This document shows positions 1-64,000 of a stretch of 64,000 nucleotides of DNA, piece by piece (position 1 is the first letter of the stretch; each line of letters opens with the position of its first letter). Location: the IMG/VR virus record IMGVR_UViG_3300028394_000053, positions 1-64,000 of that record; one strand, 5' to 3'. The stretch comes from a virus. The position numbers and the translations under genes were made by a program. The notes below the pieces were generated by a model. The model searched no databases and had not been told where the DNA came from. It worked only from the letters and a program-made list of their open reading frames with translations.

Positions 1-659
1 GACGTGGCTTCGGGACTGTCACTGTACCAGTGTCCATATTTCACATAGTCTTGATTTTTTTCACCAATAGTAAAATATAAATCTTTGTCAGGTCCAGTGG
101 CATGTGGGAATGCACGACCCAGAGTGACTACTCCAAGATCTTTTACATTATGTTCAATTAATTTTTTTACAAATGCCAATCTGTGTGCATACGGTTTGCG
201 ATTGTAACTGATAAACAGATATTTTGGATCAGTTAAAATTAACTCATCCTGCTGGTACGTTTCAAAATTATCTCTACACACGATAGCAAAAAAATTAAAA
301 TAAATTGTTGTGCTGTTAGCTGGAGCCCATTTGGGATTGGGAGTATCAAAGTTGCCCAGGAAGTAGGTGTGCTTTACTGACAGGCGTTCAATCATTTCTC
401 TTACAACCTGTTCATGATGTGGCAAAAAATAATCCACAGTAGATACCACAAACAGATTGTCAATGGGTCTAGCATCTGCAAGACATTGTTGCAGTTCTAC
501 ATCGTGTTCGGGATTTTCTCGCCAGGTGGTGTTGAATAACAAGTTGTTTTGATCAGGAAATCGTGCATCAATCTGACGTTGTATACTGGCAAGAATTTCT
601 TGTTCATACTTGCCATAAATCCAATGGTCTGGAAAAGTTTTAGATATCGTAGTGATCAT
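1..659 (-). CDS. Partial glycosyltransferase-like protein, truncated by the left window edge; paralog of 656-1708 and 56202-57266
   Basis: Not in the ORF track. Hand translation from ATG 659 (ATGA overlap with the upstream stop) gives MITTISKTFPDHWIYGKYEQ...KYLFISYNRKPYAHRLAFVKKL..., open to position 1. FISYNRKPYAHR matches FLFLNGRGRDHR of the neighbouring gene. Confidence 0.7.
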   Translation of the reverse strand, partial: MITTISKTFPDHWIYGKYEQEILASIQRQIDARFPDQNNLLFNTTWRENPEHDVELQQCLADARPIDNLFVVSTVDYFLPHHEQVVREMIERLSVKHTYFLGNFDTPNPKWAPANSTTIYFNFFAIVCRDNFETYQQDELILTDPKYLFISYNRKPYAHRLAFVKKLIEHNVKDLGVVTLGRAFPHATGPDKDLYFTIGEKNQDYVKYGHWYSDSPEAT

Positions 660-1708
660 TTAATAAAGTTCAAAAGCTTCTGGGGAAATTCTGCACGGAT
701 CTTGGGTCCAAGTTCGGCAAGCAGTGATTGATTGTATTTACATACATTATACGACTCTTGTACAAATTTAGCAAGATCTTGTTGACATAACCATTCTATT
801 TGGTGTATGAGTTTTGCCATTCTTTTAACATTGTCCATTTCTAGATCAAAACTTTCGTCAATCAGATCCCCAAAAGTTTTAAATCCCAAGTTGTGTAAGT
901 CACGATAGTAGCCAGCATTACTGGCCACAACAAACGGATGTCCAATTGCAATCGGCTTCCAGATTTTTTCTGTCCTGAAACTGTACGGATAATCGAATAC
1001 AGTTTCTGTCACTAGACTGAAATAACTGTCTGTATATGGTTGTGCATTGAGATATATTTCTCCCCAATTGTTATCGAACAATGAATATTTTACAAAACCC
1101 GACGGATCAATATCGAGATTGTGCCGATAAAACTCAAACTCGTGCTCTGGATCCAGTAGCTTGATTGGCCCAGCTGCCGAATCCAAGTTGCTCCAGATTG
1201 CTACATCAAGTAAAGGGTGTAGTCTAGCCAATAATTGTCTACGATGATCTCGCCCTCGACCATTTAAAAATAAAAATTTATAGGGTCTATCAGTACTCCA
1301 ACTTTTTTTGTACTGTGCAATGGCTTGTAAATTTTCATCGTAATCCAGGATCTTGGGTAAAAAGTTTTCATAGAACAGATGCGGAATGTGTTCGGGTAGA
1401 TCACCTCCGGAAATAATAATAATTTTTCCTTGTTGAACTAGTTCTAAAATTCCCAAAGCCTGTGCTTGTTTGAACATGGTGTCAGAGCCTTCGGCAGGAT
1501 TACCCAGCACCGGTAGTATGATTTGATCTTGGGCCAGCTGTTTTATTTTTACAATGTTCTCAGCAAACTGCTGACGACTGATAATATATACTGCCCCTGC
1601 ACAAATTTCGTGTTCGGCAAAATTCCAAAAATATCCATCTTGGAAATTTTGCGTAAATTCTTTTACTTCACAAAATTCATCTACAATAAGTTTACGATTG
1701 CCGAGCAT
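656..1708 (-). CDS. Putative GT-B-fold (GT10-like) glycosyltransferase
   Basis: Motifs FLFLNGRGRDHR and FSLVTET...TEKIWKPIAIGHPFVV...LGFKTF...DESFD resemble the GT10-like 'TEK' motif. Start moved to MLGNRK (1708) to reduce overlap with the upstream gene. Confidence 0.6.
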   Translation of the reverse strand: MLGNRKLIVDEFCEVKEFTQNFQDGYFWNFAEHEICAGAVYIISRQQFAENIVKIKQLAQDQIILPVLGNPAEGSDTMFKQAQALGILELVQQGKIIIISGGDLPEHIPHLFYENFLPKILDYDENLQAIAQYKKSWSTDRPYKFLFLNGRGRDHRRQLLARLHPLLDVAIWSNLDSAAGPIKLLDPEHEFEFYRHNLDIDPSGFVKYSLFDNNWGEIYLNAQPYTDSYFSLVTETVFDYPYSFRTEKIWKPIAIGHPFVVASNAGYYRDLHNLGFKTFGDLIDESFDLEMDNVKRMAKLIHQIEWLCQQDLAKFVQESYNVCKYNQSLLAELGPKIRAEFPQKLLNFIK

Positions 1709-3629
1709 GATACTCGCATTCTGACCACCATGCACGCATTTCCGGAAAGGTCTTCAAGAAGTTGGTGCCGTGTCTACGATCAGCTTCCGTGAAGAATCTA
1801 TAAAAGTCTGCCTTGTTCTGTTGTATATACACAGGATCTAGCTGTTGTCCAGCTCGCATCCAGGCAATGTCTCGATCCAGTCTGGACAGTTCATAATCTT
1901 TAAATCCATGGAATCTTGTGTCAGGAGTTTCTGCTTGAGTCAACATCCAGGCCCACAACTGTTCCAGTTGATCACAATAGCTTTCGGGCAACAGTTGTAG
2001 ACTTTGCCAATGTGGCTGTCTTAGAACTGGAGTATCAAACCACACACGCTGGTAAGTTGTGCTGTAAAGCTGTCTGAGGCCCAAGATGCCAGACATCAAA
2101 CTGCTGAGTCCAGTCACTGAAAGATTGTTCATGGTCACAATAAATGTCACGCTGTTGCGATAGGGTATTTCAGTTAGGAATTGATTTACTCGATCCCATA
2201 AGAGATCGAAGTCCAGTCCGTGTCTGATGTATTCAGCTTGGGTGCCCCATGAGTCCAAACTTATGTACTGCATGAAGTGTTCGATCTGTTCACCTTCACA
2301 CAACTGTTTCACATAGCCTTTGTATTTTTGCCACAACTTTTCATCTACGCTAAAGTTGCTAGTCACATTTAAATGCAGGTTGGGTTTGGGATTGGCCAGC
2401 ACATAGTCAAACACTCTATAGGTATTTTTATCTAGTAAAGGTTCTCCACCGGTCATACGGAAGTGTTCAAGTTCAGGATATAGTGTGGGCCACCAAGCCC
2501 AAAATGCTTCTACGTAAGGATTGTGGTCGCGAACTGGAATAGGCCTGTTGCGACCAACAAAGTGACTAGGATCATTGTGTCTAGTGCTAGTAGGGTAAGC
2601 GCCATGCTGATCCATTTCTTGTTGCCAAGTTGAACTAAATTGAGGACTACAGTAGCTACATGCCAGATTACAAGCATGATTAAAATTGACTTCAACATAG
2701 CTAGGTATGACATCATCGTTCCATTCTCCACTAACAATTTTTCCAAAGTCTCGAGCAGCCCAAGACTCACCTGAACGATAATGTCTATCACTCAGTTTAC
2801 CGGCATCTTCCATGGTCCAGCAGTAGCTACATTCACTGGGACGTTTGCCATCGAGCATTAGTTTACGTTGTTCTTTTTTATATGCTGTATTATGTAATCC
2901 ACTGGGACTACGCTGTATATCTTCTAATTGTATCGTATGCAACGGCGGATGATAGCATGAGTTATTGAGACCAGTAGCCAGGTGCAAACTCACTTGTTTC
3001 CACTTGGCTAGACACATGCTTGGACTTACCTTGTCCAAGCGTTGTTTCATTGTTTCGGCATCGTCAAGAAATTTACTTTTAAATCCTTCCACGATCTTAT
3101 CGCCCGCTATATTTGATAAATCATGTGGCATGAATTCTGCGACTGCTTGATCGTATTCTGATGATTGGATACTGTCAAGTTCGCCTTGCATGATTTTAGA
3201 AAAATCACTATCATCGGCAAGATCAACCACGACTGTGGATCCGGTGATATCCATTGGATATTCTGTATAATATTTTTTATGGTATGACCAATGTGCTTTA
3301 GCATGTTCAAGTTTGTCGGGCATGTTTTTGTCTCGATGCTGGTCTGCTAGATACCATTCTCTACGTAAACTTTGCACAAGGTCTGCTTGTATGACAACAA
3401 TTTCTGTTTGATTTGGAAAAAGTGTTTTAAGCAAAGGAACATTGACACAATGCGTCAATATCAATTCTTGGTCAGCAAGTCCAATAGAACTGTGGTCTAA
3501 ATAACGATATTTAAAATCTTGATTTTTTAATAAATGATCATAAGTGACGTTGCTATCAAATGTGCGTTGGCCTTGACAATAGTGATGGTAGCGGTTGCCA
3601 CCGGCACCAGGATAAAAAGCAATAATCAT
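1692..3629 (-). CDS. Radical SAM protein with a twitch/SPASM-like Cys cluster and an extra ~165-aa N-terminal domain
   Basis: CNLACSYC (CxxxCxxC), TGGEPLL, and additional Cys in CLAKW..SCYH..CSYCW. The N-terminal segment begins MIIAFYPGAGGN. Confidence 0.85.
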   Translation of the reverse strand: MIIAFYPGAGGNRYHHYCQGQRTFDSNVTYDHLLKNQDFKYRYLDHSSIGLADQELILTHCVNVPLLKTLFPNQTEIVVIQADLVQSLRREWYLADQHRDKNMPDKLEHAKAHWSYHKKYYTEYPMDITGSTVVVDLADDSDFSKIMQGELDSIQSSEYDQAVAEFMPHDLSNIAGDKIVEGFKSKFLDDAETMKQRLDKVSPSMCLAKWKQVSLHLATGLNNSCYHPPLHTIQLEDIQRSPSGLHNTAYKKEQRKLMLDGKRPSECSYCWTMEDAGKLSDRHYRSGESWAARDFGKIVSGEWNDDVIPSYVEVNFNHACNLACSYCSPQFSSTWQQEMDQHGAYPTSTRHNDPSHFVGRNRPIPVRDHNPYVEAFWAWWPTLYPELEHFRMTGGEPLLDKNTYRVFDYVLANPKPNLHLNVTSNFSVDEKLWQKYKGYVKQLCEGEQIEHFMQYISLDSWGTQAEYIRHGLDFDLLWDRVNQFLTEIPYRNSVTFIVTMNNLSVTGLSSLMSGILGLRQLYSTTYQRVWFDTPVLRQPHWQSLQLLPESYCDQLEQLWAWMLTQAETPDTRFHGFKDYELSRLDRDIAWMRAGQQLDPVYIQQNKADFYRFFTEADRRHGTNFLKTFPEMRAWWSECEYHARQS

Positions 3630-3634
3630 AGTTT

Positions 3635-3663
3635 ATTATACAGTATTTGTCTTGTTAAATCAA
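3635..3663 (-). promoter_or_regulatory. Sigma70-type promoter, probably giving a leaderless mRNA
   Basis: TTGATT-17 nt-TATAAT, then 5 nt to ATG 3629; no Shine-Dalgarno (SD). Confidence 0.6.
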
Positions 3664-3742
3664 CTGAATTTTAAATCAGATAGCAATAGTTTTTCTTTTG
3701 GTATTGAACAATTTGACAGTTGCAGCACAGGACCAGGTCAAA

Positions 3743-4669
3743 TTACCAACCTTCCTGACTTCTAATCACATCAATCTCACGTGTCATGACTCCGCGGTTG
3801 TGCCAATTGCTACGATAGTGATGCTTAAAGAACCTGCTGGCCTGTGCGTCTATCACGGTCATGGGCAAGTCCAATTGTTTGTATAGGTCTTCAGCCACAC
3901 GACCCAGTATTATTTCAGGATTGTGTCCGTCTACCGTTTTATATATTTCAGCAAGAGCATCAAAATCCTGTACCAGGCAATGATCCCATTCAGTCAACAT
4001 GGTCATGTAAGTGCCCATTCTGCTGCCGGCTATTGCCCAGATGCCATGTTCTACGTCACGTCCTACGTTGTGCCAAATGGTCAAATGATCTAGATTTCTA
4101 TGATGCACTCGTGTCTTGAACTCGGCAAGACTTGGTCGAGCTCCTTGATTGAGACACATTTTGACTCCTTCTCTGAAGCCCGCACGCCAAGCATGGAATG
4201 CTGATCCATTGGGGTATGTTGTGCTATAACAATCGTGCATGGCCCAGTATAACGGATCAAAACAAAACTCTACTTCGGTAGCCACACGACCATCCGTGGC
4301 TTCGTGTGTTTTCATTTCATTGGCAAATGTTCTAGTCCATGAACTTAATCCACCATTGCCGTACATAAGCCCATTGACATGATTACGGGCACGCCAGCGA
4401 AACACAGCACTTTCCCATTGGGCGTCAGGTAACTCTAGAGTGAGATTAAAAAACTTTTCTTCTGGCAAGTTGTCACCATCAATTAGAACAAAACGTTCAG
4501 TGGTACTTGCGGCCGCAGCTGCCTTGTGTGCAGCATCCGATCCTTTAACTCCATCAACTCTGAGAGCCCAAGGAATCATGTTACGGATTTTGACCCAGAA
4601 CTCTTCACGTTCGGGTTCATCATATGTTAGGTAGATACAATCTAGATCAGCTATGTCAATTTTTTTCAT
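3743..4669 (-). CDS. Putative GT-A-fold (GT2-like) glycosyltransferase
   Basis: FVLIDGDN DxD motif after HKAAAAAS; lies in an operon with two other GT-like genes. Confidence 0.6.
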   Translation of the reverse strand: MKKIDIADLDCIYLTYDEPEREEFWVKIRNMIPWALRVDGVKGSDAAHKAAAAASTTERFVLIDGDNLPEEKFFNLTLELPDAQWESAVFRWRARNHVNGLMYGNGGLSSWTRTFANEMKTHEATDGRVATEVEFCFDPLYWAMHDCYSTTYPNGSAFHAWRAGFREGVKMCLNQGARPSLAEFKTRVHHRNLDHLTIWHNVGRDVEHGIWAIAGSRMGTYMTMLTEWDHCLVQDFDALAEIYKTVDGHNPEIILGRVAEDLYKQLDLPMTVIDAQASRFFKHHYRSNWHNRGVMTREIDVIRSQEGW

Positions 4670-5015
4670 AAGTTTTTAAATTCCATTTGGTACAAGGTTC
4701 AGTGTCATCGACTACTATGCATACAGTATCAGGATGGCAACATGTGCCCGATTCCAAATCAGGCATTAATTTTTTTATATAAACAGGCTGTTTAATTTTT
4801 ACAATTTTACCGTCAACAACACGGATATTCATGTCTGCTACAACGTAACTGGCACCATCTAGATCAATATAATTACCTGGAAGATCTTGATCCACGTAAA
4901 ATAATGGCATGCCGTTGTCATCGTAATAGAGTCGTTGAATGGGTGGCTTGTATTCCACAGGTGTAGCCTGCCAGTCCTGGAACGCCTGCCAAAAGTTTTT
5001 TGTAGTATCATCCAT
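4656..5015 (-). CDS. Hypothetical protein in the GT operon
   Basis: Overlaps both neighbours; ATG at 5015. Confidence 0.6.
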   Translation of the reverse strand: MDDTTKNFWQAFQDWQATPVEYKPPIQRLYYDDNGMPLFYVDQDLPGNYIDLDGASYVVADMNIRVVDGKIVKIKQPVYIKKLMPDLESGTCCHPDTVCIVVDDTEPCTKWNLKTYEKN

Positions 5016-5793
5016 CAGCACGCCAAGTCTTTGTGTTGTAGTGTATTACTCCCCATTGTGCCACTGTCTGTATCCTAAGGTTGGGATATTCCCATACTAA
5101 TTCTTTAGTCCAATCCGGTGTTTGCGTTGGTATTATGTGTTGTTTCATGTGAGTTATTGTAGGACCAAGTCCCGAAGGCAATGTAACAAGGTCTGGCCCC
5201 ATTAAGATTGCGGCCATAGCATATACCACATCTGTGGACGGTTCTGCATCGGGCATTAAGAGACAGCGTTGATAGTCAGACCAATTTTCAAATATGCTTC
5301 TTACTAGATCAAAAAAATCTCTTGCTGTTTTACTCAGGCGCCAATAAGTGATAGCATTGTAAACATCTGGAAGATGATTGCGATCAAATAGTTGTCTGTA
5401 AAATCTGGATCGAGCAGGCTGATCATAAATGTCTCTACAGCCTTGACTAATCACCACATCACGCCGTTCAAACAAGGTCCACCAATGATCAACGGGACTT
5501 GCAACAATCATGTCAGCTTCTAGTTTGATAGTTTGTCTAAATGGACTAGCTTCAAACACCTGCCAGTCGTTGCATTGTTTGTTTTCTGTGGCGCTTTGAT
5601 CACCATGTGGCAAAGGAATCACATGATTAAATACTGGATCACTTAATCGTCGTGTTGTAACAGCGGCAATTTGTGCATCAGGATGAAACTCACGGATACT
5701 ACGAGCCAGCTGGACAGCACAGGCCAGATAGTCTGTTGTAGCATTATCAATGGCTGGTATTAGATAGCCACGTTCAGCAAGTACTGGCAACAA
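5008..5793 (-). CDS. Putative GT8-like nucleotide-diphospho-sugar transferase
   Basis: DYLACAVQLARSI and SPFRQTIKLEADM (ExD variant of DxD); paralog of 5774-6577. Confidence 0.6.
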   Translation of the reverse strand: MLPVLAERGYLIPAIDNATTDYLACAVQLARSIREFHPDAQIAAVTTRRLSDPVFNHVIPLPHGDQSATENKQCNDWQVFEASPFRQTIKLEADMIVASPVDHWWTLFERRDVVISQGCRDIYDQPARSRFYRQLFDRNHLPDVYNAITYWRLSKTARDFFDLVRSIFENWSDYQRCLLMPDAEPSTDVVYAMAAILMGPDLVTLPSGLGPTITHMKQHIIPTQTPDWTKELVWEYPNLRIQTVAQWGVIHYNTKTWRADG

Positions 5794-6577
5794 TGTCTCC
5801 TAGATGTCGTTTGCCCATGGCATGAAAGTCTTGATTTAATGTGATATACCGTGACTGACCCGACACAGTCCGATAGTCTACTCGATAGTGTTTGTTGATT
5901 AACTGTGTCAGTTGTGCATCTGGAGTAACTGTGGCCAGTCCCCATGGAATGCTAGGCCAATCTAGTACCTGCCCATTTACAAGCAGTTGAGCGATGGTCA
6001 ATGCATAATCATTCCTGTAGGTGGCATCAGATACGCCATACAAGCGTCTATAATGGGTCCAGTTGTCTCTTATCATTTGCATAGCATCAAATATCAATTC
6101 AGAGGTTTGACTGCGGTTGAAACGCATTACAGTGGCCCATGACATGGGCATGCGATATCGTCCAAACCAGTTGTCCTGTGCAAATGTGTCACCTCCGGTA
6201 ACATCATATGCATGATCATGTGCCAAGAAATCTATATCAACATCGAACAATACTTTTAATTGATCACTTGCTACCACATAGTCTGCATCCAAGACCAGGG
6301 TCTGATCCCATGGACTCACGGCATAGGCTGTCATGCGATCATGATTGTACCATGTCACGCTGTCGCCAAAGTCGGTAAAGTATCTGGAATTGTTTCCTTG
6401 CTTGTCAGCGTGTATGACTTGATCGAATTGGTATGTGCCAGGTAAATCAACAACGTCAGTAACAACACAGACCGGGAGACCCAAATGACGATGTATATTC
6501 TTAGTACTCCAGGCTGCCAAGGCCACATAGTCGATCAGTTTGTTGGCGTAGGCAAATATTACAACTCCTTGTGTCAT
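5774..6577 (-). CDS. Putative GT8-like nucleotide-diphospho-sugar transferase
   Basis: DYVALAAW, SPWDQTLVLDADY (DxD), YRNDYA. Confidence 0.65.
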   Translation of the reverse strand: MTQGVVIFAYANKLIDYVALAAWSTKNIHRHLGLPVCVVTDVVDLPGTYQFDQVIHADKQGNNSRYFTDFGDSVTWYNHDRMTAYAVSPWDQTLVLDADYVVASDQLKVLFDVDIDFLAHDHAYDVTGGDTFAQDNWFGRYRMPMSWATVMRFNRSQTSELIFDAMQMIRDNWTHYRRLYGVSDATYRNDYALTIAQLLVNGQVLDWPSIPWGLATVTPDAQLTQLINKHYRVDYRTVSGQSRYITLNQDFHAMGKRHLGDIVASTC

Positions 6578-6888
6578 CTGTTTTTGTTTAGTTCGTCGTG
6601 TTCAATCAACCAGGCTGTCATTTGTTCTTGCCAGCGTTGTTGTGCCAATGTTAGTAGTTCTCGATAATCTACTCTAACAGGTGTATCGTACAAGTCAAGA
6701 AGAACCAAGCCTTGTTGGCCCGTTTCCACGGACGCTGTTAATGTATTGATAAGTTCAGGACCAGCTGACCACATTCCACCGTTATAGGCAAAGGTCAGTT
6801 TGGCTTGATATTTTTCTTTAAGTACACGTCGAGACTGAGCATGTTCAAATCTAGCACGGCCATGTTCTACTAGTTGATTGGTATCCAT
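6574..6888 (-). CDS. Hypothetical protein, first gene of the GT operon
   Basis: 104-aa ORF with ATGA coupling to the next gene and its own promoter. Confidence 0.7.
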   Translation of the reverse strand: MDTNQLVEHGRARFEHAQSRRVLKEKYQAKLTFAYNGGMWSAGPELINTLTASVETGQQGLVLLDLYDTPVRVDYRELLTLAQQRWQEQMTAWLIEHDELNKNR

Positions 6889-6894
6889 AATTGT

Positions 6895-6923
6895 ATTATA
6901 CTACAAAATACGTTGGAAGTCTA
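6895..6923 (-). promoter_or_regulatory. Sigma70-type promoter, probably giving a leaderless mRNA
   Basis: TAGACT-17 nt-TATAAT, then 6 nt to ATG 6888; no SD. Confidence 0.65.
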
Positions 6924-6960
6924 CTGTTGTTGTGCCAATTTGGTTAGGTGGTAGTAGCGG

Positions 6961-7917
6961 CTACAGTGTAGCGGCTACAGTTGGTGTGCCCCAGCTATTG
7001 GACAAGTATGTGGTTTCTGGTGGGAAATAGGTGCAAATTGTGCATGGTGCTGTGCCAGGTGTGGCACCACTTGCAGCTGTACCGCCCGTGATGTTGTTGG
7101 TTTGTCCGGCTCCGCCTACGGCTGGTTGTACCCAATTGGCGGTAAACCGTATCACACTTGCGCTTAAATTGTATGCCTGCACTTGGATATATGAAGTAGT
7201 GTATGCTCCACCTATGTACTGTAGGAATATTTCTTGATTGCTTCCAGTCAACTGTGCAGCACCAATACTGGTGGCCAACGTGGTTGGGGTTCCCGAGCCG
7301 GCAATTTTATTAGTTCCTTGATAGGAGACACCGGCGATGGTTTTGCTTGTACTGGTTCCAGTGAACGACAATGTTCCGCAGGCTGTGGCAAAAGCATTCC
7401 AGTCTGGATCAATGTCAGTGCCGGTACTGGTTTTGCTGAACTGTAAACGGATTATGCCGCCTGCTCCAAAAAAGTAATCTTTGGTAGTACTGCTAGAGAA
7501 GGCCACATCATTGACAAATGCAATTGACCAAGCATTTGTACCTGCGCCAGTTGCTGAGGTCTTGCTGTTGGTACCGGTCCATCCAGTGTATTGGCTACCC
7601 GAGGCATAGGCATTCAGCCTGTTGTTGTAGCAGTTGGTAATGTCGGTATTTACTGCGGCCAGAATTGATATGGTAGTACCTGCAGTTGGTGCGGCTCTAC
7701 TAGTGATAACAGTAGGTTGATGACTGCCCATACTTGTGATAGTGTTTACTAGAGTAGCCCATTGTGTTGCTGTTATGCTACCAGCAGCACTTACTGTGCT
7801 TATTGCTGTTTGACCGTAGGTTGAGTTCCAGGTGGCATTTACATTGGCACCAGCTGTGGTGCTGACAAACCCATTATAATCTGTTGCTACAATAGTGCTA
7901 CCGGCTGTATATGTCAT
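6961..7917 (-). CDS. Putative virion structural / tail-fibre-associated protein
   Basis: 318 aa, rich in Thr/Ser/Gly/Ala with beta-strand character; at the end of the tail operon. Confidence 0.55.
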   Translation of the reverse strand: MTYTAGSTIVATDYNGFVSTTAGANVNATWNSTYGQTAISTVSAAGSITATQWATLVNTITSMGSHQPTVITSRAAPTAGTTISILAAVNTDITNCYNNRLNAYASGSQYTGWTGTNSKTSATGAGTNAWSIAFVNDVAFSSSTTKDYFFGAGGIIRLQFSKTSTGTDIDPDWNAFATACGTLSFTGTSTSKTIAGVSYQGTNKIAGSGTPTTLATSIGAAQLTGSNQEIFLQYIGGAYTTSYIQVQAYNLSASVIRFTANWVQPAVGGAGQTNNITGGTAASGATPGTAPCTICTYFPPETTYLSNSWGTPTVAATL

Positions 7918-7935
7918 TTTTTATTAATTCCAACT

Positions 7936-9336
7936 TTATTTAATTGTTACAATAGCTTCAACCATGCCCACACCTGAATCTAATTTGTCCACAAGTGCTC
8001 GGCCAATTGTGTTGAACGCTGTGGCTTCTCCAGGATTGGCAGATCTTGCAACGCCATGTCCGGCACTGACCAATCGATCGCCTTTGTGTATAACACCAGT
8101 ACATTGTACAGGAACTCGGCCGGTCATTGCAACCGGAGGATGAGTCAAATCAGATCCAGCACCACTATTCATTAAATATGCTGCTCGTGTACTTATGACA
8201 CCGAACACAGAGTCGCTTAATTCTGTTGTGGATCTTGTAATTTCTGCCGATCCGCCCAATTCAACCACGGTACCAGGTTCATACTCAGCATCTGCAGAAA
8301 ATCGTTCTGCAACGTCAGCGTATAAGGCCGTAGTGGAAGTACCAGCGAATGTGTTTGCAAACACAGTGTTAAAATAAGATGTGCTATTACCAATATTGCC
8401 CGAGATATTGCCGCTGGCATTAGTAATACTTGAAATTCGTAATGTATTTCCAGTAATATTACCAGTTCCACTTACAACACCTGCACCAAATAGCACATTA
8501 CCACCAGTTATGTTACCAGTAGCAGATACTATTGAAGTGGTATTGACGGTACCAGTGACACTGATGTTCATGCTGTTGCCACTACCCATAAAGGTAGCTA
8601 CGTTGGCATTACCGTATACTCCAGTCAATTGACTACCATTACCCAAGAATACGTTGGCGCTGACGTTGCCTTGTACGCTTACACCTACATTGCCTTGTCC
8701 CCAGTATGATGGAACACTAGCACCGCCCACACCGTTTGAAACATTGGCCAATTGTAGTCCAGGATTGACGTTGGCAAAACCTGGAATGGTTGTTTGAGGT
8801 GTAAATACTGTGTCTTCACTGATGATACCGACTACATTATTATTGACCACTAACTCTATCACTTTATGAGTTACACTAATACTATCAGTTATCACATTGG
8901 CAAAGGCACCGGTTACACCTGTACCTGCACTAAATTGTGGACCTACCAACAACCAGGTAGCACCAGTCCAGATGTTTACCTGTTGATTTACAGTGTCATA
9001 CCAAAGATCGCCAGTGGTACTATAAACTGATGTGCTAGGAGTTGAGTTTGCTACGACCAAGGCAGCAAGCGATTTCCAGGCCGAACCCATATAAACAGAA
9101 AGTTGCCCAGCGTTTGGAGTATTGTTCCACCAAAGTTGTCCAGTTATTGGAGCAGGTGGTGCCGTATTGAAAGAAGAATTTTCTAACATTCTCATGAAGT
9201 TAGTGTCTAAGAATGCTCCATATCCAGCGTAATTTTTACCTACCAATGTTACAGCTGGATTGGCAGAAGTGTTGATTGTACCGTCTGCTATAGTTGCAAA
9301 TATGGTTCCATCTGTTAGGGTTATTGTATATGACAT
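7936..9336 (-). CDS. Tail fibre/baseplate protein with a C-terminal intramolecular-chaperone (peptidase G2/S74-like) domain
   Basis: N-terminal LVGKNYAGYG...GQLWW / GDLWYD motifs, central GN repeats, C-terminal YADVAERF..EYEPGTVVELGG..PPVAMTGRVPV..KGDRLVS. Confidence 0.65.
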   Translation of the reverse strand: MSYTITLTDGTIFATIADGTINTSANPAVTLVGKNYAGYGAFLDTNFMRMLENSSFNTAPPAPITGQLWWNNTPNAGQLSVYMGSAWKSLAALVVANSTPSTSVYSTTGDLWYDTVNQQVNIWTGATWLLVGPQFSAGTGVTGAFANVITDSISVTHKVIELVVNNNVVGIISEDTVFTPQTTIPGFANVNPGLQLANVSNGVGGASVPSYWGQGNVGVSVQGNVSANVFLGNGSQLTGVYGNANVATFMGSGNSMNISVTGTVNTTSIVSATGNITGGNVLFGAGVVSGTGNITGNTLRISSITNASGNISGNIGNSTSYFNTVFANTFAGTSTTALYADVAERFSADAEYEPGTVVELGGSAEITRSTTELSDSVFGVISTRAAYLMNSGAGSDLTHPPVAMTGRVPVQCTGVIHKGDRLVSAGHGVARSANPGEATAFNTIGRALVDKLDSGVGMVEAIVTIK

Positions 9337-9384
9337 TTGTTTATTCGATCCCGTTATATTTATTATTCTGTAGCATAAGCATAT

Positions 9385-10008
9385 TTATGCTCTACTCAAG
9401 TTAGTAAGAGTTTGGATTCGTAACGTGTAATCAATCTGTATTTGACGATTCAAACTTTTTTGCACAGGATGAAAGATTACATGGGTAATTAACAATAAAT
9501 CACCTGCACTGGGTCCAACTTTACATTGCAATCCCAGTTCATCAAACACGTATTCGCCATTGAAATTGGTGCTGTTATCAAAGGCCTGTTGTCCTGCTGG
9601 TTCACCGTAGTCTAGCAAACAGGTCACAATAATGTCGGTGTAAGGTTGTCCTGACGTGTGTACCACAGTCATGTAGTTGTTACCAGGGTCTTGATTGGCT
9701 GCGCTGTTATCATCCACTACTTTAACGTAGGTTTCGTTGTATAGACTTGCGTTAATGCCCACAGTATTGGGGGGCAAATAGGTTATAACTCCAGTAGGAT
9801 CTACTGCGCTACCACCGTTGCCAAATGCCATGTCATAGATAAATCCTCCGCCTTGTACCAAAGATCGGTCGCTTAGAGTACGAGCCATACAGATACTGAT
9901 ATTTTCATAGTGTATGGCATTCTTTTTATCTACTAAAATTTCGCCTGTTCTGGGGTCGTGTATTTTTACAAAACCTTCAATTTTTGTTAGTCCAGGAGTG
10001 ATTATCAT
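9385..10008 (-). CDS. Putative virion structural protein (tail/baseplate)
   Basis: 207 aa with MAFGNGG, FDELGL and THVIFHPVQKS motifs; inside the tail module. Confidence 0.55.
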   Translation of the reverse strand: MIITPGLTKIEGFVKIHDPRTGEILVDKKNAIHYENISICMARTLSDRSLVQGGGFIYDMAFGNGGSAVDPTGVITYLPPNTVGINASLYNETYVKVVDDNSAANQDPGNNYMTVVHTSGQPYTDIIVTCLLDYGEPAGQQAFDNSTNFNGEYVFDELGLQCKVGPSAGDLLLITHVIFHPVQKSLNRQIQIDYTLRIQTLTNLSRA

Positions 10009-10154
10009 GCTCGTTTCTCCACAAATACCTGCTTGGTTTGAGGATCCGAAATCCTTATATGTCCTTGTACTGAAATAGTTCCGGTATCGTTGGGACGACG
10101 CTGTGGGGTTTTTTCAGTAACAGTTTGTTTGGTTGTCTGGTTTTTATCAGTCAT
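10005..10154 (-). CDS. Small 49-aa protein below the ORF-track cutoff
   Basis: Hand translation MTDKNQTTKQTVTEKTPQRRPNDTGTISVQGHIRISDPQTKQVFVEKRA. TAAATA lies 4 nt upstream and the stop overlaps the next start (ATGA). Confidence 0.7.
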   Translation of the reverse strand: MTDKNQTTKQTVTEKTPQRRPNDTGTISVQGHIRISDPQTKQVFVEKRA

Positions 10155-10200
10155 ATTTTATTTAGCTTGTTTTACAGCCCCCGGAAAACCTTGGGGTATT

Positions 10201-13200
10201 TTAATAGTCTATCCAGGTTCCTCTGCGAACTAATATAGTTACAGCAACGCCATCTGGTGGTGCAGTATTCAGTGTGACTGATACTGGGGCTTGATTGGTT
10301 ACAATATAAGCTTCAGCAGGTGTGGAGAGTGGTTGCCAGTAATCAGTATTGCTTATTGCTGTGCCAGCTGGTACATTCTGTTTGGCACTGTAGAAACTGC
10401 CGCTGTTGACAACTATATCTTCAAATGAGTAGGTATTACCAATCACCCATGTAGTTGCTCCTGTTATTCGTAGTCCGCCCACATAAACTTCTACAGCTAC
10501 CGCAAGTGGTTGCCAGTAATCAGTGTTGGCGATTGCTGTGCCAGCTGGTACATTCTGTTTGGCACTGTAAAAACTGCCGCTGTTGATGACAATATCCCCA
10601 GATGTGTAGGTGTTACCAATTACCCAGGCAGTAGTTGATGTGCTTAGAGTGATGTTTGGAGCAGCAAATACTGTAGTGGATCCATTGGCCACGGTGGTGG
10701 TTTCCACAATGTAATTTTGATATTGTTGGCTAAACAAATTATCAGTGCCCATGTTGTAGACTGTTGCTCCATCGATGTGAGCCGTGATAGCCGTACCAGC
10801 AGTTCCTCTCAACAATCCACTAACTGTGTTGTTTGCCAGGTCAATTTCACGGTACATAATTCTTTCAGCACCAACAGTCAACACGCCCCATCGATTTGAA
10901 GCCAAATTTGGAACAGCCAAAGCGCCAGCATTGTCAACATAAATTATGTCATCGGTGGTGCCTAGGTCTTGAGCCAATTCAGTAGTAGTCTCATCATTGA
11001 TGATATAGGTCAATTGTAATCCACGCATGTCCTGGAATATTCTAAAATCAGCTCCGTTGGTTGGACCGCCGGTGGTATATACACGGAAATCCAAGGTATC
11101 AAATTCGCTACCGGGCACCAGTTCTTCTGGAGCATAACTGCTGAATACATCAATGTAGCCACCGCCATCAACATTGATATCAGTTGGACGTGTTCCCAGG
11201 AATGTGTCAAGATACGAACTGGAATACACAGCATCAAGTATGTCAGGATCAGCTATTATATCTTGATCAAAATTTGGAGCCATTACTTGCACACCTGGAT
11301 AATGATCACCTGCAATCAACAATGGCAAACTGAGTCCCAGCATGTTTGGAGTAGGAGTATAATAGCCCATGGTACGATCTACACCACTTAATAAAATAGT
11401 TGCGGTTCCAGTTCCTGTGCCTGCTCCTGTTGCAATGAACGGTGTTCCAACTATGTTTTGAGATGCACCAATCAAAGTAAAATTGGTTGGACTTGTGACT
11501 GTTCCTAAAGAAGTTATGGTATAGGTATTACCAGCCACAATGTCAACAGCGTCCACAGGAATAGTGATATCTGTCCATTGGTCTATGTTAAATGTGGCAC
11601 TTGAAACAGCACTGTTGGCAGACCAAACTAGGTTGTGCCAACGTACCCGATCTCCTTGCGCATAACTGTAATTGGCTTGCCATTCGTATATAGTAGTTTC
11701 ATATTGATAACGATCAAATCGAATTGTAATAGTAAAATTTCTTACCAACTGATTGGTCATGATTGGCACAGCTTGTGCGCCAGTTCCATTACCACCCACA
11801 AATGTTATAGCGGCTGTTGTTGTGTAGCCTGACCCAGGGTCGCTCACAATCACTGATTGTACACCACCTGTGCCACTGAGTGTGGCATACCCACTGGCAC
11901 CATTGCCAAACCAGGACAAGGTAGCTGTTCCGTTTAGGGCTGACCCGGACGTGAATGATGGAGGAATATTTCCTGTGGTTCCAGATGCAGTGACCGTGTA
12001 TAAATTATTGGTTGGACCACTAACATAAAAAATTTGTTGTCCAATAGTATAAACCGTATCAGCTTGCCATTCGGTTCCAAACACCACTTCAGGAACTACA
12101 TTATATCCAGATCCACCAGTTACTACAGTTGCACCGATAATGCTCAAGGTATAATTATTGAACCACGACTGCCAAGGAGTTTCTGTCCATATAGCTGCAT
12201 TTGGAGCGGTGTCACTGACAAATGATTCAACCAAGCTCACAGAGTCGGTGTAAGGGGTTAACACCGGACTTACAAACTGTGGGATTTCAACTGTGTTATC
12301 CCACCTGGCTGGTACGTCAAAGTCGCTCATTGATCCAGGATAGAGATCCAATCCATCATAGACCAAATTAAATGCTAGAGTTTGCACATGATAGGGTTTT
12401 ACTTCTTGTAGATATTGTTCCACAAAAGTTTGATTGTCTTGTTGATACAGCTGATACGCCTCCAGGGCACGCAGTTTATGATCCACATTGATAAAGCTGC
12501 TTTTCATTAACCAGACTGGGGCTGTAAATTCACTGTAGATATATTTGAACATCAATATCAATAGTTCATTGCGATATATCAAAAACTCATTAGTAAACAG
12601 TTCTTGATTAATAGCCTGAATAATTTTTCTAGTTTCAATTGTAGGAGCCTGGTCAAAGTATTGTGCATCATATACTTCGGCCGAAAAACCATAAGGACCA
12701 AGTGCATAATTCCATAGCACAGCATCAAAAGCAATAGTGCCATCTTCGAGTACCACACGTTCCCACCCAGTGTCAATTCTTAAATAAATTTCATATTTTC
12801 CTTGGCCGTTGTTATTGACCTGCACACTGCTGCCAATAGGTGCCTGATTGATACTTAATGCTTGTAGATCGGCTGTGATGGCAACCTGAGCAACAGGCTG
12901 TATTGAACTGTTGTATCCAGGCTGATTCCAGTTGATGTAACTCCAATATAACGATGTATCGTAATTTTGTATGCGAACCAACAAGGTAGTTCGAGTTGCA
13001 GTGATGTCTGTCAAGGGGTCAGTGACCACTTCGTATATGGTCCATCGTCCACCTTGGCTGCTGTCAGTCAAGACCAGATAACGATATCCTAGATTGACAG
13101 CGGCAAGATTTTGATAACCTAACACAGTCAAGTTAGAAACAACTTGATTATAACCAGTAGTACCAGTTATAGTGCGTGCTGTGATAGAGAGACTGGCACT

Positions 13201-16200
13201 GATTGTATATGTTCCTTCTCCGCCAGTTCCGGTTCCATAATCCAAGATTGTGACTAGACCAGGAATGCCGGTGCCGCTTATGGTTTGTCCTAAGGCAAAC
13301 ACTCCAGTGATTGTGCCAGCCACAGTCAATATGTTTCCAGAGATAGTGGCCGCTGTAGCTGTTGCTGTTGTGGCATTTGGAATACTTTCACTGCTGTTCA
13401 ACAGATTGAAAGTGCGTAACTCTGAGATAGGATATTGTGCCAGTATAGTATTAGCTCGGCCAAGATAGTTTTGTAATGCTGTATATCTGTTGACAAACAT
13501 GCTCTGCCGTGGACGGAATTGTACTCCGTAACGCAGACCTGGACTCAAGAATGGATCTGGAACCAAATTACCAGATACGTCTTCTCCACACAAACTGTCT
13601 TGTAATTTTTGATAGATTGAATCAGTAACAAAGCTGTCGGCTTTGCCTTCATTTACAAATTGATATTCAGTATGGATGTTAGCATTAGCACCACCAATCT
13701 GACGTTCATATTCAATGTGTAAAATTGTATCTTGAGCACTGATTAATCCTACCGCATTGTATAGTGCCACAGTACTAGAATTTAGTGCGGCTATATAAGG
13801 TAGACCGCTGCCAAGTGGATTGGCAATATAACTGGCAATGGCTGTGGTGCTTAAATTTTTTCCATTGGCTGTGTCTACAGTGTTGATTCCCCGTACCCAA
13901 TAATAGTAATAGCTGGCAAACACTCCATTGGCAGTCAGTATCGATGACACCGTATAACTAGTGGCACTTAATGGAGTTCCGATGCCAATATAACTAGCAG
14001 GAGGAACGTCACTTTGAATCCATTGATAAATGTCTACACGACTACCTGGAAATATCTGGCCCCAGCGTTTACTTGCGTACACAATATCATCTTGGTTGGG
14101 ATTGATAAATCTCACAGTGTCAGTGTCCCACCAAATTTCTCCCACATGAGCAGATCCCCAGGCAGTGCCGTTGTTGTGTATGGTTCCTGTATTGTAATTG
14201 GCTGGATCTACTGCACCAATGTAATTGATATTGCGAGCAGCCACTCCCAGTATCTTGCCTTGTAGTGGATCAATAAAGTCGTAATAGGTTTGAGTGCTGT
14301 TTAACAGTTTATCAAAACTGTATACACTATTCATCAGCTCAATGTTGACCACTGGCTGTTGTTCATGTATTACTGCCCAACTTGGCAAATTATTATTATT
14401 ATCAAATATAGACATTGACCCGTAGTTTGTGTTACTACTAGCTCCAAGATCTACACCAGGCGCACCCACAATCAGACGTCCATCCACATAGTTTACTGCT
14501 GTGCCAAATCGATCTGCAATACTTGTGCCAGCCTGTCCTGTTTCAATAAAAATAAGAGAATTCGTACTAGGTGCAGTTGCAAACACAACAAAATAAGTAG
14601 AAGAATAATAAGCGTAGTCGTAAGTGTCTGGTCCTAGGATTAAGAGCTCATTGTTTAAATAAACTTGTGGCGGATTTGTAATAGTATTATAAACAGAGTT
14701 TATATTATAAGTTCTTGTGGTTCCATCACCGACAAAAGTAAAAGTATCCAGTCGAGGCAATTGATAAATTTGTTGACCAAATACCAATTGTCCTGTGTTT
14801 GACACTGATGATTGAGCACTTGGCAAATAATCAAATGTATACGCTACACCACAGTTGGATACCGGATTACTAAAGAACGTGCTGTTATCGTCAACAATGG
14901 TTTCGCCACCATCAAAGCTCATGGCTTCATACACACTGCCGTTTGGTGCACCTATCACGATGTTGACACTGTCAGTATTGATACTGATTGCACTACCAAA
15001 AGAACTGTATCCAACTGGATTTGGACTGTATAGTGTTTGTGTATAGATAAAAGTATTAAATCCCAGTTCCGCAAATGCTGATCCTGTTCCGCCCACTCCA
15101 GGTAATACTGTGAGTTTGTTAAATTCTGGGGCCGATGAATTGTTAATAGTTGACAAAATCAATCGTCCTGTGACCACTGTTATTTTAACTCCTATTGCTG
15201 GAGCAGATACAAATTCAATTTGTTGAGAGGTGTTATTATAGGTGTAGCCAGAGCTTAATGCATTATTGACATAAACTACCGGGGTTGATCCAGCGGTACT
15301 ATACACCGTTCCTACAAAAAAGATTTTTGTAATACCATCCCCGGTGAATTCCAAATCAGCAGTCAATGAGGCTTGAACATTGGGTATGACAAATGATGCG
15401 TCCCAGTAGGCGCTTGAAGAACTAGGTACCTTCTCTGAACTTGATGCGGTAGCAATATAACAAACATAATTATAAATCACTCGATCATTGATATAATATT
15501 GTTTTGTAATAGACCATGCTACAGGACTGATAGCTGTTGCTAATCCAGACACAGTATTGTTAGGACTGTTAGGAACAGCAACTTCAATGTTGTTGATACG
15601 AATTGTAGTACCAGGAGTCAGGGTTGGGTTGGCAATAGTGCTGACTGTCACGCCATACAGTCTACTTTGATTGGCTTGTCGTTCAACACTACCATCTTGT
15701 TCAATGACATTGGTGTTGCTAGGAGCTCCGCTATAAAGACTACAATTATTAGAACACATGGCCACAGCATTTCCAAATCGTGCACCATTTTGTGGAGCCT
15801 GAGAAACTATTTTTTGTACAAACTGGAATTCATTGGTTTCAATTTCAATACTGTCTCCAATGGTCAGTGTAACAGAACTTGCTAATTCAATGTTGGACCC
15901 AACCACAGAGAACTGTCCTGGCACATATTGGGCCTCGTTGGTTAAAAATACATCATTGTGTAGTACCGAGATTGGATCAATTGACGTGCCAGGAATGGCA
16001 TAAATGGTCTGAGCGGTATCTGTTACCACATATCTAACTACACTACGATCAAACACATAGGTCGATCCTGCTGTCACAGTATTGCCTGCGGCATTTACGG
16101 CTGTGTCGTTTTGGGTACCAACAATTATACTTCTTCCGTCAGTGCTGGTTGCTAGGCTGGTGCCAAAAACAGCGTTGGCTGACAATGACAGACCAGCAGT

Positions 16201-19200
16201 AGGAAGAGTTGTAACATACTGCCAGTATGTGCCAGCAGTCACATTAATTACAGCGGCACTGGCAGGTTCTGATCCTGAATTAAAAGTTACATTTCCATCA
16301 TCAGAAAACACATAATCTATCCAAGGACGCTGAATTATTCCGTCAACAGTAATAGTACATGAATTGATATTTGTCGCAGTATTACCAACGGTGGCTGTAT
16401 ATAGATATGGTTGTAAATCATAGGTAGGATCACCCGATCCAGTACCGTCAAAAGATTGGAAAGCTCGTCGAGCGATCTCTAACTGAACACCAGCTGGCGG
16501 TGCTGTAGCAAACACCACGTTAGAGCTATCTAAGGGTATGGTATAATCAGCTGGATAAGATTGTGGTTGATTGTCAAGAATTACCGCTAATTGTTCAGGA
16601 TATGCTGGGTCGATAATCAAGTCAGGTGACCAGGCGTATGCTGTGCTAGTGCCATCGGTTGTGTAAGTCACTGACTGTTCTGGGATTTCTACCTTGCCGT
16701 AAGCATAAACTAAATTTTCAACTGGTGCACTAACATACATCCATCTTTCATCTTTGCTCATTGCTACTGCCGAGCCAAATGCTACAGCATTGGTTGTAAC
16801 TGCATTACTACTCAAGGCTGTTAATAGTTGTGTTTGCTCGTAATTGTTACTGCCAGGAATTTGATATACCACAGAAGCATATCCTTGACCACTGCGGCTG
16901 GTACTGGCACCAATGACTGCCCAATTGTTATCGCCCCATTCAAGACTATTTCCATATCCAGCTACATCTTCAGCTGGCAATGATAATACAATGTTGTTGG
17001 CGTATGTGCCAGCGTTGCCAGCTGACGCGATTCGACGATAGGTGTATACTGCGCCACCATCAGCGGCACTTGGACTACCTACTAGTAAACTATAATGATT
17101 GGTTGATTGTCCAATGCTGGTTCCATACAAACTATTGGTTTGAGGAGTTACAGCATTTTTACTTTCAGTCAAGGTGAAAGGCGCTTGTTTTTCTAATACT
17201 TCCCAATGGCCGGATCCGTTGTCATCGACCCAGGCCCGAGCACCAGGCACCAATGCATTTGCATATGGTAACGTGGCAACGTCACTGGCCTGACTGACTC
17301 TCATTGTTTGTAAAAACCATCCTAGGCCATTGCCAGTCAAGGTGGTTTGATTGTTATTGGTAAATGCATAGGCAATTATGATACTGGTCGGTGATGGTCG
17401 TCCTAGCACACGGTATACACCATCTACTCCGTCGGCAAAATAGCGTACAATAATCAAGTCACCAACAGCTAGAGTTGTAATCTGGCTGAACTGTGCAATA
17501 CTGGTACTGTTCAAGTTGTCTGTTATCTGGGTCAGTTTTCCAGGAATTTGAGTGCATCTATAGATATTCCAGTTATAAGGATTATCTCTAGCTACCCAAA
17601 TACTTGTGCCAGTTCCTACTGTGTTAAGATTGGCGGCAATAGCAGATGGGTCATCCAAGGTATAAACCGTTATATCCACATCGTCGATGTTGACATATCC
17701 AGCTGATGGCAATGCTGTGTTCTGGCTGGATGGATATATGGTTGGTAATATATCAGTTGATGTGATATTGTAGCTTTCACTCCAGAGATTGTTCAATAGC
17801 ACAGTTTGATTGGCCTGACTTGTTTGCCCTGGCAGAATAATTTGTACTGTGCTCGGGCTTCCAGTCAACTTGGCTTCATTGAGGTTAATTTCAAAATAAC
17901 TTCTATTACTGTTGGCACCATATGTTCCTATCAGCACACCCCAGGTTTCGTAAATCTGATAGTTACCGCTTTCTTTGGTCAAGTTTACACGAGTAAACAA
18001 GTCTGTGGCTCTTGTGGTTCCTTTGACTTTGATAAACTGTTGATAAAGATTGACCTGTGTAACATCATCAAGATTGAGATCGGCCATGTACTGCCGTGGT
18101 GTAAATCCAATCAAGTTATAGGCCAGCAAATCATTGTTGTTGTTTAAATTAGCAGTTTGTGTGTTGTAAGTGTTGGCCAATTGGTCAGCTTTGTTGGCCA
18201 GGTTAGGCAATAGTCCTTGCTCGATCAGAGCATAGTTACTTTTGAGCCAGTCATTGTAATCAAATTTGGTCTTTGGTTGTACCAGCCCACTGGCTTGCCA
18301 ATAGGTATTTTTATAGCGTACAATGTCACCTTTGGTATATCTCAAATTTGGATTCCATGCTTTGACATTGTTTTGATTTAGGATAAATCCTTTTGCATCA
18401 AGAGTGCCGTTCCATTCAACTGTATTAAATGCATTTAGATACATTCTGCTTTGTCTTGCTCCAGTTACTGGATCATAAATCAAATCATTGAATATATCGA
18501 CATTGTCAAAGATTACAATATTTTCATAATCAGTAAACCGTAAGTTCAAGAAACTGATGGCCTGATTGGCTGTAGGTTCTGGATTTATCTTAAAGCTATT
18601 TCCTTCACGCTGTATGATCAAATCTCTTGTGGGTATTGTCTGACGATTTTGATCCAGTAACTGATTTTCAGGACTATAACTATAAATGTCGTCAACGACT
18701 GATTCCAATCGATATGCTGTGAGTTGCCCTGCAGCCGGATTAAGATTGATCAAGGTACCGGTCTGCCAGCCTTGTTGACTAAAGTACAAGAACTCTTGAG
18801 CCATTTGTGGCCAATTTAGTGTGTAACCATTTTCCAATTCAGTAAAGGTCATACCTTGCGATTCAAGATACTGTCCATAACTTAATAAAAAGTCCACCAT
18901 CATGGTACGATTAGTAAACACATATCCATATGGAATGTTGGTCACATTGTTGGTGTACTGTGCTGGCACTTGTACTGTGGCACCACCGGCTGATACCGTT
19001 TGTAATTTTCCGTTTACTGCGCTGACTATGATTGGAAAGTATGGCTGGTAACTGCCATACCCATAAACTGCCCAACCGTTTTCCACAGTTTCAACTACCA
19101 CACTACTGTAGGTAATTTGTGCGTAGGGTTGATCTCGATAAACTAAAAGATTGTAACTTTCTGGAGGAATCTGTAAAGATTCATTTTGACTGTCTGGGCT

Positions 19201-22200
19201 GGACTTTTCAAGATACACTTCAAGATATTGTTGATCAGTCCAGGCTGCCATACGATAACATAACCGTACATCAAGATTGGCCAAATCAGTAGTCAGGGCT
19301 GTTGTGCTGTTGATACCACGTTGTTGATTGTAGTCAATGATCCAGTTGATATAGCTGGCTTTGCTGACACCATTGCCATAGATTTCTAATCCGTTGCCAT
19401 CAAGTCTGTAACGATTGTTGTAGAGATACTGTTCTAGTTCAGCATTGTAACGATAAAGATCTCGATCAGCAAACAAGGCAAAAAATTCAGCTGGTCTAGT
19501 TAGAGCCAACAGGCGCATTACTGCAAATGGATAACTTGAACTCATCCACCATGACGCTTCAACTGGACCACCGTCGCCTACTGTCCAGCTCTTGCGGAAG
19601 TCATTGGGATTGTACAATCCCACTACACTTTCAAGTGGCGGTAGTAGTTCTCCTAGGCTGTTGACTGGAATGACTGTGGTCAGCCCAGGTCTGGCAAAGT
19701 TGGGTTTGATGTATGGTGCTACTGGATCTGCCACAAGTCCTTGTTCAAGATCGCCCCATAGCACCAGGTTATCACTGGTATACGGAACTGGACCATAACG
19801 ATCTTCCCACCAGATGGGTTTTTCAGTAAAGCCCAACATTTCCCATGGAGTAGTGTTTGGTGTCATTGTATCGTAAAAATAACGATAGATGCCGCGCCAG
19901 GCTCCTTGATCTAGTACCGCATTGTTGATCCTGTTTCCAGCTGTGCTGTAGTTGTAGGTAAATGGGTTATTGGTCAAGTAATCTTGAGCGGTATAATCTA
20001 GTTTGTTTAGACCCACCCAGATTAAAAAGTCTTCGCCTAGGATCTTGGTTATTTCGGCTTCGGTATAATCTGTTGTGCGGAAGAAACCTGGTAACACTTG
20101 TTCCACAGTGATTGGAACAGGATTGCCATCTGTTTTAAGATTACTATAAATTCTGTTTTCAAATTCTAACAAGACCTGATCTCTAATGTCACCAAATGCT
20201 ACAGTAATGCTGCCATCGTGTCCTTGTATTACTGGCGTGGGTCTCACATAGTCAGTACTGATGTAAATACGCGGAATGTATTTAGGATACAAACCTAGCT
20301 TGGTAGGAGTGTTTGGTACAAAATTTCCGTAAGTAGGATTGTATTCGTTGATAGTAACTACATCTCCTACCACTAACGGAATTAAAATAGTCAAGGTAGG
20401 AGTTCCATCTCCAACCACATATTCCACGCCACGAGCGAGTAATCGATCGTTTACATACACCAACAGCCCCAAGTAATTAGACGTAGTAAAATCGTAAGTC
20501 TGTACAGTGTTAAATCTTGCTATGGTAATTGGTGTTACAGTGGTCGAGTTCGATGCCACTGTGGTTCCAGTGGGCAACATATCACTCCAGTAAAAAGGAC
20601 TGATGCTGGTGTCGCCTGCATTGATAATAGCAATTGACTGATCTACAATTTGAGGTATAGTTAAATTGACAAAGTCGTTTGTTATTGAAGTGTTTAATAA
20701 TAATGATTTAAACTTGATATACTCTCGGCTGTTAAACTGTAAAGCATTAAAAATATTGTATTCTTCACTGCGTAAAAAATATCCGGCCAAGGTAAGCGGA
20801 GCACTTTGTTGCAGTATCTGTAGACCATAAGGAACAATGTTGCCAAGGTCGCGACTGTTGTTGTTACCAATCACTGGTCCTTCAAGATTGATTAAATTTT
20901 GTCCAATGGTACTGTAATGATTTCTTGCAGTGCCCAGAGTAAACTGGTTGCTGTTGCCGTTGAATGGATTGTTTTCTAAGTTGACGGGCACTTGATAAAA
21001 TGCTGTGGCGCTTATTTGATCACTTAGCACTTGTATTTCTACTAGATCACCAACCACATAAGGCCGACGCAGAGTGATTGTTGTGGTTGTAGCCGTTGTA
21101 GTATACGAATAGGTGTAGTCACCTGTTGCGGTATCGTAGGGTTCTAAGAAGTTGGCATTGACAAATATCTGTATGGCTGGAACTACGGTATTGGCGTTGA
21201 CTGCTAGGTCTAATTGTAGTGGGCGGCCATCGTAGGCAAATCTAAACTGTTGTCTAATTTGACTTTGTACCGCAGCATCTTGCCAGCCAATTTCTCTTTG
21301 GAAAACAATTCGATCTTGATACTGTCTTACAAACCCTGTGCTAAGTGCTGTGGTAAATCCTTGGCTGTTGGATGTGTAATTAAAACTGTCGCTGTACAAA
21401 TTGTTATCAAATACTATGTCACCAATGTTGGAAAGATTAAGATAGGATAATGGAAATCCTAAAACTACATCATTTGATCCAGTACCTACAGCATAGCTGA
21501 ATAACTTACTACCAACAAAGTTACTACTTGGGTAGGTAGATTGATTGCCAAAACTTACGCCACTGGCATTGTAGATGTTGAACAGTGGAGCTTGATTTAC
21601 TGAAGTTTTTTGTTGTGTTTGAAGCCAGTTGACTCCGTCAAAGTAAAAACTGACACCGGTGAGTGTATCACCATCCAGGCACACAGTTGTTTGATCATAG
21701 ACCACAGTTGCAATGGGCACTAGATTGATAATTGGTTCTGGGATCAGCGGAGGTATTGTGTCTGGTGTAATAAATTCAACTTGATAAACTTTATTACGAA
21801 CTGCAAGATCTTCATCACCAGCAAAAATTATAGTACTACCTTGAACTACTGTATAACCGTCGGTAATAAATTCCTCTTGGCCTTCAACTGTTGTCAAGGC
21901 GTCCTCTTGAGAAAAGTCCACAATGTTGACCGGTTGCAAACCTTGCGTTCCAAAGTCAAATAATCTAGTTCCTGCTCTAAATTCCAATATCGGGCGCTTG
22001 GCCCGAAATGCTTGATCTAGCACCGGAGGATTTGTGTCTGAGTTGTATTGAGCTGTTTGTTCAACCACATCTACATGAAACCATCTATTGCTTCTTGACC
22101 AAGGATTTAGATCTGGGCCGGCTCTATTAATCGTAAGATAATCAGGCGCCACAGGAGATCCTGGAATATAAGTTTCAGGAGTTACAAAATCTGTAACTGG

Positions 22201-23985
22201 CAATAGTTGTATAGCAGTTCCAACGCCTTCTACATAGTATTCATTGCCCGAATAGGTGTCTGGCACTGTTATGCCTGTGAATAAAACTTTTAGTCCATTG
22301 GTAAATGTCACCCCATTGGGACTGGTATAATTAGTTTTGCCAATTATATCATCTATTTTGAGTTCAGCATCAACAGTAACATCTACTAATTTTATTACTC
22401 CGATCATGGTTGGATCTTGACTATCTTGATAATACAATATGTCTTGCACAGCAGTCAACGCCGGCATTGTTACAAAGAAACCAGAACTGTTTTTATACCA
22501 CCTAGTGCTGGCATATTGGGTTCCAAACAATACGCTACACTGTGTCAAATTGGGCACTGACAAAATACTAGTGAGAGATATGTATAATCTCCCGTCTACG
22601 TCTGGCACATAATTTATCAACCATATACCGTATTGCACAGCAGGATTTGTTATTTCTTCTAGATTACTAAATGTAGCTGCGTCATATGGCTGAGGTGGAA
22701 CATCATATTGGCCATTTACTATCCAGCTGCTGGAATTTGGAAAAAAGACAGTACGTCCATTGAGATTGGTTATTCCGTCTATGCCATTGGGATTGCTGTC
22801 TAAAAACGTATCCACATATATATTGTTGATCTGATTGAAACCAAGATTAACGACTAGATCTACTGTGCCAGGAGGTTGATTTGGAATTGATCCAAGTTGC
22901 GGCAGGTTATAATAAAAACTTTGTTCTGTTGCTGTAGGAGTATTAAAAGTTACAATACCAAGGTCAATGCCGTTATTGACAACACCATATACATCTCTGC
23001 TAGTAATGTTGGGAGTAGCAGGTATCACACCATTTATTCCCGGACTGCTTTGTATCCAAAAATCAGGACCTGTTCCATCCACAGCATCAACAATGTCAAA
23101 TTGCCCACGCATGTTGAATTCAGTTGAACTGCAATAGTACAAGGTATCCGGAGCATCTTGCGGAACTGTAAATGTGATTAGTCCAGTAACGGAGCCATTA
23201 CGAGAGACACCATTGTTGTATTGATTAATAGAACCAAAGCTGAGTTCTGTTTTGATATAAAACGGCAATGGTGCCGACAACGACAAATTGAATATATAGG
23301 TATTGCCACGCACCAGGCTCAATGTTGGATTGCTGTCGTAGTTGATGGTCCAGGCGGTGGTACCGTTGTTGGTCACACGATACTGTACGGTAACTTGATC
23401 ATTTTGTGCTATGTTAAAATTATAAGATCCTTGACGGGCTAAAGTAAGTGTTGGGTTGTTGCCGCGCACTCCAGAAAATGTATAGTATCCGTTGCTGTTG
23501 CGAGTTACTGTGTAGTTTTGAAATGTAGGAACTCCTGTGGCACTGACTGTGACTGCGTCTGGGCCACCCGGAACCCAGTAATATTGTGCATAATTTATAA
23601 ACTTGTCAAAGTCAACAAATGGATCCCAAGTATAGTAATCACTCTTGTACAGATCAGATGGGTTATTGACCACTGCGCCTTGTAAAGCCAGGGCATCATT
23701 GATTCCAGGATAGGTAATAGCATCAATGACCTGACGAGTATTGTCAGGATTGATCTGACAGACACCGGGCTCCAGTTGATAGTTGTTGCGTACCGCAGTG
23801 GGTTCTACCACGTAACGATCATTAGCATTTACTCCAGGACCAATACGGCGACCAATAAATCCTTGACTCTTTTTAAATGCTGGTTCTTGTATTAACTGAT
23901 CCAGTGTTGCGGCCAAAAACTGTTGGTTGACTGGAGTCTGGAATATCTCTGGAAGAAAGTCTACTGAGCGTACATTGTTGGCCAT
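10201..23985 (-). CDS. Giant (4594-aa) baseplate/virion structural protein with FG-GAP-like repeats and CBM5/12-like modules
   Basis: Single uninterrupted ORF coupled to the gp6-like gene. Repeats FGSAVAMS/FGTSLATS/FGNAVAM/FGSAISIN/FGTAVNY and several W-x5-Y-x2-GD-x-V modules. Confidence 0.75.
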   Translation of the reverse strand: MANNVRSVDFLPEIFQTPVNQQFLAATLDQLIQEPAFKKSQGFIGRRIGPGVNANDRYVVEPTAVRNNYQLEPGVCQINPDNTRQVIDAITYPGINDALALQGAVVNNPSDLYKSDYYTWDPFVDFDKFINYAQYYWVPGGPDAVTVSATGVPTFQNYTVTRNSNGYYTFSGVRGNNPTLTLARQGSYNFNIAQNDQVTVQYRVTNNGTTAWTINYDSNPTLSLVRGNTYIFNLSLSAPLPFYIKTELSFGSINQYNNGVSRNGSVTGLITFTVPQDAPDTLYYCSSTEFNMRGQFDIVDAVDGTGPDFWIQSSPGINGVIPATPNITSRDVYGVVNNGIDLGIVTFNTPTATEQSFYYNLPQLGSIPNQPPGTVDLVVNLGFNQINNIYVDTFLDSNPNGIDGITNLNGRTVFFPNSSSWIVNGQYDVPPQPYDAATFSNLEEITNPAVQYGIWLINYVPDVDGRLYISLTSILSVPNLTQCSVLFGTQYASTRWYKNSSGFFVTMPALTAVQDILYYQDSQDPTMIGVIKLVDVTVDAELKIDDIIGKTNYTSPNGVTFTNGLKVLFTGITVPDTYSGNEYYVEGVGTAIQLLPVTDFVTPETYIPGSPVAPDYLTINRAGPDLNPWSRSNRWFHVDVVEQTAQYNSDTNPPVLDQAFRAKRPILEFRAGTRLFDFGTQGLQPVNIVDFSQEDALTTVEGQEEFITDGYTVVQGSTIIFAGDEDLAVRNKVYQVEFITPDTIPPLIPEPIINLVPIATVVYDQTTVCLDGDTLTGVSFYFDGVNWLQTQQKTSVNQAPLFNIYNASGVSFGNQSTYPSSNFVGSKLFSYAVGTGSNDVVLGFPLSYLNLSNIGDIVFDNNLYSDSFNYTSNSQGFTTALSTGFVRQYQDRIVFQREIGWQDAAVQSQIRQQFRFAYDGRPLQLDLAVNANTVVPAIQIFVNANFLEPYDTATGDYTYSYTTTATTTTITLRRPYVVGDLVEIQVLSDQISATAFYQVPVNLENNPFNGNSNQFTLGTARNHYSTIGQNLINLEGPVIGNNNSRDLGNIVPYGLQILQQSAPLTLAGYFLRSEEYNIFNALQFNSREYIKFKSLLLNTSITNDFVNLTIPQIVDQSIAIINAGDTSISPFYWSDMLPTGTTVASNSTTVTPITIARFNTVQTYDFTTSNYLGLLVYVNDRLLARGVEYVVGDGTPTLTILIPLVVGDVVTINEYNPTYGNFVPNTPTKLGLYPKYIPRIYISTDYVRPTPVIQGHDGSITVAFGDIRDQVLLEFENRIYSNLKTDGNPVPITVEQVLPGFFRTTDYTEAEITKILGEDFLIWVGLNKLDYTAQDYLTNNPFTYNYSTAGNRINNAVLDQGAWRGIYRYFYDTMTPNTTPWEMLGFTEKPIWWEDRYGPVPYTSDNLVLWGDLEQGLVADPVAPYIKPNFARPGLTTVIPVNSLGELLPPLESVVGLYNPNDFRKSWTVGDGGPVEASWWMSSSYPFAVMRLLALTRPAEFFALFADRDLYRYNAELEQYLYNNRYRLDGNGLEIYGNGVSKASYINWIIDYNQQRGINSTTALTTDLANLDVRLCYRMAAWTDQQYLEVYLEKSSPDSQNESLQIPPESYNLLVYRDQPYAQITYSSVVVETVENGWAVYGYGSYQPYFPIIVSAVNGKLQTVSAGGATVQVPAQYTNNVTNIPYGYVFTNRTMMVDFLLSYGQYLESQGMTFTELENGYTLNWPQMAQEFLYFSQQGWQTGTLINLNPAAGQLTAYRLESVVDDIYSYSPENQLLDQNRQTIPTRDLIIQREGNSFKINPEPTANQAISFLNLRFTDYENIVIFDNVDIFNDLIYDPVTGARQSRMYLNAFNTVEWNGTLDAKGFILNQNNVKAWNPNLRYTKGDIVRYKNTYWQASGLVQPKTKFDYNDWLKSNYALIEQGLLPNLANKADQLANTYNTQTANLNNNNDLLAYNLIGFTPRQYMADLNLDDVTQVNLYQQFIKVKGTTRATDLFTRVNLTKESGNYQIYETWGVLIGTYGANSNRSYFEINLNEAKLTGSPSTVQIILPGQTSQANQTVLLNNLWSESYNITSTDILPTIYPSSQNTALPSAGYVNIDDVDITVYTLDDPSAIAANLNTVGTGTSIWVARDNPYNWNIYRCTQIPGKLTQITDNLNSTSIAQFSQITTLAVGDLIIVRYFADGVDGVYRVLGRPSPTSIIIAYAFTNNNQTTLTGNGLGWFLQTMRVSQASDVATLPYANALVPGARAWVDDNGSGHWEVLEKQAPFTLTESKNAVTPQTNSLYGTSIGQSTNHYSLLVGSPSAADGGAVYTYRRIASAGNAGTYANNIVLSLPAEDVAGYGNSLEWGDNNWAVIGASTSRSGQGYASVVYQIPGSNNYEQTQLLTALSSNAVTTNAVAFGSAVAMSKDERWMYVSAPVENLVYAYGKVEIPEQSVTYTTDGTSTAYAWSPDLIIDPAYPEQLAVILDNQPQSYPADYTIPLDSSNVVFATAPPAGVQLEIARRAFQSFDGTGSGDPTYDLQPYLYTATVGNTATNINSCTITVDGIIQRPWIDYVFSDDGNVTFNSGSEPASAAVINVTAGTYWQYVTTLPTAGLSLSANAVFGTSLATSTDGRSIIVGTQNDTAVNAAGNTVTAGSTYVFDRSVVRYVVTDTAQTIYAIPGTSIDPISVLHNDVFLTNEAQYVPGQFSVVGSNIELASSVTLTIGDSIEIETNEFQFVQKIVSQAPQNGARFGNAVAMCSNNCSLYSGAPSNTNVIEQDGSVERQANQSRLYGVTVSTIANPTLTPGTTIRINNIEVAVPNSPNNTVSGLATAISPVAWSITKQYYINDRVIYNYVCYIATASSSEKVPSSSSAYWDASFVIPNVQASLTADLEFTGDGITKIFFVGTVYSTAGSTPVVYVNNALSSGYTYNNTSQQIEFVSAPAIGVKITVVTGRLILSTINNSSAPEFNKLTVLPGVGGTGSAFAELGFNTFIYTQTLYSPNPVGYSSFGSAISINTDSVNIVIGAPNGSVYEAMSFDGGETIVDDNSTFFSNPVSNCGVAYTFDYLPSAQSSVSNTGQLVFGQQIYQLPRLDTFTFVGDGTTRTYNINSVYNTITNPPQVYLNNELLILGPDTYDYAYYSSTYFVVFATAPSTNSLIFIETGQAGTSIADRFGTAVNYVDGRLIVGAPGVDLGASSNTNYGSMSIFDNNNNLPSWAVIHEQQPVVNIELMNSVYSFDKLLNSTQTYYDFIDPLQGKILGVAARNINYIGAVDPANYNTGTIHNNGTAWGSAHVGEIWWDTDTVRFINPNQDDIVYASKRWGQIFPGSRVDIYQWIQSDVPPASYIGIGTPLSATSYTVSSILTANGVFASYYYYWVRGINTVDTANGKNLSTTAIASYIANPLGSGLPYIAALNSSTVALYNAVGLISAQDTILHIEYERQIGGANANIHTEYQFVNEGKADSFVTDSIYQKLQDSLCGEDVSGNLVPDPFLSPGLRYGVQFRPRQSMFVNRYTALQNYLGRANTILAQYPISELRTFNLLNSSESIPNATTATATAATISGNILTVAGTITGVFALGQTISGTGIPGLVTILDYGTGTGGEGTYTISASLSITARTITGTTGYNQVVSNLTVLGYQNLAAVNLGYRYLVLTDSSQGGRWTIYEVVTDPLTDITATRTTLLVRIQNYDTSLYWSYINWNQPGYNSSIQPVAQVAITADLQALSINQAPIGSSVQVNNNGQGKYEIYLRIDTGWERVVLEDGTIAFDAVLWNYALGPYGFSAEVYDAQYFDQAPTIETRKIIQAINQELFTNEFLIYRNELLILMFKYIYSEFTAPVWLMKSSFINVDHKLRALEAYQLYQQDNQTFVEQYLQEVKPYHVQTLAFNLVYDGLDLYPGSMSDFDVPARWDNTVEIPQFVSPVLTPYTDSVSLVESFVSDTAPNAAIWTETPWQSWFNNYTLSIIGATVVTGGSGYNVVPEVVFGTEWQADTVYTIGQQIFYVSGPTNNLYTVTASGTTGNIPPSFTSGSALNGTATLSWFGNGASGYATLSGTGGVQSVIVSDPGSGYTTTAAITFVGGNGTGAQAVPIMTNQLVRNFTITIRFDRYQYETTIYEWQANYSYAQGDRVRWHNLVWSANSAVSSATFNIDQWTDITIPVDAVDIVAGNTYTITSLGTVTSPTNFTLIGASQNIVGTPFIATGAGTGTGTATILLSGVDRTMGYYTPTPNMLGLSLPLLIAGDHYPGVQVMAPNFDQDIIADPDILDAVYSSSYLDTFLGTRPTDINVDGGGYIDVFSSYAPEELVPGSEFDTLDFRVYTTGGPTNGADFRIFQDMRGLQLTYIINDETTTELAQDLGTTDDIIYVDNAGALAVPNLASNRWGVLTVGAERIMYREIDLANNTVSGLLRGTAGTAITAHIDGATVYNMGTDNLFSQQYQNYIVETTTVANGSTTVFAAPNITLSTSTTAWVIGNTYTSGDIVINSGSFYSAKQNVPAGTAIANTDYWQPLAVAVEVYVGGLRITGATTWVIGNTYSFEDIVVNSGSFYSAKQNVPAGTAISNTDYWQPLSTPAEAYIVTNQAPVSVTLNTAPPDGVAVTILVRRGTWIDY
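10328..10636. repeat. Near-identical ~125-bp duplication encoding two CBM-like modules
   Basis: 10328-10455 vs 10505-10636, both encoding WVIGNTY..DIV.NSGSFYSAKQNVPAGTAI.NTDYWQPL. Confidence 0.9.
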
Positions 23986-26900
23986 TAAATTACTCCACTA
24001 CCAGGTGCAGTTTGTAAATTTGTGCTGGTGAGTGCGGTAATAACTTCTACATCGTTGACTGTGGCACCATTGACAAATATTTGATTTGGAGCAGATCTTA
24101 TTTCATACAAGTCACCAAAGCTCTTTTGTGGATCTAAGGGAACCAGGACCACGCTGCTGACAATGTCTCCAATCTGTTGATGTATATAGGCCGCAAGTTC
24201 ACTGAAGTAAAATGTATCTCCAAAGTTCCATGCTGCCAAATCAAAATAAGTTTCCATTGTGGCCACCACAAGATTGCGTATTTCACTATTGCTGGCTGTG
24301 CTCTGGCCGTTCTGGATAACTTTGATAGTGGCCCGTAGTGCAACATCAGCTTTGCGACCAAACAAGGGCTGGAAGTCGACGGAATTCAAAATCAAATTGT
24401 CTGAAATCATCTTGTAGGTATCAAGTCCGGCGTAGGCCGTGTTTAATTGATCTATAGTAGGCGGACTGGGTTCTGACACTGTGCCGGTAACATCTCTTAG
24501 CCAGTTTTGATAGGAGGTATAATATTCATTAGTGACCACATATACATCAATGATATTTGTGCTACCTGGGTCAATACGATTGGTCAGGGGACTGTTGTGT
24601 CTGTATTGAAAATACAAATCTTGTCGACCAATTCTGGCTACAAAAGTACTATTGACTGTGAGTATTCTTACACCAGAGCTGTTTAATTCTAATGTGTAAA
24701 AAATTTGGTCAGTAATAGGTCTAGGTTGGCCATTATCATATGTAAGATATTGATTGTATGCATAGAATACCTGTCCTATGTTGTATTGATCTAGCACCAC
24801 CAATATTGTGTCCTGGGTGGGATACTCGCTGTTGACTATGCCATTTTGCACCAAAAGATATCTTTGTAAATTGTCAAAGTCCACAGTCTGTTGGAAGAAT
24901 ACCAATTTGTTATTGGGACTCACTGCAGGTGCCACAAGATTGTCAAAAAAGTCTGGATCAACAGGAACAGTTCCACCGGCGCTGGTTTCAAAACTGACTT
25001 CTACCTGGAAGTCATCTGTGAGTCCATCAGTTAAGACTGGTTGAGCAATGATGGGCAATCTAGCATCTTCAGGCAAGGGATAGTTTGTATCGGGTTCTGA
25101 ATTGATTTTGAGTATGTTTACATAATCACTAATCACAGTGCCAGTGCGACTGTCATAAATTGGATCGCTGGTGTAAAAGAAGAATCTTGTTTCTGCCACA
25201 CTACCAAAGAAATAATCCAAGGATCGTGATATTACAGTATAGTTTGCACCATTGGTGGTACACTGTATTAGCCAACTGGCATCAATATTGGTGCCAGATG
25301 TGTTCTGTGCGTTGGTTAAACTGAATTCGGCATTTGTGTCTAGGTTACTGCTGGTAATCAGGTACCAGGTGGCTGTAAGATTATCATACCCTAGACCAAA
25401 ATTTTGATTTTGATAAATTTGATTTACAATATCTTGTTTTAGACTGGTGGGTATATCTGTTACAAATAACGGAATAACTTCTACGGGTATTGCACCATTT
25501 GGTACATAGGTATTCAACACCACTGGACCTGTGCCGTCGGGTAAATTTCCTAGCCCGTCTGCAATACCTGCTAGATATACCGCAGTGGGACCTGCCCACA
25601 ATACCATTTTTTGATTTGGCTGTGTTGCTGAGCCTGCTTGCAAACGGTTCTCTGCATCAAAGTAATAGCCACTGGGTGGAATAAATTTTACCAGGCTACC
25701 AACTGTGATATACTTGGCATTGTTGCTGGCATACTCACCAATGGGAACTGGTTGTCCTGCACTGTTTTCAAAATAGCCTGTGGCTTCGTTTGTTATAACT
25801 GTGCTGAGATGCCAAGTATATTGATACGAGGCCAGCTGTGGTCTTGGACGAAAATTAGCATAGTAAAACTGTTGCATACCGGCCTTGGCCAACAATGGAT
25901 TGAGTTGATTATATACCACATCGCTGATGTCGTTGATACTGAGCCAACTGAATAAAAATGCCGGTGTTAAATTGCTTTCATACAAGGCACCATCGCTGGC
26001 AAAAATATTAGTGCTGGAATATTTTCCTGTACCATCAACTAGGTCAAGATATCTGCTGGTACCAATGCTGGCACGATTTACCGCTGTGCTTTTTAGTATA
26101 CTGTTGTACTGTGTAAATGGAAAATTACTATAGTCTTCGCCGTTGACCATTCTGTTTTGTGTATAGTATTGTGCAGGAGCACGTTGTTTGATTTCAGCAA
26201 TGGTTTCTCTAGACTGGGCATTGGTCACTGGCTGAGTAATTCCGCAAGTGAAGGTCAGTGTTTCAATTTGCCCAGTACGACTCACATAGCTGATGGGGAT
26301 CTGTACGCTTTGCATTTCCTGCGGATTGATAATATAAGTCAATCCATTGCTGGCTCTAACATAAGTTCTAAATGTGCCAACAGGGATAGTACTGAATATG
26401 CCGTCACCAAAATTCAAAGTGATTTGATCATTTACTCGACTGGCAATACTGTAGATATTTTGTGTGCCTACGGCCAACTGTTCAACTGCGGCTGCATAAA
26501 CACTTTGCACTGGTCTCCAAAAAGTGCTGATATTACCCACATTATCCAATTGATACAACCACACATCGGTATTATTAACGCCTTCAATGTTTATATTGAC
26601 CGCACGATTTGTAATTCTTTCGGCCAAATTAAAGTCTTGATTTTGTAGCGTACCTTGCTTGAACAAGAAAAAGTACCCGGTGTTGGCACTAGCAAAGCCC
26701 AATTGATCGTTACGGAATAAAACATTGAATCTGCCAATAGGCAACGGCGGCGGTTCGTATATGTAATCTTGTCCTACTGCGGTGGCGTTGACCACTTCAA
26801 AAGGCATGTTGACTCCATCAACTGTGGCAGTATATGGAATCACTGGTAAAAACCCTGGAACAAGATTGATAGTGTATTCTTGTGTGCCAACTCCAAGGAT

Positions 26901-27434
26901 ATCTTGGCTAGCACCTGGGCGACCAAAGCGTTGTGTATTGACCAAGGAGGCATTGATAATAACGGTAAATTGTTCTTGCCAATCAAGATTGGTAGGATCA
27001 GCCCAGTTTATAGTGAGGTTGGCAAGATTGATACCATTGTAGTCAAAAACACTTTCTGTGGTACTGACACTGAATACTTTGAGATAACCACTTGCTTCGG
27101 TATTACGCAACGGAGTATAGCTGACCAAATTGGCCAGCTTGATCACGCTGTCTCTACGTTCAGCTGTGTCTAGGTAATTTTCTCTGGTGTTTAAGTCTGT
27201 TCTGAATGCCAGTGCCTGGCCCATAAAAGCCATGACGTCAAGCAAGGCAATGAATTCACTACTTTCAATGTAGTCATTGAAAGTTTCTGGATAGTACAGG
27301 CGCAAATAATCTACAAAACTTTTACGCAGTGTTTCAAAATCATAACTTTGAAAGTCGGCTTCTCTATAGGTTTGATAGATCCGTTTCCAATCCTCGACGC
27401 CAAATATTACAGTTTGTCTTGTAGTTGTAGCCAT
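23985..27434 (-). CDS. gp6: Baseplate wedge subunit, T4 gp6-like
   Basis: DFETLRKS..NDYIESSEFIALLD..ENYLDTAERRDSVIKLANLVSY, FGDGIF, ETIAEIKQRAPAQYYTQNRMVNGEDY. Confidence 0.85.
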   Translation of the reverse strand: MATTTRQTVIFGVEDWKRIYQTYREADFQSYDFETLRKSFVDYLRLYYPETFNDYIESSEFIALLDVMAFMGQALAFRTDLNTRENYLDTAERRDSVIKLANLVSYTPLRNTEASGYLKVFSVSTTESVFDYNGINLANLTINWADPTNLDWQEQFTVIINASLVNTQRFGRPGASQDILGVGTQEYTINLVPGFLPVIPYTATVDGVNMPFEVVNATAVGQDYIYEPPPLPIGRFNVLFRNDQLGFASANTGYFFLFKQGTLQNQDFNLAERITNRAVNINIEGVNNTDVWLYQLDNVGNISTFWRPVQSVYAAAVEQLAVGTQNIYSIASRVNDQITLNFGDGIFSTIPVGTFRTYVRASNGLTYIINPQEMQSVQIPISYVSRTGQIETLTFTCGITQPVTNAQSRETIAEIKQRAPAQYYTQNRMVNGEDYSNFPFTQYNSILKSTAVNRASIGTSRYLDLVDGTGKYSSTNIFASDGALYESNLTPAFLFSWLSINDISDVVYNQLNPLLAKAGMQQFYYANFRPRPQLASYQYTWHLSTVITNEATGYFENSAGQPVPIGEYASNNAKYITVGSLVKFIPPSGYYFDAENRLQAGSATQPNQKMVLWAGPTAVYLAGIADGLGNLPDGTGPVVLNTYVPNGAIPVEVIPLFVTDIPTSLKQDIVNQIYQNQNFGLGYDNLTATWYLITSSNLDTNAEFSLTNAQNTSGTNIDASWLIQCTTNGANYTVISRSLDYFFGSVAETRFFFYTSDPIYDSRTGTVISDYVNILKINSEPDTNYPLPEDARLPIIAQPVLTDGLTDDFQVEVSFETSAGGTVPVDPDFFDNLVAPAVSPNNKLVFFQQTVDFDNLQRYLLVQNGIVNSEYPTQDTILVVLDQYNIGQVFYAYNQYLTYDNGQPRPITDQIFYTLELNSSGVRILTVNSTFVARIGRQDLYFQYRHNSPLTNRIDPGSTNIIDVYVVTNEYYTSYQNWLRDVTGTVSEPSPPTIDQLNTAYAGLDTYKMISDNLILNSVDFQPLFGRKADVALRATIKVIQNGQSTASNSEIRNLVVATMETYFDLAAWNFGDTFYFSELAAYIHQQIGDIVSSVVLVPLDPQKSFGDLYEIRSAPNQIFVNGATVNDVEVITALTSTNLQTAPGSGVI

Positions 27435-27479
27435 AGTTCTTCCAGTGTTTTGTATTTATGGCATTAATAATCTGGGTAG

Positions 27480-27854
27480 TTAAACATACGTGGCTACACG
27501 CTGAGTCTGATCAAAGAAAACACTCAATCTTTGTGCGTCTGTGGTTGGAACTACGGTAAGCTCAAGCTGTATCAACAGGCCGTTTTCTTGTGGGAATACT
27601 TCTAGGGCGCTGATATAAATCCTAGGATCTCCGGCTGCTACACGCTGGATTTCAGTGTACATTGATTGCAAAGTATCTTGTGTTTGATTTTCAAACAACA
27701 TGTCCCACAGGGTAGTTCCGTAGGCAGGACGGCCCACCAGTTCACCTTGTCTAATATTAAAAGCATTTAGCAAGTCTCTTTTGATCAGTTCAAAATCAGT
27801 TAAAGTAAAATACTTGTTTTGATTGATGGTATTAAATCCAATAAACGTAGTCAT
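27480..27854 (-). CDS. gp25: Baseplate wedge subunit, T4 gp25-like
   Basis: IKRDLLNAFNIRQGELVGRPAYGTTLWDMLFE..DPRI; directly upstream of the gp6-like gene. Confidence 0.85.
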   Translation of the reverse strand: MTTFIGFNTINQNKYFTLTDFELIKRDLLNAFNIRQGELVGRPAYGTTLWDMLFENQTQDTLQSMYTEIQRVAAGDPRIYISALEVFPQENGLLIQLELTVVPTTDAQRLSVFFDQTQRVATYV

Positions 27855-27867
27855 AATGTATTTACTC

Positions 27868-29781
27868 TTATCCTATTCGTGGAAAGGTGGGTCTCGCTTG
27901 ATTTAAAGCATTACTAATCACACCGCCGGCCTGCGTGGATATTCCCGATGCAGTATTTTGTGCCTGACTTATTAGCCCTGTCACAGTATTTTGTGCTTGA
28001 GAGACTTGGCTTAATAACGCACCGCCTTGGCTTTTTAAGTTCTGTAGGATTGTTGCTGCTGATGAAATATCTGCAAGAGAACTCAAAGACAAACTATTAG
28101 CCGATGGTGCTTCAAACGAAGGCACTGGTATTTTAGAACTTCCTAGTATCTTAACAAATGCCACATCCAGTGTGGCACGATTTGTTGTGTTTGTAAATCC
28201 AGCTGCGGTTTGTACTTTTGCTACTAGATCGCCAGCTCCGCCACCAAATATATTGCTAAGACTGTCTAAACTCAAATTAGATAAACCATTGAGTTTATCA
28301 GTTACGTTGCTTATTTGACCGTTGACTGCATCAATCGCACTGCTGACAGCGCCGGTTGCTGCCGCAGTGGCATTGTCAATTGCACCAGAAACAGCCGCAG
28401 TGGCATTGTCAAGAGCACCTGTGGCCAGGGCACCTACATCGGTATTTGCTAAATTAGTAATTGCACTTGTTGGATTGCTAAATGCTGTGGCAAACTGTGC
28501 AGCCTTGCCTGTGATGTCAAGGTTACTGGTCAGCGAGCTAACACTTTGTCCAATATTACCAACCGTGGTACTCAATGATCCGCTTAGACCGCTAAGAACA
28601 CCGGCTGGATTTGGAAGCTGTCCATTTACTAAACTTGTTAAATTACTAGTCTGACTCCAGGCTGCTGTGGCTGCTGATCCAAATCTTCCTGCGTTGGCAA
28701 CCAAGGCACCTACATCTCCCACTGCGGTATTTGTCAAGACACTGGTCACGCTATTTTGTGTAAACACCTGTCCAACACTGGCTGTTATTGCCTGTGTGGT
28801 TGATGGAGTTATTACTCCATTTGATACCAGCCCAGTGTAACCATCTTGTAGTAACGATGTCATGGCCCTAGTTTGTGTTCCTGGATTTGCTAAAAATTGT
28901 GCGGCTGTAGTAATTCCGCCTTTGCCAGTCCAAATTCCAGGAGAACTCAGTACACTGGTCAACGGCGCTGGATCAAATATAAATCGTTTCCAAGTATTGG
29001 GCTTGACATACCCGGCCTGTTCTAATTGCACACAGCTTAGACCGTATTGTCCAACTCCCTTATCGTCACTCATTGTGTCGGCGGGCTGATCCACCAGGTT
29101 GGCCACCTGGGCCAGGATACCTTGCACCTGTATTGAACTGAGAGGCCCAATTGCTGCAACAGGAAGACCTGTGTTGATGTTTATTAAATTGGCTTGATTA
29201 ATTGGATTAGTCAACGGCGTGTTAACCAATGCGGGTATTCCAGTACTGGTGGGCAAATTGTTCAACGTCAAAATTGCATTCAATCCATTGTTTGTTAATG
29301 CATCCAGTATGCTGGTTGTCAATGTACCTAGTGAATTATTTGTCAATGCATTCAGTGAATTATTTGTCAATATCCCTAGTCCATTGTTTGTCAACGCATT
29401 CAGTAGTGCATTATTTGTTGATATGCCCAGTCCGTCATTTGCCAATGTATTCAATATGCTGTTGGTCAATGCATTCAGTGAATTATTTGTCAATATCCCT
29501 AGTCCGTTGTTTGTTGCTATTGATGCCCCTAGACCACTACCTATCAACGAAAGTATTGCCTGGTTGTCAACTCCGGCTGTTCCTCGATCCAATCTACTAA
29601 GCGCAAACTTGGTAATGTTTGTTGCGGCACCGGTCAGTGTTTGCCCAGGGCTGTAGCCCACCAATGCCCCAGCGGCCACTTGACCATAAAATATCAAATC
29701 AGCCTGTAACTGTGTGGTGCCAGCAGGTGCAGATAGTCTGAATGTAGAACCTGAAGGAAGAGTATAGTTGAATATGCTCAT
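27868..29781 (-). CDS. Baseplate/tail-associated protein with a lysozyme-like segment and low-complexity repeats
   Basis: Likely start MSIFNY at 29781 (ATGA overlap with the gp5-like stop). GVGQYGLSCVQLEQAGYVK..WTGKGG..FLANPGTQ resembles a lysozyme-fold motif. Confidence 0.5.
   Translation of the reverse strand: MSIFNYTLPSGSTFRLSAPAGTTQLQADLIFYGQVAAGALVGYSPGQTLTGAATNITKFALSRLDRGTAGVDNQAILSLIGSGLGASIATNNGLGILTNNSLNALTNSILNTLANDGLGISTNNALLNALTNNGLGILTNNSLNALTNNSLGTLTTSILDALTNNGLNAILTLNNLPTSTGIPALVNTPLTNPINQANLININTGLPVAAIGPLSSIQVQGILAQVANLVDQPADTMSDDKGVGQYGLSCVQLEQAGYVKPNTWKRFIFDPAPLTSVLSSPGIWTGKGGITTAAQFLANPGTQTRAMTSLLQDGYTGLVSNGVITPSTTQAITASVGQVFTQNSVTSVLTNTAVGDVGALVANAGRFGSAATAAWSQTSNLTSLVNGQLPNPAGVLSGLSGSLSTTVGNIGQSVSSLTSNLDITGKAAQFATAFSNPTSAITNLANTDVGALATGALDNATAAVSGAIDNATAAATGAVSSAIDAVNGQISNVTDKLNGLSNLSLDSLSNIFGGGAGDLVAKVQTAAGFTNTTNRATLDVAFVKILGSSKIPVPSFEAPSANSLSLSSLADISSAATILQNLKSQGGALLSQVSQAQNTVTGLISQAQNTASGISTQAGGVISNALNQARPTFPRIG
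29270..29520. repeat. Imperfect tandem coding repeats (TNNGLGILTNNSLNAL)
   Basis: GCATTCAGTGAATTATTTGTCAATATCCCTAGTCC occurs twice (about 29348 and 29471), with further partial copies. Confidence 0.85.
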
Positions 29782-31292
29782 GATGTTTTTGTGATACTCA
29801 CTCCAGCTGGTAAAGCAGCTGCATCGGGCGGAGGACTTGGTTGTCCCGGTTGCACAATTGAAGACTGCACAGATACACCTTGATTGTGATAGGCATACGG
29901 TTCGTGTGTGGGTGCCCGGGTACAACAACTTTCAGTACCGGTAGAGCTGGTTTGCCAACCAGTGCTGGGATTAAATTCCACGCCGGGCATTAGATATTTG
30001 GTTATTGCAGTAGGAGCGTCTGCTGGCTGTCCGCCACCACTGTTGAGCAAGACCTTGCTGCCAGTTAAACTGAGTTGTCCTTCTGACGCCCAACTGCCTA
30101 GACCGCTCTTGATTGCCAGTCCTCCACCGCTCTTGATGGCCATGCTGCTTTCTCCAAACAGGCTGAGTTTACCTTTGCCTGCCAGATCAGCATCTCCATC
30201 ACTTTGTATACTGGTACCTTTGATGCTTTTGAGATTCATGCTTCCGCCAGCAAAAATATTAACATCTGCGTCGGCATGTAGATTTATTGTGCCTTCGGTT
30301 CGCATGTTTATACTGTTGGTGCTGTAAACATCAAGTGTGCCTTCTTGTCCAAGCTCGACCCAGGTCTGTCCGTTAGCATGACAGATATAAAAACAGTTGC
30401 CGTCATCACTCATGGTTATCTGATGTCCTTTGGCGGTCCTGATTCTGACCAAATTATCAGATCCATTTAGTGCTCCATCGTCCATGACAAAACTGTGTCC
30501 ACCCCGGCGTCCAATCACAGCAATGCCTTGTAGCGTTTGTTGATCTAGTGCCTTGGGATTGTTGGTGTCACCCAGTCCGCTTTGATAGATAGCGCGACCC
30601 GGAGTGCTAATTCCATAGCAGTTGCTTGGGCTTTCTCTCTGGGCACTGGAACCAATTGGGCCACGAACAGTGTCATTGTTCAAGCCTTGTTGAAATAACA
30701 CACCAGCCACATAACTGTGCACCGGTTTCTTTTCGTTGAAGAATGTGGGACTTTCGCTAGTTTTAGGATTGCTGGGTGCATTGTTTATTTCAGTAACCGG
30801 CAACCTTGGTGAACTGCTTAGATACTCGCCTTGTATGGCATTTTGAGTTTGTGCTTGATCTTGACCTACCGCACCAATAGCCGGGATCATGTGTGTGATA
30901 CCATTTTCTGGCAAGCATCCTATATAGTATCCATTACCTGGATCGTCGTTGACAAAAAAGCACAAGACCTGTGTGCCAATGTCAGGAGGTGTGAACCACA
31001 TGCCGTAACTCTGTTGGTTGCCATCTAAAAAGGTACCAGTTCCAGCACTACCGCCCTTGGGTGTAGCACCATAAAATGGCGTACAGTAGCTTACTGTGCG
31101 CCAAAGATCTTGATTGTTTTTGTCAGGACCTCCGAATGTTTCAATGTACACTTGCAGACGTCCCATACGAGTAGGATCGTTGTTGTTGCGCACTTCGCCG
31201 ATGTAGGGGCCAGAGGAGCCTGGTAACCCGCCACGATCTTGGTCAAAGGTGTTGGGTGTTCCGGTACTGCGTTGAAAATTATCTAAAGCCAT
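29778..31292 (-). CDS. gp5: Baseplate hub/spike, T4 gp5 / VgrG-like (OB fold plus beta-helix)
   Basis: DPTRMGRLQV..SYGMWFTPPDIGTQVLCFF OB-fold motif; GHSFVMDDG..RIRTAKGHQITMSD; C-terminal PTHEPY. Confidence 0.75.
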   Translation of the reverse strand: MALDNFQRSTGTPNTFDQDRGGLPGSSGPYIGEVRNNNDPTRMGRLQVYIETFGGPDKNNQDLWRTVSYCTPFYGATPKGGSAGTGTFLDGNQQSYGMWFTPPDIGTQVLCFFVNDDPGNGYYIGCLPENGITHMIPAIGAVGQDQAQTQNAIQGEYLSSSPRLPVTEINNAPSNPKTSESPTFFNEKKPVHSYVAGVLFQQGLNNDTVRGPIGSSAQRESPSNCYGISTPGRAIYQSGLGDTNNPKALDQQTLQGIAVIGRRGGHSFVMDDGALNGSDNLVRIRTAKGHQITMSDDGNCFYICHANGQTWVELGQEGTLDVYSTNSINMRTEGTINLHADADVNIFAGGSMNLKSIKGTSIQSDGDADLAGKGKLSLFGESSMAIKSGGGLAIKSGLGSWASEGQLSLTGSKVLLNSGGGQPADAPTAITKYLMPGVEFNPSTGWQTSSTGTESCCTRAPTHEPYAYHNQGVSVQSSIVQPGQPSPPPDAAALPAGVSITKTS

Positions 31293-31319
31293 CTAGTATT
31301 CTTTCTCGATATTGATCTG

Positions 31320-32804
31320 TTATTGATCTGTTCCTGTACGATTTTTTGATTTAAAATTAAATCTGTTTGGTTGCGTTAATCTTGGTCGTATGGTTTCATT
31401 TAGTTCGTAGGGATCAAATTTAGGAACTGATGCTTTTGGAGGAGCAGGCGGAACAACAACCGGGGTCTGTTGTTCAAGTTGGGCTGATTCCAATATTTGT
31501 TTTCCTTTTAGTTCTTGTTCAAATCGACCTTTACTAAAAAAAGATTTTACCGCTGTGGCAGTATAGGTGTTGTTCTGTCTTGGAAGTCCTTGTTGATTGT
31601 TCACATTCATGACTCCAGTAGAAAAATCATAATCTTGCGGCTGGTTCCAGCTGATATCAAAAACTATTTCTTGGCTGTCGTAGTTGATACTGCCATCAGC
31701 ATTGAACGGCGCAAACGTAAACTGACCATTGGTAATTCCTCCACTGGCTTCTCCTTGTTGTAACCAAGCAGGATCTCCTACTATACGCAGGGTGACTTCG
31801 CTTTGGGCGCTTGGATCGTAAAAAAAATCAGTAAGGCTGTCAACTGCGTTGTTGGTATAAGTTCCTGTTGCCTGACCAGTTTTTTGGGTAGTGGTTGGCA
31901 TGGCAGTGTAACTGTACTGGTCTCGATAGTCTGTGGTCAGCCGTGTTCTGGCTGCTACAGGTCCATTACCACCGAGTATCAGAGTATACAAGGTATTAAA
32001 GGCCTGTTCAAAATTTAAAATCTGTGTGTTTTGTCCTGTAAACCAATAGTAATAGCTTTTGTGACTGCCGCGATATCTACTTTTAGGAAAAAATGGTGTT
32101 TCCAAGTTGCTGACAGCATATGGAGTTATTAGATATGTCATACGATAAGCATAGTCTCGGCGTGCAACATCGTAACCAAGGCTTGTGGCCTGTACACTTA
32201 CCTTGTACCATACTGTGGTTCCTCCTCCAGCCTTGGGGTTGGGCAAAACTTCTTGAGTGAGAGGATCGACTTGTTGCAAGGCCTGATCCGATGCAAAACT
32301 GCTACTGCGCAAAATTTGATCAATTGCCTGTACTACCTGAGTGCCTTGAGATATAGGCCAATTTTGACTGTTGTTGTCTACTCTATCAGTTTTGGGGTCT
32401 AATGTTTCTTTGGCAGTATCGCTATTCTTGTTGGCAGTCTTTGATCGGTCAGTACTGCCAGGTTTTTTAATGGTGGATTCTTCCAAAGCCACTGGTTCAA
32501 ATATAATTTCGTAAACATCGGCTATGTCGTATTTGTTTTGTTTGGCCAAATCATTTTGATAGGTATTCAAGGCCTCTACCAATCCAGTAAAAATATAATT
32601 TTGATTACCGGTGGGTGCTGCCGGAGCCTTTGCTGGAGCTGTAGTAGTGGTCTGTGTTGGTTGCGCTACTTGTCTTACTCCGGCTCCTGTTCCAAGAACT
32701 GTTTGTTGATTATTTGCTCCAAACCTACGCGGACCTGCTCCAAAGCCCGAACCAAACTTTCCGTCGTCGACTAAATTTTGTTGTTTGTTTGTTAGATCAG
32801 CCAT
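31320..32804 (-). CDS. Putative baseplate hub protein (gp27/VgrG N-terminal-like)
   Basis: KSYYYWFTGQNTQILNF, LRIVGDPAWL, VKSFFSKGRFEQEL; upstream of the gp5-like gene. Confidence 0.55.
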   Translation of the reverse strand: MADLTNKQQNLVDDGKFGSGFGAGPRRFGANNQQTVLGTGAGVRQVAQPTQTTTTAPAKAPAAPTGNQNYIFTGLVEALNTYQNDLAKQNKYDIADVYEIIFEPVALEESTIKKPGSTDRSKTANKNSDTAKETLDPKTDRVDNNSQNWPISQGTQVVQAIDQILRSSSFASDQALQQVDPLTQEVLPNPKAGGGTTVWYKVSVQATSLGYDVARRDYAYRMTYLITPYAVSNLETPFFPKSRYRGSHKSYYYWFTGQNTQILNFEQAFNTLYTLILGGNGPVAARTRLTTDYRDQYSYTAMPTTTQKTGQATGTYTNNAVDSLTDFFYDPSAQSEVTLRIVGDPAWLQQGEASGGITNGQFTFAPFNADGSINYDSQEIVFDISWNQPQDYDFSTGVMNVNNQQGLPRQNNTYTATAVKSFFSKGRFEQELKGKQILESAQLEQQTPVVVPPAPPKASVPKFDPYELNETIRPRLTQPNRFNFKSKNRTGTDQ

Positions 32805-32806
32805 GC

Positions 32807-34432
32807 TTATGCTCCTACCTGGGTTGGTGAGTCACTTTCACCGGTAAAGTTGCCCAACGCATCTACACCGGCACTGGTTGATCGTGGATTAGGAGGACCG
32901 GGCGGAATGTTAGAACTTGACGGTGTTGCCTGTGGTGTTCTCTCGCCTGCCAGTGGCGGTAGTTGTGATAAAGGTGCATTTCCTCTTAGCAGATCTTTCA
33001 CAGTGGTTCCTGACAGCTGGAAAGGAAAAGGTATAGTTCCTCTATTTTGACCTATGGCAACGTTTTGTGCCACCGGCTTGGCTTCAATGTTGTATTCAAC
33101 TTGTGCTTTAGCTACACGAAAAGTAAGTTTAGTCAGAGTAAATGGATATATTTTTTCTACTATGGCCCTAGGGTCAGTGGTAGTGATCTGGCCTGTGCCC
33201 CGTCTGTTGTATCTACCTATTATGGGTGCTGACAAATTGCCTTGGCTGTCATATCCGTAAAAACGAACAACCAGGCAATACTGAGCTTTTATGTAGTTTG
33301 GAGTAAGATTGCTACCAGATGCATTGGCCCGGCGGTCTTGAGAGGCGTAGTCAGGAACAGTTGGATCAATAAATGTGCCGCCCGGAGTGTTTATTTCTCT
33401 AACTGCTCGATAGAGATTTTGTATCAAGGTTATTCCGTTGGGTTCAGTTACTTTAAATTTGATATCAGTGGCACAGTGGGCCATCTGGGTTCCTCCTCCG
33501 GGCGCGCTGGATGTTATTTCTAAATCATCTATATAGTAATCAACAGGAAACATTGCACTACGTCCGCCCGGACTTGATGCGCCGGTAGAATTATTGCTTG
33601 TTGTTGTTGGAGCTCCGCCGCTTTGCATCAACAGTGTCCAGCCAGCTACACTGCGTTGGGGAGAATTTATTAATTGGTTAAACTGAACGTCGGTCATTAG
33701 ATACCAACTGATCTGGTATGTATAGCTGGCATATTCATCAAGTATGTTGGGTTGAGTGATGATACGACTATTTGTGGCTGTTCCAAATGTGGATTTGATT
33801 ATGTCTTTGGTTGAGTTACCAGTGATTACAGGACTGTCGGCTCTGCCGTCACCAACACCAGGTTGTGTGGCTGAGCTGGCTGTGCCCCCGGCAGCAACGT
33901 CCAGGGCTTCTTGTGGGCTGAGTCCACCTTCGACCAGGGCTGCAACATTTATTCTTCCAGTGTTTATGTTAGGAGCAGGAGTAGCTTGGCTTATTGATAA
34001 CTTGATTGGATCTGGATCCAGGCCCTCGTCAACCACAATCGGTTCTTCTACAGAACCCAAGGGCTCAGTAACTAGACTGGTTGGGTTTTGTGCTGTTGCC
34101 CCGTCTGTCCTGGCTGTCTGATTGTTGGCCGCTACTGCTCCTGAGCTGACCGGACCACCATCTAGTGGTGGCGGGGTTGCCGCTTCAATCGCTTGTCTTG
34201 CCTGTTGATCTAGTGCTGGTATTGCAAGCTGTAAGTCTTTATATATAGCGGCAGTGTCTGGGTCACCGGCGTCTTGTATGAATTGGGTGAATCGGTTGAA
34301 TGCTTCCATGGTCGAAGCAGACCTGAACAATTCACGACCGTTTGGCTGGGTAATGGTATAAAAAATTGTACCGTCATTGAAAGGATTAAGTGAAATGGTG
34401 TAGCCATCAATCACCCGTTTAATCTCAGCCAT
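32807..34432 (-). CDS. Putative baseplate hub-associated protein
   Basis: NILDEYASYTYQISWY, DYYIDDLEI, FKVTEPNGITL; located between the gp53-like and hub genes. Confidence 0.5.
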   Translation of the reverse strand: MAEIKRVIDGYTISLNPFNDGTIFYTITQPNGRELFRSASTMEAFNRFTQFIQDAGDPDTAAIYKDLQLAIPALDQQARQAIEAATPPPLDGGPVSSGAVAANNQTARTDGATAQNPTSLVTEPLGSVEEPIVVDEGLDPDPIKLSISQATPAPNINTGRINVAALVEGGLSPQEALDVAAGGTASSATQPGVGDGRADSPVITGNSTKDIIKSTFGTATNSRIITQPNILDEYASYTYQISWYLMTDVQFNQLINSPQRSVAGWTLLMQSGGAPTTTSNNSTGASSPGGRSAMFPVDYYIDDLEITSSAPGGGTQMAHCATDIKFKVTEPNGITLIQNLYRAVREINTPGGTFIDPTVPDYASQDRRANASGSNLTPNYIKAQYCLVVRFYGYDSQGNLSAPIIGRYNRRGTGQITTTDPRAIVEKIYPFTLTKLTFRVAKAQVEYNIEAKPVAQNVAIGQNRGTIPFPFQLSGTTVKDLLRGNAPLSQLPPLAGERTPQATPSSSNIPPGPPNPRSTSAGVDALGNFTGESDSPTQVGA

Positions 34433-34433
34433 G

Positions 34434-34733
34434 TTAGAATCCCAACACTGTTTGCAAGGTAGCTATCCTGGGCAGAAATATTTCAACGCCCACAGCAAAA
34501 TCCAAAGGCGGCTTGGTCAAGGTGTTGGGGTTGCGTTGATAAAACACCCACCACAATCCTGGATTGCTGTATAGATCATAGGCCAACAAATCAGGTCTGT
34601 ACTGATAGGTTAGATTGATAGCAAATGACAAGTCGTCCGGTAATAAGGGAATAGGCCGATTGGTCATGGTATCCAAAAAGAACTGGCTGTAGCCGGTTGT
34701 ATAATAAGCACTAGTACTATCGTATGCAGCCAT
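34434..34733 (-). CDS. gp53: Baseplate wedge subunit, T4 gp53-like (LysM-like)
   Basis: YRPDLLAYDLYSNPGLWWVFYQRNP..IFLP. Confidence 0.8.
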   Translation of the reverse strand: MAAYDSTSAYYTTGYSQFFLDTMTNRPIPLLPDDLSFAINLTYQYRPDLLAYDLYSNPGLWWVFYQRNPNTLTKPPLDFAVGVEIFLPRIATLQTVLGF

Positions 34734-36754
34734 TACCAGAATCCTCCTTTGAGTTGATTGCCGTTGGCAAATTGTTGTAAATTAAATACCTGACTTACCT
34801 GTTGACGACTTTGTACTGGCAACAAGGTTATGACTATGTCTATCTTGGTTGGCACATAGGTTGGATTTTCAGTGTTTGGGTTACTGGGCGTTGGCCTTGT
34901 CGCTTTGGCACCTTTGGGGAGAGATTTTCCAAACGAGTCTATTGCAGTGGCCAATCGCCTAACCGAGCTCAATGAGTTATTGGTAGTTTGAACTTGTTTG
35001 TTGCGCAATTGATTTTGATTCAGTTGCAAATTGTTACTGCTGCCGGCACGGATATAATCCACATCAGCTGGCAGATTGTAGTTGAAACTTGTGACCAATA
35101 CTGGGTGCTTATTAAATTGATAATCTCCAAACCCGGTTAAAAAACACATAGGAGGAGGTGATCCTAAATTCTGGCTTTGTCCGTAAAACATTTTAGTCAC
35201 TGATCTAAAGAAATGTATCACGGCCAAGAGATAATTGGCCTCTTCGGTATCCTGTGCCGTAAACGCAGCTGTTATAGTGACGTTGTCGGTGTAGCTGTTT
35301 TGGTAAAAATATCCGCGATAGTTGCTGTGGGTAAGATCGGTGGGATTGTAGTTGGCCTTGTAATTGGTAGAAATTTGTGGCGTATATGGAAATATAACTC
35401 CGTTGCTGGACTTGAGCGGGTTGAGTATGAAAGCATTTTCAGCATTGTATAGATAATCACTGTTGTCTGCTAGACTCAGGCGCAATCGCCAGTCAGTGTT
35501 GTTTAGGGTTCGTTGTTGAGTTAGTATAGTCTGTTGTTTTTTTACATTGGCTGCACCAGCTGCTACGGCCCTGGATTGATCACTGCTGGCCTGCGTGGCT
35601 GGCTCCACAAAATCGTAGCCTACAAATACTGGATTGTTGTCTTCATCTAGAGTAAATCCCGGATTGAGATTGCCGTCTTCGTCGTAGGCCTGTCGTTCAC
35701 GATAAGGATTGGGGGCTGTCAAGGATTCTGCTAGAGTGCCAGTGACATCCAGTTCCTGGGATGCATACAGTGCCAGCGGATCTTCTACGTCGGTTGGACC
35801 AGACAATTGATTGGGCACTTCTTCGGCATCTGGATTGGGTATCTCAACCCCGGTGTCAATCTGTGATTGTTCGTATGCAAACAAACTGGCTTCGTCGCGA
35901 TCTAGTCCGGATGCTACTGTGACTCCAGTTTGAGTTTCTACCACATCAAAACTGCCGTTGTTGTTTGGTACTACAGAATAGTCGCCGGGCACAGTGATTG
36001 TGCGGGCAAGAGGTTCTGGTGATGCATTTTCTTGGGCAAACGGATCGTCAATTGCAAGAGCCTGAACACTGGCCAGTGCTGTTTCTGGATCAAGCCCGGC
36101 CTCAATCTGGGCTGCTACACTTATTTTATTAGACGATACCACATTGAATCTATCGAGATTTGGCGGTTGTTGTGAAGGAGTCACCGTGGTTATTCGCCCA
36201 GCGTCCTGTGCCAGGGTCGCTTCTATTTTTAAATTTTCTTTTGCGGCCTGTACCTGCGTCTCAGCCAGCTCGGCTTGCTCACGTAAAAGATTCACTGATT
36301 GTTGTGCCCGGTCGTATGCTTCTGTGTCGGGTTTCAGTTTGTCAAGTTGAATTTGAGCTTCAGTTAATTTTACTATGGCGTTTTGTTCTGCTGCTTGCGC
36401 CCGAGCACTAAGTTGTTGTGCCGTGGTAAGTTGACTGTTTTCAGTAGAGCTCAATAAAGCAGTTTGCGGTGTTTGTCCAGCTTCGACTAGAGCTGCAACA
36501 TTTGTTGGAGGATTAGCAGGTTGTGGGCCAGCGGGGTTGTTGGTCGGAGTTGGCGGAACATTGTAGTTGGGCTGTGAATTAATTGCGGCCTGGGTTGCTT
36601 TGATTTCAGCAGGGTTGCTGATTTCGTTGCCCAATGCATCATAGTATTGTGTTGTGCCATCAGGGGCCACATTCATCCGGGGCTTGCCATCGGGTCCATA
36701 GGTGACCGTGTTTCCATTGGTAGTAGTAACTGTCTGTCCTGTTAAATCAGCCAT
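34733..36754 (-). CDS. Baseplate-tail tube junction protein (gp54/gp48-like C-terminal domain) with a long low-complexity N-terminus
   Basis: C-terminal GVIFPYTPQI..THSNY..AVIHFFRSVTKMFYG..PPPMCFLTGFG..PVLVTSFNYNLP..VPTK tube-fold motif. Confidence 0.6.
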   Translation of the reverse strand: MADLTGQTVTTTNGNTVTYGPDGKPRMNVAPDGTTQYYDALGNEISNPAEIKATQAAINSQPNYNVPPTPTNNPAGPQPANPPTNVAALVEAGQTPQTALLSSTENSQLTTAQQLSARAQAAEQNAIVKLTEAQIQLDKLKPDTEAYDRAQQSVNLLREQAELAETQVQAAKENLKIEATLAQDAGRITTVTPSQQPPNLDRFNVVSSNKISVAAQIEAGLDPETALASVQALAIDDPFAQENASPEPLARTITVPGDYSVVPNNNGSFDVVETQTGVTVASGLDRDEASLFAYEQSQIDTGVEIPNPDAEEVPNQLSGPTDVEDPLALYASQELDVTGTLAESLTAPNPYRERQAYDEDGNLNPGFTLDEDNNPVFVGYDFVEPATQASSDQSRAVAAGAANVKKQQTILTQQRTLNNTDWRLRLSLADNSDYLYNAENAFILNPLKSSNGVIFPYTPQISTNYKANYNPTDLTHSNYRGYFYQNSYTDNVTITAAFTAQDTEEANYLLAVIHFFRSVTKMFYGQSQNLGSPPPMCFLTGFGDYQFNKHPVLVTSFNYNLPADVDYIRAGSSNNLQLNQNQLRNKQVQTTNNSLSSVRRLATAIDSFGKSLPKGAKATRPTPSNPNTENPTYVPTKIDIVITLLPVQSRQQVSQVFNLQQFANGNQLKGGFW

Positions 36755-36814
36755 AATATTTTTCCTATACGATATTTATCGCAAAAATAAACCACCTATA
36801 TAATGATATAGAGG

Positions 36815-36847
36815 TTGACAAATGCCAAAAGTGTTGTAAAATAAATA
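36815..36847 (+). promoter_or_regulatory. Sigma70-type promoter for gp55 with an overlapping ATAAATA box; a divergent ATAAATA on the minus strand at 36773-36779 serves the tail operon
   Basis: TTGACA(36815)-16 nt-TAAAAT(36837); ATAAATA 36841-36847; SD AAGGAG before GTG 36868. Confidence 0.65.
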
Positions 36848-36867
36848 CACATCAAGGAGATTCACTA

Positions 36868-37767
36868 GTGGCCACAACCATACCAAAAACCCCAGCAAAA
36901 GTCAACTATCTCAACAACAGAGATATCTTGAAAGAAATACATCTAAGTAAAAACAGCTATTGCGCCTATCGTGATCCGGTTCTGGATCATCAGTATGACA
37001 TTATCCTGCCCACTGTGTTAAAAATAAATCAACGCACAGTGGCCGAAGCCAGACGCAACAGGGCTGACCGTGTCAAGCGAGAAACTGGGCAAGTGGTGGA
37101 CCCTGTACGGATACCTAATACAGATCTAGTGTTCCGCATCACTTGTTGGGAACACATACCCATGGCACCCAAAAAGATACCTAAAAGTGCTACCAAAAAG
37201 AAAAAGATCGACGAGATATTTGAGCTGGAGCTCGAACCCGAAGATCCGTTAGCTGAACTGATCGAAGAACCTATACTAAGTCCAGTTCATGTGAGATTGA
37301 ACTTTCCTCCGTTTTATCACTACCGATTGGACGATAACAAAGAACCGTTCTTGGTGGGCAAGAGCCACTGGAAGGGCGATCTAGAATACGGTGAGTTCAG
37401 CAAGGATCATGGTAAAATGACTCGTAAGCTGGCTACCATGTTCATGAAGCTGTGCGAACGCTATGCCACACGAAGCAACTGGAGAGGATACACCTACAAT
37501 GAAGAAATGCGGGGACAAGCCCTACTACAGCTTAGCCAAATTGGCCTGCAGTTTGACGAATCAAAATCGCAGAACCCTTTTGCATATTATACTGCCGCTA
37601 TCACCAATAGCTTTACTAGGATCTTGAATCTGGAAAAGAAAAATCAAAACATACGTGATGACATACTAGAAATGAACGGGCTCAATCCTAGCTGGACTAG
37701 ACAAAATGCTGGACGACGTAACCCAGATCATGTTGCCGGAGAGGTCGTAATATCCAACGAGGAGTAG
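36868..37767 (+). CDS. gp55: Late-transcription sigma factor, T4 gp55-like
   Basis: NYLNNRDIL, NWRGYTYNEEMRGQAL..FDESKSQNPFAYYTAAITNSFTRILNLEKK; gp55-gp47-gp46 synteny. Confidence 0.85.
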   Translation: MATTIPKTPAKVNYLNNRDILKEIHLSKNSYCAYRDPVLDHQYDIILPTVLKINQRTVAEARRNRADRVKRETGQVVDPVRIPNTDLVFRITCWEHIPMAPKKIPKSATKKKKIDEIFELELEPEDPLAELIEEPILSPVHVRLNFPPFYHYRLDDNKEPFLVGKSHWKGDLEYGEFSKDHGKMTRKLATMFMKLCERYATRSNWRGYTYNEEMRGQALLQLSQIGLQFDESKSQNPFAYYTAAITNSFTRILNLEKKNQNIRDDILEMNGLNPSWTRQNAGRRNPDHVAGEVVISNEE

Positions 37768-37779
37768 TATACTAGCTAG

Positions 37780-38796
37780 ATGACAAATCTATTTCGTAAA
37801 GCAGCTATCTGTACTGACATACATTGGGGACTAAAAAGCAACAGCCTGGTCCACAATAGAGATTGTGAAGCATTTGTTGATTGGTTTATTGCCACTGCCA
37901 AAGCGCAAGGTTGCGAAACCGGTATGTTCCTGGGCGATTGGCACAATCATCGTGCATCAATCAACCTGCAGACCTTGCAGTTTAGCCTGCAGGCCCTGGA
38001 AAAACTATCAGCGGCCTTTGATCAGTTTTATTTTATTCCGGGCAATCACGATCTATACTATCGCGACAAGCGAGACATACACGGAGCCGAGTGGGCCAAA
38101 CACTTGCCCAACATAGTCATTGTGAACGACTGGTTTCAAAAGGACGATGTCATTATTGCTCCTTGGCTGGTTGGTGATGATCACAAACGCATACCCAAGA
38201 TGACGGCCAAGTACATGTTTGGACATTTTGAATTACCACATTTTAAAATGAATGCCATGGTAGAAATGCCCGACCACGGCGAGATCCGTGTGGATGCGTT
38301 TGGTGGAATCGAAAGTGTGTACTCTGGACACTTCCACTTGAGACAAAGCAAGCGAAACGTGAACTATATTGGCAACTGTTTTCCACACAACTTTGCTGAT
38401 GCCGGCGACAGCAATCGTGGCATGATGGTCAAAGAGTGGGGACAGGCCGATCAGTATTTTAGCTGGCCAGGTCAACCCTTGTATCGTGTCTTGAAATTGA
38501 GCCGGGTGATCGACAGTGCCTCTGAACTATTAGCAGCCAATATGCATGTGCGTGTAGAGTTAGACATTGACATCAGCTACGAAGAAGCCAATTTTATCAA
38601 GGACACATTTGTAAAGGATTACAATCTAAGAGAGATGGCCTTGATACCGGTCAAGAGCACAGCGGTAGATGCCGACATGGCACCCGGTGAAATCAAGTTT
38701 GAAAGCGTGGATCAGATTGTCACAGATCAGCTGACCAATATTGAAAGCGAATTCTACGATCCAAAATTACTGTTAAAAATATATCAGAATTTATAA
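37780..38796 (+). CDS. gp47: Recombination endonuclease subunit, gp47/Mre11/SbcD-like
   Basis: Metallophosphoesterase motifs DIHWG, GDW, GNHD, GHFH. Confidence 0.92.
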   Translation: MTNLFRKAAICTDIHWGLKSNSLVHNRDCEAFVDWFIATAKAQGCETGMFLGDWHNHRASINLQTLQFSLQALEKLSAAFDQFYFIPGNHDLYYRDKRDIHGAEWAKHLPNIVIVNDWFQKDDVIIAPWLVGDDHKRIPKMTAKYMFGHFELPHFKMNAMVEMPDHGEIRVDAFGGIESVYSGHFHLRQSKRNVNYIGNCFPHNFADAGDSNRGMMVKEWGQADQYFSWPGQPLYRVLKLSRVIDSASELLAANMHVRVELDIDISYEEANFIKDTFVKDYNLREMALIPVKSTAVDADMAPGEIKFESVDQIVTDQLTNIESEFYDPKLLLKIYQNL

Positions 38797-38800
38797 ATCA

Positions 38801-40096
38801 ATGCCCGCAAAATATCCTATTTTTCCTATACAAACAGATACTGCCTGTTTATTAAAATGGTCCTGGAGTACTATATATTTTAACAGTGGTTCTACAGCAT
38901 CCTGTCATAGAACAAAAAAATTTGCAATTGATCCTGATAATTTTGATCAATTTCATAATTTGCCAGATAAGGTTGCTGCAAGAACTGTTATGTTGAACGG
39001 ACAGTGGCCAGCCGACGGTTGTCAATATTGCCAGAGTGTTGAAGAATCTGGTGGGTATAGCGATCGGCAGTTTAACTTGTACCAACAAGAAAATGTAAAG
39101 TTGGTGCCACCCGAACTGCTTACAAATTCAAAAGAAACTTCAATTACCCCAACTATTGTCGAGGTATATTTTAAAAATACCTGTAACATGGCCTGTGTGT
39201 ACTGCGGACCTCATCACAGTAGCTTGTGGGAGGAAGAAAATAGAAAATTTGACGAATCTTTTGGCAACGACGCCACAGAATATAGTGTTCGTTTATCGCA
39301 ATTTAATTCAAATTACGATCGTATGGTCAACGATTTTTGGAATTATCTTTCAACCGATAATCGTTACCAGGTGATTCAACGCTATCATATACTAGGAGGA
39401 GAGCCGTTTTTACTTAAAGAACTAGACGATAGTATTGACTTTTGGAACACACACGGAAATCCAGATTTAACATTTAGTATTATATCTAATCTCAATATTC
39501 CGCATGAACGATTTAAAAAATATATACATCAATTTGAAAGATTGGTGTTAAGAAATAAAATATGGCAATTACAACTAACTGCTAGTTTAGATTGTTGGGG
39601 ACCCGAACAAGAATATGTGCGGTATGGACTAAATCTTGAAACATGGTTACAAAATTTTGAATACTGTATTGATCGGCCATGGATATCTTTAAGTATTAAC
39701 AGTGCAATATCTGCGCTGACGATTAAGGGCCTGCCAACTTTATTAGAAAAAATCAATCATTGGAATACTCAACAAACAAAGGTTGCAGGTCGGTGGCAAT
39801 CAGAACCAATTATTCATAGTTTTAATACATCTGGGCAACAGGATAATCCGTACATATTTGGATCTGGAGTATTTGACAACGATTTTGAAAAAATATTACA
39901 GCTAATGCCAAAAAATAATTCTATTCAACAAGGACGGTTTCTTGCCATGGAAGGAATTGCCAATAAACAAAAGAATTCTATTAGAGATAATATCTATATT
40001 GAAAATTTAAAAACTTATCTTGACCAGTTGGATGTAAGAAGAAAAACCAACTGGCGAACTCAATTTGGTTGGCTAGACCAGGACTTTAGTGTATAA
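38801..40096 (+). CDS. Radical SAM protein with a twitch-like Cys cluster; paralog of 1692-3629
   Basis: CLLKW..SCHR..CQYC, CNMACVYC, GGEPFL, SLDCWGPEQEYVRYG. Confidence 0.85.
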   Translation: MPAKYPIFPIQTDTACLLKWSWSTIYFNSGSTASCHRTKKFAIDPDNFDQFHNLPDKVAARTVMLNGQWPADGCQYCQSVEESGGYSDRQFNLYQQENVKLVPPELLTNSKETSITPTIVEVYFKNTCNMACVYCGPHHSSLWEEENRKFDESFGNDATEYSVRLSQFNSNYDRMVNDFWNYLSTDNRYQVIQRYHILGGEPFLLKELDDSIDFWNTHGNPDLTFSIISNLNIPHERFKKYIHQFERLVLRNKIWQLQLTASLDCWGPEQEYVRYGLNLETWLQNFEYCIDRPWISLSINSAISALTIKGLPTLLEKINHWNTQQTKVAGRWQSEPIIHSFNTSGQQDNPYIFGSGVFDNDFEKILQLMPKNNSIQQGRFLAMEGIANKQKNSIRDNIYIENLKTYLDQLDVRRKTNWRTQFGWLDQDFSV

Positions 40097-40105
40097 TAAA
40101 AAATA

Positions 40106-41869
40106 ATGATACAAATAAAAAATCTCACAGTACGAAACTTCATGAGCGTGGGTGCTGCCACACAAGGCATTGACTTTGATCGACGCGACTTGACCCTGGT
40201 GCTGGGTGAAAACCTAGACCTTGGTGGCGACGGATCTAGAAATGGTACAGGCAAGACCACGATCATCAATGCTCTTAGCTACAGCCTATACGGACAAGCA
40301 CTCAGCAACATAAGAAAAGACAATCTAGTAAACAAGACCAATGGCAAGAACATGCTGGTCAGTTTGGATTTTGTTGTGGGTTCGCAACAGTACAGGATCG
40401 AACGTGGTCGTAAACCCAATGTGTTGCGATTCTTTGTGAACAACCAAGAACAGGCCGCCACAGACAATGCGCAAGGTGATAGTAGAGAAACACAGGAAGC
40501 CATAGAACAGACCTTGGGCCTTAGTCACGACATGTTCAAGCATATCTTGGCATTAAATACCTACACTGAACCGTTCTTGAGTTTAAAGGCCAATGATCAA
40601 AGAACCATCATCGAACAGCTACTAGGCATCACCATGCTGAGTGAACGTGCGGATAGGATCAAGGAACTGAACCGACAGACCAAAGACGCAATCACACAAG
40701 AAGAATTCCGTATCCGTGCTGTGCAGGATGCCAACGGGCGCATCGAAGAACAGATCACGGCCTTGAAGCGTAGACAGACCTTATGGACGACCAAACATGC
40801 AGAAGATATACAGGAACTTGAGAAGGCCCTTGCGGCGTTACAAGAAATTGACATTGACTCCGAGATCGCGGCCCACAAGGAACACAAGACGTGGGACCAA
40901 AAACGCAAGGACATCAATGAACTGGCTGGCCAGATTAGCCGAACAAAACTTGACATTGGTCGCGAAGAGAAGTCGATTTCCAAACTATCCAAAGAAATCC
41001 AAACGCTTGAAAACCATGAATGTCACACGTGCGGACAGGCCTTCCACGACACTAAGCACCAACAAGTTTTGGCGGCAAAGCAGACGGATCTGGATTCAGC
41101 AAGAGCGGCGTGCCAAGAATATACACAGCTCTTATCAGAACTTGAGACTGCCCACACCTCCCTGGGCGTGTTAGGTAAACCACCCCGGATGTTCTACGAT
41201 CATGAAGAGGATGCTATCAAACATCGTAGCACACTCAGCAATTTGCAACAACAGATAGACAGCAAGCGAGTTGAAGCTGATCCGTATTCAGAACAGATTG
41301 AAGAAATGGCCGCACAGGCCTTACAGACTGTGACCTACGACGCCTTAAATGATCTTACTCGACTACAAGAACATCAAGACTTCTTGCTCAAGCTACTGAC
41401 CAGCAAGGACAGTTTTATCCGTAAGAAGATCATTGAACAGAATCTTGGCTATCTCAATGCCAGACTCACCTACTACCTGGACCGTATTGGCCTGCCACAT
41501 ACAGTGGTGTTCCAGAATGATCTCACTGTTTCAATCGAAGAGCTGGGTCGTGAGCTGGACTTTGACAATCTCAGCCGAGGTGAGCGCAACAGATTGATAC
41601 TCAGCATGAGCTGGGCCTTCCGTGATGTGTTTGAAAGTCTATATCAACCGATCAATGTGTTGTTCATTGATGAAATGATTGATAGTGGTCTGGATACACA
41701 AGGTGTGGAAAGCAGCCTGGCCTTGCTCAAGCAGATGAGTCGCGAGCGCCACAAGAGTATCTGGCTCGTGAGTCACAGAGATGAGCTGGCTGGACGTGTG
41801 GAGAATATCCTGCGTGTGGTAAAAGAAAAAGGCTACACTAGCTACAGCACGGATGTAGATATTGCATGA
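40106..41869 (+). CDS. gp46: Recombination ATPase subunit, gp46/Rad50/SbcC-like
   Basis: Walker A NGTGKTT, coiled coil with CHTC zinc hook, signature LSRGE, Walker B LFIDE, SH switch. Confidence 0.93.
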   Translation: MIQIKNLTVRNFMSVGAATQGIDFDRRDLTLVLGENLDLGGDGSRNGTGKTTIINALSYSLYGQALSNIRKDNLVNKTNGKNMLVSLDFVVGSQQYRIERGRKPNVLRFFVNNQEQAATDNAQGDSRETQEAIEQTLGLSHDMFKHILALNTYTEPFLSLKANDQRTIIEQLLGITMLSERADRIKELNRQTKDAITQEEFRIRAVQDANGRIEEQITALKRRQTLWTTKHAEDIQELEKALAALQEIDIDSEIAAHKEHKTWDQKRKDINELAGQISRTKLDIGREEKSISKLSKEIQTLENHECHTCGQAFHDTKHQQVLAAKQTDLDSARAACQEYTQLLSELETAHTSLGVLGKPPRMFYDHEEDAIKHRSTLSNLQQQIDSKRVEADPYSEQIEEMAAQALQTVTYDALNDLTRLQEHQDFLLKLLTSKDSFIRKKIIEQNLGYLNARLTYYLDRIGLPHTVVFQNDLTVSIEELGRELDFDNLSRGERNRLILSMSWAFRDVFESLYQPINVLFIDEMIDSGLDTQGVESSLALLKQMSRERHKSIWLVSHRDELAGRVENILRVVKEKGYTSYSTDVDIA

Positions 41870-42336
41870 TTACTTGGGTAAGACATCTTCCAGTTGTGCC
41901 GTGCAAGAGCCTATGGCGACTACAGAATCCGGGCACTCTTCCACATCAGGAGTTAATTACAAATTTCTGCAGAGAAAATTCAATCCAAGATTGTTTTATC
42001 ACTTCTGTAGTTCCTGACAGCACTCACGACGTGATTTCTTTAATAATTAACCATCTTGAGTTTGTTTCAATACAACATATAGATTGGATGCTAGAACAGT
42101 GTTTGCCCAAAGCAAGAAAATTTTTACACCTTGCTATAAATAAATTTTTAGTATACACCGAATACAATCAAGAATTATATGTTGATCAACCCGATTTAGA
42201 TTTAAAATTAATCCAGCATTGGTCTGCTCACATTAATCGGGCTCCGTCAATTCAACAATATCAAAGCGATGACTGTGGCATGTCTGGAAATTTTATATAT
42301 CCAGTTACTCAAGTAATTTGGCCAATCAATGACTAA
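41866..42336 (+). CDS. Hypothetical protein (AT-rich accessory gene)
   Basis: 156-aa ORF with ATGA coupling to gp46. Confidence 0.55.
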   Translation: MITWVRHLPVVPCKSLWRLQNPGTLPHQELITNFCRENSIQDCFITSVVPDSTHDVISLIINHLEFVSIQHIDWMLEQCLPKARKFLHLAINKFLVYTEYNQELYVDQPDLDLKLIQHWSAHINRAPSIQQYQSDDCGMSGNFIYPVTQVIWPIND

Positions 42337-42835
42337 AGCACAAGTACGAATATTGAAATCTCATTATGGGCCAAGATGGCATCTATATAGGTACAATTCT
42401 AAGAACAACAACAAAAAATTACTTCTAGAAGAAAAATTTATAATAAACAATACATTGCCAGGACCTGTGTTCGCTCATAAATGTCTAGGAGAAATTTATC
42501 AAGGCATACTAGACGTACATACCCAGTATTATGCACCAGTGCCCACAGTATTATTAATCAATAATGTTGAATTCAAATATAAAACCATTGATGAGTTGAT
42601 AACAATGATTGCAGATTATAAAAAATATCTTGTGCCCAATGGAAGAATAATAGTAACTTTTAGTCTTTCGTGTATAAAATACGATAGACTTAATATATCT
42701 GTGGATTCATTATGTGATTGGGCAATCAATTTGTTTAAAAAACAACAACTTGCTTGCCATAAACATTACGTTAATATTAAAAATTCCACTCATGGAATAG
42801 GACAGATATTTTTAAGTTTGGATTATCATGTCTGA
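42329..42835 (+). CDS. Hypothetical protein, possibly with a degenerate SAM-methyltransferase-like fold
   Basis: YKKYLVPNGRIIVTF resembles the LxPGGxh strand of class I methyltransferases, but no clear GxGxG motif. Confidence 0.35.
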   Translation: MTKAQVRILKSHYGPRWHLYRYNSKNNNKKLLLEEKFIINNTLPGPVFAHKCLGEIYQGILDVHTQYYAPVPTVLLINNVEFKYKTIDELITMIADYKKYLVPNGRIIVTFSLSCIKYDRLNISVDSLCDWAINLFKKQQLACHKHYVNIKNSTHGIGQIFLSLDYHV

Positions 42836-43691
42836 TCTATATTGTATGTTTTGGATTCCAGGGAGTTGCGGCGATATTATTCAACAACTACTAGGAAAAT
42901 CTGGTCAATTTGAAAATCAATACGATGGTGCAATTTTAGATACTGGTCGGGCATTGCAGAGCGTTGATCCACGATTAAAGAACTTATTTCCAAGCAATAT
43001 TGTTACGTGGACCCCAAAGAATACTAACAGATGGTATGGCAGAACATGGAACGACTCTGACATATTAAAATTAAAAGAGTTAGCAGCAGAAAGTAGTCAA
43101 TCGTGGATTATCGGTACGCACAGACTTGATCAATTGTTTTTTTTAAAAAAATCCTTAGATATAGTGTCTATTGGCATTACATATGATCTAGAATTATACC
43201 CAGCTGTGATTAAAAACTGGTGCAGAAAATCAGCTGTTGGATGTACTGTAACTCAGGAAATATATAAAAATTCTAAAATAGCACAAAAATTTCAAGAAAA
43301 GAACTTGTTTGGAGAATTTATGCTTAAAGAAATTCTCAATCATATTACTGATAGACCAAAAAAAATTGACAATAATTTTGACATTAATATTTCATTAGGA
43401 GATATCTATAATAGAAATTTATCATCTATAGATAGGTGGGTTACAGACGCTGGACTAGATATGTTTGACCGATGGTTATTGCTTCAAGATCCGCTGTATA
43501 GATTTAAGTATACCAATCATCAATCCTACATAGATATACTTGGCTACAACACACATGCAACAACTGTACTAGATGCCCCTATCAAACTGTCGACATTAGA
43601 CCAAATTTTGATATCTCATTATTGCAAGGATGCCCCGTCTACCATAAACACAAACATAGATTTTGTAAATTTTTTAAATGGCCAAGGATGA
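42828..43691 (+). CDS. Hypothetical protein with a possible sulfotransferase/P-loop-like N-terminus
   Basis: N-terminal strand-loop-helix MFWIPGSCGDIIQQLL, similar to IAFYPGAGGNRY in 1692-3629. Confidence 0.35.
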   Translation: MSDLYCMFWIPGSCGDIIQQLLGKSGQFENQYDGAILDTGRALQSVDPRLKNLFPSNIVTWTPKNTNRWYGRTWNDSDILKLKELAAESSQSWIIGTHRLDQLFFLKKSLDIVSIGITYDLELYPAVIKNWCRKSAVGCTVTQEIYKNSKIAQKFQEKNLFGEFMLKEILNHITDRPKKIDNNFDINISLGDIYNRNLSSIDRWVTDAGLDMFDRWLLLQDPLYRFKYTNHQSYIDILGYNTHATTVLDAPIKLSTLDQILISHYCKDAPSTINTNIDFVNFLNGQG

Positions 43692-43707
43692 TGATAACTA
43701 CTAGTCC

Positions 43708-44136
43708 ATGGTATGGCTTTACGAAAACAAAACAATCGAACAACTGCCCGAAGACTGTGTGGGGTTTGTATACCTGATCACAAACAACACCACCGGTAGG
43801 AAGTATATCGGTAAGAAACTAGCAAAATTTAGTAAGACAACGTACAGAGTAGTGAAATTAAAAAACGGCAACAAAAAACGTAAAAAAATCAGAAGCAAAA
43901 TAGAATCAGACTGGCAGCTATACTATGGAAGCAACACCGAACTCAACCAAGACATTGAACGCTTAGGCGCAGACAACTTCACAAGAGAAATATTATTTTA
44001 TTGCAACTCAAAAGCCGCTTGCAGTTATATCGAAGCTAGGGAACAATTTAATCATAGAGTACTAGAGTCAGATGACTACTACAATGGACAGATAGTGTGT
44101 CGCATTCACGGTAGTCATATAAAAAACAAAATTTAA
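43708..44136 (+). CDS. Small stand-alone GIY-YIG family nuclease-like protein
   Basis: GFVYLITN..KYIGKK (GIY-YIG variant), basic insert, SDWQLYYGS, candidate catalytic Glu in YIEAREQF, YYN. Confidence 0.75.
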   Translation: MVWLYENKTIEQLPEDCVGFVYLITNNTTGRKYIGKKLAKFSKTTYRVVKLKNGNKKRKKIRSKIESDWQLYYGSNTELNQDIERLGADNFTREILFYCNSKAACSYIEAREQFNHRVLESDDYYNGQIVCRIHGSHIKNKI

Positions 44137-44152
44137 ACTAGACAGGCAACAA

Positions 44153-44521
44153 AACTGACTGTGTTTGATCGAGGTAGCTCGATCCCCGTTGAGGGCTGGT
44201 GCAATACCCAGCTCAGATAGAATGGACTCAGGTTCACTCGGGTGTCAAAGGCAAATGCTAACTTAAGGCAACAAATGGTTTGGGCTCCGTTGAAAAAGAT
44301 ACGACCCATGCTCGTAGGACTTGGATTTATTCTCGGGTCACTAGGGTTCCGTTGATATGTGAAGCGTGAGTAGGGGGTACCGGTCAACCGCCTCCGTGTG
44401 GAAACACAATCTTGCAAGAATAAATGACAGCTACACTCAGATAATGTACCAGTCATGTTCACCGTTCATACGGTGAATTGTGACCGCGTGATCTAGATAA
44501 TGCACTTAAAAACAGTCAATT
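44153..44521 (+). ncRNA. Candidate ~370-nt structured non-coding element of unrecognised family
   Basis: No credible CDS. 5'/3' closing stem TGACTGT/ACAGTCA, several internal hairpins including a GGAA tetraloop, and a 9-bp long-range complement. Confidence 0.55.
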
Positions 44522-44528
44522 AAAAAAA

Positions 44529-44570
44529 TGTTTCTGAGCTTTAGCGAAAGAAACAGATCTCTAAGAGATC
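44529..44570. terminator. Tandem hairpins between convergent transcription units
   Basis: TGTTTCT..GCT-TT-AGC..AGAAACA followed by GATCTC-TAA-GAGATC; the A-run at 44522-44528 gives a U-tail on the minus strand. Confidence 0.5.
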
Positions 44571-44906
44571 TTACAAGTTGGTATCGGGCCAGTCGCGAAA
44601 CAAGGCGTGCTGGATGTCTCCAGCAACAAACTGATTGAAGCTTTTGTGCTTGACTTCAAGATCGCCTTCCAGTGGAGCCACACGTTTAAACGCACGATCC
44701 ATTTGACCCATGTCTGTGAACTCCATGATAATCATCCATTCCGGCATATCTGCTATAGACCTAAACCCCATTTTACATCTAGTGATTCTGTACGTCTCCA
44801 TCTTGCCTTCGGCAATCAAATGATCAAAGAAACTTTTCATTCCGTTTACCCAGTCTAGATCTGAAATGTCACCTTCTTTGTTTGCCCAAATTGTATATAA
44901 ATCCAT
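44571..44906 (-). CDS. Hypothetical protein, possible dimeric alpha-beta barrel (ferredoxin-like) fold
   Basis: 111 aa; YTIWAN..YRITRCKMGFRS..EWMIIMEFTDMGQMDRAF pattern. Confidence 0.45.
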   Translation of the reverse strand: MDLYTIWANKEGDISDLDWVNGMKSFFDHLIAEGKMETYRITRCKMGFRSIADMPEWMIIMEFTDMGQMDRAFKRVAPLEGDLEVKHKSFNQFVAGDIQHALFRDWPDTNL

Positions 44907-44908
44907 AG

Positions 44909-45343
44909 TTACTCCATTGGTCCCAGTAGTTCAAAGCCGTCAAAGCCTTGTTTGTACAGGTGTGCTTGATCTAGATAGAGATAATGAAATCCTCGTTCTC
45001 GATAGATAGCACATTCTGTTTTTAAACTTTCTATGCCCAGTCGGGTCTTGGGATTGTGATAGGTCCAAGCAAACTGCGCACACAAAGCATTGTGGCTGTC
45101 GTAGCGTTTGATCATGCTCCACGCTACCAGCCGTCCTTGATCGCGATAACCGATAAGGTCAGTATCCGGATCAAGATACTGACTATCAAAAATTGGAATT
45201 ACACTGCCAAAATGTTTGTAGATACAGTAGGTCCTGTAGATGTCGTTGAGAACGGCTATGTCGGGATCGGTGATATAGTACCAATCTACTGTGGGCGTGT
45301 AATGGGTTTTTTCCAAATTGATTCTGGCATGTTGATAAGTCAT
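44909..45343 (-). CDS. Arginyl-tRNA-protein transferase C-terminal-like (GNAT-fold) protein
   Basis: DIYRTYC..YRDQGRLVAWS..FAWTYHNPKTRLGIESLKTECAIYRERGFHYLYL..YKQGF parallels the ATE1/Bpt C-terminal pattern (SLG..E..YYYLGY..YK..F). Confidence 0.55.
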   Translation of the reverse strand: MTYQHARINLEKTHYTPTVDWYYITDPDIAVLNDIYRTYCIYKHFGSVIPIFDSQYLDPDTDLIGYRDQGRLVAWSMIKRYDSHNALCAQFAWTYHNPKTRLGIESLKTECAIYRERGFHYLYLDQAHLYKQGFDGFELLGPME

Positions 45344-45843
45344 GGTCTGGGATCTTTTCTGTGTTGGAATAATTCTTTCAGGTATGCGTCTGGCCAGGTA
45401 TTGTAAAATCCTTTGCGACCCATGGCGGCGGCCTTTTGATCTAGGTCCGGCAACGACTGTACTAGAACTAGAGCATAAGTGCCTTGATTCATGACAACTC
45501 CGTTTACTGTTTCTGGCAAAGCAGGATGATCCAACAAGGCTATTAGATTGTAAGGAACCATGTAATGACGATTGGCCAAGTCAACTGCCTGCACAAACTT
45601 TTCAGGATCCACCGTGTTGGCATTGTACACATACACAAGCACTTGCCACGGATCAATACCTTGCCAACTAAGTGGAGCCAAGTCCCAATAGGCATCTTGC
45701 CCCAGTCTGACCTCGTAGGCATTGTCCAGTCTAGCACGTCTAGCATATGGGCACGGACTCCAGCCACCTAGGGCAGGATTTGGAACTTCTAAAAATTCTT
45801 CGATCCAGCAATTGATATCCGTTTTGACTTGTTCTATATCCAT
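45340..45843 (-). CDS. Hypothetical protein, DUF1415/DUF6875-like
   Basis: WIEEFLEVPNPALGGWSPCPYAR and LLDHP motifs. Confidence 0.45.
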   Translation of the reverse strand: MDIEQVKTDINCWIEEFLEVPNPALGGWSPCPYARRARLDNAYEVRLGQDAYWDLAPLSWQGIDPWQVLVYVYNANTVDPEKFVQAVDLANRHYMVPYNLIALLDHPALPETVNGVVMNQGTYALVLVQSLPDLDQKAAAMGRKGFYNTWPDAYLKELFQHRKDPRP

Positions 45844-45844
45844 G

Positions 45845-46081
45845 TTAAAAAAACGGGAGGCCCGACTTCTTGGTTGTTTCTAAATTTTCTTTGATAAGAC
45901 CGTTTATTAACTTGCGTTCACCTACACTGAGTTGTAGCGCATGGTCGTAACTGATACCACCGCGCATGTACCAACTCATCCGCAACGCCTCTTGTCTAAT
46001 TTCATTACACTCATGATCCATTTGGTCAACAATTTTGTTGATTTGTTCAGAGTCAGAAATTAGGAGGCGGGATCGAAAAAA
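45845..46081 (-). CDS. gp51-like hub assembly protein, probably translated as a -1 frameshift extension of 46060-46899
   Basis: LRMSWYMRGGISYDHALQLSVGERKLI helical motif. No SD before the internal ATG, and the frame is open through the slippery heptamer. Confidence 0.55.
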   Translation of the reverse strand, partial: FFRSRLLISDSEQINKIVDQMDHECNEIRQEALRMSWYMRGGISYDHALQLSVGERKLINGLIKENLETTKKSGLPFF

Positions 46082-46899
46082 CTGGACATGTCTAAGGTTA
46101 TTTGCTGTTCGTATTCGTGGGCACATTCATCACACGCTATATGTAACGGTTTCATTTCAGCTATATTTTTTAATTCAATAATGTAGTCTCTTACCTGATT
46201 GAACAGGTTACGATCACAGTTGTTCAGCATTTCTTCAATGAATTCTGGCTCACTTACCATGGCAGTTGGAGTCCGTACCATGGCAACACTTTGGGCCAAG
46301 GCTTTTATAGTGATCTCGGTAATTTTTTTCAATGACGCCCCTAGTGCTGACATTTTATCTGCTTCTACCATTTCGGTATTTGGTAACAGTTGTAAAAGTT
46401 TTTGATTTTCGTATTGTAATTGGCTATTATTAGTCAGTTGCTGATAGTTCATTGGACGAAAGAAAATCTCCATATCTCCAGACTTGATACTTTTTGTATA
46501 ATCCGGAGCCTTTAATCCATCCATGACTAACCGCAGATCGATTGCACGATCACTTTCGGCTTGGCATTTTGGACACTGTGTTACAAATTCCATTTCATGT
46601 CCGTAGCTGGCAATTCGTATGGCCACCAACACAGTATCCATATCCAGTGCTGGCATTTGCCATGCATCTTTGATGTTTGGCACACAGCTTTGTATCACAT
46701 TTATAGTGGCCTGCCCGTTGAACATGGCATCTGGAGTACGATAGGTAATTTCGTCAATGGCAGTCATTGGATACACAGGATAATCGCCTGTGGGTGTGGG
46801 AATCAGCGCACCAGTGGGATAAAATTGTCCATTGCTGGGCAACTTGATGTAAATTGCTGGCTGTCTAAAATATTGTCGGAGCGGGTTGTTTGGGTTCAT
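46060..46899 (-). CDS. gp26: Baseplate hub/tail assembly chaperone, T4 gp26-like
   Basis: IKLPSNGQFY, PMTAIDEI, LVAIRIASYG, Zn-finger pairs CPKC and CDEC; SD GAGG. Confidence 0.7.
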   Translation of the reverse strand: MNPNNPLRQYFRQPAIYIKLPSNGQFYPTGALIPTPTGDYPVYPMTAIDEITYRTPDAMFNGQATINVIQSCVPNIKDAWQMPALDMDTVLVAIRIASYGHEMEFVTQCPKCQAESDRAIDLRLVMDGLKAPDYTKSIKSGDMEIFFRPMNYQQLTNNSQLQYENQKLLQLLPNTEMVEADKMSALGASLKKITEITIKALAQSVAMVRTPTAMVSEPEFIEEMLNNCDRNLFNQVRDYIIELKNIAEMKPLHIACDECAHEYEQQITLDMSSFFDPAS

Positions 46900-46910
46900 T
46901 TTTTTCCTCG

Positions 46911-46924
46911 GTAAATATAGTTAT
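46911..46924. promoter_or_regulatory. Back-to-back late-promoter-like boxes in a 23-bp divergent gap
   Basis: GTAAATA on + (46911-46917) and ATAACTA on - (46918-46924). Confidence 0.5.
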
Positions 46925-49900
46925 GGCCGATCAACTGAACCCCGAAGAATTTCAACGAGCATCGAACGACATATTACGAAATATGCAGGATGGTCTTCCT
47001 ATACGAAAAGAAGAGCTGGAACAACTTAAAAAACACGCCGAAACCAATCAAAAAATAAATGCCCAGCTGGGGCAGACCACCCAGAATCTAAAAGCATTCG
47101 GTCAATCGGCCCTGGACGGCAAGCTAGGGGTCACACAGTTTAATCAAGGAATTGACGCAGGGGTAGCGGGATTTTCTGCGTTATCAACTGCTCTAGGAAC
47201 ATTAAAATTATTTGCAGGGCCACTTGGCATAGCACTGAAAGTGCTTACTTTTGGTGTTGGGCTAACTGCCAAGGCCTTTAAAACGGTCAACGAACAGAGT
47301 GAGGCACTGTTCAAAACTTATCAAGATCTAAGCAAAACTGGACAAGCTGCCGCGGGTGGCATGACCGAAGTTTTCAACAACATGCAGAAGTTTGGTTATG
47401 GTATAAAAGAACTAGATCAAATGACTGCTCTGCTCAAGGAAAATAGTGTGGCACTTGCGGCCTTTGGTGGCACCGCAGCCACTGGATCCAAGGCATTCGC
47501 TGATGCAGCCGGACAAATACAACGCAGTGACATAGGCAAGACCTTACAGATGATGGGTAAAACTCCCGATGAGATCAATAAAGGAATAGCAGGCTTTATC
47601 AAACAACAGCAACTAGCCGGGGTATCATCTGCAACTATACAAAAAGATTTAGCACAACGCAGTGCCGAATATGTTAAACAATTAGATTTAATGAGCAAGC
47701 TCACAGGAGAAAGTAACGAAGCACTGCAAGCAAACAGAGAATCCGCGTTAGCTGAAAGTGCGTTTAACCAAACTATCTACGAATTACAGAAAAAAGGTGA
47801 TACGGCATCTTTAGAAAGAGCTGCTGAGTTACAAAAAGCATCTGACTTGCTGGCAAAAACACCTGCACTACAAAAAGAATTTTGGCAAGGTGTTGGCGGC
47901 GATATTAGTGCAATGGGCAAATCACTAATGATATCCGCGGATGCTGTACTATACACTCAAGACGCAAATTTTAAAGCCGCTACATTTGTAGACAAGTTTG
48001 CAAAAGGCGCAGATTCTGCACGTGAAAGTTTAGGCTCACTATACAAATATAACTCACTTGATAACGTTCTTGGTAGTGCCAAAGAATTAAGTATTGTTCA
48101 ATCTCGTTACGCAACAACCACAGCACAAAATCAAGAAGACATGGCCAAGGCCCAGCAAGAGGCTCAGAAGACAGGGCTAGATCCTAACACTAAAGCCATG
48201 GTAAATGCTCGTATAGAGCAGATGAACACACGAGATGCTTTGCAAAGCCTGGTACAAAAAGGTGTAGAGCCGGCTACAGGTGCACTGGAAGGATTTAGTA
48301 AATTCCTTAACAAGATATCGGGAGTAGTGCCCGGTACAAATACTAAAGAGACAGACAACAAGATTGGTGGTGGTGGTGACAAGAAAGCTCCGCCATCAGC
48401 TCCAGCAGGCGGTGCAGCCCCATCCAGCGGCGGTGCAGCTATAGTTAGTCCAGGAAAATCAGTTCAAATTGGTGATGAAGTCCGGACCGGTGGAGACCCT
48501 AACTGGCGCAACAATAATCCTGGAAATATACGCTACACACAGTTTGCAGTATCAATGGGAGCCATTGGGGAGAATGGAGGATTCGCAGTATTCCCTTCAG
48601 AAGCCATGGGTCGTACTGCACAAGACGCTCTGCTCAAAGGCGAAGCCTATGCCAAATTATCTGCAGCAGATGCCATTAGAAAATGGGCACCCAAAAACGA
48701 AAATGATTCAGAAAATTACATTAAAACTGTAGCCAAATTGGCAGATGTGAGCATGGACAAGAAGTACGTGGACATGTCCAAAGCAGAACAAGAACGATTC
48801 CTCGATGCCATGAAAAAAATGGAAGGCAGCAAGGTCGGCACAGTGACTAAGGCAGCAGGATCAGTTGCCACTACAGCCGCTGCACCCGTGGAAAAGAAAG
48901 AAACCAAGGCCCTAGTAGGGACCGGACCAGCACGAGAAGAATCCCCAAAGAAAACCACAGTGTCGGGCAATATGTCCATGGGCAAACCCAGCGGGCCCAT
49001 TGAATATAACGGTCAAACAGTAAAACCTGAAGATGCTGGCTATGCCGAAGCAAGCAACGCATTGGTTGCCTCTACGAAAAAATTTGATGAAGCCAAACAA
49101 CGGTCTCGAGAAGCAAGAACCAATATGGCAGGATCTCGGGGCATTGGGGCCGCTCCTAAGTCATCACCGCCACCGGCGCAAACATCATCTGCCCCTGCAC
49201 AAACAACATCCGCACCAGCACAAACAACATCCACAAATGATCTATCTGGTGCCAAGCCAGACTTATCAGCAAAACTAGGACCAAATGAACAAGGTGTTAA
49301 ACCCGCAGTTTTGGCAAAAAAACAAAGTTTAGAAGCATCGTTGGGCAAAAAACTGGTTGTTACCAGCGGATTTAGACCAGGCGCAAAAAATCACGGTAGC
49401 GGCGATGCCATTGATCTTGGGTTCAACGCTAATAGCTTTACAGAAGATGAAAAAAATAAAATATTGAAATCTGCTATCGACTTGGGCTTTACCGGAATAG
49501 GAGCCGAGTATAATGCGCCGGGCGGCCCGCACATACACCTAGATACTTCACACCCGTCGTTGGTTGGCTGGGGAAGCGATTATACTGCAGCCAGTTTAGA
49601 AAAGGATTCTCCATATGCAGCATCACTGATTAAGGCCAAACAACAAGGTGTGCCATTGCCGGCAAGTCCATCTGTGGCATCTGTTGCAAGGCCATTGCCG
49701 GACAAGATATCTGCAGAATACGGATTCAATGGCATGCTATCTGGACCAACCAGCGGATACAAACCTGATATAACCATGCACGGCACAGAGAATTTAAAAA
49801 TAACACCAACTGGTCCAGGAAAACTTGATGTGTTTGACGGACCCGATGCTGGTGCGCTGATGTCCAAACAACTGGATAAAATGGATCAACTGGTACAGGC

Positions 49901-50021
49901 ATTTAACAATACCAGCACACAAGACATGATGATCATGCAGTTGACCAAGCTGGATGAACTGGTGCGAGTCATGCAAAATCAAGTTAATGTCAGCACAAAG
50001 ATATTGCAACAGAGCAGATAA
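46923..50021 (+). CDS. Tape-measure-like protein with lysozyme-like and M15-peptidase-like domains
   Basis: Ala/Gln/Lys-rich helical N-terminal half; RNNNPGNIR..FAVFPS..KWAPKNEND; TSGFR..NHGSGDAIDL..HIHLD. Start moved to MADQLN at 46923. Confidence 0.7.
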   Translation: MADQLNPEEFQRASNDILRNMQDGLPIRKEELEQLKKHAETNQKINAQLGQTTQNLKAFGQSALDGKLGVTQFNQGIDAGVAGFSALSTALGTLKLFAGPLGIALKVLTFGVGLTAKAFKTVNEQSEALFKTYQDLSKTGQAAAGGMTEVFNNMQKFGYGIKELDQMTALLKENSVALAAFGGTAATGSKAFADAAGQIQRSDIGKTLQMMGKTPDEINKGIAGFIKQQQLAGVSSATIQKDLAQRSAEYVKQLDLMSKLTGESNEALQANRESALAESAFNQTIYELQKKGDTASLERAAELQKASDLLAKTPALQKEFWQGVGGDISAMGKSLMISADAVLYTQDANFKAATFVDKFAKGADSARESLGSLYKYNSLDNVLGSAKELSIVQSRYATTTAQNQEDMAKAQQEAQKTGLDPNTKAMVNARIEQMNTRDALQSLVQKGVEPATGALEGFSKFLNKISGVVPGTNTKETDNKIGGGGDKKAPPSAPAGGAAPSSGGAAIVSPGKSVQIGDEVRTGGDPNWRNNNPGNIRYTQFAVSMGAIGENGGFAVFPSEAMGRTAQDALLKGEAYAKLSAADAIRKWAPKNENDSENYIKTVAKLADVSMDKKYVDMSKAEQERFLDAMKKMEGSKVGTVTKAAGSVATTAAAPVEKKETKALVGTGPAREESPKKTTVSGNMSMGKPSGPIEYNGQTVKPEDAGYAEASNALVASTKKFDEAKQRSREARTNMAGSRGIGAAPKSSPPPAQTSSAPAQTTSAPAQTTSTNDLSGAKPDLSAKLGPNEQGVKPAVLAKKQSLEASLGKKLVVTSGFRPGAKNHGSGDAIDLGFNANSFTEDEKNKILKSAIDLGFTGIGAEYNAPGGPHIHLDTSHPSLVGWGSDYTAASLEKDSPYAASLIKAKQQGVPLPASPSVASVARPLPDKISAEYGFNGMLSGPTSGYKPDITMHGTENLKITPTGPGKLDVFDGPDAGALMSKQLDKMDQLVQAFNNTSTQDMMIMQLTKLDELVRVMQNQVNVSTKILQQSR
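49171..49233 (+). repeat. Three imperfect 21-bp tandem repeats encoding PAQT(S/T)SA
   Basis: PAQTSSAPAQTTSAPAQTTS linker between the two hydrolase-like domains. Confidence 0.8.
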
Positions 50022-50039
50022 CGCCATAAATACTAGACT

Positions 50040-51878
50040 ATGGCAGAAAACACTAACGGCGGTCAGGGGCGTGGATGGAAGAAGTATTTTAGAGTTGCCA
50101 ACACTGGCGGCCAACTAAGCCCAATTTCAGGCTCCAATCAATTTGGACTTCCCGGCTACGGCAAACAACAAGGTGCGGATTATAGCAATCCCGGTACTGG
50201 CAACGACTTTGCCTATCGTAATTACGCAAGTAGATTGCCTGAGGTTTATTCTGGTCACCCCAATCGTGTAGAACGTTACAACCAGTATGAAAACATGGAC
50301 TGCGATTCAGAAGTAAATGCTTGTTTAGATATCATAGCTGAATTCAGCACACAAGCCAACGACGACAACAAAACTCCGTTTGACATAAACTTTACTGACA
50401 AGCCAACTGATCACGAAGTTGAAATTATTAAAAAACAACTACAGCAGTGGACCAAACTAAACAAATTTGATCAGCGCATGTTCAAGCTATTCCGTAATGT
50501 GATCAAGTACGGAGATCAAGTGTTTGTGCGTGACCCAGAAACATTTGAAATGTACTGGGTAGACATGGTCAAGGTATCTAGAGTTATTGTAAACGAAAGC
50601 GAAGGCAAGCGACCCGAGCAGTATATCATACGTGATATCAATCCCAACTTTCAAAACATGAGCATAGCTCAAAAAACCACAAACGATTACTATGCAACCA
50701 GGGCCACTGGCAGTATTGGACAGAACAATTATACCGCACCCGGTGGTGGTGGCGGGGGTGGTGCAGGAGCTGGCGGTGCTGGTGGCAGTCGTTTCCAACA
50801 GGCCATGAACGAAACTTGCTTGGACAGTCGCCACGTGGTACACCTTAGTCTAAACGAAGGCCTGGATTTCTATTGGCCATTTGGGCAAAGCATCCTGGAA
50901 AACATATTCAAGGTCTACAAACAAAAAGAACTGCTGGAAGATGCTGTGTTGATCTATCGGGTAAGTCGTGCCCCGGAACGCAGAGTTTTCAAGATCGATG
51001 TGGGCAACATGCCCAGTCACTTGGCCATGCAGTTTGTAGAACGGGTCAAAAACGAAATGCATCAGCGCCGTATTCCCACAAATACAGGTGGTGGCGCCAA
51101 CATGATGGATGCGTCATACAATCCACTCAGCATCAATGAAGATTACTTTTTTCCAGTAACCGCAGATGGTCGCGGCAGTGAAGTTACTACCCTGCCGGGC
51201 GGAACAAGTCTGGGCGAAATTGACGATTTAAAATACTTCAATAACAAAATGGCACGCGGCCTACGTGTGCCAAGTAGCTATTTGCCTACCGGTCCAGACG
51301 ATTCAGATCGTGCATTTACTGACGGCAAAGTGGGCACAGCACTAATACAAGAATATCGTTTTAACCAGTATTGCAAGCGTTTACAAAACTTGATCATGCA
51401 GAAGCTGGATGACGAATTCAAGATGTTCCTGCACTGGAGAGGGTTCAACATTGACTCGGGCCTGTTCAACATCACCTTCTGTGAGCCACAAAACTTTGCT
51501 ACCTATCGCCAGGCCGAAATGGACAACAGTCGTATCAGCTCGTTTACACAGCTGGAACAGTTGCCTTACATGAGCAAGCGATTCATGATGAAACGTTTCT
51601 TGGGACTATCTGAAGAAGAAATCATGGAAAACGAAGTGTCCTGGAGAGAAGAACGCGAAGAGCCCGAAGTTGAAACCACACAAGGTCAAGACCTGCGCAG
51701 TATTGGCATTACTCCTGCGGGCATGGATAGTGATATCACAACCGGTGAAGATTTGGCTGGTGCAGAAATCATGCCCGATTCAGGACAACCCGGTGCCACA
51801 CCCGGTGTAGCCGGACAATCTCCCGGCACTGGCGCACCAGCACCCGGTGGGGCCGCTGGCGGAGTGCCTGCGTTATAA
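50040..51878 (+). CDS. gp20: Portal protein, T4 gp20-like
   Basis: LLEDAVLIYRVSRAPERRVFKIDVGNMP, EDYFFP..GRGSEVTTLPGG..GEIDDLKYF, LRVPSS. Confidence 0.95.
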   Translation: MAENTNGGQGRGWKKYFRVANTGGQLSPISGSNQFGLPGYGKQQGADYSNPGTGNDFAYRNYASRLPEVYSGHPNRVERYNQYENMDCDSEVNACLDIIAEFSTQANDDNKTPFDINFTDKPTDHEVEIIKKQLQQWTKLNKFDQRMFKLFRNVIKYGDQVFVRDPETFEMYWVDMVKVSRVIVNESEGKRPEQYIIRDINPNFQNMSIAQKTTNDYYATRATGSIGQNNYTAPGGGGGGGAGAGGAGGSRFQQAMNETCLDSRHVVHLSLNEGLDFYWPFGQSILENIFKVYKQKELLEDAVLIYRVSRAPERRVFKIDVGNMPSHLAMQFVERVKNEMHQRRIPTNTGGGANMMDASYNPLSINEDYFFPVTADGRGSEVTTLPGGTSLGEIDDLKYFNNKMARGLRVPSSYLPTGPDDSDRAFTDGKVGTALIQEYRFNQYCKRLQNLIMQKLDDEFKMFLHWRGFNIDSGLFNITFCEPQNFATYRQAEMDNSRISSFTQLEQLPYMSKRFMMKRFLGLSEEEIMENEVSWREEREEPEVETTQGQDLRSIGITPAGMDSDITTGEDLAGAEIMPDSGQPGATPGVAGQSPGTGAPAPGGAAGGVPAL

Positions 51879-51885
51879 ATACAAG

Positions 51886-52107
51886 ATGAACCTTAACGAA
51901 ATATACGACCGTGCCGAAGTTGGCTACCAAGATCTTGGCCAGGACAACAGCCAACCTACCCTGGGCGATCTGCGCAAGACTCGCCTGACCTTGCGCCAGT
52001 TAAACAAACTACGCCAGATGAATGATGTTAGAAGTTTTGAGTACAAAGAAAAACTCAAGCTGGTCAAGCAACAATATGCACCTGCCCCGGCCGCGCCTGC
52101 ACTGTAA
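51886..52107 (+). CDS. Small head-module protein (73 aa)
   Basis: Start MNLNEIYD at 51886, 4 nt after a perfect TATAAATA; RKTRLTLRQLNKLR. Confidence 0.7.
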   Translation: MNLNEIYDRAEVGYQDLGQDNSQPTLGDLRKTRLTLRQLNKLRQMNDVRSFEYKEKLKLVKQQYAPAPAAPAL

Positions 52108-52214
52108 CACTACAGTCACAATTCCTTTCAAAAACTACCAGTTTTACACCTCAAAAGTACCAATATTACCGATCTCATGTAAGTAATATACGAGCCATTA
52201 CTTAAGGAGAAATT

Positions 52215-53129
52215 ATGACATCGAAATTTGAACAGTTGATCGAATATGTGATCAATGATGAAGAGGCGAAAGCCAAAGAACTTTTCCACGATATCGTGGT
52301 TGAAAAGTCACGTGAAATCTACGAGAACCTCATGAACGAAGAAGAGGACGAAGAATTAGACGAAGAGTCACATGATGAAAAAGCAGATGATCGTGCTGAA
52401 CGTGATGCTAAAAAAGTCAAAAAAGATTTAGAATACGATTACAAACACGGTCGTAAAGTAAAAGAAGGCATGGATTCTATTGGTGGCGATGCCAGCGATG
52501 ACTTGATTGACGACGTTGAGTCTGAAGAACAAGGCATGCAAGAAGAGGAAGAATCTGATGCAGAATTTGACGACGAAGCCGAAGAAGATGGCGAAGATTT
52601 AACACACGACATGGAATATGACCATGACAAAGCAGGCGAAGGCGACATCGAAGATAGAGTTATTGACTTGGAAGACAAGTTAGACGAACTAATGGCTGAA
52701 TTTGAAGCTATCATGGGCGGCGAAGAAGACGGCATCGAAAGCGATTTAGATGGCGAAATGGGCGACGAATTAGCCGGTGATGCTCTAGCACAAGACGACA
52801 CCGTGGCGTTTGATGACGACGAAGCAATGATGGAAGCTGTTACTTTGGACAAAGTAGCTGTTCCAAAAATGGGCGACGACGGCGCTAACACCAAAAGTGT
52901 AGTTCCTGCCAACTCAGGCGCTAAAGGCATGCAAGGTGCTCCGGTTCGAATGACTGGTGACACTGCTCAAGGCCGTTCAGCTCCATCAACAAAAGATTTG
53001 CCACAAGCCGGTACATTTAAAAATGTTCCAGGTAAAGGCACAGCCAATGCCAAGCAATCCGCGGCTCCAAAGCCAACGACAGCACAAGCAGGTGGCACAA
53101 ACACTAGAACTCCTTTTCCAAAAGGATAA
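52215..53129 (+). CDS. Highly acidic prohead core/scaffold-like protein
   Basis: Asp/Glu-rich with a central coiled coil; between portal and protease genes; strong SD AAGGAG. Confidence 0.6.
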   Translation: MTSKFEQLIEYVINDEEAKAKELFHDIVVEKSREIYENLMNEEEDEELDEESHDEKADDRAERDAKKVKKDLEYDYKHGRKVKEGMDSIGGDASDDLIDDVESEEQGMQEEEESDAEFDDEAEEDGEDLTHDMEYDHDKAGEGDIEDRVIDLEDKLDELMAEFEAIMGGEEDGIESDLDGEMGDELAGDALAQDDTVAFDDDEAMMEAVTLDKVAVPKMGDDGANTKSVVPANSGAKGMQGAPVRMTGDTAQGRSAPSTKDLPQAGTFKNVPGKGTANAKQSAAPKPTTAQAGGTNTRTPFPKG

Positions 53130-53138
53130 TAGCAAGAT

Positions 53139-53789
53139 ATGGCTCGATATCTAAAAGAACACCTCAGCTTCAACCAGGCCAACATTGAATTGTTGACGGA
53201 AGAAGCTGCGGACGGTTCCGGTGGCAAAACTTTGAAACTCAAAGGCATTTGCATCGAAGGCGGCGTAAGAAACGCCAACGAGCGTGTGTATCCTGTTAGT
53301 GAAATAGCCAACGCAGTAAAAACCATCAACGAACAGATTGTATCTGGCCACAGTGTCTTAGGCGAAGTTGATCATCCAGATGATTTGAAAATCAACCTGG
53401 ATCGAGTCAGTCACATGATTGAAAAAATGTGGATGGAAGGCCCTTGCGGTTATGGCACATTAAAAGTATTACCTACGCCAATGGGAGAACTGGTTAAGAC
53501 CATGTTGACCAACGGTGTAAAACTAGGTGTTAGCAGTCGTGGATCAGGAAATGTCAACGACTCCAACGGACATGTCAGTGACTTTGAAATCGTCACTGTG
53601 GATGTGGTTGCCCAACCCAGCGCACCAAATGCGTATCCCACAGCAATCTACGAAGGCCTGCTCAACATGCGTGGCGGACATAGAATTCTGGAGATGGCAA
53701 AAGAAGCCGGGTCGGACAACAAGGTACAGAGATATTTGAAGAAGGAAGTAATGCGCCTGATCCGAGATCTCAAAATAGAGGGGAAATAA
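53139..53789 (+). CDS. gp21: Prohead core protease, T4 gp21-like
   Basis: NANERVYP, LGEVDHP, LGVSSRGSG, DVVAQPSAPNA. Confidence 0.93.
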   Translation: MARYLKEHLSFNQANIELLTEEAADGSGGKTLKLKGICIEGGVRNANERVYPVSEIANAVKTINEQIVSGHSVLGEVDHPDDLKINLDRVSHMIEKMWMEGPCGYGTLKVLPTPMGELVKTMLTNGVKLGVSSRGSGNVNDSNGHVSDFEIVTVDVVAQPSAPNAYPTAIYEGLLNMRGGHRILEMAKEAGSDNKVQRYLKKEVMRLIRDLKIEGK

Positions 53790-53793
53790 CGCT

Positions 53794-54879
53794 ATGTTAG
53801 ATAGTTTAAAACCGTTACTAGATAGCGACTTGATCAACGAGGAAACTCGTAGTGAGATCACTGAAGCTTGGGAAGCCAAGCTAAATGAAGCTCGTGAACA
53901 AGTTCGTGCAGAACTCCGCGAAGAGTTTGCACAACGCTATGAACATGACAAGACAGTAATGGTGGAAGCCCTAGATCGTATGGTAACAGAAGGTCTTGCA
54001 GTAGAACTCGAGCAGGTACGTGCTGAAAAGCAATCACTTGCAGAAGATCGTGTCAGGTTCCAAGCCAAAATGAAAGAAAGTTCCACCAAGTTTAACGACT
54101 TTATGGTAACCAAATTGGCTGAAGAAATCGGCGAACTGCGTAAAGATCGCAAGATGCACACAGAAGGTGTTTCTAAATTAGAATCCTTTGTAGTACATGC
54201 ACTTGCACGTGAGATTCGTGAATTTGCACAAGACAAACAAGATGTTGTTGAAACTAAAGTTCGTCTAGTGCGTGAAGCTCGCAAACAGTTGGAAACACTC
54301 AAGGCACGTTTCGTAACAGAATCTGCCAAGAAAATGTCCAACGCTGTTGGCCGTCATCTCAAGGCTGAACTTGGTCAGTTGCAGGAAGACATCAAAGTTG
54401 CTCGCGAGAACAATTTTGGTCGTAGAATCTTTGAAGCATACGCAGCAGAATTTGGTGCTACTCACTTAAATGAGAAAGCAGAAGTTCGTAAATTGCACGA
54501 CGTTATTGCCAGAAGAGAACAGCAACTAGGCGAAGCCATCAAACTCGGTGCTAAAGCAAAAACTTTAGTTGAGAGTAAAGAACGCGAAATACGCATAATC
54601 CGCGAATCCAATCAGCGTGAAAGCGCCATGGAAGAATTGCTTGCTCCTTTAAACCAGGAAAAGGCAGCTGTAATGCGTAATTTGTTGGAAAGTGTACAGA
54701 CAGCTAGACTGTCCGGTGCTTTCGAAAAGTATCTACCAGCTGTGTTGGCAGACCGATCTGTAAAAGCTTCTAAAGTGATTACCGAAAACGTTTCCGTTGC
54801 AACTGGCGATAAATCTGCCCGTGTCCAGGAAGAAGATCGCAGTAATGTGATTGACCTCAAGCGTCTGGCAGGGCTGTAA
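53794..54879 (+). CDS. gp22: Prohead scaffolding protein, T4 gp22-like
   Basis: Long Glu-rich coiled coil between the protease and capsid genes. Confidence 0.75.
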   Translation: MLDSLKPLLDSDLINEETRSEITEAWEAKLNEAREQVRAELREEFAQRYEHDKTVMVEALDRMVTEGLAVELEQVRAEKQSLAEDRVRFQAKMKESSTKFNDFMVTKLAEEIGELRKDRKMHTEGVSKLESFVVHALAREIREFAQDKQDVVETKVRLVREARKQLETLKARFVTESAKKMSNAVGRHLKAELGQLQEDIKVARENNFGRRIFEAYAAEFGATHLNEKAEVRKLHDVIARREQQLGEAIKLGAKAKTLVESKEREIRIIRESNQRESAMEELLAPLNQEKAAVMRNLLESVQTARLSGAFEKYLPAVLADRSVKASKVITENVSVATGDKSARVQEEDRSNVIDLKRLAGL

Positions 54880-54906
54880 AATCAGATAGAAAAAAAGGAG
54901 ACTTAA

Positions 54907-56103
54907 ATGTCACAAGAATTATTAGAAAGTCGTTGGGATGAGACTAAAGATGCGTTGCTAGAAGGCTTAAACGGCTCAAAGCGCAATTCGATGGCAGTAA
55001 TCCTTGAAAATACCAAGAAGTACTTGCGTGAAAATGCATCTTCTGGTTCTACTGCTAGTGGTAACATCGCTACATTAAACAGAGTGATTCTACCAGTTAT
55101 CAGACGTGTTATGCCAACTGTTATCGCTAACGAGTTGGTTGGTGTTCAGCCAATGACAGGTCCAGTAGGTCAAATCCACACCTTGCGTGTAAGATACGCA
55201 AACAGCTTGACTGACAACAGCCAAGCAGCAACTAGTGTAACAGCCGGCCAAGAAGCATTGAGCCCGTTCACTATTGCAACTGCATACTCCACAGTTCCGG
55301 CTGGTACTAATACTGCAAGTGGTTACACTGGCAATAACACAGCTACCATGGAAGGTACTGGCGGTAAGCAGATCTCTGTACAGATCTTGAAACAGGCTGT
55401 TGAAGCCAAGACTCGTAAGTTACAAGCACGTTGGACTTTTGAATCTGCACAAGACGCACAAGCCATGCATGGTATTGACGTTGAAGCAGAAATCATGGCT
55501 GCTCTTGCACAAGAGATCACAGCTGAGATTGATCAAGAGATTCTCTTGAGCTTGTCAACATTGGCTGCAACTGAGTACACATACAACCAAGCTACTGTAA
55601 GTGGTACTGCTACATTCGTTGGTGACGAGCACGCTGCTTTGGCTGTTCTTATCAATCGTGTTGCAAACTTGATCGCTCAGCGTACACGTCGTGGCGCTGG
55701 TAACTGGGCTGTTGTATCTCCAGCAAGTTTAACTGTACTACAAAGTGCAACAACTAGTGCGTTTGCTAGAACCACAGAAGGTACTTTTGAAGCTCCTACA
55801 AACACCAAGTTTGTTGGTACTTTAAACGGTGCTATGCGTGTGTTTGTAAACAGCTATGCTCAAGACACAGCAAGTGTATTGGTCGGTTACAAAGGCACTT
55901 CAGAAGCTGATGCTGCTGCGTTCTACTGCCCATACATTCCGTTAATGAGTAGTGGCGTTGTTCTAGATCCGTCAACCTTCGAACCAGTCGTGTCATTTAT
56001 GACACGTTATGGCTTCGTCGAGCTCACCAATACTGCAAGTTCCTTCGGTAACGCAGCAGATTATGTTGGGGAGATAGCCGTCCAAAACTTATCATTCTCC
56101 TAA
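54907..56103 (+). CDS. gp23: Major capsid protein, T4 gp23-like
   Basis: ELVGVQPMTGPVGQI, AKTRKLQARWT, EITAEIDQEI, FYCPYIPL, TRYG. Confidence 0.96.
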   Translation: MSQELLESRWDETKDALLEGLNGSKRNSMAVILENTKKYLRENASSGSTASGNIATLNRVILPVIRRVMPTVIANELVGVQPMTGPVGQIHTLRVRYANSLTDNSQAATSVTAGQEALSPFTIATAYSTVPAGTNTASGYTGNNTATMEGTGGKQISVQILKQAVEAKTRKLQARWTFESAQDAQAMHGIDVEAEIMAALAQEITAEIDQEILLSLSTLAATEYTYNQATVSGTATFVGDEHAALAVLINRVANLIAQRTRRGAGNWAVVSPASLTVLQSATTSAFARTTEGTFEAPTNTKFVGTLNGAMRVFVNSYAQDTASVLVGYKGTSEADAAAFYCPYIPLMSSGVVLDPSTFEPVVSFMTRYGFVELTNTASSFGNAADYVGEIAVQNLSFS

Positions 56104-56141
56104 TCAGAGATTGTTTGTTTATTTCTCAGGGATGGGAAGAC

Positions 56142-56166
56142 AAAAACCACCGCAAGGTGGTTTTTT
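56142..56166 (+). terminator. Rho-independent terminator after the major capsid gene
   Basis: AAAAACCACC-GCAA-GGTGGTTTTTT: GC stem, GNRA loop and U-tract. Confidence 0.9.
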
Positions 56167-56201
56167 GTTGGCTACAATAATCCTGGCTAATAAGTATGTA
56201 G

Positions 56202-57266
56202 ATGTTGTTTTACTATAGCGATTTTAATTCTCTCTGCGCCCGAGACACTGACAGATCTTATCTTGAACAATTTTTTGATCAACGCTGTTTAATTATAACT
56301 GACAGCAATCTCAATTGGGTTGATCTGGATCAGGTCCGTGCTATTGTACACAAACAGGGTATACAACTCATCCTTGTAGACCTGACCCACAATCCTTACC
56401 CAGACGCAGATCCCGACCGTAGGCCCACACCTCGTTCAATACAACAACAGTATTCCACTATTGCCACCACTCAAGTGCTTACGTCGGACTACCGGTATTA
56501 TTACGATCCAGATCCTGACTTTGTGTTTTTTCCATTGTTTCTATGGTTGTTCAGCACACGTCAGCCTGTGTGGTATGCCCGAGCCACTTACGACGCTGGC
56601 CTTGAAAAATCTAGAAGTATCATGTGCCTAAACAGCACACAATCCTGGCACAGGATCTATCTGTTTGGCCAGTTGGTTGAATGTCCCGGTTTTGATCAAA
56701 TTGACTACAGTTTTGTATTTCCTTTAGGAGATGTGCTAGAACGACTACCAATTCCTGAGTACATGACCGCAACAGAACTAGATCACATACGTCTTTACCA
56801 AGATCGCCTGCCCATCAGATTAAAAAATGATGGGGTTGCACAAAAAAACGATGTGGGAGTAGGGCACCCTGTTTATAATCAGTGTGCCATTAATATTGTT
56901 ACAGAAACCAGCATAACCGAAGGAGTTATTGTATCAGAAAAAACATGCAAACCATTTATGGCCTATCAGATACCCGTTATTGTTGGGCCCATTGGCGGCT
57001 CACAATTTCTTGAGGACATTGGGCTTGACATGTTTGCAGACTACATACCGTGGACAACATGGGATTCGGTAGCGGATCATAAACTCCGGATCAGACAGAT
57101 AGTAGAGTTTGTAGACGGACTATTAGCCAACCCAGATGCTATATTAACAACCCATCAAGGATTCCGGGATCGATTGATAAAGAACAAACTGTACTTTCAC
57201 AGTACAGAATTTCAAGATCTGTTATTACACCAGATCAGGAAGCAAAAACTTTCGAACCCTAGGTAA
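56202..57266 (+). CDS. Putative GT-B-fold (GT10-like) glycosyltransferase, paralog of 656-1708
   Basis: MCLNSTQSWHR, INIVTETS, VSEKTCKPFMAYQIPVIVG..LEDIGLDMF. Confidence 0.6.
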   Translation: MLFYYSDFNSLCARDTDRSYLEQFFDQRCLIITDSNLNWVDLDQVRAIVHKQGIQLILVDLTHNPYPDADPDRRPTPRSIQQQYSTIATTQVLTSDYRYYYDPDPDFVFFPLFLWLFSTRQPVWYARATYDAGLEKSRSIMCLNSTQSWHRIYLFGQLVECPGFDQIDYSFVFPLGDVLERLPIPEYMTATELDHIRLYQDRLPIRLKNDGVAQKNDVGVGHPVYNQCAINIVTETSITEGVIVSEKTCKPFMAYQIPVIVGPIGGSQFLEDIGLDMFADYIPWTTWDSVADHKLRIRQIVEFVDGLLANPDAILTTHQGFRDRLIKNKLYFHSTEFQDLLLHQIRKQKLSNPR

Positions 57267-58118
57267 CTCAAACAACATCTTGGGTAGTTGATTGTGTGGG
57301 AAAGGTTTCAACACTGAATCTGGTTGCCAAGTTAAACTGGCACCCGCTTCAAATCTAAGTCCTTGCTGGGCATGTGCCTGATGTCCCTTGTTTGGCGCAT
57401 GAGCGAACGATTGACTTTTTATCTTGACTAACGCATCTCCGCCCATCCAGCTAAAATGCCAACCAAAATCGTCAAATATTACCCCATTCAGGGTGGGTGT
57501 AACCGGTGGCACCGGAAGATGATAACTGCATCTGACGCGATGTGGTGTAGTCTGTTTCATTACAGAGTTACTGCAAATGCTCATGGCAGTGCGCCAAGTA
57601 AACGGCCAACCGGCCAGTCCATACGGACGTAAATCAGCACGCCCATACAGATTGATCAAGGGCAACTTTACAATATTATTGGGATTGTTACGGGCCACAT
57701 TTAAAGCAAATCCTATATGCTCAGGATTGATGATCTCGTCACAGTCGCTCATCAAGATCCAGGCAGTGTCATCAATTTGATCTAGTATCTGCATGATTGC
57801 ATTGCGCTGTATTCTTTCACGGGCCACGGCCATTATGCTGGCAACATCGCCTCTATCATCCGGATACATGGCTGTAAGATCCTGCTGTTGTAACGGCAGA
57901 TCTATATCTTCAGCATAGTGTAATTCCAGCACAGTGATACGATCTGCTGGAAGACCCAGCTCAGCAATCAATTGTTTTACCTGGAACTGTCTTGGCAAGC
58001 CACTGAAAGTTCTATCAGCTTCGGCTATCACAAAATGATCCACATGATCTCGTAGTAGATTGATCCTTAGCTCTAGTAGCTCGCGCTCGTTGAAGTAAGG
58101 AAAATAATCAATCAGCAT
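57225..58118 (-). CDS. GT17-like (beta-1,4-GlcNAc-transferase-like) glycosyltransferase
   Basis: FPYFNERELLELRI..VDHFVIAEADRTFSG, RERIQRNAI, MSDCDEII, GWHFSWMG. Start at 58118 by TAATG overlap. Confidence 0.75.
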   Translation of the reverse strand: MLIDYFPYFNERELLELRINLLRDHVDHFVIAEADRTFSGLPRQFQVKQLIAELGLPADRITVLELHYAEDIDLPLQQQDLTAMYPDDRGDVASIMAVARERIQRNAIMQILDQIDDTAWILMSDCDEIINPEHIGFALNVARNNPNNIVKLPLINLYGRADLRPYGLAGWPFTWRTAMSICSNSVMKQTTPHRVRCSYHLPVPPVTPTLNGVIFDDFGWHFSWMGGDALVKIKSQSFAHAPNKGHQAHAQQGLRFEAGASLTWQPDSVLKPFPHNQLPKMLFELPRVRKFLLPDLV

Positions 58119-59266
58119 TAGACCTTGAACCAAGTGAGATATTGATGTACCTTGTCTGTTACACTTGCCCAGTCAGCCATTTTAGGCTGCCGGAACAAAC
58201 GAGCTGTGCTGTACCATGGGCTTGAATCACGGTTCAACAGCCAGCGCCAATCCAGTGCAAACCAACTGAGCATGACCCAGGTTGGACGACCCAGCGCACC
58301 CGATAGATGTGCTATGGCTGTGTCAACACTTAGCACCACATCACAGTGATGTATCAAGGCAGCACTGTCAGCAAAGCTCTGTATGCTTCCTGGATAACAG
58401 GCCACTCCAGATGCTACCAGTGCGGCATTTTCTTCATCAGTGCAATCGACTTGTAGATTGATCCATTCATAGGTGGGATTGCGCTGTATCAGGCGTAGCA
58501 TTTCGGCAAACGGCATACCTTTGTGTCGGTTGATCCAGGTGTCTCTACGACCCGACCAGCAAAAGCCCACACGCAATCTGCGCTTTAGGCCTAGTTTTTC
58601 TTGCCATGCTCGTGCCTTCTCAGCATTGGGGGCTAGATAATACTGTACATGGCCAAGATTTTCTAGAGTATTTCCAATCACTCCAGGAATACTCATGATT
58701 GGAATCCAGTAATCAAATCCTGTTGGGGTTTCCTCGTAAGGTATCAATTTTGTTATGCTGTTGCTATTTTGGAATAACGGAATAAGGCTGGCATTTACAT
58801 GTACCCAGACCTGTGCTCCACGCTGGGCTAGATCGCCCACAAAGCGTATAAATTGTAAGTTGTCACCGTGTCCTTGTTCGCCTACTACCAGGACGACTTT
58901 GTCTTTGATATCTTGACCAGTCCACCTGGGTTGTTCATACTTGGGCAACAGGCCGTTTAGGTGCTCGTACTGCCAGCGCCATTCGTATTGCGGCCATCCG
59001 TTTTTGTAGTCACCCATGAGCAACCAGGCCACGGCCAAATTGAATTTGGCAGTGATATTACCAGGATCCAGTTGTATGGCTCGCTGTAAAAAAGCGATGG
59101 CACCTTCGGGTTCAGCGCATTCTCTAAGCACATTGCCGTAGTTGTTGAAACCAGCGGCGCAGTTCCTGTCCAGGGCGATAGCCTGTACATAACAGGCCAG
59201 TGCAGCCTCAGGATTGTTTTGTTCTCTGTGAGTGTTGCCTTGGGCAATTAGATCGTTGGTATTCAT
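58118..59266 (-). CDS. TPR-repeat protein fused to a GT9-like glycosyltransferase domain
   Basis: N-terminal TPRs; EQGHGDNLQFIRF, VGFCWSG, SVDTAIAHLSGALGRPTW, DWRW, SPWYST. Start MNTND at 59266. Confidence 0.8.
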   Translation of the reverse strand: MNTNDLIAQGNTHREQNNPEAALACYVQAIALDRNCAAGFNNYGNVLRECAEPEGAIAFLQRAIQLDPGNITAKFNLAVAWLLMGDYKNGWPQYEWRWQYEHLNGLLPKYEQPRWTGQDIKDKVVLVVGEQGHGDNLQFIRFVGDLAQRGAQVWVHVNASLIPLFQNSNSITKLIPYEETPTGFDYWIPIMSIPGVIGNTLENLGHVQYYLAPNAEKARAWQEKLGLKRRLRVGFCWSGRRDTWINRHKGMPFAEMLRLIQRNPTYEWINLQVDCTDEENAALVASGVACYPGSIQSFADSAALIHHCDVVLSVDTAIAHLSGALGRPTWVMLSWFALDWRWLLNRDSSPWYSTARLFRQPKMADWASVTDKVHQYLTWFKV

Positions 59267-59312
59267 GGCAATATTTAATCTGGGCACTGGTCCGGCAAAA
59301 TATTTCTTCACC

Positions 59313-59413
59313 ATAAATACTTGTTCAACGCAATCAGGCGTTTTATGCTGAACGGGCAACCCAACAGCGTAGCAGAATAGAACCTGCATTGGACTTCTTT
59401 AAGGAGAAAACAA
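59313..59413 (+). promoter_or_regulatory. Late promoter box plus a structured ~95-nt 5' leader
   Basis: ATAAATA at 59313-59319, three hairpins, then SD AAGGAG. Confidence 0.55.
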
Positions 59414-60118
59414 ATGGGCCGTCCTTTAAAAATTAAAAAATCAACCACCATAGACATTGGTTTCAATGACTTTGGTAACCTAGAAGTGCCTGTGATTCCA
59501 ACTGGCATGACCACTACAGACTTTATTGGTGTAGTCGGTGGTGCCAACGCCGGTATTGCAACAGCTGCCTATCCAGTAGTGGCCTGTGATGCCAACATCA
59601 ACGGCGTAGGCAACACCGCCGCTTATATCATACGTCAAAAAGGTGCAACCAAATACCTGGTTGGATCTACAGCCGCTACTACTGCTGCAAATATTGTGGC
59701 CGGCAGTAGTTATCGTATTGTCAGTGTAGGAACTACAACATTTACCGCAATTGGTGCACCAGTTACAGCCACAGTGGGCGATATTTTCACAGCCAATCAA
59801 GCTGGTACCGGATCTGGTACTGTAAACCTGGTAGGGCAGTGCTTGTTGGCCAATCAGGCCAATGCGGCATTACTGACAGCCAACACCATGAGTATTACTT
59901 TCAGCTACGATGGCAATCCAGCCAACGTGACACCGGTAGCAAAATTGGAAAACTTGTATGTGTGGAATTACAACAGCTCGAACACAGCCAACACACAGTT
60001 CAGTTCTACATTCTTTGACACCGGTAATACCACGCCCAAGTCCGGAGCCGAAGTTGAAACATTCACCAATGCAACTGGCGATATTGTGCTTGGGTTGATC
60101 ACAAACTACACATCCTAA
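59414..60118 (+). CDS. Putative virion structural protein
   Basis: 234 aa, Thr/Gly/Ala-rich, strong SD and late promoter; located between capsid and fibre genes. Confidence 0.55.
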   Translation: MGRPLKIKKSTTIDIGFNDFGNLEVPVIPTGMTTTDFIGVVGGANAGIATAAYPVVACDANINGVGNTAAYIIRQKGATKYLVGSTAATTAANIVAGSSYRIVSVGTTTFTAIGAPVTATVGDIFTANQAGTGSGTVNLVGQCLLANQANAALLTANTMSITFSYDGNPANVTPVAKLENLYVWNYNSSNTANTQFSSTFFDTGNTTPKSGAEVETFTNATGDIVLGLITNYTS

Positions 60119-60139
60119 TAGTGACATAACTGGCCATAC

Positions 60140-60159
60140 GATCCCGCTACGGCGGGATC
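60140..60159 (+). terminator. Stable hairpin with a C(UACG)G tetraloop; terminator or mRNA 3'-end stabiliser
   Basis: GATCCCGC-TACG-GCGGGATC is a perfect 8-bp stem, but the U-tail is short. Confidence 0.6.
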
Positions 60160-60244
60160 TTGAGAATTTAGAATCACAAGAAAATAGTAGCAGATAACCC
60201 AGATTTGCCAGCGATTGGTAAATACATCATAATAGGAGAATACC

Positions 60245-63200
60245 GTGGCCGTCACAAGAATAAAAAATAACCAGATCACTGATGCATCAGCTGGCAATAC
60301 CCAACTAGGTATCAATGCAAATACTAAAGTACAAGATCATAGCGTAACTTCAATCAAGTTAGCCAACAACATCACTTATGGTTCAGACCTTACCATCACA
60401 GGTAACTTGAGTGTGACTGGTACAACCACCGCGGTTGATACCACATATACCAACATCCAAGATCCCCTAATCGTATTAGCGGATGGACAAACAGCCAATA
60501 CTCCTACTGTGGACATTGGCTATATCGGTCTACGTGGAAATGCAGCATCTGGTAATATTGCTTCGTTCTGGAACGAAGCCAACAGCACATTTACTGTGGC
60601 CTACACCAATTCTGGTGTTATGGACAACACTGTCGTTGCTATCAACAGCTATGCAGACTTTAAGGCCAACAATATCAACACAGTAACCAATGTCAGTGCT
60701 GGTGCAAACGTCAATGTTGGCGGCAATGTAAATGTAACCAATAATGTAAGTGCTGGTGGTAATATTGTTGCCGTTGTTGACATAACCGGCGGAAATATCT
60801 TCACTGCCAACACTGTAAGTGCAGGCGGTAATGTAGAAGGCAATGCTATACTTGCTCGTAACAGTGGCAACATCAGCACAGCAGGCAATGTTTATGGTGC
60901 TAACGTATTGGCAACTGTAGTAAGTGCTAGTAGTAACGTAACTGGTGGCAATATCAACACAGGCGGATCTGTCAGTGCTGGTGGCAATGTGTCTGCAATC
61001 GCAGTAAGTGCCAGTGGCAATGTAACTGCCAACAATGTAACAGTTGGAAACATTGTAAGTGCAATTGGTAACATTGTTACCAGCAATTTCTTTGTAGGTG
61101 ATGGATACTATATCAGCAACATCAACCCAGGTAACATTGGTACTCCGACCAAGATTCAAAACGGCGGAACCTATGCCAACGCAACTGCAGCAAACGCCAA
61201 CCTAACAATCGCTGTTGGGTCAAGCAGTAACCTAGTAGCCACATTCTATGACACTGGTGTCAACATCAACGGCAATGTAAGTTCAAGCGGTAATATTATC
61301 GCTGTTGCCAATGTAGACGGTGCAAATGTAAATGCCACAACAATTTCTGCTACTGCAAATATAACTGGTGGTAACGTCATATTTGGTTCTGGTGATGTAA
61401 CTGGAACTGGCAACGTATTTGCTGGTAATGTATTTTTTGGCGCCGGTGTTGCAAGCGGAACTGGTGATGTATTTGGCGGCAATTTCTACGCTGGAACCGA
61501 TGTAAGTGCCGGCGGCAATGTTGACGCTAACAATGTAAACGTAACAACCAATGTAAGTGTGGGTGCCAATGTAATTGGTGGCAATGTATTAAGCAACGGT
61601 GCGTTATCAGCAACTGGCACTGCCAATGTTGGTAATTTGGTCACCAACGGTTTGATATCAGCCACAGGCAATGCTCAAATTGGCAATATCTTAACAGGCG
61701 GTCAAGTAAGTGCAAGCGGCAACGTAACCGGCAACGTATTGGTTGGTAGCTTTGCCGAAGTAACAAACACAGCCAATGTTGGTAATTTGACCACACAAGG
61801 CTTTATCAGCGCAACAGGCAATGCTCAAATTGGTAACGTTCTAACTGCCGGTCGAGTAAGTGCAACTGGCGATGTGTTTGGTAACAATGTATCAGCTGTG
61901 GCCAATGTCAACGGTGCAAATGTCAATGCTACAAATGTATACGTTACCAAAGTCAGCGCAAGCGGCAATGTTATAGCTGGTAATGTGATCAGTAACTTCT
62001 TATACAGTGACGGCAGTGCGTTAACAATCAGTGCAGTTGGCACTAATAGCGGTATCAGCATCCTAACAAACGGAACTGGTAACATTGGTGTTGGTAGCAC
62101 ATACATCAACAACTTGGCAAATCCAGAACAGCCACAAGATGCGGCAACCAAGCAGTATGTAGATGACGTGGCTCAAGGACTCAACATCCATGACAGTACC
62201 AGTGCTGCTACCGGCAACACCTTGGCAAATATCACCGGCGGTACTATAACATACTACAACGGTCCAGCCAATAACGGTGTTGGTGCTACCCTGACCACAA
62301 CCGGTTCATATACCAACATTGACGGTGTGGCTATTAACGTAGCCAACACACGTATCTTGGTCAGGGCAGAAGCCAATGCAGTGTTCAACGGTATCTATGT
62401 TTATTCCAATGCAACAGCTATTACTCGTGCCGCAGATTACAACCAAGTGCCAGAAGTTGAAGCTGGTGACTTTGTGTTCAACTTGTACGGTAATGTATAT
62501 GGCAATACCAGCTGGGTACAAACCAGCAACGTCAGCAACGTGGGACAAGCTGGAAACAACATTGTGTTCACACAGTTCTCTGGTCAAGGTACATACATAC
62601 AAGGTAACGGTATTGCTATCGTTGCTAACGAAATCAGCACCAGAATCAATACTGGCAACCTAGAGTATGATGGATCTGGTAACCTACAAGTATCAACCAG
62701 TGCTCAATTCACTACTCCAGCTCTTGGATCAGCAACTGGTACAACAATCAGCTTGACTGGCAACGTAACTGCAAGTGCTGTTGGTGCAACAGAACTCAGT
62801 GCAAGTGGCAATGTTTACGGCGGTAATGTAAGTGCAGCAGGCACTATTGTTGCTGTGGCAAACATAGCCGGCGGTAACTTGTTGACTGGCAACGCGATCA
62901 GTGCAACTGCTACAATCACTGGTGGTAATTTGGTTACAGGTGGATTCCTCAGCGTTGCAGGAAATGCGTTTGTTGGTAACTTGAGCATAGTCGGTAACGT
63001 ATTCAGCGATATTAATATGCTGACCAATATCACAACTGGTGGTTATATAACTGCTATTGGTAATGTAAGTGGTGGAAACGTAAATGCTGTAGCCAATATA
63101 TCAGCAACAGGAAATGTAGTTGGCGGCAACATTATATTTGGTTCTGGTGTTGTAAGTGGAACTGGTAATGTCACAGGCGGTAACGTGATATTTGGCTCTG

Positions 63201-64000
63201 GGGTTGTTAGCGGAACTGGCACAATTAGTGGTGGCAATGTAAATGTAACCACAGACGTTAGCGCAGGCGGAAATGTACAAGCCAATGCTGTACTAGTCCT
63301 TAACAGTGGCGCAATCAGCACAGGTGGTAATGTATCGGGTGCCAATGTATTGGCAACTGTAGTAAGTGCCAGTGGTAACGTGACGGCTAACAACGTGACA
63401 GTTGGAAACATTGTGAGTGCTGGTGGTAACATTGTTACCAGTAGCTTCTTTGTAGGCGATGGTTACTATATCAGCAACATCAACCCGGGCAACGTGGCCA
63501 TAACCAAACTGGTCAACGGTGGTAGTTATGCCAATATTACGTCAGCAGATGGCAACTTGGTAATTGCAGTTGGCGCAGCCAGCAACGTGACAACCACATT
63601 TGCCAATAACTTGTTAGCGGCAAACGGCGTAATCAGTGCCAGTGGCAATATTGTCTCTGGTAACTTGACCATAACTCCAACACAAAGTATTGTTGGTGCT
63701 ATAACAAACGGCAACATCAGCGTACACCCAGATGGAACTGGTGCATTTATTGTTCAAACAGGTGGCAATACTGCTATGTTGATTCAAAGCGATGTGCCTA
63801 ATGCAGAATGCTTTGTACAAATCAACACCACTGGTACTGGACTTGGTGCAGTTGGCGGCGGATCATACAATGGTAGTTATATACTAGGCAACAGCACTCC
63901 TTCGCAGATCAACAATCGGTTGGCTTCTTTTGCTGGTAGAGGATCTGAAAATGGCACAACTCTTACAGTCAGTCCTAGCGCACAAATTACTCTCGACGCA
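60245..64000 (+). CDS. Partial long tail-fibre/adhesin-like protein (>1250 aa), truncated by the right window edge
   Basis: Missing from the ORF track because it has no stop. TAAATA and SD AGGAG precede GTG 60245: MAVTRIKNNQITDAS..; many (V/I)SAxGN(V/I)xGGN repeats and a NLANPEQPQDAATKQYVD motif; spot checks stay in frame to ..SPSAQITLDA at 64000. Confidence 0.8.
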   Translation, partial: MAVTRIKNNQITDASAGNTQLGINANTKVQDHSVTSIKLANNITYGSDLTITGNLSVTGTTTAVDTTYTNIQDPLIVLADGQTANTPTVDIGYIGLRGNAASGNIASFWNEANSTFTVAYTNSGVMDNTVVAINSYADFKANNINTVTNVSAGANVNVGGNVNVTNNVSAGGNIVAVVDITGGNIFTANTVSAGGNVEGNAILARNSGNISTAGNVYGANVLATVVSASSNVTGGNINTGGSVSAGGNVSAIAVSASGNVTANNVTVGNIVSAIGNIVTSNFFVGDGYYISNINPGNIGTPTKIQNGGTYANATAANANLTIAVGSSSNLVATFYDTGVNINGNVSSSGNIIAVANVDGANVNATTISATANITGGNVIFGSGDVTGTGNVFAGNVFFGAGVASGTGDVFGGNFYAGTDVSAGGNVDANNVNVTTNVSVGANVIGGNVLSNGALSATGTANVGNLVTNGLISATGNAQIGNILTGGQVSASGNVTGNVLVGSFAEVTNTANVGNLTTQGFISATGNAQIGNVLTAGRVSATGDVFGNNVSAVANVNGANVNATNVYVTKVSASGNVIAGNVISNFLYSDGSALTISAVGTNSGISILTNGTGNIGVGSTYINNLANPEQPQDAATKQYVDDVAQGLNIHDSTSAATGNTLANITGGTITYYNGPANNGVGATLTTTGSYTNIDGVAINVANTRILVRAEANAVFNGIYVYSNATAITRAADYNQVPEVEAGDFVFNLYGNVYGNTSWVQTSNVSNVGQAGNNIVFTQFSGQGTYIQGNGIAIVANEISTRINTGNLEYDGSGNLQVSTSAQFTTPALGSATGTTISLTGNVTASAVGATELSASGNVYGGNVSAAGTIVAVANIAGGNLLTGNAISATATITGGNLVTGGFLSVAGNAFVGNLSIVGNVFSDINMLTNITTGGYITAIGNVSGGNVNAVANISATGNVVGGNIIFGSGVVSGTGNVTGGNVIFGSGVVSGTGTISGGNVNVTTDVSAGGNVQANAVLVLNSGAISTGGNVSGANVLATVVSASGNVTANNVTVGNIVSAGGNIVTSSFFVGDGYYISNINPGNVAITKLVNGGSYANITSADGNLVIAVGAASNVTTTFANNLLAANGVISASGNIVSGNLTITPTQSIVGAITNGNISVHPDGTGAFIVQTGGNTAMLIQSDVPNAECFVQINTTGTGLGAVGGGSYNGSYILGNSTPSQINNRLASFAGRGSENGTTLTVSPSAQITLDA

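What the first reader, a model, noticed from the sequence alone, without database searches (positions are those of the whole stretch)
43708..44521. Minimal GIY-YIG nuclease followed by a large structured non-coding element: candidate RNA-associated nuclease system
Seen: in a window where gaps are otherwise about 110 nt or less, about 430 nt after the nuclease stop are non-coding and base-pairable throughout. Closing stem AACTGACTGTGTTTGA (44153-44168) with TTAAAAACAGTCAATT (44506-44521); hairpins GATCGAG-GTAG-CTCGATC (44167-44184), GGGCTGG/CCAGCTC (44193-44214), GGGGG..CGG-TCAA-CCG-CCTCC (44373-44395), GTGT-GGAA-ACAC (44396-44407) and GTCA..TTCACCGT-TCAT-ACGGTGAA..TGAC (44452-44484, flanked by direct AGATAATG repeats); and a 9-bp long-range pair ATTTATTCT (44325-44333) / AGAATAAAT (44417-44425) consistent with a pseudoknot. 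G-U pairs and a GNRA loop favour RNA on the + strand. The 142-aa protein has no separate DNA-binding domain but has a very basic insert (KLKNGNKKRKKIRSK). I see no tRNA, tmRNA, RNase P or group I/II intron signature. Inference: a co-transcribed RNP in which RNA supplies scaffold or specificity; alternatives are an origin primer RNA or a packaging RNA.
Basis: partly seen in the sequence, partly recalled or inferred. Interest (0 to 1): 0.85.

Follow-up and report, generated by a model that had tools for sequence, protein, structure and literature searches.

The report
Twin-box phage RNA beside nuclease gene
The gene-free stretch behind the small nuclease gene encodes a real, knotted RNA of about 400 bases that hundreds of uncultured lake phages share; it is a new front-end variant of the little-studied Polynucleobacter-1 RNA, nothing shows that it guides the nuclease, and its job is still unknown.

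Summary
The observation largely holds. Window 44137-44570 has no conserved reading frame. About 100 distinct homologous copies show strong compensatory base changes, including the 9-bp pseudoknot.

The window gives no Rfam match. Sister loci behind homologous GIY-YIG genes score 72-119 bits to Rfam RF01718 (Polynucleobacter-1, 2010) in their first domain. A profile built only from those sister RNAs' uncatalogued 3' part hits the window at 44347-44504 (E 4e-17). So this is the same RNA family with a different 5' domain.

The nuclease-RNP reading is not supported:
- Homologous GIY-YIG genes occur in 454 cultured phage records, and all four cultured records examined lack the RNA.
- Cargo genes were inserted between nuclease and RNA at least 11 times.
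- Six loci carry an unrelated PD-(D/E)XK resolvase-like gene in the nuclease slot.
- No guide-like target was found.

The oddest feature is two identical 7-nt boxes (AGATAAT at 44439 and 44495). They change in step, with 10 of 10 independent pairs concordant, and have no complementary partner in cis.

Function is unknown. My leading, inferred reading is an autonomous RNA whose twin boxes serve one reader, possibly its own DNA. Earlier agents of this scan found the same RNA on other genomes.

The parts
43708..44136 (+). 142-aa GIY-YIG nuclease gene (catalytic domain only; phrog_447, often misnamed 'NAD synthetase')
   Evidence: Pfam PF19835 E 9e-34. phrog_447 E 2.5e-38. AF2 pLDDT 87.9, with the I-TevI catalytic domain as best meaningful fold hit. 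Homolog of P-SSM2 PSSM2_218.
44139..44150 (+). Conserved leader word TAGACAGGCAAC just upstream of the first helix; possible 5' leader or start region
   Evidence: Conserved in the alignment. Also present in L109, where the upstream gene is on the other strand. Its role is inferred.
44156..44247 (+). Type-A 5' domain: P1 (44156-59/44244-47) enclosing hairpin P2 (44167-84) and P3/P3a (44185-88/44239-42; 44193-99/44208-14). This domain replaces the Rfam RF01718 domain of sister RNAs.
   Evidence: Covariation. No RF01718 hit at E<=10, whereas sister loci score 72-119 bits.
44248..44315 (+). Conserved joiner (AAAGGCAAA...) and long hairpin P4 (44275-44315)
   Evidence: 100% of cells paired, 3-4 pairs with double changes (helices 5-6).
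44318..44339 (+). Hairpin P5, whose loop 44325-44333 is the 5' strand of the pseudoknot
   Evidence: helix 7, 99% paired.
44340..44365 (+). Invariant joining region ACTAGGGTTCCGTTGA...; its first 16 nt were the search pattern
   Evidence: Invariant in the 27 sequences collected independently of the pattern. An exact 16-mer was found in 120 or more viral contigs.
44366..44415 (+). P6 (44366-70/44411-15) enclosing P7 (44373-95, conserved GGUACCGG..AACCGCC hairpin) and P8 (44396-44407)
   Evidence: Covariation at 44367/44414, 44373/44395 and 44399-400/44405-06. Shared with type-B RNAs.
44417..44425 (+). 3' strand of the pseudoknot (pairs with 44325-33)
   Evidence: 96% paired, 3 pairs with double changes (helix 8).
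44439..44445 (+). Twin box 1 (AGATAAT, context ACTC-)
   Evidence: Identical to box 2 in 96 of 98 loci when the boxes are located by context alone. At least 15 changes, and 10 of 10 independent pairs are concordant.
44452..44484 (+). Hairpin P9 between the boxes (GTCA/TGAC plus TTCACCGT/ACGGTGAA)
   Evidence: helices 13-14. Type B has a different hairpin at the same place.
44495..44501 (+). Twin box 2 (AGATAAT, context ATCT-)
   Evidence: As for box 1. Box 2 is the only column set with about 1 bit of mutual information to box 1, across an alignment running from 120 nt upstream of the GIY-YIG start to about 44,740.
44530..44554 (+). Tail hairpin with covarying stem and conserved loop (GAGC...AGCGAA); preceded by an A-run
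   Evidence: Stem covariation. The same tail is present in type B and in the published bacterial-type sequences.
44555..44571 (.). Second hairpin, which overlaps the stop codon of the convergent gene and is terminator-like on the minus strand
   Evidence: minus-strand terminator-like site. Covariation.
44571..44906 (-). Convergent neighbour gene (DUF6614), first gene of the opposite operon
   Evidence: Pfam PF20319 E 4e-21. Present downstream in 55 of 86 loci.

Best explanation
Window 44139/44156 to about 44554 is the gene of a structured non-coding RNA of about 400 nt on the + strand. It belongs to the 'twin-box' RNA family of uncultured freshwater T4-like jumbo phages.

Shown:
- The fold has nine helices plus a loop-to-downstream pseudoknot.
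- The 3' part (window 44347-44504 by profile match) is homologous to the uncatalogued 3' part of Polynucleobacter-1 RNAs. By eye the likeness starts at the AAAGGCAAA joiner (about 44248). The first domain (44156-44247) is a replacement that Rfam's model does not recognise.
- The RNA lies at the end of the gp47-gp46-(cargo)-small nuclease gene row, facing a convergent operon.
- Two identical single-stranded 7-nt boxes flank hairpin P9 and change together.

Inferred:
- The RNA is a gene in its own right. It is read through from the nuclease gene and, at least in some genomes, transcribed from its own start.
- The GIY-YIG protein is a neighbour by gene order. The slot appears to hold a recombination or resolvase-type nuclease. 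The protein is not the RNA's partner.

Mechanism I commit to (inferred, about 30%): the RNA acts through its twin boxes, which one and the same reader must recognise. No complementary word co-varies anywhere in cis or is found in a complete genome. The simplest reader is therefore the template DNA strand of its own gene. Box 1 of the RNA would re-pair with the DNA at box 2, as the upstream G-run of ColE1 RNA II does. That would anchor an R-loop next to an A-rich tract, which could prime or mark DNA replication or recombination.
For: RNA gene:
- No conserved ORF.
- 91% of cells paired versus 35-44% in slid controls, 31 compensatory pairs, 0 of 500 shuffles.
- Fixed G-U pairs on the + strand.
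- Mutual-information helices on 99 distinct sequences.

Family:
- RF01718 hits of 72-119 bits in sister loci behind homologous GIY-YIG genes.
- A type-B-only core HMM hits window 44347-44504 at E 4e-17, the only hit in 64 kb.
- Weinberg 2010 already placed Polynucleobacter-1 downstream of PSSM2_218-like genes and drew a 'tail' with a pseudoknot. PSSM2_218 is a homolog of the window protein.

Autonomy:
- GIY-YIG homologs occur in 454 cultured phage records. The three loci inspected have no long gap behind the gene, and no match to the RNA model appears in four whole records.
- Cargo was inserted at least 11 times.
- The nuclease was swapped for PF24608 PDDEXK_15. Its cultured homologs are annotated as Holliday-junction resolvase or T5 D14-like.
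- L109 and L232 have an opposite-strand gene upstream.
- Gene order is shared: gp46 upstream in 67 of 70 loci.

Twin boxes:
- 99% identity at two A/G columns.
- 96 of 98 loci have identical boxes, and 10 of 10 independent pairs are concordant, p 0.002.
- The same rule holds in the published Polynucleobacter sequence, with the word AGCGAAA.
- No cis partner across an alignment from 120 nt upstream of the GIY-YIG start to about 44,740.
- No excess of complements nearby.
- No second match of the 19-mers in a complete 347-kb genome.

Expression (weak): contigs of four lake RNA libraries lie on 43939-44388, and three bridge the stop codon.
Against: - No experiment exists. The ends of the RNA are unknown.
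- The RNA-library contigs are short and of low depth, and DNA carry-over is possible.
- The adjacency to a small nuclease gene survives a swap between two unrelated nuclease families. That could mean a functional tie rather than mere gene order.
- For the R-loop step there is no direct evidence. Cumulative GC skew of a complete genome shows no extremum at the locus.
- The locus is a convergent junction, which is unusual for an origin.
- Known T4 origins need no ornate RNA.
- The fold is far more elaborate than pairing of two boxes requires.
- A trans partner of only 7-8 nt cannot be excluded by my searches.
Confidence: 0.55

Rival explanations
1. Trans-acting RNA (regulator, sponge, scaffold or anti-defence decoy). 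The ornate core positions two identical single-stranded boxes that bind two copies of one partner, either an RNA word or a dimeric protein encoded elsewhere in the phage or host.
For: - The conserved unpaired regions and the pseudoknot are typical of RNAs that bind partners.
- The boxes have no cis partner.
- Box spacing varies from 47 to 62 nt, so no fixed DNA helical phase is kept.
- The 5' domain is modular, type A or type B.
Against: - A partner with U opposite the A/G positions would tolerate unequal boxes, yet 96 of 98 loci have identical boxes.
- A protein reader would have to change specificity at least 15 times.
- No GIY-YIG residue tracks the boxes cleanly.
- No complement was found near the locus or, for the longer words, in a complete genome.
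Confidence: 0.25
2. One reading: nuclease and RNA form a ribonucleoprotein in which the RNA scaffolds or aims the nuclease. A variant is that the RNA is a cofactor or inhibitor of whichever structure-specific nuclease sits upstream.
For: - Linkage is tight. About 96 of 102 type-A loci and 56 of 59 type-B loci have the GIY-YIG gene upstream on the same strand.
- The remaining loci have another small nuclease there.
- Only about 20 nt separate stop codon and RNA, with no terminator.
- RNA-library contigs bridge the junction.
- The protein lacks a DNA-binding domain and has a long basic beta-hairpin.
Against: - The same protein family works without the RNA in cultured phages.
- The basic hairpin is present in those phages too.
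- Cargo insertions are frequent.
- The RNA stands behind opposite-strand genes in L109 and L232.
- No guide-like target exists.
- No protein column co-varies cleanly with the boxes.
- All loci come from one phage group with shared gene order, so the linkage is not independent evidence.
Confidence: 0.08
3. The nuclease genes are selfish free-standing homing endonucleases (Seg-like) that have settled next to a highly conserved RNA gene, which holds or adjoins their cleavage site. The adjacency reflects homing, not function.
For: - The Pfam family is named after T4 SegE, and there are weaker PHROG homing-endonuclease hits.
- Two unrelated nucleases alternate in one slot.
- Many contigs break right behind the gene.
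- Invariant RNA stretches would make good targets.
Against: - The gene is near-universal rather than sporadic.
- There is no DNA-binding domain.
- The family is a widespread small gene of T4-like cyanophages (T4-GC 213 in P-SSM2).
- The PD-(D/E)XK alternative looks like a resolvase.
Confidence: 0.1
4. The RNA is a ribozyme, for example one that cuts itself out of the nuclease transcript, or a diverged group I-like element.
For: - There are invariant unpaired nucleotides around a pseudoknot.
- The position behind a GIY-YIG gene recalls intron-encoded endonucleases.
Against: - No Rfam ribozyme or intron model matches even at E<=10.
- There are no flanking exons, since the downstream genes are on the other strand.
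- Only a small part of the core is invariant between types A and B.
Confidence: 0.05

Closest known systems
Polynucleobacter-1 RNA motif (Rfam RF01718; Weinberg et al. 2010, Genome Biol 11:R31, PMC2864571)
   Same: - It sits in the same genomic place, downstream of PSSM2_218-like GIY-YIG genes in freshwater phage-like DNA.
- It has the same 3' core: a P5-like hairpin whose loop forms the pseudoknot, the GGUACCGG..AACCGCC hairpin, the twin boxes around a hairpin, and the tail hairpin.
- A profile of that core built from RF01718-bearing RNAs finds the window at E 4e-17.
   Different: - The window's first domain (44156-44247) is unrelated to the 141-nt Rfam model, with no hit at E<=10.
- Rfam catalogues only that first domain. 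The shared core and the twin-box rule are not in Rfam.
- No function is known for either form.
ColE1 RNA II
   Same: It is a several-hundred-nt folded RNA whose upstream segment must match a downstream stretch of its own DNA, so that the RNA stays hybridised and primes replication. That would explain two direct repeats that must stay identical.
   Different: - No origin activity, RNase H site or antisense RNA I equivalent is shown here.
- There is no sequence or fold similarity.
- The context is a phage, at a convergent gene junction.
Large ornate phage-associated RNAs of unknown function (GOLLD, ROOL; Rfam)
   Same: These are big, highly conserved, pseudoknotted RNAs of phages and environmental DNA whose function is unknown.
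   Different: There is no Rfam match to them. This RNA is smaller, and no evidence of multimer formation was sought or found here.
OMEGA / CRISPR-type RNA-guided nucleases (IscB, TnpB omega RNA)
   Same: A nuclease gene lies next to a structured RNA on the same strand.
   Different: - There is no variable guide with targets.
- The nuclease families (GIY-YIG, PD-(D/E)XK) are unrelated to RuvC or HNH effectors.
- The nuclease family occurs widely without the RNA.

Membership tests
Rfam RF01718 Polynucleobacter-1 RNA | Score at or above the gathering threshold (37 bits) against the 141-nt covariance model | tested here: not met
   There is no hit in window 43600-44700 even at E<=10, and none in 16 type-A loci. 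Sister loci score 72-119 bits.
Rfam RF01718 Polynucleobacter-1 RNA | Lies downstream of a GOS11034 / PSSM2_218-like gene (Weinberg 2010, Additional file 1) | tested here: met
   The window RNA follows a GIY-YIG gene that is homologous to PSSM2_218 (tblastn 37% identity, E 2e-13).
Extended Polynucleobacter-1 / twin-box RNA (3' 'tail' with pseudoknot, not in Rfam) | Homology to the region 3' of the RF01718 match | tested here: met
   nhmmer with an HMM of 49 type-B-only cores hits window 44347-44504, E 4e-17, as the single hit.
Extended Polynucleobacter-1 / twin-box RNA | Two identical 7-nt boxes in ACUC- / AUCU- context around a hairpin | tested here: met
   AGATAAT lies at 44439 and at 44495. 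The rule holds in 96 of 98 type-A loci, in type B, and in the published Polynucleobacter sequence.
RNA-guided nuclease system (OMEGA/CRISPR-like) | A variable guide segment with matching targets | tested here: not met
   There is no excess of complements in the 95.8-kb record or near 120 loci. The N7+box 19-mers have no second match in a complete genome.
RNA-guided nuclease system (OMEGA/CRISPR-like) | Nuclease and RNA always occur together | tested here: not met
   Cultured homologs lack the RNA. Cargo insertions and a nuclease swap occur.
Free-standing GIY-YIG homing endonuclease (Seg type) | GIY-YIG catalytic domain | tested here: met
   PF19835 at 116.7 bits. The fold resembles the I-TevI catalytic domain.
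Free-standing GIY-YIG homing endonuclease (Seg type) | A separate DNA-binding domain behind the catalytic domain | tested here: not met
   The protein is 142 aa and the domain covers residues 3-129. The model shows only the core plus a beta-hairpin.
Free-standing GIY-YIG homing endonuclease (Seg type) | Sporadic presence among close relatives; cuts genomes that lack it | tested here: inconclusive
   The gene is present in about 95% of RNA loci. The alternation with PDDEXK_15 is compatible with homing. Cleavage cannot be tested with these tools.
Group I intron with intron-encoded endonuclease | Match to the group I core and flanking exons of one gene | tested here: not met
   There is no Rfam intron hit at E<=10. 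The downstream genes are on the opposite strand.
ColE1 RNA II-like origin primer | An upstream RNA segment identical to a downstream stretch of its own gene | tested here: met
   The twin boxes are kept identical through at least 15 changes.
ColE1 RNA II-like origin primer | Persistent RNA-DNA hybrid and start of DNA synthesis at the site | not testable with these tools
   GC skew of complete genome G001 shows no extremum at the locus, but skew there follows gene direction and is uninformative.

The most novel reading that the evidence does not exclude
The twin-box RNA is a self-recognising replication or recombination RNA. Its box 1 re-pairs with the template DNA at box 2 and locks an R-loop. 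The neighbouring structure-specific nuclease (GIY-YIG, or the interchangeable PD-(D/E)XK resolvase-like enzyme) and gp46/47 then process that R-loop to start DNA synthesis. This would be an ornate-RNA-dependent origin in giant T4-like phages, and possibly in small bacterial islands.
Probability: 0.15. Interest if true: 0.85.

Novelty: new variant of a known kind. Interest (0 to 1): 0.5.

Why it matters
Large, highly conserved, knotted RNAs of unknown function are rare, and they have often led to new biochemistry. This one is abundant in lake jumbo phages. It has been only one-third catalogued since 2010, and only one paper in the searchable library mentions it.

It also shows an unusual evolutionary rule. 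Two short direct repeats must stay identical while their sequence drifts, which points to a specific but still unknown reader.

The window adds three things:
- a second, uncatalogued 5' domain, showing that the RNA is modular;
- the swap between two unrelated nuclease genes upstream;
- a set of negative results that narrow down what the twin boxes can pair with.

It also corrects the tempting reading of an 'RNA-guided GIY-YIG nuclease'.

Tried and rejected
- Rfam at gathering and at E<=10 on the window gave nothing for the element. ARAGORN found no tRNA or tmRNA.
- Single-sequence folding energy is not significant on either strand.
- blastn of type-A and type-B RNAs against 50,697 phage records and against plasmids gave no match.
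- The genome contigs pattern scan gave three chance hits in GC-rich coding DNA. The only real hits were two contigs of a Haliscomenobacter MAG that look like phage DNA.
- Box complement searches were negative in the 95.8-kb record, within several kb of 120 loci, and in the complete genome G001. There is no third copy of the box upstream.
- Mutual information between box states and GIY-YIG residues exceeds shuffles, but it is spread over the most variable columns. That looks like shared descent.
- A reverse-transcriptase template-jump idea was dropped: no RVT_1 in G000 or in two complete genomes.
- CsrA-like GGA sites were rejected because half of the boxes lack GGA. An anticodon-loop complement does not fit the loop rules (by inspection).
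- The N7 segments before the boxes co-occur as a few haplotypes but are not consistently complementary.
- GC skew of G001 is uninformative.
- RNA-library contigs gave no cover on 43400-43700 or on 44420-44760. That is no evidence of absence.
- Complex prediction was not used, because it takes no RNA chain.
Full report
**What is there**

The window is part of a 95.9-kb IMG/VR virus record. CheckV rates it 28% complete, which implies a genome of roughly 340 kb.

ORF 43708-44136(+) encodes a 142-aa protein.
- It matches Pfam SegE_GIY-YIG over residues 3-129 (E 9e-34) and phrog_447.
- An AlphaFold model built on 23 homologs has pLDDT 87.9. Its best meaningful PDB match is the I-TevI catalytic domain (Foldseek probability 0.97).
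- The 'basic insert' forms a long beta-hairpin (residues 40-66).

Behind the stop codon, 44137-44570 has no frame that stays open in relatives. The window gives no Rfam match for this stretch, even at E<=10. It holds no tRNA or tmRNA.

**Is it more than chance?**

The single sequence alone does not show it: the folding z-score is only -1.5. Comparison with relatives does.
- A search with the protein fetched 80 viral contigs, and about 30 carried a homologous element at 75-91% identity.
- A 16-nt invariant word of the element fetched 120 more contigs, independently of the protein.
- The alignments show textbook compensatory changes.
- I wrote down a structure of 77 pairs in 14 helices. On 27 sequences, 91.1% of cells pair, against 35-44% when the partners are slid by 1-3 columns. 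There are 31 pairs with changes on both sides, against 3-11 for the slid controls. None of 500 shuffles reaches the observed values.
- Several G-U pairs are fixed on the + strand and would be A-C mismatches on the other strand. The transcript is therefore + strand RNA.
The 5' strand region pairs instead with 44244-47 (P1), closing a three-way junction.

**What family is it?**

A note from earlier agents of this scan named Polynucleobacter-1 (RF01718) as the closest known RNA, and I tested that claim.
- The window and 16 type-A loci do not match the model.
- Many GIY-YIG loci that lacked a blastn hit to my element carry a 'sister' RNA. Its first 130-145 nt score 72-119 bits to RF01718, against a threshold of 37.
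- The rest of that sister RNA resembles the window's RNA: the same P5-type hairpin whose loop pairs downstream, the same GGUACCGG..AACCGCC hairpin, the same boxed hairpin and the same tail.
- An HMM built only from 49 sister cores (the region 3' of the Rfam match) finds the window at 44347-44504 with E 4e-17. It is the only hit in 64 kb.

So the window RNA is the same family with another first domain (44156-44247).

The 2010 supplement already stated that most Polynucleobacter-1 RNAs lie downstream of GOS11034 genes 'with possible homology to PSSM2_218', and its alignment file carries 'tail' and 'tailpknot' annotations. PSSM2_218 is indeed a homolog of the window protein. No other paper in the searchable library mentions the motif.

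**Is the RNA tied to the nuclease?**

The linkage is strong.
- Of 106 type-A loci with complete RNA flanks, 101 could be classed by their upstream gene, and 96 of those have the GIY-YIG gene upstream on the same strand.
- 56 of 59 type-B loci with a recognisable 3' module do too.

Four observations argue against a functional pair.
1. The protein family is in 454 cultured phage records (T4-like cyanophages, Melnitz, phiM12-like phages and others, at 39-49% identity). In Melnitz, phiN3, S-SRM01 and P-SSM2 there is no long gap behind the gene. A covariance model of the shared 3' module finds nothing in those four whole genomes. The basic hairpin is present there too.
2. In 17 of 101 loci, one or two unrelated genes (1-2 kb) sit between nuclease and RNA. 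On the RNA tree this state changed at least 11 times.
3. Six type-A loci and one type-B locus lack the GIY-YIG gene and have a 168-aa PF24608 PDDEXK_15 endonuclease gene in the slot. In L109 an opposite-strand gene, and in L163 one further gene, lies between it and the RNA. That protein is absent from all GIY-YIG loci and from the 95.8-kb record. Its cultured homologs are annotated as Holliday-junction resolvase or T5 D14-like.
4. In L109 and L232 the gene just upstream of the RNA is on the other strand, so the RNA needs its own start there.

All loci share one gene order: gp47, gp46, cargo, small nuclease, RNA, then a convergent baseplate-side operon. The linkage is therefore not independent evidence. 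I read the slot as that of a recombination-type, structure-specific nuclease filled by either of two unrelated enzymes. This is an inference.

**Expression**

Contigs from four lake metatranscriptome studies lie on 43939-44388, and three of them bridge the stop codon into the RNA. This is compatible with read-through transcription. It is weak evidence: the contigs are short, depth is 2-6, and DNA carry-over is possible.

**The twin boxes**

The 7-mer AGATAAT stands at 44439 (after ACTC) and again at 44495 (after ATCT), on either side of hairpin P9.
- Across 121 distinct 3' modules of both types, the two A/G columns are 99% identical between the boxes, with both states near 50%.
- When the boxes are located by context only, 96 of 98 type-A loci have identical 7-mers.
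- On a tree built with the boxes masked, the first position changed at least 15 times. All 10 phylogenetically independent pairs changed the same way in both boxes (sign test p about 0.002).
- Ten different words occur, and the spacing varies from 47 to 62 nt.
- The published Polynucleobacter sequence obeys the same rule with the word AGCGAAA.

I then looked for the partner.
- No column within an alignment running from 120 nt upstream of the GIY-YIG start to about 44,740 carries more than 0.5 bit of information about a box column, except the other box, which carries about 1 bit.
- Complements are not enriched near 120 loci or in the 95.8-kb record.
- 19-mers covering each box and its flank have no second match, even with 3 mismatches, in a complete 346,856-bp genome.
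- No protein column tracks the boxes cleanly.
- No reverse transcriptase is encoded in two complete genomes.

**How it most likely works**

Shown: a folded + strand RNA with a modular 5' domain, a conserved pseudoknotted core, two identical unpaired boxes and a conserved tail hairpin.

Inferred:
- It is an autonomous RNA gene, and the nuclease is a neighbour by gene order.
- For the mechanism I favour, at about 30%, the idea that box 1 of the RNA re-pairs with the template DNA at box 2. Earlier agents also raised this idea. Any mutation of box 2 changes its own template, so box 1 would have to follow. That explains direct-repeat covariation without a third element and fits all my negative searches.
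- An A-rich tract and DNA-hairpin-like tail follow box 2, and replication and recombination genes lie upstream.
- Against it: there is no direct evidence, GC skew is uninformative, the locus is a convergent junction, and the fold is far more complex than this needs.

**Verdict**

The element is real and interesting, but it is not an RNA-guided nuclease and not categorically new. It is a new 5'-domain variant of an RNA family partly catalogued in 2010. Earlier agents of this scan found the same RNA on other genomes. New here, as far as the notes I saw go, are:
- the homology test with a type-B-only profile;
- the GIY-YIG / PD-(D/E)XK swap;
- the count of cargo insertions;
- the tree-based test of box concordance;
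- the whole-genome negative for extended targets.

Noticed in passing
window 59326-59416 (+): Rfam freshwater-2 RNA (RF02980) at 63.7 bits, above the gathering score of 49.9. This is a second catalogued orphan RNA motif in the same phage window.
   Followed up: no
L116:5046-5549(-), L132, L175, L147:2296-2805(-), L109:9425-9925(-), L163, L291: Here a 168-aa PF24608 PDDEXK_15 endonuclease gene occupies the slot that the GIY-YIG gene holds elsewhere upstream of the RNA. Homologs in cultured jumbo phages are annotated as Holliday-junction resolvase or T5 D14-like.
   Followed up: partly
L201 and L202 (two contigs, 148 kb and 183 kb, of a Haliscomenobacter MAG): Both contigs carry the GIY-YIG gene plus a type-A RNA. 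They are probably phage contigs binned with the MAG, which gives a weak hint that Saprospiraceae may be hosts.
   Followed up: partly
window 44571-45843 (-): The convergent three-gene module (DUF6614, a 144-aa and a 167-aa protein) is present downstream of the RNA in 55 of 86 related loci. The gp51-like and gp26-like genes behind it are present in about 80 of 86.
   Followed up: partly
GenBank phage records, e.g. P-SSM2 PSSM2_218, phiN3 gp310, ACG-2014d: The small GIY-YIG family (phrog_447) is widely annotated as 'NAD synthetase', which looks like a propagated misannotation.
   Followed up: partly
window 44536-44548 (tail hairpin loop); Polynucleobacter NC_009379.1 sequence in Weinberg's alignment: The tail hairpin loop holds the conserved word AGCGAA(A). 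In the bacterial-type RNAs that same word is also the twin-box word, so it occurs three times there. This is unexplained.
   Followed up: no
window 44426-44438 and 44481-44494; same places in alignment A2: The 7-nt segments just before each box occur as a few fixed pairs of haplotypes, for example TGTGCT with CAATTAA. These pairs are shared between type-A and type-B RNAs. Some type-B pairs are 4-nt complementary and most are not. This suggests exchange of 3' modules between types, or a further constraint.
   Followed up: partly
window 60119-60529, 61483-61824, 63433-64000: These are further stretches of 340-570 nt without an ORF of 70 aa or more. They were not examined.
   Followed up: no
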